Below, in pieces: positions 1 to 26,709 of a DNA stretch of 26,709 nt. The stretch is from a virus. Taxonomy: Duplodnaviria; Caudoviricetes. The notes beneath the pieces are model-generated. The model made no database searches. It was not told where the DNA came from and worked only from the letters and a program-made list of their open reading frames with translations. The DNA is taken from the IMG/VR virus record IMGVR_UViG_3300032247_000246, positions 1 to 26,709 of that record; one strand, written 5' to 3'. Numbering within the stretch: position 1 is the first letter of the stretch; every line of letters starts with the position of its first letter. Position numbers and translations under genes: made by a program.

Positions 1-1797
1 GGGTATTGGAGTAATTACTTTGATGGGTCAAGTTATATAACCGCGCCCAACAATGTTGCTTTTGCTTTTGGTACTGGAAATTTTACAATTGAAGCATGGG
101 TTTATGTAACTAATTTTTCTTCAACCAGAGGTATATTTGACAGTCGGTCATCGGGAAACGAAGCAACTGGGATTACTTTTTACGTTGACGCGTCTGGGTT
201 TTTACAAGTTAGAAACAGTGGAAGTATTGCTGTCGCGTCAACGGCCTTGATTGCCAATACATGGAATCATTGTGCTGTAACAAGAAGCGGAACCTCTCTG
301 ACAATTTGGCTAAATGGCGCAAGCGTTGCTGCTGTAACAAACTCAACAAATTTCTCTCAACAAAATTCTTATATTGGCCGAGCGTATGTTTCTGGTTTTG
401 ATAATATGCTTGGTTATATCGCTAATCACCGAGTTGTTAAAGGAACAGCGGTTTACACTTCCGCATTTACGCCAAGCACGACTCCGTTAACGGCAATCAC
501 CAACACATCTCTACTTACTTGTCAGTCTAATCGCTTCATTGACAACAGCACTAACAACTTTACTATCACGACCAGCGGCAATCCAACGGTCCAAGCCTTC
601 CAGCCGTTCTCACCGACTGCTTCGTACACTACTGCGGCGTATGGGGGGAGTGGGTATTTTAATGGCAGTACGGATTACATATCAGCACCAAGTAATGCTG
701 CGTTTGCTTTTGGAACCGGAGATTTTACAACGGAAGGATGGTTTTATCCAACTTCGGCAACAAGTTTCAAATATTTGTTTTCTATTGGCAGCGATGCAAA
801 TTTTACTCTTGCGTTGAGTAGCGGGTCTTATCAACCATATTTTTATGCTGGGTCAACGATCATACTTTCTTCGGTAAGTCTTGTAGGAAATCAATGGAAT
901 CACGTTGCGCTTGTTAGAAGCGGTACAACAGCAACGATGTATATAAACGGAGTATCTGGGGGGTCTGCAACATTTTCAGCAAGTGTTGCGGCTGGAATTT
1001 TATACGTTGGAATACAGTCTGTAGTTGCGTATTATTTTCCCGGTTATATGTCCAACCTACGCATAGTCAAAGGCATAGCCGTTTACACCGGGGCTTTTAC
1101 TCCACCAACCTTAGCATCACTAACAACCGCAGGTTCTACGAGCGCGGCAAGTTACTCAAGCACGACCAACGTCAATACAAGTTTTGCCTCATCTGCAACA
1201 TCATTCCTCGCCAACTTCACCAACGCAGGAATCTACGACGCTGCGGTGCAAAACAATGCAATCACGGTTGGAGATGCTCAGGCGTCAACTACGCAGTCTA
1301 AATGGTCACCCACTAGCATAAAGTTTGATGGTAGTGGGGATAGTTTAACATTACCATCAAACTCTATATTTGCATGGGGCACCGGAAATTTTACTGTTGA
1401 GCTTTGGGTAAATAACAGTGCAGCGTTCACATCATCAAGAAATAATATAGCAGGAACAATGACCTCTGGCGGCGGATTATTTGCGCCAACAGACACCAGT
1501 ATGAATTGGAACTCATTTGGGGTAGGGGATATTGTAACTTTTGCCTATGTTCCAACAATAGGTCAATGGTATCATTTAGCCTATTCTAGATCTAGTGGTA
1601 CGGGTAGATTATTTATTAATGGTATTCTTGTAGCTTCAGCTAGTGATTCAACCAATTATACTAGTACATCTTTTACTGTAGGTGGTACTACTTCTCAATA
1701 TTTTAACGGATACATTCAAGATCTACGTGTTACCCGAGGTGTTGCTCGGTACACAGCAACCTTTACAGCGCCAACGGCAGAGTTTATTGCCAGATAA
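1..1797 (+). CDS. Multi-LamG (ConA-like lectin) virion/tail-fibre protein, 5'-truncated by the window edge (paralogue A)
   Basis: Frame +1 is open from base 1 (GYWSNYFDGSSYITAPNNVAFAFGTGNFTIEAWVY...), so the listed TTG start at 247 is not the real start. Three LamG-like domains (~1-459, ~652-1089, ~1318-1755) with FGTGxFTxExW, WNHxAxxRSG and GYIxxLRV motifs; matches the last three domains of the 9957 and 13473 proteins. Confidence 0.85.
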   Translation, partial: GYWSNYFDGSSYITAPNNVAFAFGTGNFTIEAWVYVTNFSSTRGIFDSRSSGNEATGITFYVDASGFLQVRNSGSIAVASTALIANTWNHCAVTRSGTSLTIWLNGASVAAVTNSTNFSQQNSYIGRAYVSGFDNMLGYIANHRVVKGTAVYTSAFTPSTTPLTAITNTSLLTCQSNRFIDNSTNNFTITTSGNPTVQAFQPFSPTASYTTAAYGGSGYFNGSTDYISAPSNAAFAFGTGDFTTEGWFYPTSATSFKYLFSIGSDANFTLALSSGSYQPYFYAGSTIILSSVSLVGNQWNHVALVRSGTTATMYINGVSGGSATFSASVAAGILYVGIQSVVAYYFPGYMSNLRIVKGIAVYTGAFTPPTLASLTTAGSTSAASYSSTTNVNTSFASSATSFLANFTNAGIYDAAVQNNAITVGDAQASTTQSKWSPTSIKFDGSGDSLTLPSNSIFAWGTGNFTVELWVNNSAAFTSSRNNIAGTMTSGGGLFAPTDTSMNWNSFGVGDIVTFAYVPTIGQWYHLAYSRSSGTGRLFINGILVASASDSTNYTSTSFTVGGTTSQYFNGYIQDLRVTRGVARYTATFTAPTAEFIAR

Positions 1798-1805
1798 CAT
1801 AAATA
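1798..1805 (+). promoter_or_regulatory. Putative T4-type late promoter (CATAAATA)
   Basis: NATAAATA box immediately after a stop codon, followed by an AAGGAGG RBS at 1816-1822 and ATG at 1830. Confidence 0.6.
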
Positions 1806-1829
1806 TATTATCATCAAGGAGGTTTTAGA

Positions 1830-2225
1830 ATGGGACATTATGCTTTTATTAATGATCAAAATATTGTGACTGAAGTAATTACTGGCAAAGACGAGACAGA
1901 TAAAACTGAACCTGATTGGGAAGTCCATTACGCACAGTTTCGTGAGGGTATGATTTGTCGTAGAACATCATACAATACGATGGGAGGTGAACACAGAACG
2001 GGTGGTACTCCTTATAGAAAGAACTATGCTGGTGTTGGATTCACATGGGATGAGGCACGAGATGCTTTTATTCCACCAAAGCCATATTCATCTTGGATAT
2101 TAGTAGAAGAAACGTGTCAATGGGAAGCACCTGTTGCACGACCAGATGATGGTAAGTTCTACACATGGAATGAAGATAAACTCGCATGGGAAGAGTTTGT
2201 AATTCCAACACCACCAACAGAATAA
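1830..2225 (+). CDS. Small conserved phage protein associated with tail-fibre genes (possible fibre assembly/chaperone protein)
   Basis: Strong RBS; motifs MGHYAF..NIVTEVI, TSYNTxGG, RKNYAGxGxTWD..RDAFIPPKPY.SW, WEAPV..PDDG..YxWxE recur in small genes next to fibre genes of environmental phages. Chaperone function is inferred. Confidence 0.6.
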   Translation: MGHYAFINDQNIVTEVITGKDETDKTEPDWEVHYAQFREGMICRRTSYNTMGGEHRTGGTPYRKNYAGVGFTWDEARDAFIPPKPYSSWILVEETCQWEAPVARPDDGKFYTWNEDKLAWEEFVIPTPPTE

Positions 2226-2228
2226 AAA

Positions 2229-3170
2229 ATGGCAAACTATTCATTCCTTACAGACAATATTAATATAGCAAGCACTATAGTTGCATCTAATGCTGCTATA
2301 ACTGATCGCATGTATGCGAATGGATACTTCTATGCTAACGGTGCGCCAATAACACAGAGTGTATTTTCTAATATAACTGTACTTGGTACTATCACTGGCA
2401 ACTCGATTGTCAGTAATGGTTCTATCTTTGCGACCTCTATAAATTCGACAGGATCGATATTCGGTTCTTCAGTAAACGTAACAGGATCTATATATGGATC
2501 TACTGTAAACGTATCGAGTATTTCTACACCAAGTGGTAATGTAATTACGTTTCCACAAACAACTGGTGCAATCATTACATCTAATGATTTTGGTACAATC
2601 ACCAATTCGATGTTGGCAAACAGTAACGTTAGAATTAATGGGACTACAGTTTCCCTTGGCAGCAGTTACACTTTACAAACATTAACTCTCGGTACTGGAT
2701 TAACAGGCACTTCTTATAATGGATCAACTGGAGTTTCAACTGGAATAGATTCGTCTGTTGTTGCAACATTAACAGGATCTCAAAATCTAACTAATAAAAT
2801 AGTTACATCATTAGCAAACTCAAGTACCATATTAGATTTTTCTGGCAATGCATGGCAGTTTGGTTTTAGAAACATGCCTCAGAGTACAACTTCATCAGGC
2901 AATCTGGTACTAGGAGACTCTGGTAAACATCTTTATGTCAGTTCAGGTATTACCGTGCCGCCGAACTCTTCTGTGCCGTTTGAGATTGGTACTGTCATCA
3001 CAGTAGTCAGTAATGCAACATCACTAACTATTACACAAGGTTCTGGTGTTACATTAAAATTCACAAACACTGTTAACACAGGTAACAGAACTCTTGCATC
3101 GAATGGTATCGCAACACTTATGAAAGTTGCAACTGATACGTGGTATATTTTTGGAATAGGATTAACATAA
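2229..3170 (+). CDS. Short tail-fibre-like protein with a conserved C-terminal domain shared with 19853..21490
   Basis: S/T/N/G-rich with fibre motifs (ITNSMLANSNVRINGTTVSLG, VATLTGSQNLTNK) and 11-aa repeats; C-terminal ~100 aa (2874-3170) aligns with 21170-21490. Confidence 0.7.
   Translation: MANYSFLTDNINIASTIVASNAAITDRMYANGYFYANGAPITQSVFSNITVLGTITGNSIVSNGSIFATSINSTGSIFGSSVNVTGSIYGSTVNVSSISTPSGNVITFPQTTGAIITSNDFGTITNSMLANSNVRINGTTVSLGSSYTLQTLTLGTGLTGTSYNGSTGVSTGIDSSVVATLTGSQNLTNKIVTSLANSSTILDFSGNAWQFGFRNMPQSTTSSGNLVLGDSGKHLYVSSGITVPPNSSVPFEIGTVITVVSNATSLTITQGSGVTLKFTNTVNTGNRTLASNGIATLMKVATDTWYIFGIGLT
2385..2516 (+). repeat. Four degenerate 33-bp (11-aa) tandem coding repeats
   Basis: GTITGNSIVSN / GSIFATSINST / GSIFGSSVNVT / GSIYGSTVNVS, starting at 2385, 2418, 2451 and 2484. 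Confidence 0.7.
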
Positions 3171-3171
3171 T

Positions 3172-5289
3172 ATGTCTGGTTTTGCAGGAATGTTTGCTGC
3201 TGGTGGATTAACTAGTGTTGTTGCAACTGGTGGACAAACAATATATGATGGTACAGGTACATTAGCAGGTTATAGATTTCATGCATTCACTGCAAACGGA
3301 ACTTTTACTGTTACTAGTAATGACGCGGGTAAAACATTTGATGCCGTACTAATTGGAGGTGGAGGTGGAGCAGGCCAATATGGAGCTAATTTATATGGTG
3401 GAGGTGGAGGTGGCGGTGGTGCAGTCACAGAAGTTACCGGAATATCATTAAGCGTAAACACACCATATGCGGTTGTAATTGGTTCTGGAGGAACTCGGGC
3501 TACTCCGGCGCCAGGTGCTATTACAACTTCTGGTTCAGCATCAACTTGGAATGGATACAGCGCCGCTGGAGGAATAAGAGGAACAGGAAATGTGACCGGT
3601 GGAGCTAGTGGAAATGGAAACGCTGGAGGTCCTAATGGTGGACAAGGCACACCATTAGGAAGTGGATACGTTGGTGGTGGTGGTGGCGGATCAGGTGGTC
3701 CAGGACTTCCTGGTGCACCACCAGCAAATGCACCAACCACACCAGTACCAGCGCCAGGAGATGGACCAGTTCCATCATGGTTAAATGGTGGCGGAGGCCC
3801 AGGTTACACATCAGTTATCGACGGTAATCCATATGGCGCTGGTGGTGGTGGTGGGCCCAATTCAGGTAATGTCGTTAACGCTTATACTCCTACTCTAACT
3901 GCATTTAGTAAAATAACATATAGTGTAATATACGGAAACGAATTCATTCCAGGAGGTGGTGGTTTTGCTGCCACTCCTGGAATAAATGGAAAAGGTGGCG
4001 GCGCTGGGGGGCAAGCGGGTGGACCACCATCATATTTTAATCAATACTATGATGGCGGTTCTGGTAGAGTAACAATCAGATATCCATACATAACGGCACC
4101 AGGTGAACCAACTAATGTAACAGCAGTCGGTGGAAATGGACAAGCAACAATCACATTTACTCCACCAGTGGCTGATGGAGGTAGTTCAATACTAGATTAT
4201 ACTGTAACTTCATCGCCAGGAAATATTACCGCAACAGGATCTGGATCGCCTATAACAATCACAGGTCTAACTAATGGAACCACATATACTTTTAGAGTTA
4301 AAGCGAGAAATGATATAGGTTCTAGTTTAGATAGTGGCGCAAGCAATTCAGTAATTCCTGGCGTAGCTTCTAATACATTCAGTGTTATAGCAACAGGTGG
4401 GCAAACAATATATGATGGTACTGGCGCATTCTCTGGATATAGATTCCACGTATTTACTGCGAATTCAAATTTCACTATTACTAATAATCCAACAAATAAA
4501 ACATTTGATGTCGTAATAGTAGGTGGTGGTGGATGTTCTGGATTATTTGGACCGATTACGGAAGGAGGTGGTGGCGGTGGAGGAGGCGCAGTCACAGAAG
4601 TTACATCATTATCTTTATCATCAAATACTAGTTACGCAGTAATAGTTGGTGCAGGAGGTACACAAAGTCCGGGCCCTACATTTTCACCAACGCCAGGAAG
4701 CAATCCAGGTATTGCTTCTATTTTCTTCGGGTACAAAGCTGCTGGAGGATTAAGGACAAACAACGTTTCCGGTGGAGCAAGCGGAAACGGAAATGCTGGC
4801 GGTGCGGTGCCAGCTGGTAATTCAGGCAGTCGAAATGGAAGTGGAGGTGGTGGTGCAGGCGGAGCAGGACTTGTACATAGAGATTGGGGACCAATAGGTT
4901 CTCCACCAGCGTATCTGGTACCAATTTATACTCCTCGTTTTTCAGCAGGAAATTTTCCTACTCCATATGCAACATATTATGCAACAGGTCGTTATAATGG
5001 AGGTGGCGGTATTGGATATACATCAGTTATCGACGGTAATCCATATGGCGCTGGTGGTGGTGGCGGTTATATAAATAATCCTCCTTTACCAGCTTATTGG
5101 AACGGTTTGTATACACCAGAAGCTGTTCCGAACGCCGATACTCTTTTCACTAGTGGTGGCGGTGGTTTGGCTGGAGCTCCAGGAGTGGCTGGAAAAGGTG
5201 GTGGTGCTGGAGGAATGATAAGCGGTACTCCAAATCAATTTATTGATGGCGGTCCTGGTACAGTAGTAATTAGATATCCTTATCCATAA
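3172..5289 (+). CDS. Glycine-rich adhesin-like protein: two duplicated Gly-rich domains flanking an Fn3 domain
   Basis: Domain 1 (~3223-4089) and domain 2 (~4390-5286) both begin ATGGQTIYDGTG..GYRFH.FTAN and end GG.G.V.IRYPY; Fn3 at ~4093-4359 (APGEPTNVTA...DGGS.ILDYTVT...GLTNGTTYTFRVKARN). Confidence 0.8.
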   Translation: MSGFAGMFAAGGLTSVVATGGQTIYDGTGTLAGYRFHAFTANGTFTVTSNDAGKTFDAVLIGGGGGAGQYGANLYGGGGGGGGAVTEVTGISLSVNTPYAVVIGSGGTRATPAPGAITTSGSASTWNGYSAAGGIRGTGNVTGGASGNGNAGGPNGGQGTPLGSGYVGGGGGGSGGPGLPGAPPANAPTTPVPAPGDGPVPSWLNGGGGPGYTSVIDGNPYGAGGGGGPNSGNVVNAYTPTLTAFSKITYSVIYGNEFIPGGGGFAATPGINGKGGGAGGQAGGPPSYFNQYYDGGSGRVTIRYPYITAPGEPTNVTAVGGNGQATITFTPPVADGGSSILDYTVTSSPGNITATGSGSPITITGLTNGTTYTFRVKARNDIGSSLDSGASNSVIPGVASNTFSVIATGGQTIYDGTGAFSGYRFHVFTANSNFTITNNPTNKTFDVVIVGGGGCSGLFGPITEGGGGGGGGAVTEVTSLSLSSNTSYAVIVGAGGTQSPGPTFSPTPGSNPGIASIFFGYKAAGGLRTNNVSGGASGNGNAGGAVPAGNSGSRNGSGGGGAGGAGLVHRDWGPIGSPPAYLVPIYTPRFSAGNFPTPYATYYATGRYNGGGGIGYTSVIDGNPYGAGGGGGYINNPPLPAYWNGLYTPEAVPNADTLFTSGGGGLAGAPGVAGKGGGAGGMISGTPNQFIDGGPGTVVIRYPYP
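3808..3851 (+). repeat. 44-bp perfect direct repeat, copy 1 (copy 2 at 5020-5063)
   Basis: acatcagttatcgacggtaatccatatggcgctggtggtggtgg is identical at both positions. Confidence 0.9.
5020..5063 (+). repeat. 44-bp perfect direct repeat, copy 2 (copy 1 at 3808-3851)
   Basis: Identical to 3808-3851; encodes TSVIDGNPYGAGGG. Confidence 0.9.
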
Positions 5290-5311
5290 TTTTAAAATAT
5301 AGGAGGTTGAT

Positions 5312-5674
5312 ATGAGTAAAATTTTAGTTAATTGTAATCTAGAAAACGACTATTGGACAATAAAAGAAGAAGATATCCAATCTCACTATACGGATGTGAT
5401 GTTTTATTTTTCTAGTTCAGAATCGCCAGTGATGTTTAACAACTTAACTTTTGGTCTCAAACTTAAAAAAAATGGTGAAGAACTTTTCACTGAGACTTTT
5501 GGTACATCTAAGAGATTTGTTGCATGTGAGAATACACTCTTTGATAACTTTCTAGAAAATTGTAGATTGTATCTGGAACAAAACACTAATTACACACTAG
5601 AACTTTGGTGTGAAAATGCAAACATCAGAAGAACATACAATCATGATTTCACGACTCCTCCAGAATTGGTATAA
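5312..5674 (+). CDS. Hypothetical protein (acidic, beta-rich)
   Basis: AGGAGGT RBS at 5301-5307; fills the gap between neighbouring genes; no family recognised. Confidence 0.7.
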   Translation: MSKILVNCNLENDYWTIKEEDIQSHYTDVMFYFSSSESPVMFNNLTFGLKLKKNGEELFTETFGTSKRFVACENTLFDNFLENCRLYLEQNTNYTLELWCENANIRRTYNHDFTTPPELV

Positions 5675-5682
5675 GATAAATA
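5675..5682 (+). promoter_or_regulatory. Putative T4-type late promoter (GATAAATA)
   Basis: NATAAATA box immediately after the stop codon at 5674 and upstream of the ATG at 5707. Confidence 0.6.
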
Positions 5683-5706
5683 CATAATAAACTTTTAAAG
5701 TAAAAA

Positions 5707-6255
5707 ATGGCATTAAGAAAATTTAATAGTAACGGTATAGATGTTCTAAATCTAGCGAACACCACTGCAAGTACGAGTAACACAACTGGTACTCTAACTG
5801 TTGCTGGTGGTGTTGGTATTGGTGGCAATCTTTATGCAACATCAGTGTATGCGACCAACTACTATTATTCTGATGGTAAAAATTTCGGTCATACAGTTCT
5901 TAATGACATTTCAAATCAATTCGATGGTGTAAAAACACACTTTCAATTAAAAATAGAACAGTCTGCTATAAATATAACAGCAGACAGTAAAGATTTTGAA
6001 GTAGTAGTTGATGGTAGAAGACTGAATCCTTATGTGACTAGATACACATATCCATGGTTAACACCATATGATTCATTTAAAGGATTTAGAGTCAGAACAT
6101 TTCAAGATTCTTCTAATGCGACTTCTAACTATTTGACGATTTATAATGCACCGTATATTGGAGAAGCTTCTACAATTTCACTTAGAAATCCTACAACAAC
6201 AACTCAGACAACTAGATACCCCTTTTCAGCAACAACGATTGCTCTTGGAGATTAA
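5707..6255 (+). CDS. Small virion fibre/adaptor-like protein
   Basis: Fibre repeat motif ASTSNTTGTLTVAGGVGIGGNLY; motif LNDISNQFDG...F.L seen in T4-like phage structural proteins; hydrophobic C-terminal TTIALGD. Confidence 0.6.
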   Translation: MALRKFNSNGIDVLNLANTTASTSNTTGTLTVAGGVGIGGNLYATSVYATNYYYSDGKNFGHTVLNDISNQFDGVKTHFQLKIEQSAINITADSKDFEVVVDGRRLNPYVTRYTYPWLTPYDSFKGFRVRTFQDSSNATSNYLTIYNAPYIGEASTISLRNPTTTTQTTRYPFSATTIALGD

Positions 6256-6259
6256 TTAA

Positions 6260-9200
6260 ATGGCAAAGCATGTAATATTAGAAAGCTACACCTTTACACC
6301 ATCAACAAGAACTATTGTTGTTACTGGTAAGAACATTCGCCGAGAGCAGTTGCTTCTTATCACGAACACATCGACAGGCACTGTTCTGTATAACTTTTCT
6401 GATCCTGCATTAGGAGCAACAAGTTATGTTAATGCTGTTGATGCAACAAGTGGTACAGAAACTACAACTATTGTATTGGCATACAACACTTCGGCAATGT
6501 CTGCTACTGATAAAGTTAGCATTCTAGTCGAAGAGATTTATCATGAGATTATTCCATCTGAAGTGATGCGGGATCCAGTTGATAAACTTAGAGTTAGTAC
6601 TCCTCAATCTCTAATCGATACTGACTTTGAATATGGTCAACAGCCAACGAAATGGGAAAGTATTAATCTATTAAACAATCGTGCTTCCGCTTTCTACGAT
6701 CCGACAATAACAAGCGTCATTTCTGCAATGACTGCTTCTTCGACTACTGTTTCTGTGACATTACAATCATACACTGCGTCCACTGGTGTCGTTACCGCTG
6801 CAATCGTATCGACAATTACTGGTATCGGTTCTACTGCTGGTCTATATCCTGGTGCACAGTTAATCAAACAAAGTGGTACAGGCACATTTGGTGCAGGTGC
6901 AGTTGCAACCGTTCTTTCTGTTGACTCTGCGACACAAATTACAGTTCAAACTTCTGCTGCAATGACAACTGGTGCTTTGGTGTTCACGTTGGCAATGCCT
7001 TCTGTTGGACAGCCAATCTTCGTTCAAGGTACACTTGACGTTGCAAACGCCGACGGATGGTGGTTATGTACAAGTTCGAACACAGGCACTGGTGTTTTCC
7101 AATATGTCACAATCAGTACACCTGCTGCTGCATTGTATGATTCTAGTAAAACATATGTGTACTACGGCAACTTCTATACTGGCGCTGCGATTCCTTGCGG
7201 TACTACAGCAATCGTCACAGATGGAACTCGTGCAACAGTAACAACAACTTATGCACATGGTCTACGAATCGGTGATTCTGTGTTTATTGTTGGTACATCT
7301 ACTAACACGGCACTTAATGGTAACTATGTTGTAGAAAGAACGTTAACGACAAACACGTTTACATTCTTAACTGCTGTTGGCGCTGCAACACATACTACAA
7401 CGAATTCAGCAGGTACTATATTTCCAAGACCATTAGGATATGTTCAGCATCGTCCATTCGACGGTGGTGTTCAATTCTCGAATGTGAGTCCATTTCACGG
7501 TTATCAAGTCATTCGTCAGACACGGAGACAGTTTAGATATCAGTCTGGTAAAGGCATCCAGTTTTCAACCGGTAGTATTTTAAAACCAGCAGTGTTCTTA
7601 GAAGGTATTACAAGTTCTGGCACAGTCGCTACTATTACAACTAAGTACACACACGGTCTTCTGCCTGGTTCATACATCAAAGTATCTGGTGTGACTGCTG
7701 GAACATCAACGACATTATTAGATGGTTATTACAACGGCACATTCTTAGTCACTGCTGTTACACCTCTTACAATTTCTTATGCAATGTCGGGTACGCCAAC
7801 AAATTCGACAGCGACTGGATTCCCATTAACTGCTAATCCAGCGTCTTGGTACGGTAGTACAAATCGTGTCGGTATGTTTGATAACCAAAACGGTTTCTTC
7901 TTTGAGTTTGACGGACAAAACATTTACTGTGTCAAACGTAGCAGCACAACACAAATATCTGGAAACATTGCAATCAACTCAGGTAGTAATGCTGTAACAG
8001 GAACAAGCACGAGATTTTCTTCACAGTTAAAACCAGGCGACTACGTTGTCATTCGTGGTATGTCTTATCTGGTTCAGTCTATCACATCAGATACAGCGAT
8101 GACTGTGTATCCAGAATATCGTGGTGGCACTAACATAACAAATACTGTTGTCAGTAAAACAGTTGATACAAGATATGTACAAAGTTCTTGGAACATCGAT
8201 AAGATGGACGGCACTGGATCAAGTCTAATGAACATCGATCTAACAAAGATGCAGATGTTCTACATCGACTTTACTTGGTACGGTGCTGGTGCTATTAGAT
8301 TTGGATTCAAGAATAATCGTGGTGAAGTTGTTTACTGTCATAGAATTCCAAACAACAATGTGAACACAGAAGCATACATGCGTTCTGGTAACATGGTTGG
8401 TAGATATGAGACTAATACTTTAACTCCATATACATATCTAACTTCGACATTACCTTCTGCACAAACATCACTAATGTCTGTGAATGATGTGTCTGCATTT
8501 CCTCCCGCAGGAACTATCGTAATTACTCAACCAGGCGATACAGGTAATGTTATTGAATATATTGCTTACACCAGTAAATCGTCTTCTAATACAGGAAACA
8601 CACTAATTGGTCTGACACGAAATGTTCAGAACATCAGCATCACTGGTGCAGGTACTGCTGCTGGTGGTAATGCTTCTGCAACATCGTTTACATTCTCGGC
8701 AACAGCACCAACTAAAGTTGAGTTGTATGGTCCAAGTCAAGCTAGTTCGATCAGTCACTGGGGTTCTAGTGTTATCATGGATGGTAGATTCGATGACGAT
8801 AAATCTCTAGTGTTCGTGGGAGGTATGAACAGAACACAAACGATTTCTAATATTGGTCAAGACGTTGTTGTACCTCTAGTCAGTATTAGAATCGCACCAT
8901 CTGTTGATAACGGTCTAACTGGTCCTCTAGGAACTAGAGATATTATCAATCGTATGCAGTTGGTTATGCGTTCACTCTCTACATTCACGACTGGTACTGG
9001 AATCACGTTCTTGATGACACTTAGACTGAATGGACGAGTTTCTGCTGGACAATTCACATCTGTTGGTGGATCAAGTCTTTCACAGATTGCAGTACATGGA
9101 TCAGGAACAACAATCACTGGTGGTGAAACTGTGTACGGTTTCTACTCAACATCAGGCATTAGTACAGAAGACTTGAATCAGGTTCGAGACTTGGGTACTT

Positions 9201-9358
9201 CTATTCTTGGTGGTGGCACTAACAACTTATGTCCAACTACTTCTGCAAACTTGTATCCTGATGGTCCTGACATTATTACTATTTGTGCGACTAACGTGAC
9301 TGGTGTTACGACCAATTCGATTCTTGCTAGAATCTCCTGGACAGAAGCACAAGCATAA
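6260..9358 (+). CDS. Large virion structural protein (tail/baseplate-fibre associated) with inserted small beta-domains
   Basis: 1032 aa, Thr/Ser/Gly-rich; blocks KLRVSTPQSLIDTDFEYG, QTRRQFRYQSGKG, RVGMFDNQNGFFFEFDG, WNIDKMDGTG, WYGAGAIRFG recalled from environmental T4-like phage structural proteins; repeated AT.TT...HGL..G..V.V.G...NG modules. Confidence 0.7.
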   Translation: MAKHVILESYTFTPSTRTIVVTGKNIRREQLLLITNTSTGTVLYNFSDPALGATSYVNAVDATSGTETTTIVLAYNTSAMSATDKVSILVEEIYHEIIPSEVMRDPVDKLRVSTPQSLIDTDFEYGQQPTKWESINLLNNRASAFYDPTITSVISAMTASSTTVSVTLQSYTASTGVVTAAIVSTITGIGSTAGLYPGAQLIKQSGTGTFGAGAVATVLSVDSATQITVQTSAAMTTGALVFTLAMPSVGQPIFVQGTLDVANADGWWLCTSSNTGTGVFQYVTISTPAAALYDSSKTYVYYGNFYTGAAIPCGTTAIVTDGTRATVTTTYAHGLRIGDSVFIVGTSTNTALNGNYVVERTLTTNTFTFLTAVGAATHTTTNSAGTIFPRPLGYVQHRPFDGGVQFSNVSPFHGYQVIRQTRRQFRYQSGKGIQFSTGSILKPAVFLEGITSSGTVATITTKYTHGLLPGSYIKVSGVTAGTSTTLLDGYYNGTFLVTAVTPLTISYAMSGTPTNSTATGFPLTANPASWYGSTNRVGMFDNQNGFFFEFDGQNIYCVKRSSTTQISGNIAINSGSNAVTGTSTRFSSQLKPGDYVVIRGMSYLVQSITSDTAMTVYPEYRGGTNITNTVVSKTVDTRYVQSSWNIDKMDGTGSSLMNIDLTKMQMFYIDFTWYGAGAIRFGFKNNRGEVVYCHRIPNNNVNTEAYMRSGNMVGRYETNTLTPYTYLTSTLPSAQTSLMSVNDVSAFPPAGTIVITQPGDTGNVIEYIAYTSKSSSNTGNTLIGLTRNVQNISITGAGTAAGGNASATSFTFSATAPTKVELYGPSQASSISHWGSSVIMDGRFDDDKSLVFVGGMNRTQTISNIGQDVVVPLVSIRIAPSVDNGLTGPLGTRDIINRMQLVMRSLSTFTTGTGITFLMTLRLNGRVSAGQFTSVGGSSLSQIAVHGSGTTITGGETVYGFYSTSGISTEDLNQVRDLGTSILGGGTNNLCPTTSANLYPDGPDIITICATNVTGVTTNSILARISWTEAQA

Positions 9359-9359
9359 A

Positions 9360-9602
9360 ATGTCATCAAGAGTCAGTCTCCAACATTTTGTTTCTACGAC
9401 GGAGCCCACCGGTGTTACGGTGGGCGACGAATGGTACAACCCTTCAACTGGTATTCTATATAAAAGAATAGCATCATCTCTTGGTGTTCAGTGGGTTAAC
9501 ATTTCTGGACTAGGATCAACGACATCAACGTCGAGTGGGACTATTAGTGCATCGTCGCAGGCCAAAATAACTGGCATATCTTTAGTATTCGCGGGAGGTT
9601 AA
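9360..9602 (+). CDS. Small fibre-like protein (80 aa)
   Basis: ATG at 9360, just after the stop at 9358, is preferred over the listed upstream start at 9303; fibre motif PTGVTVGDEWYNPSTGILY; hydrophobic C-terminal ISLVFAGG. Confidence 0.65.
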   Translation: MSSRVSLQHFVSTTEPTGVTVGDEWYNPSTGILYKRIASSLGVQWVNISGLGSTTSTSSGTISASSQAKITGISLVFAGG

Positions 9603-9603
9603 A

Positions 9604-9957
9604 TTGGCAGCACCAAATATATTCGGAGCAACAACATGTAACGGCAAGACTGCTGTGTTGATTGTTCCAGCAACAGCAACTGCGATACTTACTAATGCAG
9701 CATCTAGTAGTAAAGTTCTTAAAGTCAATGCACTATATGTAAGTAATGTTGACGGTACGACTAACTATACTCTCAATATGGACATCCTTAGATCAAGTGT
9801 CGCATATAGAATTGGTTTTGCGATAGTAGTACCAGCAGCATCTACACTAGATGTTATTAACAAACCTCTTTATCTAGAGGAGGGTGACGTTCTTCGATTG
9901 ACTGGTAGCACAGCGTCTAAACTAGAAGCAGTATGTTCATATGAGGACATCAGTTAA
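9604..9957 (+). CDS. Small conserved phage virion/adaptor protein (MAAPNI... type), TTG start
   Basis: GGAGG RBS at 9594-9598; motifs AAPNI...GKT, NAASSSKVLKVNAL.VSNVDGT, YLEEGD.L, LEAVCSYEDIS typical of small proteins that precede adhesin genes; TAATG overlap with the next gene. Confidence 0.7.
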   Translation: MAAPNIFGATTCNGKTAVLIVPATATAILTNAASSSKVLKVNALYVSNVDGTTNYTLNMDILRSSVAYRIGFAIVVPAASTLDVINKPLYLEEGDVLRLTGSTASKLEAVCSYEDIS

Positions 9958-12900
9958 TGAATCGAAGCAACGGAGGGTATATTGGCATTCTTAAAGAAGA
10001 TGCATCAGTATATCCTTTCTCTGGTGTTTATCCACTGTATGAGCATCAAGAGAATAAGTTAGCAGGTCTTTGGCCTGATAGAGCAGATGCCAGTTTTGCA
10101 AACACTTCTCTATTATTAAAAACAACTTCACAATCAACACGCAGCACAACTGTAATTGATTCGAGTGTTAATAACTTTGCAGTAACTAGAAGTGGTACAC
10201 CGAGCACGGGTTGGAATTCTCCTTATCAGACTCCAGGATATTGGAGTAATTATTTTGGTTCATCAACAGATAAGTTGAGTTTTGGCACATCTACTAATCT
10301 TGCACTTGGCGCTGGTGATTGGACTGTCGAGTGTTGGTACTTTCCTACCACAACTGGTGCTTATAGAACTTTATTTGATTGGAGAACTGCTGGATTTTCA
10401 CCTGCAGGAATTCCTGTAATATCTGTAAATCCAACAGATTTTCTTGTTGTAGATTTGCCCGGTGGAACAACGATTTTGACAAGCAGTATTGCTGTTACAT
10501 TAAACGCATGGAATCACATCGCTTATAGTCGATCATCCAACACGATTCGTGTTTTTGTAAATGGCGCGTTAGGTGGTAGTGTAAGTAATAGTACCAATCT
10601 TGGCATTGAAACATTTAGCATCGGATATACGTCAGTGCCGTATGGATATATCAGTAACGCAAGAATTGTCAAAGGCGTAGCGGTATACACTTCTAACTTT
10701 ACACCTTCAACTGCACCACTTACTGCAATATCTGGCACTTCTCTACTCACTTGTCAAAATAATAGATTCATTGATAATAGCACAAACAATTTTGCAGTCA
10801 CATTAACTGGTACTCCACAAACAACATCTTATTGGTATCCTAGTACATTTTCTGCGCCTGCTGCCAGTGTTGGTGGTGGGTATTTTAATGGTACAACAGA
10901 TTATTTGGCAACTCCGGCTAATGCGGCGTTTGCTTTTGGCACTGGCGACTTCACAGTAGAGTGCTGGATATTTATTACTTACCAACTTGGCACTGCGGGA
11001 CAGGGTAGAGGGGTATTAGTTTCAAACAGAAGTGCAGCATCGTCAAGTACTAGTTTGGTTTTGCAACATTATAACTCTAAAATATACTTTGGAACGCCTA
11101 GTACCGATTTAATTGCAAGTACTACTACATTAACCATTAACAATTGGACTCATATAGCCGTATCTAGAAGTAGTGGAACTCTTAGGTTGTTTGTAAATGG
11201 GGTATTAGACACAACAGTTGCAAGTAACATTACCAATTTTTCGGACACTAACGCATTTGCAATAGGTACAGATGGATTATATCTTGCTTATTATTTTACT
11301 GGACAAATATCCAATCTTCGATTAGTCAAAGGCACAGCGGTTTACACTGGCAACTTCACACCACCAACAGACTTTCTAACAACGACTGCTGGTACTTATC
11401 CAAGCACAGCGAACATAGTCACATCGATTGCATCATCTAATACTAGTTTATTATTAAATCTAGCAGATAGTAATTACACTTCTTTTGCTAATACATCTAA
11501 CAATAATGCGTTTATTGATAGTGGTCCATATGCTTTTCCTGTTACAAGATTAGGAACTCCCACTCAAGGTTCTATAACTCCGTATTGGCCTAATGGGTAT
11601 TGGAGTAATTATTTTGTCGCAAGTGCTGCATTATATAATGCCTCTGTTAGCAATATGTCTTTTGGTATTAGCACCAACTTTACTATTGAAGCATTTATTA
11701 ATTGGCCAGCAGCCGCTGCTGGAAATCAAACATTCTTTGAGTTGACCGGTACCACTAGAATGATTTTAGGACGCACAACTACAGGTACTAGAATATATTG
11801 GAATGGAACAGAAAAAGGAACAACTTACACGTTTACCCCTGGTACTTGGTATCATTTCGCAATAGTAAGAAATTCAGGAACGGTATATTGTTATATTAAT
11901 GGAGTTTCGGCTATAACTCCGTTCACAGAAACAGTAACATGGGCATCTACTAGATTTAATATTGGCATGAATAGTGATACTGCTGAACCAATGACTGGTT
12001 ATATAAGCAACCTACGTGTTGTTAATAACGTAGCAGTCTACACAAGTTCATTCATTCCACCAACAAATCCACTTGCGGCTACGCAAAGTGCTGGCACCAA
12101 TATCTCTGCAATTACCGGAACTTCTACGTCTTTGTTGACCTGTCAAAGTAATCGATTCATCGATAACAGTACAAGTAATTATACAATAACTCTTCAAACA
12201 GGAACAACAAAAGTTCAATCATTTCAGCCTTTCTCGCCGCCCACATCGTATACTCCTGCGGCGTATGGGGGGAGTGGATATTTTCCATTATCCCAATCAG
12301 ATTATTTGCAATTTCCAGTTAGTTCAGCCTTTGCTCCTGGCACAGGTAATTTCACTTTAGAGTGTTGGGTTTATGTTACATCACTTCCTGTTACTGACGC
12401 TTTTATTTGGACTCAATGTGTTAGCGGTACAAATTATTTTTTGTTTGGTTTTAATACTACTGCTTATTTCTATGCCACTTTAAGTGGTGGTGGAACACCA
12501 ATTAACGGACCCGCAAGTTCAATCTTATTGAACGTGTGGAATCATATAGCCGTTACTAGGGTTAGCGGAATTGTTAGAGTTTTTGTAAATGGAGTTTCCG
12601 GAACTCCAACCAGTAATACTACAGATTTATCGAATCTAAGTTATGTTCCGACTGTTGGTAGATATGCGTTTACAACCTCATATGGTTATTTTAATGGTTA
12701 CATGAGTAATCTTAGATATGTAAAAGGTGTAGCAGTATATACTGGTAATTTTACACCACCATCTTTAGGTTTATTAACAAATTCTGGATCAACAAGTGCA
12801 GTTGCTTATTCAAACACTGCTAACGTTAACACAGTTTTTGGATCATCTAGCACTTCGTTACTTGAAAACTTTTCAAATTTAGGTATCTATGATGCGACTG

Positions 12901-13463
12901 CTCAAAATGATTTAATATCAGTAAGTGGTGCTCAAGCAAGCAACACAGTAGTTAAGTGGGCTGGTTCAACTAGCATGAGATTCAATGGCAGTAGTGATTA
13001 TTTGACTATTCCAACTAACTCAGCATTAAATCTTGGTACAGGATCTTTTACTGTTGAAGCGTGGGTATATCTAAATGCAACTTCATCAGATTATTTTGTG
13101 ATAAGCGCCAGTGGAAGTGGAGGTGCGTTTTTTGGATTTACCAGCAGCACAAACATAGGTTATGGTCGCACAGCTGTTGCTTGGGATTATAATATAGCAA
13201 GTGGTATAATCCCAAAAGTTTGGTATCATCTCGCATGGTGTAGAAGTGGAACAAGTATGCGAATATTTGTTAACGGCACTCAAGTTGGAACAACACAAAC
13301 TACTTCACAATCATACGATTTATCTACTACCAGTACCAACGTTGGAAGTCAAGGTGCAAATTATTATTTAAATGGATACATACAAGATTTGCGTGTCACT
13401 AACGCGATTGCTCGATACACTGCAAACTTCACTCCACCGGTTTTACCATTTTTAACTTTGTAG
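9957..13463 (+). CDS. Five-domain LamG (ConA-like lectin) virion/tail-fibre protein (paralogue B)
   Basis: LamG-like domains at ~10236-10690, ~10878-11348, ~11595-12044, ~12276-12743 and ~12976-13420; N-terminal MNRSNGGYIG...WPD..D..FANT.LLLKTTSQ. Confidence 0.85.
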   Translation: MNRSNGGYIGILKEDASVYPFSGVYPLYEHQENKLAGLWPDRADASFANTSLLLKTTSQSTRSTTVIDSSVNNFAVTRSGTPSTGWNSPYQTPGYWSNYFGSSTDKLSFGTSTNLALGAGDWTVECWYFPTTTGAYRTLFDWRTAGFSPAGIPVISVNPTDFLVVDLPGGTTILTSSIAVTLNAWNHIAYSRSSNTIRVFVNGALGGSVSNSTNLGIETFSIGYTSVPYGYISNARIVKGVAVYTSNFTPSTAPLTAISGTSLLTCQNNRFIDNSTNNFAVTLTGTPQTTSYWYPSTFSAPAASVGGGYFNGTTDYLATPANAAFAFGTGDFTVECWIFITYQLGTAGQGRGVLVSNRSAASSSTSLVLQHYNSKIYFGTPSTDLIASTTTLTINNWTHIAVSRSSGTLRLFVNGVLDTTVASNITNFSDTNAFAIGTDGLYLAYYFTGQISNLRLVKGTAVYTGNFTPPTDFLTTTAGTYPSTANIVTSIASSNTSLLLNLADSNYTSFANTSNNNAFIDSGPYAFPVTRLGTPTQGSITPYWPNGYWSNYFVASAALYNASVSNMSFGISTNFTIEAFINWPAAAAGNQTFFELTGTTRMILGRTTTGTRIYWNGTEKGTTYTFTPGTWYHFAIVRNSGTVYCYINGVSAITPFTETVTWASTRFNIGMNSDTAEPMTGYISNLRVVNNVAVYTSSFIPPTNPLAATQSAGTNISAITGTSTSLLTCQSNRFIDNSTSNYTITLQTGTTKVQSFQPFSPPTSYTPAAYGGSGYFPLSQSDYLQFPVSSAFAPGTGNFTLECWVYVTSLPVTDAFIWTQCVSGTNYFLFGFNTTAYFYATLSGGGTPINGPASSILLNVWNHIAVTRVSGIVRVFVNGVSGTPTSNTTDLSNLSYVPTVGRYAFTTSYGYFNGYMSNLRYVKGVAVYTGNFTPPSLGLLTNSGSTSAVAYSNTANVNTVFGSSSTSLLENFSNLGIYDATAQNDLISVSGAQASNTVVKWAGSTSMRFNGSSDYLTIPTNSALNLGTGSFTVEAWVYLNATSSDYFVISASGSGGAFFGFTSSTNIGYGRTAVAWDYNIASGIIPKVWYHLAWCRSGTSMRIFVNGTQVGTTQTTSQSYDLSTTSTNVGSQGANYYLNGYIQDLRVTNAIARYTANFTPPVLPFLTL

Positions 13464-13472
13464 GCACAACAA

Positions 13473-16400
13473 ATGAATAGAGGAAACGGTGGTATTTTTG
13501 GTAAAAAGAATTCTACATCTCTTGTTGGTGGAATGTATTCATCTTACGAACAACAAGAGAAGAGTGCATCAGTATATTGGCCTTCTGGACCAGATTCGAA
13601 TTTTGCATACACACCACTACTTCTTAAGACTACATCACAAACATCACCAAAAACAACAGTAACAGATTCTAGTGCCAACAATTTGACTGTTACAAAATTT
13701 GGTACACAAAGTGTAGGATGGACTTCTCCTTATCAAGCAAGTGGATATTGGAGTAATTACTTTGGAGTTGCTAACGCAGACTACCTATCTCCTGCAAGTT
13801 CAGCGTCATTAGCTTTTGGTAATAATGCGTATACAGTTGAATTTTGGATTTTCATGTCATCTTATACCACGGGTAGCAACCGTGTAGTTGACTTGGGAAC
13901 ATCTAACAATTCGTTCGGTGTGCAGATTAATAATACCGGTACAGTTAGTGTTACAAAATATGGTGCCGTTGATGTTTTTACATCTACTGCTAGTTTTGTA
14001 GTAAATCAATGGAATCATGTTGCCGTTGTTAGAACAAGCACTGCAACTAATGGTTTAGCTATTTACTTAAATGGCACAAACATTGGAACTGGAACAGATA
14101 CAAATAATTGGACAGTAGTAACTACCCCGAGAATTAACGGACTAAGTGGCTTTAGTTTTGGTTGGACTGGATATCTTTCGAATTTTCGTATAGTAAACGG
14201 TACCGCAGTTTACACAAGCAACTTCACATCACCTAATGCACCACTAACATCAATATCAGGCACTGCTTTATTGACATGCCAAGATAATAGATTCAAAGAT
14301 AATAGCACAAACAATCTAACTCTAACTCCATCTGGTACACCACGAACGTTTTCTGATTGGTATCCAACTACATTCTCAGGACTCACTCCTAGTATTGGTG
14401 CATTATACAATGGATCTAAAACTGATACTCTGACTATACCAAATACGTCAGCAATAACAACACTCGCTGGTGATTTTACAATCGAATCTTGGGTATATCC
14501 AACAGACACAACTATGACTGGTGCTTGGGGATTGATTGAAACACGCACTTCTGGTCAAACCGCAGCGCCTTGGGCGTGGTCACTAGGGTATTCATCGCCT
14601 AGTTTCACTTCTGGATTTTTCACAGGGACGAGTTACGCTTTTACTCTAAGAGTTTTACCTTACGTTTGGTCACACATAGTTCTTCAACGTAACGGTTCAA
14701 CACTTAGATACTTTGTAAACGGTGTAGTTGATACAACATCTTTCAGTCTAAGTGGTACTATTTCTGGTGGATCTAGTACGATTTACATATCGAACACTAA
14801 AGACAATAATCTTGGAGGATACGGCACTGGTGGTTATTATTCTGATTTCAGAATAGTTAATGGCACTGGAGTTTATAACGTTACTGGATTTACACCACCA
14901 ACGTCCAAATTAACTGCTGTTGCAAATACAGTTTTACTTCTAAGTTTATCAGATGATAACAACACATCCATCACTGATGGTGCTAATAATAACGTCTTTA
15001 TCGATAGCAGTCCATATGCATTAACTCTAACCCGCAACGGAACTCCAACACAAGGTTCTTTTACCCCATATTGGCCTAATGGATATTGGAGTGTGTATTT
15101 TGGTGGGTCAGGTAACTATATGGTTACAAACACCGCCCCATTAGCAACAACAACTACTACATTTACTATCGAGTGTTGGATATATCCGACAGCAACTCCT
15201 GTTGGCGCCCAACCAGCGGTTATTGGTGATTTGCTAGCAACAAGCGGGTCCAACTTTTTATCTTTTGGACCACTTTCTTCAAATTTACTTCAATTATATT
15301 GGTATGACGGGGCGGGTAAAAGTTGTACTGGCAACACAACAATTTCATTAAACGCTTGGACGCACATCGCGGTGTCCGTCAATGCAAACGTAATAACTCT
15401 ATATGTTAACGGTGTTTCACAAACGCTTTCTGGCACAACTACGCTAACAAATAGGAGTTCTTCGTATAATTATTTTACGCTTGGGCAATCTAGTCCAAGT
15501 ATTTATTACACAGGCTATATTTCAAACTTGTCAGTGCTAAATGGCACGGCCAAATACAGTACTTCATTTACACCTACAACATCCCCGTTGAGTGTAAGCA
15601 CTACAAACCAAACGCTGTTGACTTGTTATAGCAATCGTTTTATTGATTCAAATACAGCCACAACAGCAAAAACTATAACGATCACCGGCATCCCAACCGT
15701 CCAAGCCTTCCAACCACTTCCTTCTAAGGTATACAGTCCATCACTGTATGGTGGAAGTGGATATTTTAATGGTAGTACAGATTCAGTATATACAAATCAA
15801 ACATTTTCATTAGCAACAGCGACCACTCCGTTCACGATGGAAGCGTGGGTAAACTTTTCATCTTTCAGTGGAGTAGCGATTGCATCGACCGCATATGCAG
15901 GCAGCGGAGCAATACCATTCATGATGGGAATGGCATCATCTTCTGCTTTTTCTAGTCCTGCCGCAACACCTATATTTGCATATTATAATGGTTCAGCGTG
16001 GACGGTCGCTGTTCAATCATCAACTAGTTTATCACTCAATACTTGGTATCATTTAGCATATGTATACACAGGATCAACTGCAACCGTATATGCTAACGGA
16101 GTTTCAATAGGATCTGCTTCAATATCATCATGGCAAACTACTGGTCAATCAGGTTTTTATGTAGGTAGACGATGGGATACTAATAATAGTGTTTATTTTA
16201 ATGGTTATATCAGCAATTTTAGATTAGTTATTGGCACAGCAGTTTACACGGGTACTTTTACTCCACCAACGTTAGCACCATTAACGTTCGATGGACAAAC
16301 TAGTGCAGCAAGTTATGCAAACACGGCTAACGTCAATACGAGTTTTGGTAAATCACAAACTGTTTTATTAACAAACTTTAATAATACTGCTATCTATGAT

Positions 16401-17051
16401 GCCACAAGTCAAAATGATCTAGTCGCTTTTAATACTCCACAAACTAGTATAGTACCGACTAAATTTCCATTAACGACAGTCATGAAGTTCAACGGTACTA
16501 GTGATTATTTAACTGCGCCAGTAATTCCATCGTATAGTTTTGGTACAGGAGATTTTACAGTAGAAGGATGGTTTTATTGGAATGCTTTTAGTGCAGACCA
16601 TTGGATGGTGGCATTAGGAACCGGAGTAAATGCAGGTGGTCCTTTTGCTGGTTGGGGATTACGATATAGTCCATTTGATTATGGTAATGCTGTTCTTAAC
16701 TTCACAAGATATGATGGTACAGAATATACCTATCAATTTTCTTTACCTTCCGCAAATTATCTTGTAACAGGAACTTGGTATCACATTGCTTGTACTCGAA
16801 GTGGCACTAATATCAGAATGTTTCTTAACGGTTCTCAAATTGGTGCTGCACAAACAAGTAGTGTTGCTTTTAATGCTGTGAATACTGACCCATTAATCAT
16901 CGGAAAATTTATAACGGGTCGATCTGGAAGTCCGTTTTATTTTAATGGGTATATGCAAGACATTAGATTTACTAAAGGCGTTGCCCGTTATATCACTAAT
17001 TTTGCAGTTCCTGTTTTACCATTTGGAACTTCTGGACGACCTTTATTTTAA
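13473..17051 (+). CDS. Five-domain LamG (ConA-like lectin) virion/tail-fibre protein (paralogue C)
   Basis: Same architecture as 9957..13463; domains at ~13743-14215, ~14398-14880, ~15081-15560, ~15759-16250 and ~16482-16995; N-terminal MNRGNGGIFG...WPS..D.NFAYT.LLLKTTSQ. Confidence 0.85.
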   Translation: MNRGNGGIFGKKNSTSLVGGMYSSYEQQEKSASVYWPSGPDSNFAYTPLLLKTTSQTSPKTTVTDSSANNLTVTKFGTQSVGWTSPYQASGYWSNYFGVANADYLSPASSASLAFGNNAYTVEFWIFMSSYTTGSNRVVDLGTSNNSFGVQINNTGTVSVTKYGAVDVFTSTASFVVNQWNHVAVVRTSTATNGLAIYLNGTNIGTGTDTNNWTVVTTPRINGLSGFSFGWTGYLSNFRIVNGTAVYTSNFTSPNAPLTSISGTALLTCQDNRFKDNSTNNLTLTPSGTPRTFSDWYPTTFSGLTPSIGALYNGSKTDTLTIPNTSAITTLAGDFTIESWVYPTDTTMTGAWGLIETRTSGQTAAPWAWSLGYSSPSFTSGFFTGTSYAFTLRVLPYVWSHIVLQRNGSTLRYFVNGVVDTTSFSLSGTISGGSSTIYISNTKDNNLGGYGTGGYYSDFRIVNGTGVYNVTGFTPPTSKLTAVANTVLLLSLSDDNNTSITDGANNNVFIDSSPYALTLTRNGTPTQGSFTPYWPNGYWSVYFGGSGNYMVTNTAPLATTTTTFTIECWIYPTATPVGAQPAVIGDLLATSGSNFLSFGPLSSNLLQLYWYDGAGKSCTGNTTISLNAWTHIAVSVNANVITLYVNGVSQTLSGTTTLTNRSSSYNYFTLGQSSPSIYYTGYISNLSVLNGTAKYSTSFTPTTSPLSVSTTNQTLLTCYSNRFIDSNTATTAKTITITGIPTVQAFQPLPSKVYSPSLYGGSGYFNGSTDSVYTNQTFSLATATTPFTMEAWVNFSSFSGVAIASTAYAGSGAIPFMMGMASSSAFSSPAATPIFAYYNGSAWTVAVQSSTSLSLNTWYHLAYVYTGSTATVYANGVSIGSASISSWQTTGQSGFYVGRRWDTNNSVYFNGYISNFRLVIGTAVYTGTFTPPTLAPLTFDGQTSAASYANTANVNTSFGKSQTVLLTNFNNTAIYDATSQNDLVAFNTPQTSIVPTKFPLTTVMKFNGTSDYLTAPVIPSYSFGTGDFTVEGWFYWNAFSADHWMVALGTGVNAGGPFAGWGLRYSPFDYGNAVLNFTRYDGTEYTYQFSLPSANYLVTGTWYHIACTRSGTNIRMFLNGSQIGAAQTSSVAFNAVNTDPLIIGKFITGRSGSPFYFNGYMQDIRFTKGVARYITNFAVPVLPFGTSGRPLF

Positions 17052-17057
17052 TCGATA

Positions 17058-17065
17058 GATAAATA
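17058..17065 (+). promoter_or_regulatory. Putative T4-type late promoter (GATAAATA) for g13-g15
   Basis: NATAAATA box in the short intergenic region before g13. Confidence 0.7.
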
Positions 17066-17093
17066 GTATAATAACTATTTTCGGAAATGCAAC

Positions 17094-17873
17094 ATGGCAA
17101 CATTAGTATCCACAAGAGATTTATTCAAATCTTATTGTCTAAGAAGACTGGGATTTCCTGTTATTGAGATTAACGTTGATGATGATCAAGTCGAAGATAG
17201 AATTGATGATGCACTTCAGTATTGGCAAGACTATCACTTTGATGCGCTTCAGAAAGTATTCTATATCAAGAGATTAGACGCTACTGATATTACAAACAAA
17301 TATATTAATATGTCACCTGATGTGACTAGAGATACATCAAACGCATCAGTTAACATCATTGGCGTTACGAGAATATTTCCAATCTCAGATTCGATTGCAC
17401 AGAACAATATGTTTGATCTAAGATATCAACTTAGATTGAACGAATTATACGACTTCACTTCTGCATCATATATTAACTACACACTGACGATGCAACATCT
17501 ACGTTCACTAGAACAGATGTTTACGGGTGAAGTGCCGATTAGATTCCAACGCCACATGCACAAGTTATTCTGTGATTGGGGTTGGGGTACTTCAGTCAAT
17601 GCAGGCACTGTAGTTATTGCAGAGTGTCATGCGTTGATTAAGCCAGAAGATTATATCTCTGTATGGAATGATCGTTGGTTAAAAGAATACGCTACTGCAC
17701 TCATCAAACGTAATTGGGGTGCAAACTTAATGAAGTTCCAAGGCGTTCAATTACCTGGCGGTGTAATGCTCAACGGCGACAAAATCTTTGAAGAAGCAAA
17801 TGCAGAAGTTCTAAAATTAGAACAAGAAATGCTTGACTCTTATTCATTACCTGTTGACTTTTATCTGAACTAA
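17094..17873 (+). CDS. gp13: Neck protein gp13 (head-tail adaptor)
   Basis: YCLRRLGFPVIEINVDDDQVEDRIDDALQY...YHFD; WLKEYATALIKRNWGANLMKFQGVQLPGGV.LNG; position in the block. Confidence 0.93.
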   Translation: MATLVSTRDLFKSYCLRRLGFPVIEINVDDDQVEDRIDDALQYWQDYHFDALQKVFYIKRLDATDITNKYINMSPDVTRDTSNASVNIIGVTRIFPISDSIAQNNMFDLRYQLRLNELYDFTSASYINYTLTMQHLRSLEQMFTGEVPIRFQRHMHKLFCDWGWGTSVNAGTVVIAECHALIKPEDYISVWNDRWLKEYATALIKRNWGANLMKFQGVQLPGGVMLNGDKIFEEANAEVLKLEQEMLDSYSLPVDFYLN

Positions 17874-17874
17874 C

Positions 17875-18750
17875 ATGCCAACGAACGTCTACTTTAATAA
17901 TTTTTCTTCGAATCCAGAACAAAGACTCATCGAAGATTTGATGGTTGAGTCCATAAAGATTTATGGCGTGGATTGTTATTACATTCCTAACACTAATGAT
18001 CAAGCACGAGATCTGATCTATGGTGAAGATCCACTCAAAGAGTTTACGTCTGCATATCCATTAGAATTGTATATCACAAATGTAGATGGATATGAAGGCG
18101 AACGTGAGTTCTTCTCAAAGTTTGGTCTTGAAATTCGTAACAATATGTCAGTAATTATTTCTAAGAGATCATTTGCTAGATGGGTACCAAGAGAAACTTA
18201 TGTTCGACCACGAGAAGGTGATTTAATTTATATTCCATTCATGTCACAGACTGGTGAAATGTATGAGATCAAGTACGTTAATTATACAGAAGCATTCTAT
18301 GTGCTTGGTAACAAGTATCCATATTTCTATAAACTAGAGTTAGAGAAATTCAAATATTCACAAGAGACAATCGATGTTGGAATACCACGTATCGACGATA
18401 TCGTTGTTCAAGACTCTTACACAATTTCTATGAACGTCAACACATATTCGGGTAATGGAAACTATCTGATTGGCGAACATGTTCACAATTCAACCAATAC
18501 AGCATTTGGTCTATGCACCGATTGGGACGTTGATCGTGGTACTATTAAGATTACAGATATAGTTGGAACATTTGGTGTTGGAATGTATTTACGCGGAAAC
18601 ACATCAAACGCATTTCATATCACAATATCTTCTTCGGACGAACTAAATGATCCACAAGAAAGAGAAATGTACGACAATAAACTGATTCAAGTTGAAGCGA
18701 CTGACTACGTTGATGATACTATAGAAAACAATCCTTTCGGTAGACTATAA
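17875..18750 (+). CDS. gp14: Neck protein gp14 (head closure)
   Basis: EQRLIEDL.VESIKIYG.D.YYIP, FFSKFGLEIR, RPREGDLIYIP, ELEKFKYSQE.IDVG, C-terminal ENNPFG. Confidence 0.93.
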   Translation: MPTNVYFNNFSSNPEQRLIEDLMVESIKIYGVDCYYIPNTNDQARDLIYGEDPLKEFTSAYPLELYITNVDGYEGEREFFSKFGLEIRNNMSVIISKRSFARWVPRETYVRPREGDLIYIPFMSQTGEMYEIKYVNYTEAFYVLGNKYPYFYKLELEKFKYSQETIDVGIPRIDDIVVQDSYTISMNVNTYSGNGNYLIGEHVHNSTNTAFGLCTDWDVDRGTIKITDIVGTFGVGMYLRGNTSNAFHITISSSDELNDPQEREMYDNKLIQVEATDYVDDTIENNPFGRL

Positions 18751-19841
18751 TGTATGCATATCATAAAACTATTCGAAAGATAATCGTAGCTTTTGGCGAT
18801 TTCTTCAATCAAATTAAACTTACTCGGTACACTCAAGAGGGTGTTGAAGTTGAGACAATGTTGGTGCCTATTATCTATGGACCAAAAGAGAAGTATGTTT
18901 CTAGATTAGAAAGTGATCCATTACTTGACAAGAAAGTTCAAATCACGTTGCCTATGTTGTCATATGAAATGACAGACATGAGTTACGACTCTGGAAGAAA
19001 GTTAAACACAAACTATAGAAACAAACACTCTGAAGGCGGTACAACCTTATCGGTTTACAATCCAGTGCCGTTCGACTTTGAATTTTCACTACATCTTTAT
19101 GTTAGAAACTTCGAAGATTCTGCACAAATTATAGAGAAGATACTACCATACTTCACTCCTGACTATACAATTAATGTGAATCTAGTCGAAGAGATGGGAC
19201 TGATTAAAGAAGTACCTATCGTATTCAAAGGCATTTCACATGAGATAGATTACGAGGGCGACTACAACAGTAAGATCAGAACAGTTATTTGGACTCTAAA
19301 CTTTACTGTCAAAGCATACATCTATGGTGCAATTCGTGAACCTAGAATTATTCGTGCTGCAATCACAAACATCTATGACGATAACACACTGACAGAAAGA
19401 AATATGATTATGACGATGGCAGATGGTGGTTGGGGTAAGTACAAATATGGCGAAAAAGTATACCAGGGATATTCACTAGACACTGCAACCGCAACAGGCA
19501 CTGTGATTCATTGGAACAATGACTCTCATTTGTTAGAAATTGGATTCACTCATGGTCATTTTCAATCAGGAACACCATTGATTGGAATGTCAACTGATTC
19601 AAATTGGACACCATCAAACATCGATCTTAAACCAAACAAACTTGTGCAGACTATTATTACTCCAACGCCAACAGATGCTACGGGTAATAATGATTATACA
19701 TATACTACGCAGATGTTTGAATATCCAGATTTCCCAGAAACGATTACAACATCTTCTGACTTCTCTGGTGATTTACCATTCGAGATGGGCGCAGATGATC
19801 TAGCATCAGAAAAAGAAAAAGTAATAGACTTACTTATTTAA
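18750..19841 (+). CDS. gp15: Tail sheath stabiliser / tail terminator gp15, with C-terminal extension
   Basis: YHKTIRK.IVAFG..FN, VPIIYGPKEK, QIIEKILPYFTPDYT, YEGDY...R..IWTLNFT.K.Y.YG. Confidence 0.92.
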   Translation: MYAYHKTIRKIIVAFGDFFNQIKLTRYTQEGVEVETMLVPIIYGPKEKYVSRLESDPLLDKKVQITLPMLSYEMTDMSYDSGRKLNTNYRNKHSEGGTTLSVYNPVPFDFEFSLHLYVRNFEDSAQIIEKILPYFTPDYTINVNLVEEMGLIKEVPIVFKGISHEIDYEGDYNSKIRTVIWTLNFTVKAYIYGAIREPRIIRAAITNIYDDNTLTERNMIMTMADGGWGKYKYGEKVYQGYSLDTATATGTVIHWNNDSHLLEIGFTHGHFQSGTPLIGMSTDSNWTPSNIDLKPNKLVQTIITPTPTDATGNNDYTYTTQMFEYPDFPETITTSSDFSGDLPFEMGADDLASEKEKVIDLLI

Positions 19842-19852
19842 AGGTAGTTAAA

Positions 19853-21490
19853 ATGTCAAGAACGCTTCAATTTAAAAGATATGCTAACACTGTAGTTGCA
19901 AACACAACTGGTGCTGCAGGTGAAATAATTATTGAAACAACTAACAATATTGTTACTGTGCATACAGGAGGTATTGCTGGTGGCGTTCGAATGGCATCTG
20001 AATCATATGTTAGAAATTCATCAAACACAAGAGTAAACAAGTCCGGCGATACAATGACCGGAAATTTAACTTTTAGTCGCGGTGGTGCAATATTAGGAAA
20101 TCTTGATCAAAATGAAATAACAATGACATCAAATGTTATTGATGATTGGACTGGTTTTTCTGCCTACGGTTATGGTGCCGCACAAATATATGCAAACACA
20201 TTTGTACAATTAATAGCAAACACTGGAGTTGGTGGCGCCGAAATATGGAATTTTAATACAGATGGAACAATAACATTTCCTGATAATACAATCCAAACAA
20301 CCGGTGCGAATGTTACTCCTGCTTTTAATAAAGCAAACTCTGCAAACGTACTGGCACAAACTGCATACAATCAGGGCAATATTGCATTCTCTCACGCTAA
20401 TGCTTCATTTAATTCAGCAAACACTATTGTTATGGTGAACGTATCGCAAAACAATTCTATCAATTTAGTTAGTAATACAGCACAAGCAGCATTTAATACT
20501 GCGAATACAGGATCAAATACAGCACAAGCTGCATTCAATACTGCGAACACAAAATTTAGTGCAAACGGAGGTACGATCACAGGTAATGTTTCGATTATAG
20601 GTGAATTGTCTATTTCTGGTAATGCAACAACATTCTCTTCTAATAATATTATTATAGATGATTCTATTATCTATATTGCAAATAACAACTCAGCAAATGT
20701 GATTGATATTGGCGTTGTTGGTCATTTCACTTCCGTAAGATATCAACACACAGGTTTAGTTCGCACTGCGTCTGATGGTAAATGGAAACTATTCAGTAAT
20801 GTTATTGCTGAACCCACATCAACTATTGATCTAACTAATGCTATATATGATGGATTAAAACTAGGAGTACTTGAGGCGGCAAATGTTATTGTTAACGGCA
20901 GTGATATTATATCGTTAACTCAAACAATTTTTAACACATCAAATAATGTTTCTAACAATACAACTTCAGCATTTATTGTTGCCAACAATGCATCGAATAA
21001 TTCTACTGCTGCATTCACAGTGGCAAACACAGCATCGAATAACGCTACTGCTGGATTTACAGTGGCAAACACAGCATCGAATAATGCCACGGCAGCATTC
21101 AGTACAGCAAACACAGCATCGAATAATGCGACGTTGGCTTTTGCTGCCGCCAACTCAGCAGCACAGACTGTTCCACAAAACGCACAGACAACAAACTATA
21201 CTTTAGTCGGATCTGATGCTGGTAAACATTTATATTACACACAATCAGCAAACGTAAACTTATATATTCCTTGGTCATCAAATGCTTCGTTTGCAAACGG
21301 CACTACAATTATGATTGTTTCTAGAACAACATCAAGTGCAAACGTGACTGTTACGCCAAACACTGGCGTTACGATGTATCTTGCTGGCAACACAACGTCA
21401 GCATCCCGCAACGTGACAACATACGGTATGGCTACTCTCATTCAAGTCGCTGCAAACACATGGATGATTAACGGCACTGGAGTAGTGTAA
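19853..21490 (+). CDS. Fibre protein with Mtd-N-like N-terminus, coiled-coil repeats and conserved C-terminal domain
   Basis: N-terminus LQFKR...TGAAGEIIIETTNNIVTVHTGGIAGG resembles the BPP-1 Mtd N-terminal domain; KSGDTMTGNL fibre repeat; 14-aa Ala/Asn repeats; C-terminus homologous to that of 2229..3170. Confidence 0.75.
   Translation: MSRTLQFKRYANTVVANTTGAAGEIIIETTNNIVTVHTGGIAGGVRMASESYVRNSSNTRVNKSGDTMTGNLTFSRGGAILGNLDQNEITMTSNVIDDWTGFSAYGYGAAQIYANTFVQLIANTGVGGAEIWNFNTDGTITFPDNTIQTTGANVTPAFNKANSANVLAQTAYNQGNIAFSHANASFNSANTIVMVNVSQNNSINLVSNTAQAAFNTANTGSNTAQAAFNTANTKFSANGGTITGNVSIIGELSISGNATTFSSNNIIIDDSIIYIANNNSANVIDIGVVGHFTSVRYQHTGLVRTASDGKWKLFSNVIAEPTSTIDLTNAIYDGLKLGVLEAANVIVNGSDIISLTQTIFNTSNNVSNNTTSAFIVANNASNNSTAAFTVANTASNNATAGFTVANTASNNATAAFSTANTASNNATLAFAAANSAAQTVPQNAQTTNYTLVGSDAGKHLYYTQSANVNLYIPWSSNASFANGTTIMIVSRTTSSANVTVTPNTGVTMYLAGNTTSASRNVTTYGMATLIQVAANTWMINGTGVV
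20471..20554 (+). repeat. Two 42-bp (14-aa) tandem coding repeats
   Basis: SNTAQAAFNTANTG / SNTAQAAFNTANTK, starting at 20471 and 20513. Confidence 0.85.
20939..21148 (+). repeat. Five 42-bp (14-aa) tandem coding repeats (first degenerate)
   Basis: Units at 20981, 21023, 21065 and 21107 read ANNASNNSTAAFTV / ANTASNNATAGFTV / ANTASNNATAAFST / ANTASNNATLAFAA; shared DNA core gcaaacacagcatcgaataa. Confidence 0.85.
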
Positions 21491-22188
21491 TGAGTGGTAT
21501 TATGGCTATGGCTGCCAGTAATGTGAAATCATCTAGAGTTGCTGCTTTGTCAGCAACTCTAGTGTACGATTTAGATGCTGCTAACTTTGCTGCTGTACCA
21601 ACTAATGGTTCATTAGTCAGTGGATTTACATTAACTGTTGCTAACTCTGGATCTTCTATTTCATATAGTAGTGCAAACGGTGGATCATTTGCTAAATCAA
21701 ACAGTGTTGGTACAGACTACATCTATGGTGGTCCAAGTTATGTAACTGGGCAAAGCTATTCTGTATTCATGGCATATAAACTATCTGCAACATCTTCTGG
21801 TAGATTATTAAACACTCAGAGTGAAGCATCAAAAGATTGGTTGATGGGTGCGTATAATGGATTTCCAAATACTTTCTATCCAAACTTTTCGGTTAATCTA
21901 CCATCATCAGGCGCAGATACAGTTTGGCATCTAGATTGCGCTACATGGGATACTACTACAAGTACGGGTAAACTTTACACAGCAACAAATACTGCACCAG
22001 GCGCTGCTGCTTATTCTGTGTCGAATGCTGGCGGTGGTGGATTTAATCAACTAAGATTATTCAGCCGTGCAGCAGGAACTGAAGTTCAATCAGGCAATAT
22101 TGGATTTGTTAAAGTATATAATGGTTTATTATCTCTTGCCGACATTCAATCATTACATGCTACTTATAAAACAAGATTTGGTTATTAA
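21490..22188 (+). CDS. Single-domain LamG/ConA-like lectin adhesin
   Basis: LVYDLDAAN, DTVWHL, GNIGFVKVYNGLLSLADIQ...YKTRFG are typical of phage LamG-type proteins; TAATG overlap with the upstream fibre gene. Confidence 0.7.
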   Translation: MSGIMAMAASNVKSSRVAALSATLVYDLDAANFAAVPTNGSLVSGFTLTVANSGSSISYSSANGGSFAKSNSVGTDYIYGGPSYVTGQSYSVFMAYKLSATSSGRLLNTQSEASKDWLMGAYNGFPNTFYPNFSVNLPSSGADTVWHLDCATWDTTTSTGKLYTATNTAPGAAAYSVSNAGGGGFNQLRLFSRAAGTEVQSGNIGFVKVYNGLLSLADIQSLHATYKTRFGY

Positions 22189-22191
22189 CTT

Positions 22192-22626
22192 ATGTCTAAA
22201 TTTGAAAAATCTATGGAAGAAATCTTTGATGTTGCACCCTCCATCAAGACACCAGTTGTGCAGAAAGAATCACCAAAAGATATTGTCGAGATTGCTTCTA
22301 TCTCAAAAGATCTGGAATCAGAACTTGAGAAAGACTATGCTGACTCAAGAAAAACACTCCAATCTCTTGTAAGAAAGGGCAACGATGCTATTGATCATCT
22401 ATTGGCAATCGCTTCTGAGACTGAACATCCTCGTGCATTTGAAGTTGTTGCAACGCTGATTAAAAACACGGCAGAAGCAAATGAGAAGTTGATGAATCTA
22501 CAGAAATCATTTCGTGAACTAAAAGGTCTGAAGAACAAAGAATCGAATGTCACGGTTGACAAAGCAATCTTTGTTGGATCAACGTCTGAATTATCTAAAT
22601 TGTTAAAGAGAAGTAATGACGATTAA
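22192..22626 (+). CDS. gp16: Terminase small subunit gp16
   Basis: DY..SR..L..L..KG..AID.LL.IA.E.EHPRAFEV; FVGSTSEL; overlaps g17 by 11 bp. Confidence 0.93.
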   Translation: MSKFEKSMEEIFDVAPSIKTPVVQKESPKDIVEIASISKDLESELEKDYADSRKTLQSLVRKGNDAIDHLLAIASETEHPRAFEVVATLIKNTAEANEKLMNLQKSFRELKGLKNKESNVTVDKAIFVGSTSELSKLLKRSNDD

Positions 22627-24274
22627 TAAAGAATCGTATAGGGATAACGTCCTTTTAAAACGTGCTGGTGTAGAACTATCTTATACTGAAGATCAAGTAG
22701 AAGAATACATCAAATGTTCTAAAGATCCAGTATACTTTGCGTCAAAATATATCAAGATCGTCAACGTCGATAAGGGTTTGATGAATTTTGATATGTGGGG
22801 TTTTCAGAAAGAAATGATTAAAACATTTCATGAGAATCGATTTGTCATTACTAAATGTCCTCGTCAGGTTGGTAAGACAACAACATCTGTCGCATATCTA
22901 CTCTGGTTAACCTTATTTGAACACTCACAGAACATTGCAGTTCTCGCAAACAAAGGTTCTCTTGCACGAGACATTCTTGCGAAATATCAATTAGCGTATG
23001 AAAATCTACCTATGTGGATGCAACAAGGCGTTATCACATGGAACAAAGGTAACGTAGAATTAGAGAATGGATCTAAGATTATTGCTGCATCTACGTCATC
23101 TTCAGCAGTTCGTGGAGGATCATTTAACGTAGTGTTCTTAGATGAGTTTGCATTCGTTCCAGCAAACATTGCACACGAGTTCTTCAACTCAGTCTATCCA
23201 GTTATCTCTTCTGGTAAAACTACTAAGATTATTATTGTTTCTACTCCTAATGGTATGAACTTGTTCTACAAGTTATGGGTTGATGCTATCAATAAACGAA
23301 ACGGATACAAGACGTTTGAGATTCACTGGTCGATGGTGCCTGGACGAGATGAGAAGTGGAAAGAAGAGACAATTAAGAATACATCAATCGAGCAGTTTAG
23401 GCAAGAGTTTGAGACAGAATTTTTAGGTTCGACAAACACATTAATCTCTGGATCTAAACTTGGCATGCTCGTCTACAATGATCCAATTACAAAACATGAG
23501 AATCTAGATATCTATGAATATCCAATCAAAGGTGATGATGAAGTCAACAAAGATCACATCTATGCAATTACAGTTGACGTTTCAGAAGGACGTAATCTAG
23601 ACGCTTCTGCGTTCTCAGTATTCGATATATCAACTGTACCATATAAACAAGTGGCAAAATATAACAGTTCGATTATATCACCAATGTTATATCCAACCAT
23701 CATTTATAATACGGCACGACTATACAATGATGCATATGTGCTGGTTGAGATAAATAATACTCCTCAAATCGCAGACATTCTTCATCAAGATTTAGAGTAT
23801 GAGAATCTGATGAAAGTTGCAACTGGTAACAAAAAGGCACAGGCAGTGTCTGCCGGATTTGAAAGAGGAACTCAACTCGGCGTTCGGATGTCACCGCTCG
23901 TCAAAAGAATTGGATGTTCTAATCTAAAGACTTTAATCGAGTCTGATAAGTTGTTGGTGCATGACTTTGACACAATATCTCAACTGACAACTTTCGTTTC
24001 TGTCAACAACACATTCAAGGCAGAAGAGACAGCAAATGATGACTTAGTGATGACTCTTGTTCTTTTCGCATGGCTTTCAACTCAGAATTTCTTTAGAGAG
24101 ATTGTGAATCATGACTTGAGAAAGCAAATGCAGTTAGAAATGTTAAATCAATCTGATGAAGAGATTCCGTCTTTTGGAATATTCGATGACGGACTTGATG
24201 TTCCATATGTCCAAGAAGGTGGAGATGTATGGTTAACCAACGAAGAATACGGTAAAATGCAGAATGTTTTCTAG
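22616..24274 (+). CDS. gp17: Terminase large subunit gp17
   Basis: KCSKDPVYF; Walker A PRQVGKTT; Walker B FLDEFAFV; STPNG; nuclease DVSEG and DDLVM; no intein or intron seen. Confidence 0.97.
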   Translation: MTINKESYRDNVLLKRAGVELSYTEDQVEEYIKCSKDPVYFASKYIKIVNVDKGLMNFDMWGFQKEMIKTFHENRFVITKCPRQVGKTTTSVAYLLWLTLFEHSQNIAVLANKGSLARDILAKYQLAYENLPMWMQQGVITWNKGNVELENGSKIIAASTSSSAVRGGSFNVVFLDEFAFVPANIAHEFFNSVYPVISSGKTTKIIIVSTPNGMNLFYKLWVDAINKRNGYKTFEIHWSMVPGRDEKWKEETIKNTSIEQFRQEFETEFLGSTNTLISGSKLGMLVYNDPITKHENLDIYEYPIKGDDEVNKDHIYAITVDVSEGRNLDASAFSVFDISTVPYKQVAKYNSSIISPMLYPTIIYNTARLYNDAYVLVEINNTPQIADILHQDLEYENLMKVATGNKKAQAVSAGFERGTQLGVRMSPLVKRIGCSNLKTLIESDKLLVHDFDTISQLTTFVSVNNTFKAEETANDDLVMTLVLFAWLSTQNFFREIVNHDLRKQMQLEMLNQSDEEIPSFGIFDDGLDVPYVQEGGDVWLTNEEYGKMQNVF

Positions 24275-24298
24275 GAAGTATCTACAAATCTAGTGTTT

Positions 24299-24306
24299 GA
24301 TAAATA
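24299..24306 (+). promoter_or_regulatory. Putative T4-type late promoter (GATAAATA) for g18
   Basis: NATAAATA box in the g17-g18 intergenic region, with an AAGGAG RBS upstream of the ATG at 24358. Confidence 0.7.
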
Positions 24307-24357
24307 GAACATAGATTATTACTGCAAATTATATCAGTATAAAACAAGGAGAATAAA

Positions 24358-26085
24358 ATGGCATTTCAATTATCTCCAGGTGTAAATGTTTCTGAAATCG
24401 ACTTAACCACAGTTGTCCCTTCAGTATCAACTACAGCCGGTGCATTTGCTGGAGACTTCACATGGGGTCCAGCATCGAAAGTAAAACTCGTGACGCACGA
24501 GACAGAATTAGTTAGTTTTTTTGGTGAACCATCAGCAAACGCTCAACAGGGCAACACTGTTACATCATTCTTTACAGCAGCCAGTTTCTTGGCATACGGT
24601 AACAATCTCCAAGTTGTTCGTGCAGTAAATTCTAATTCTAAAAATGCCGCTGCTAATACAAACACGGCAGTTGGATATCAGTTAAAGAATGAAGATTCGT
24701 ATGACAATATTGTCATCAACGATACAGCAAATGTTAACACTGCAATGTTTATTGCTCGTTATCCTGGTGATATTGGCAACTCATTAAAAGTTTCTATGTG
24801 TGCTGCCAACACTGCTGGTCCTAATACTTCAGCATTCCTTGCATGGGGATATAACAATTTATTCTCTGCTGCGCCAAACACTTCACCATATGCAGTAAAA
24901 GTTAATGGTTTAAATGATCAAGTTCATTTAGTCGTTATCGACGAAGATGGTCTACTCTCTGGCGAGAAAAATACAGTTCTAGAAACATTTGGTTTCTTAT
25001 CTCTAGCCGCAGATGCGACAAATGATGACGGATCTTCTGCTTATATTTCTAATGTTATCAGACAAAAATCTAAGTATTTGTATATTGGCAACACATCATT
25101 AATTTCTGCAAACGGTGGTCAGTTGGCATCATCGACTAATTTCGGTTCGACTGGAGTAGCAGGAGTAAGAAATTTCTCGTTTGTTGGCGGTACATATGAG
25201 GCTGCAACTGATGCAAATCTAAGTTCTTCGGTTGATCTATTTGCAAATGCAGATGAGGTTGATGTTTCATTATTCGTTTCGGGTGATGTATCAACTACTG
25301 TTCAGAAACGTATTATCGATACAGCAATCTCTCGTAAAGATTGTGTTGCATTTGTTTCTCCACCTAAATCATCGGTTGTTAACAACTCTGGATCTGAGAC
25401 AAGTTCAATCGACGCATGGTTCAAATCACTTGCTGTTACAACATCTTATGCTGTTGCGGATTCTGGTTGGAAATACATGTTTGACAAGTATAACAACACG
25501 TATCGTTGGATTCCTCTAAACGGCGACATTGCTGGTCTATGTGTTCGTACAGATGAGACAAGAGATCCATGGTTCTCACCTGCAGGTTATTCACGCGGCG
25601 GCATCAAGAACGTTGTTAAACTTGCTTGGAATCCAAACAAGGCTCAACGTGATGTTCTGTATCAGTCTGCTGTTAATCCAGTTATCTCTGTCGCAGGTCA
25701 AGGTACACTGTTGTTTGGCGACAAAACTTTGACACTACAACCTTCTGCATTCAATAGAATCAATGTTCGTAGATTGTTCATTGTTCTAGAGAAAGCAATT
25801 GCAACTGCATCTAAGTATTCATTGTTTGAACTAAATGATGAGTTCACTAGGGCGCAGTTTGTTGGACTGATTGAGCCATTCCTACGTGACGTTAAAGGTC
25901 GCCGCGGTATCTATGACTATCGTGTAGTGTGTGATCAAACAAATAACACGGCACAAGTTATCGACAACAACCAATTCGTTGGAGATATCTACATCAAACC
26001 AGCACGTTCGATTAACTATATTCAGTTGAACTTCGTTGCTGTTAGAACTGGTGTTAACTTCTCCGAGATCGTTGGTGGTGTCTAA
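24358..26085 (+). CDS. gp18: Tail sheath protein gp18
   Basis: MAFQLSPGVNVSEIDLT, F.WGP, FL.YGN.L.VVR, PWFSPAG..RG.IKN..KLA, FGDKT, RINVRRLF, IKPARSINYI.LNFVA. Confidence 0.97.
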   Translation: MAFQLSPGVNVSEIDLTTVVPSVSTTAGAFAGDFTWGPASKVKLVTHETELVSFFGEPSANAQQGNTVTSFFTAASFLAYGNNLQVVRAVNSNSKNAAANTNTAVGYQLKNEDSYDNIVINDTANVNTAMFIARYPGDIGNSLKVSMCAANTAGPNTSAFLAWGYNNLFSAAPNTSPYAVKVNGLNDQVHLVVIDEDGLLSGEKNTVLETFGFLSLAADATNDDGSSAYISNVIRQKSKYLYIGNTSLISANGGQLASSTNFGSTGVAGVRNFSFVGGTYEAATDANLSSSVDLFANADEVDVSLFVSGDVSTTVQKRIIDTAISRKDCVAFVSPPKSSVVNNSGSETSSIDAWFKSLAVTTSYAVADSGWKYMFDKYNNTYRWIPLNGDIAGLCVRTDETRDPWFSPAGYSRGGIKNVVKLAWNPNKAQRDVLYQSAVNPVISVAGQGTLLFGDKTLTLQPSAFNRINVRRLFIVLEKAIATASKYSLFELNDEFTRAQFVGLIEPFLRDVKGRRGIYDYRVVCDQTNNTAQVIDNNQFVGDIYIKPARSINYIQLNFVAVRTGVNFSEIVGGV

Positions 26086-26091
26086 TAAATA
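26084..26091 (+). promoter_or_regulatory. Putative T4-type late promoter (AATAAATA) for g19
   Basis: NATAAATA box overlapping the g18 stop codon; AGGAG RBS before the ATG at 26114. Confidence 0.65.
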
Positions 26092-26113
26092 TAAAAAGAT
26101 ATAGGAGAAAAAC

Positions 26114-26656
26114 ATGGCTTTTAACGTAGGGGAATTTAGGGCGAATCTGATTGGAGATGGTGCTCGCCCTAACCTGTTCCAAGTTACAATGAATCTTCCA
26201 ACATATACTTCAGACGCTGCAACGACTAGTCAGGCATTAACTTTCTTGGCTAAGTCGGCACAACTTCCTGGTTCAACTGTTGGTACTGTTCCATTGTTTT
26301 ACTTTGGTCGTGAATTAAAGTTTGCTGGCAATAGAAACTTTGCTGATTGGACGGTGCAGATCATCAACGATGAGAACTTCAAGATCCGTAAAGGTTTTGA
26401 GACTTGGATGAATGCAATCAATTCGCATACATCAAACTTGAGAAATGGTGCAGCAGTGTCTCCAACTGGTTACTCTGCTGATGCTAAAGTTGATCAGTAC
26501 AATAAAGTTGGTGGTATTATCAAGTCGTATAAATTTGTTGGTGCTTTTCCTGTTGACATCTCGCCGATTGATCTAGATTGGGGTTCGAACGATTCTATCG
26601 AAGAATTCTCAGTGACTCTAGCATATCAGTGGTGGGAATCAGACACAACAAATTAA
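26114..26656 (+). CDS. gp19: Tail tube protein gp19
   Basis: GARPNLFQV, AQLPGS, GRELKFAGNRNF.DW...IINDE.F.IR..FE.W, FP..ISPIDLDW, IEEF.VT..YQWW. Confidence 0.96.
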   Translation: MAFNVGEFRANLIGDGARPNLFQVTMNLPTYTSDAATTSQALTFLAKSAQLPGSTVGTVPLFYFGRELKFAGNRNFADWTVQIINDENFKIRKGFETWMNAINSHTSNLRNGAAVSPTGYSADAKVDQYNKVGGIIKSYKFVGAFPVDISPIDLDWGSNDSIEEFSVTLAYQWWESDTTN

Positions 26657-26662
26657 TTTTGA

Positions 26663-26693
26663 TGGGAGACATTACGGTGTCTCCCAATTCTTT
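26663..26693 (+). terminator. Putative intrinsic terminator or stabilising hairpin after g19
   Basis: TGGGAGACAT-TACG-GTGTCTCCCA (26663-26686): 9 Watson-Crick pairs plus a U.G closing pair around a UACG tetraloop, followed by ATTCTTT (weak U tract). Confidence 0.7.
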
Positions 26694-26700
26694 GTATATG

Positions 26701-26706
26701 AAGGAG
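26701..26706 (+). promoter_or_regulatory. RBS of the next gene outside the window (portal gp20 expected from synteny)
   Basis: AAGGAG at the window end; g20 follows g19 in T4-like phages. Confidence 0.5.
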
Positions 26707-26709
26707 TAA

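Follow-up and report, generated by a model that had tools for sequence, protein, structure and literature searches.

A candidate fibre-tip socket and its peptide plug in a T4-like phage and other phage sequences

Why would two otherwise unrelated phage fibres end in the same domain, and why would each fibre gene be followed at once by a gene whose product resembles the other only in its first residues? This question is raised by the stretch of DNA analysed here, a window of 26,709 nucleotides (IMG/VR record IMGVR_UViG_3300032247_000246) whose source phage is T4-like. The features involved are listed below, where the socket is the shared C-terminal domain, the plug is the peptide at the start of the following gene, and the payload is the protein that carries it.

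2229..3170, + strand: fibre gene 1, 313 aa, a low-complexity shaft and a C-terminal socket domain (open reading frame without a Pfam family)
2874..3170, + strand: socket domain 1, a beta-sandwich of about 100 aa with a predicted XD1/gp9-type fold, running to the stop codon (residue 216 of the fibre frame starts at base 2874)
3172..3207, + strand: plug peptide 1, MSGFAGMFAAGG, putative docking peptide (cross-validated profile score 17.4, threshold 1.9)
3172..5289, + strand: payload 1, 705 aa, a glycine-rich domain, Fn3 and a second glycine-rich domain (open reading frame, Pfam)
19853..21490, + strand: fibre gene 2, 545 aa, a weak Mtd_N-like start and Ala/Asn heptad-like repeats ahead of the socket
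21170..21490, + strand: socket domain 2 (E 1e-41 to profile A2)
21374-21376, + strand: Met at -38 of socket 2, altered where the plug gene is absent
21428-21430, + strand: Met at -20 of socket 2, altered where the plug gene is absent
21470..21472, + strand: Asn at -6 of socket 2 (counted back from the C-terminal end), altered where the plug gene is absent
21490..21525, + strand: plug peptide 2, MSGIMAMAASNV, putative docking peptide (cross-validated score 9.6)
21490..22188, + strand: payload 2, 232 aa, probably a domain of the concanavalin/LamG-like kind (Laminin_G_3 match under the cut-off)

The two fibre reading frames can be aligned only at residues 216-312 and 440-544, where 38 of 105 positions are identical (36%, E 1e-13), all remaining segments giving E values of at least 11; the original prediction of one end domain of about 100 residues on two otherwise unrelated fibres is thus borne out. 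The tight coupling that it described is also present, since plug gene 1 starts at 3172 after a 1-nt gap, with MSGFAGMFAA, and plug gene 2 starts at 21490 in a TAATG overlap, with MSGIMAMAAS. As had been claimed, the payloads are alike in these N-terminal residues only (best mutual alignment E 2.0). The domain labels proposed for them were upheld in part: two Gly_rich_2 domains (E 3e-19) and an fn3 domain in payload 1 all pass the Pfam cut-off, whereas the label of LamG lectin for payload 2 is likely but not established, because its Laminin_G_3 match (19.3 bits, E 0.0013) stays under the cut-off of 27.6; its AlphaFold model (mean pLDDT 42) is uninformative. Both plugs exceed the 95th percentile of the background, 1.9, on a profile trained without their own socket cluster, and on the full peptide profile they are the top two among the ATG-started frames of at least 90 aa in the window. 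The product of 2229..3170 is probably a fibre, judging by its gene context and by the annotations of homologues in cultured phages. Fibre gene 2, whose Mtd_N match (E 0.0011) is below the Pfam cut-off, lies between a gp15-type tail gene and its plug gene, after which comes the small terminase gene. A sequence search of the PDB with payload 1 and fibre 2 returned nothing relevant.

The common domain, its C-terminal place, the coupling of the genes, the peptide, the unrelated payloads and the changes of the socket that go with plug loss are read directly from sequence. What we infer, with a probability of roughly 70%, is that the domain is a fibre-tip socket that docks a peptide.

The domain belongs to a large family, the profile of which matches 27,413 clusters at 50% identity. 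Neither Pfam nor NCBIfam names it, 27 of 30 ESM Atlas clusters of the domain are without a family, and the Phage_depo_C profile (PF25692) matches nothing in the window at E <= 1 and none of 96 members of the domain family; socket 1 matches phrog_8780 at E 3e-6. Typically, the domain ends within five residues of the stop codon, as in 623 of 634 closed hits in the loci examined and in 147 of the best 150 library hits, and in some proteins it also lies internally or is repeated in tandem, with as many as 22 matched stretches in an array. The domain-peptide pairing recurs in hundreds of other phage sequences, and its carriers include cultured phages such as the Synechococcus phages S-CBS2 (gp52/gp53) and S-B28. 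A GTDB scan with one protein as query gave only 2 loci, so prophages are barely sampled here. For a second family, ending in DGTNWYG, the hhalign probability of 3.9% leaves homology unsupported.

In the forward test, where loci were picked on the domain alone and scored with a leave-one-cluster-out peptide profile, the threshold being the 95th percentile of 557 background starts (5% pass), the downstream gene carried a scoring peptide in 181 of 234 loci and in 48 of 64 clusters at 70%. Thus, the conserved N-terminal peptide ahead of unrelated domains, which was to be looked for in homologues, was found; 53 of the 234 loci are without it. Held-out loci passed the peptide profile in 53 of 65 cases. 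In the reverse direction, a DNA pattern of the peptide alone gave 77 non-redundant matches, 59 of them directly behind the domain; among the 18 that lie elsewhere, 12 do not mark the beginning of a gene. Conservation stops near residue 10-12. The internal repeat of payload 1 has no plug ahead of it, and the domain of payload 2 recurs internally, plug-free, in two other loci (L081 and L114).

The model of socket 1 (pLDDT 94) is a beta-sandwich of the XD1 type, known from T4 gp9 and gp10, with Z scores of 6.9-9.9 across 82-94 of 105 residues against 5.0 or less for unrelated entries, and Foldseek E values of 3.5e-5 to 9e-4. By sequence, socket 1 found nothing in the PDB below E 0.07, and the domain profile found no match there. 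Among the structural matches are KP1 gp10 (residues 90-197, Z 9.5, rmsd 2.8, 92 aligned) and CBA120 TSP4 (residues 60-181, Z 7.9, rmsd 3.3, 92 aligned), whose XD1 lies between Gly79 and Gly179 (PMC8825819). In TSP4 and gp10, it is the XD1 range that aligns best, and no XD2 or XD3 range came up among the fold matches, where each entry is represented by a single alignment and XD2/XD3 have no score of their own. XD1 chains start and end at opposite faces of the trimer (PMC8825819), so that the distal face would be left free in an XD1 domain at the very end of a fibre. The branching domains known so far are XD2 and XD3, XD1 being regarded as a partnerless spacer (PMC8825819); in published phage proteins (CBA120 TSP4, T4 gp9/gp10; PMC8825819, PMC10253068) it is internal and has no partner, whereas the sockets described here sit at the end of the protein and go with a gene for a peptide-led partner.

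The same comparison suggests another reading, in which the domain would be a glycan-binding or trimer-capping knob like those of CpaA/StcE or Pa223, the peptide would attach the payload to a different protein of the virion, and the genes would stay together just as neighbours in a host-range cassette. The top fold matches are indeed C-terminal knobs, namely that of Pa223 gp52 (9NY6; Z 9.9, rmsd 3.2, 94 aligned) and that of Solidus gp83 (Z 9.0), and CpaA (Z 8.0) and StcE (Z 6.9) contain domains of this fold that are called glycan-binding (PMC8825819, PMC10253068). Sequence identity to the socket is 14-25% for XD1, CpaA and StcE and 10% for the Pa223 knob. Pa223 gp52 is a fibre-like, homotrimeric capsid spike, and the available part of its description mentions no bound partner (bioRxiv 10.1101/2025.06.11.659172). 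The tandem arrays and the persistence of sockets without a plug are also in keeping with a knob.

Against this stand the residue changes seen in plug-less sockets. The comparison was made in one T4-like gene slot (52 rows, with L118 left out and 8 rows classified by the next gene). Where the plug gene is present, Asn-6 and Met-20 are retained in 29 of 29 sockets and Met-38 in 28 of 29; where it is absent, they are retained in 2, 5 and 7 of 22, respectively, even though the fold core remains intact (median retention of 95% over 57 conserved columns). The replacements use ten different codons, and plug presence switches 9 times along the tree of the sockets as against 12 times along that of the terminase, the statistics of independent pairs being thin (p 0.06 with 5 pairs and p 0.03 with 6 pairs, respectively). 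These 22 sockets, which have an intact core and no adjacent plug gene, together with the 53 loci without a peptide, indicate that the domain can be kept without a plug. The surface of a receptor-binding knob should vary independently of the neighbouring gene, and here three sites stay constant only in sockets that have a plug gene. Moreover, siphoviruses, a T7-like podovirus and T4-like contigs have the peptide behind this domain, and their virions would seem to have no obvious other partner in common. We thus regard the knob reading as unlikely. The window's two adhesins, which according to the original proposal might be cross-mounted, have sockets that differ at all three sites, with F/I/L in socket 1 and N/M/M in socket 2 at -6/-20/-38.

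The nature of the payloads bears on a further alternative, in which the contact would be transient and the downstream protein or its peptide would help the fibre to fold or assemble, in the way of T4 gp38 (a chaperone, PMC6851490) and the Tfa chaperones, rather than remain in the virion. Fibre chaperones, too, are encoded by a small gene tightly coupled behind the fibre gene. A chaperone would be one conserved fold, whereas the payloads are spread over at least 11 Pfam families that are unrelated and consist mostly of binding folds, with lengths of up to 755 aa, and fibres persist without the gene, which makes this alternative quite improbable. The 170 complete payload reading frames fall into 52 single-linkage groups. 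Pfam, run on 60 of 120 cluster representatives, named LamG in 9, Gly_rich_2 in 8, fn3 in 3, RCC1 and DUF7483 in 2 each, and GP38, ALK_LTK_GRD, SBBP, Lcl_C, GLEYA and ILEI in one each; 31 of the 60 have no Pfam family, and no depolymerase family occurs among the 29 named ones. One locus (L026) has a GP38-family payload behind its plug. The literature search found no virion proteomics for any socket-plug pair.

Finally, the peptide might have no binding role, and owe its conservation to translational coupling where stop and start codons overlap, or to a function as a weak export or membrane signal. Gene offsets are nearly all -4, -1 or +1 (186 of 228), the ribosome-binding site of the following gene extends over the terminal Gly codons, and the last codons of the socket contain Shine-Dalgarno-like words. 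Nevertheless, this is highly improbable: the residues are kept while synonymous positions vary freely and Ser2 comes from both codon families, which argues for selection on the protein; other tightly coupled genes of the same loci show the pattern in just 14 of 328 cases (with a descriptor chosen after seeing the data); plugs occur on genes that do not adjoin a socket (L292 and L317); Met-20 and Met-38 sit far upstream of the ribosome-binding site; and the peptide, with about 8 apolar residues interrupted by Gln or Gly and no basic region, is unlike Sec signals.

Returning to docking at the fibre tip, the conserved hydrophobic peptide of about 10 residues would likely bind the socket and so hold a separately made, predicted host-binding protein on the tip of a fibre that is presumably a trimer. 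The initiator Met would be removed, leaving a small N-terminal residue; such exposure of a small residue follows the rule of methionine aminopeptidase. The peptide may then form a short amphipathic helix that rests on the distal face, at which XD1 chains terminate, and touches residues -6, -20 and -38, and new payloads would arrive by recombination directly behind it. Over 269 pairs, equivalent to about 108 effective ones, the mutual information of socket and peptide columns gave a best z of 4.7, with no control and no clear contact, and the predicted complex of three socket copies with residues 2-31 of peptide 1 scored 0.02 with unfolded controls, so it is not informative.

The original prediction of a universal socket proved too strong, as a sister clade of the domain has other leaders (a simple hydrophobic-Gly leader follows only 42 of 159 of its sockets) and the peptide subtype tracks the socket lineage. 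Peptide identity follows the socket rather than the peptide's own payload (0.60 versus 0.20; 37 wins and 2 losses of 41), with 8 positive clusters, 2 negative and 1 tie, neighbouring genes being physically linked. Clade and peptide type separate as 218/3 against 0/56 in a table, which amounts to 2 changes on the tree (p 0.5), and co-evolution at clade level is therefore not counted as evidence. Since each socket lineage has its own peptide subtype, docking is likely semi-specific rather than universal. A bolder extension, possible yet doubtful, would rank XD1 among the commonest sockets at the fibre tips of phages from water and soil, with lineages reading orthogonal N-terminal address peptides, so that a phage with several fibres could sort its adhesins by peptide code in trans, in any gene order (the genes of L317, whose order is crossed, hint at this), and any domain behind a 12-residue tag could be displayed.

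How much of this is new depends on the level considered. The docking principle is known, both from S16 gp37-gp38 and from Klebsiella phages, where a branching domain and a conserved peptide were shown in KP32 by deletion and calorimetry (PMC13352976), so the claim of an undescribed system does not hold for the principle. It holds for this domain-peptide family, of which the literature searches, made mainly in the main texts of open-access papers, found no description. In KP32, K11 and KP34, as in the K1-5/SP6 adaptor and G7C gp66-gp63.1 (PMC13352976), the second protein likewise has a short conserved start peptide. The KP32-type domain is XD2/XD3, whereas the sockets find their best fold match in XD1; it lies right behind the N-terminal anchor, before the enzymatic domain, and not at the C-terminus as the sockets do, and its partner is a depolymerase tailspike, not a Gly-rich/Fn3 or LamG-like payload. 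T2, T6 and S16 have a separate adhesin gene directly behind the fibre gene, as here (PDB 6F45; PMC6851490), with a glycine-rich adhesin that is matched in pair 1 and not in pair 2. In those phages, as described in PMC6851490, gp38 uses a domain of three helices, with three Trp, to dock on the beta-helical end of gp37, whereas the leader here has some 10-12 residues (Trp is outside the six commonest residues at every one of positions 1-18), the fibre ends in a beta-sandwich and payloads can have any of many folds. Neither fibre has a Pfam hit to a gp37-type beta-helical end with a cleaved intramolecular chaperone.

If docking is real, an unannotated domain of some 27,000 protein clusters would gain a function, and the XD1 fold a binding role. 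The first 12 residues would mark many "hypothetical" genes as fibre-tip receptor-binding proteins, an aid to host prediction for uncultured phages, given that separately encoded adhesins get missed according to a 2026 atlas (10.64898/2026.05.12.724579).

Ten plug-less contigs, each just 7-30% complete, contained no orphan plug or second socket. A relative that is 98% complete carries a single socket and a single plug.

The 26.7-kb window is a fragment of the virus record, 14% complete, with a series of fibre- and lectin-like genes lying ahead of its T4-like neck, tail-stabiliser and terminase genes. As foreseen in the original prediction, two fibre ORFs share a C-terminal domain, here called the socket: their last ~100 residues alone are alike (38/105 identical, E 1e-13), and the virus record holds two copies of it. 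Each is followed by a gene starting with a ~10-residue peptide (the plug), the rest of its product being the payload:

2229..3170, fibre 1, ending in socket 1
3172..5289, payload gene 1, starting 1 base past the fibre 1 stop; begins MSGFAGMFAA
19853..21490, fibre 2, ending in socket 2
19868..19969, weak Mtd_N match at the start of fibre 2
21490..22188, payload gene 2, in TAATG overlap with fibre 2; begins MSGIMAMAAS

Beyond their first residues, the payloads have no likeness (best E 2.0), just as had been claimed for the two adhesins. The domain content proposed for payload 1 holds (Gly_rich_2, fn3, Gly_rich_2), the LamG match of payload 2 being sub-threshold only.

This gene pair is real and very widespread, and most likely represents a fibre-tip socket with its docking peptide, a reading to which we assign a probability of about 0.7. 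No family in Pfam or NCBIfam covers the socket, which weakly matches phrog_8780 ('minor tail protein') at that family's C-terminal end. Among 1.84 billion representatives of 50% clusters, a profile built from 96 rows matched 27,413 at E <= 0.001 and 13,287 at 1e-10. The domain is carried by 84 of 50,697 phage records, including Gordonia, Brevundimonas and Synechococcus phages, mostly in proteins annotated as tail or fibre. It is placed C-terminally in 623/634 closed hits and 147/150 best library hits, on shafts forming 31 single-linkage groups among 217. Tandem arrays occur in four proteins from the profile search (P0001, P0002, P0003, P0006) and one collected locus (L444), with up to 22 matched stretches in one 3206-aa protein.

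Loci were collected by the domain alone, plus annotated records. The next gene starts at -4, -1 or +1 in 186 of the 228 unique loci with room, and the class I peptide has the consensus M[ST]G[IAV][LQ]Q[ALG]L[LAI][AG], followed by a small-residue linker. The anticipated conservation of this N-terminal peptide downstream of homologues was found in 181/234 loci (48/64 clusters), using a leave-one-cluster-out profile whose threshold lets through 5% of a background of 557 other coupled starts. Among the held-out loci, 53/65 pass. A reverse search by a peptide-only pattern gave 120 matches, 77 of them non-redundant: 59 lie directly behind the domain, 12 are not gene starts, 4 have a socket ~2.1 kb upstream and 2 have too little upstream DNA. 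The peptide codons vary freely at synonymous positions. In the cultured phage S-CBS2, the pair is gp52/gp53. In L292 (305-2146), L342, L361 and L196, the gene of a ~600-aa protein separates the socket gene from a plug-bearing RCC1-like gene; judged by eye, this protein resembles a sulfotransferase fused with TPR and glycosyltransferase segments.

The payloads are unrelated, forming 52 groups among 170 ORFs (plug-selected loci included). Of 120 cluster representatives, 60 were scanned against Pfam, chosen by eye to reduce glycine-rich ones, and 29 have Pfam families, which are of 11 or more kinds and include one GP38, its domain beginning at residue 16. Since payload domains also occur internally without the peptide (window repeat 2; L081 and L114), the peptide lies outside their own fold. 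Peptide likeness is 0.60 to the peptide of the closest socket whose payload is unrelated vs 0.20 to that of the closest payload whose socket is distant, and the peptide follows the socket in 37 of 41 comparisons, with 2 losses (by cluster, n=11: 8, 2 and 1 tie). Physical linkage contributes to this tracking. In L317, unlike L001, L040 and L075, which have the usual pairing, the gene behind the class I socket starts with a different leader, the class I plug standing behind a different domain family; this single case agrees with addressing by peptide rather than by gene order. The two payload genes of L317 are in crossed order. A further family of C-terminal domains, with the ending DGT[NS]W[YF]G and MF[SA].. 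leaders behind it, is seen in L317 (2528-2992, minus strand), L374, L040, L075 and L001.

The AlphaFold model of the socket has a pLDDT of 94, and its best solved match is the Pa223 spike knob (Z 9.9), followed by KP1 gp10 90-197 (9.5), the Solidus gp83 C-terminus (9.0), CpaA (8.0), CBA120 TSP4 60-181 (7.9), StcE (6.9) and a next match at 5.0; Foldseek agrees. The TSP4 range is XD1, which PMC8825819 and PMC10253068 group with T4 gp9, gp10, CpaA and StcE and regard as a spacer whose function is not understood, with termini on opposite trimer faces, partner binding being attributed to XD2 and XD3. Because of these opposite termini, an XD1 at a fibre terminus would leave the distal face, where the chains end, free.

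In the 52 unique relatives of pair 2, the plug gene is present in 29, absent from 22 (21 of these running directly into the terminase gene) and truncated in one, L118. The plug-less relatives retain the socket core (median 95% over 57 columns), whereas three residues counted back from the C-terminus respond: Asn-6 is retained in 29/29 with the plug gene vs 2/22 without, Met-20 in 29/29 vs 5/22, and Met-38 in 28/29 vs 7/22. A single spreading haplotype is argued against by the ten different codons replacing that of Asn-6. The presence of the plug gene switches 9 times across the socket tree and 12 times across the terminase tree, and independent pairs give p 0.06 (only 5 pairs) and p 0.03 (only 6 pairs), respectively. 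Both trees being unrooted, the direction is taken as loss because of L118, likely a recent loss. Its plug gene, behind 692, is cut down to 50 codons that still encode the intact peptide, and its socket is unaltered.

Sockets ending G-x-G-x-x pair with the class I peptide in 218 cases and with class II in 3; those ending G-D-L pair with class II in 56 cases and with class I in none. As these are two clades with 2 tree changes (p 0.5), the pattern shows lineage-specific peptides, not co-evolution. A simple class II (hydrophobic-Gly) leader follows 42/159 G-D-L sockets (L422-L664), the rest having other conserved leaders or none, so that calling the socket universal, as was proposed, goes too far. 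Of the other conserved starts behind these 159 sockets, 23 are Lys/Arg-rich leaders that end in NDFL[EQ]P, 13 are WGQG leaders, 10 are ML..W.SSKG and 6 belong to a 106-aa protein. The suggested cross-mounting of the window's adhesins may be disfavoured, since at the three responsive sites socket 1 has F/I/L and socket 2 has N/M/M.

Several observations stand against docking: 53/234 domain-selected loci have no scoring peptide, sockets persist without the plug gene and also occur in tandem arrays, the ribosome-binding site overlaps the socket's last Gly codons, and the same fold is termed glycan-binding in CpaA and StcE (PMC8825819, PMC10253068). Concerning known systems, PMC13352976 proves that KP32 pairs a branching domain with a conserved peptide, and PMC6851490 describes gp37-gp38 in S16. 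The proposed docking pair is like the former in its predicted way of working and like the latter in gene layout, but it lacks some of the tested features of each family. The accessible portions of the Pa223 preprint, PMC12143355, 10.64898/2026.05.12.724579, PMC9942802 and PMC8651126 do not describe the domain-peptide pair.

Certain of these fibres may be attached to the head instead of the tail, given the weak Mtd_N start of fibre 2 and the position of S-CBS2 gp52 (L680:1688-2806), whose start resembles that of fibre 2 and whose neighbour is annotated as head decoration. Window genes 9303..9602, 9604..9957, 9957..13463 and 13473..17051 resemble a second, different adaptor-and-leader system, comprising a short gene with a hydrophobic tail at its end, a 117-aa protein (phrog_1276) and two large LamG genes with the common leader MNR.NGG..G...
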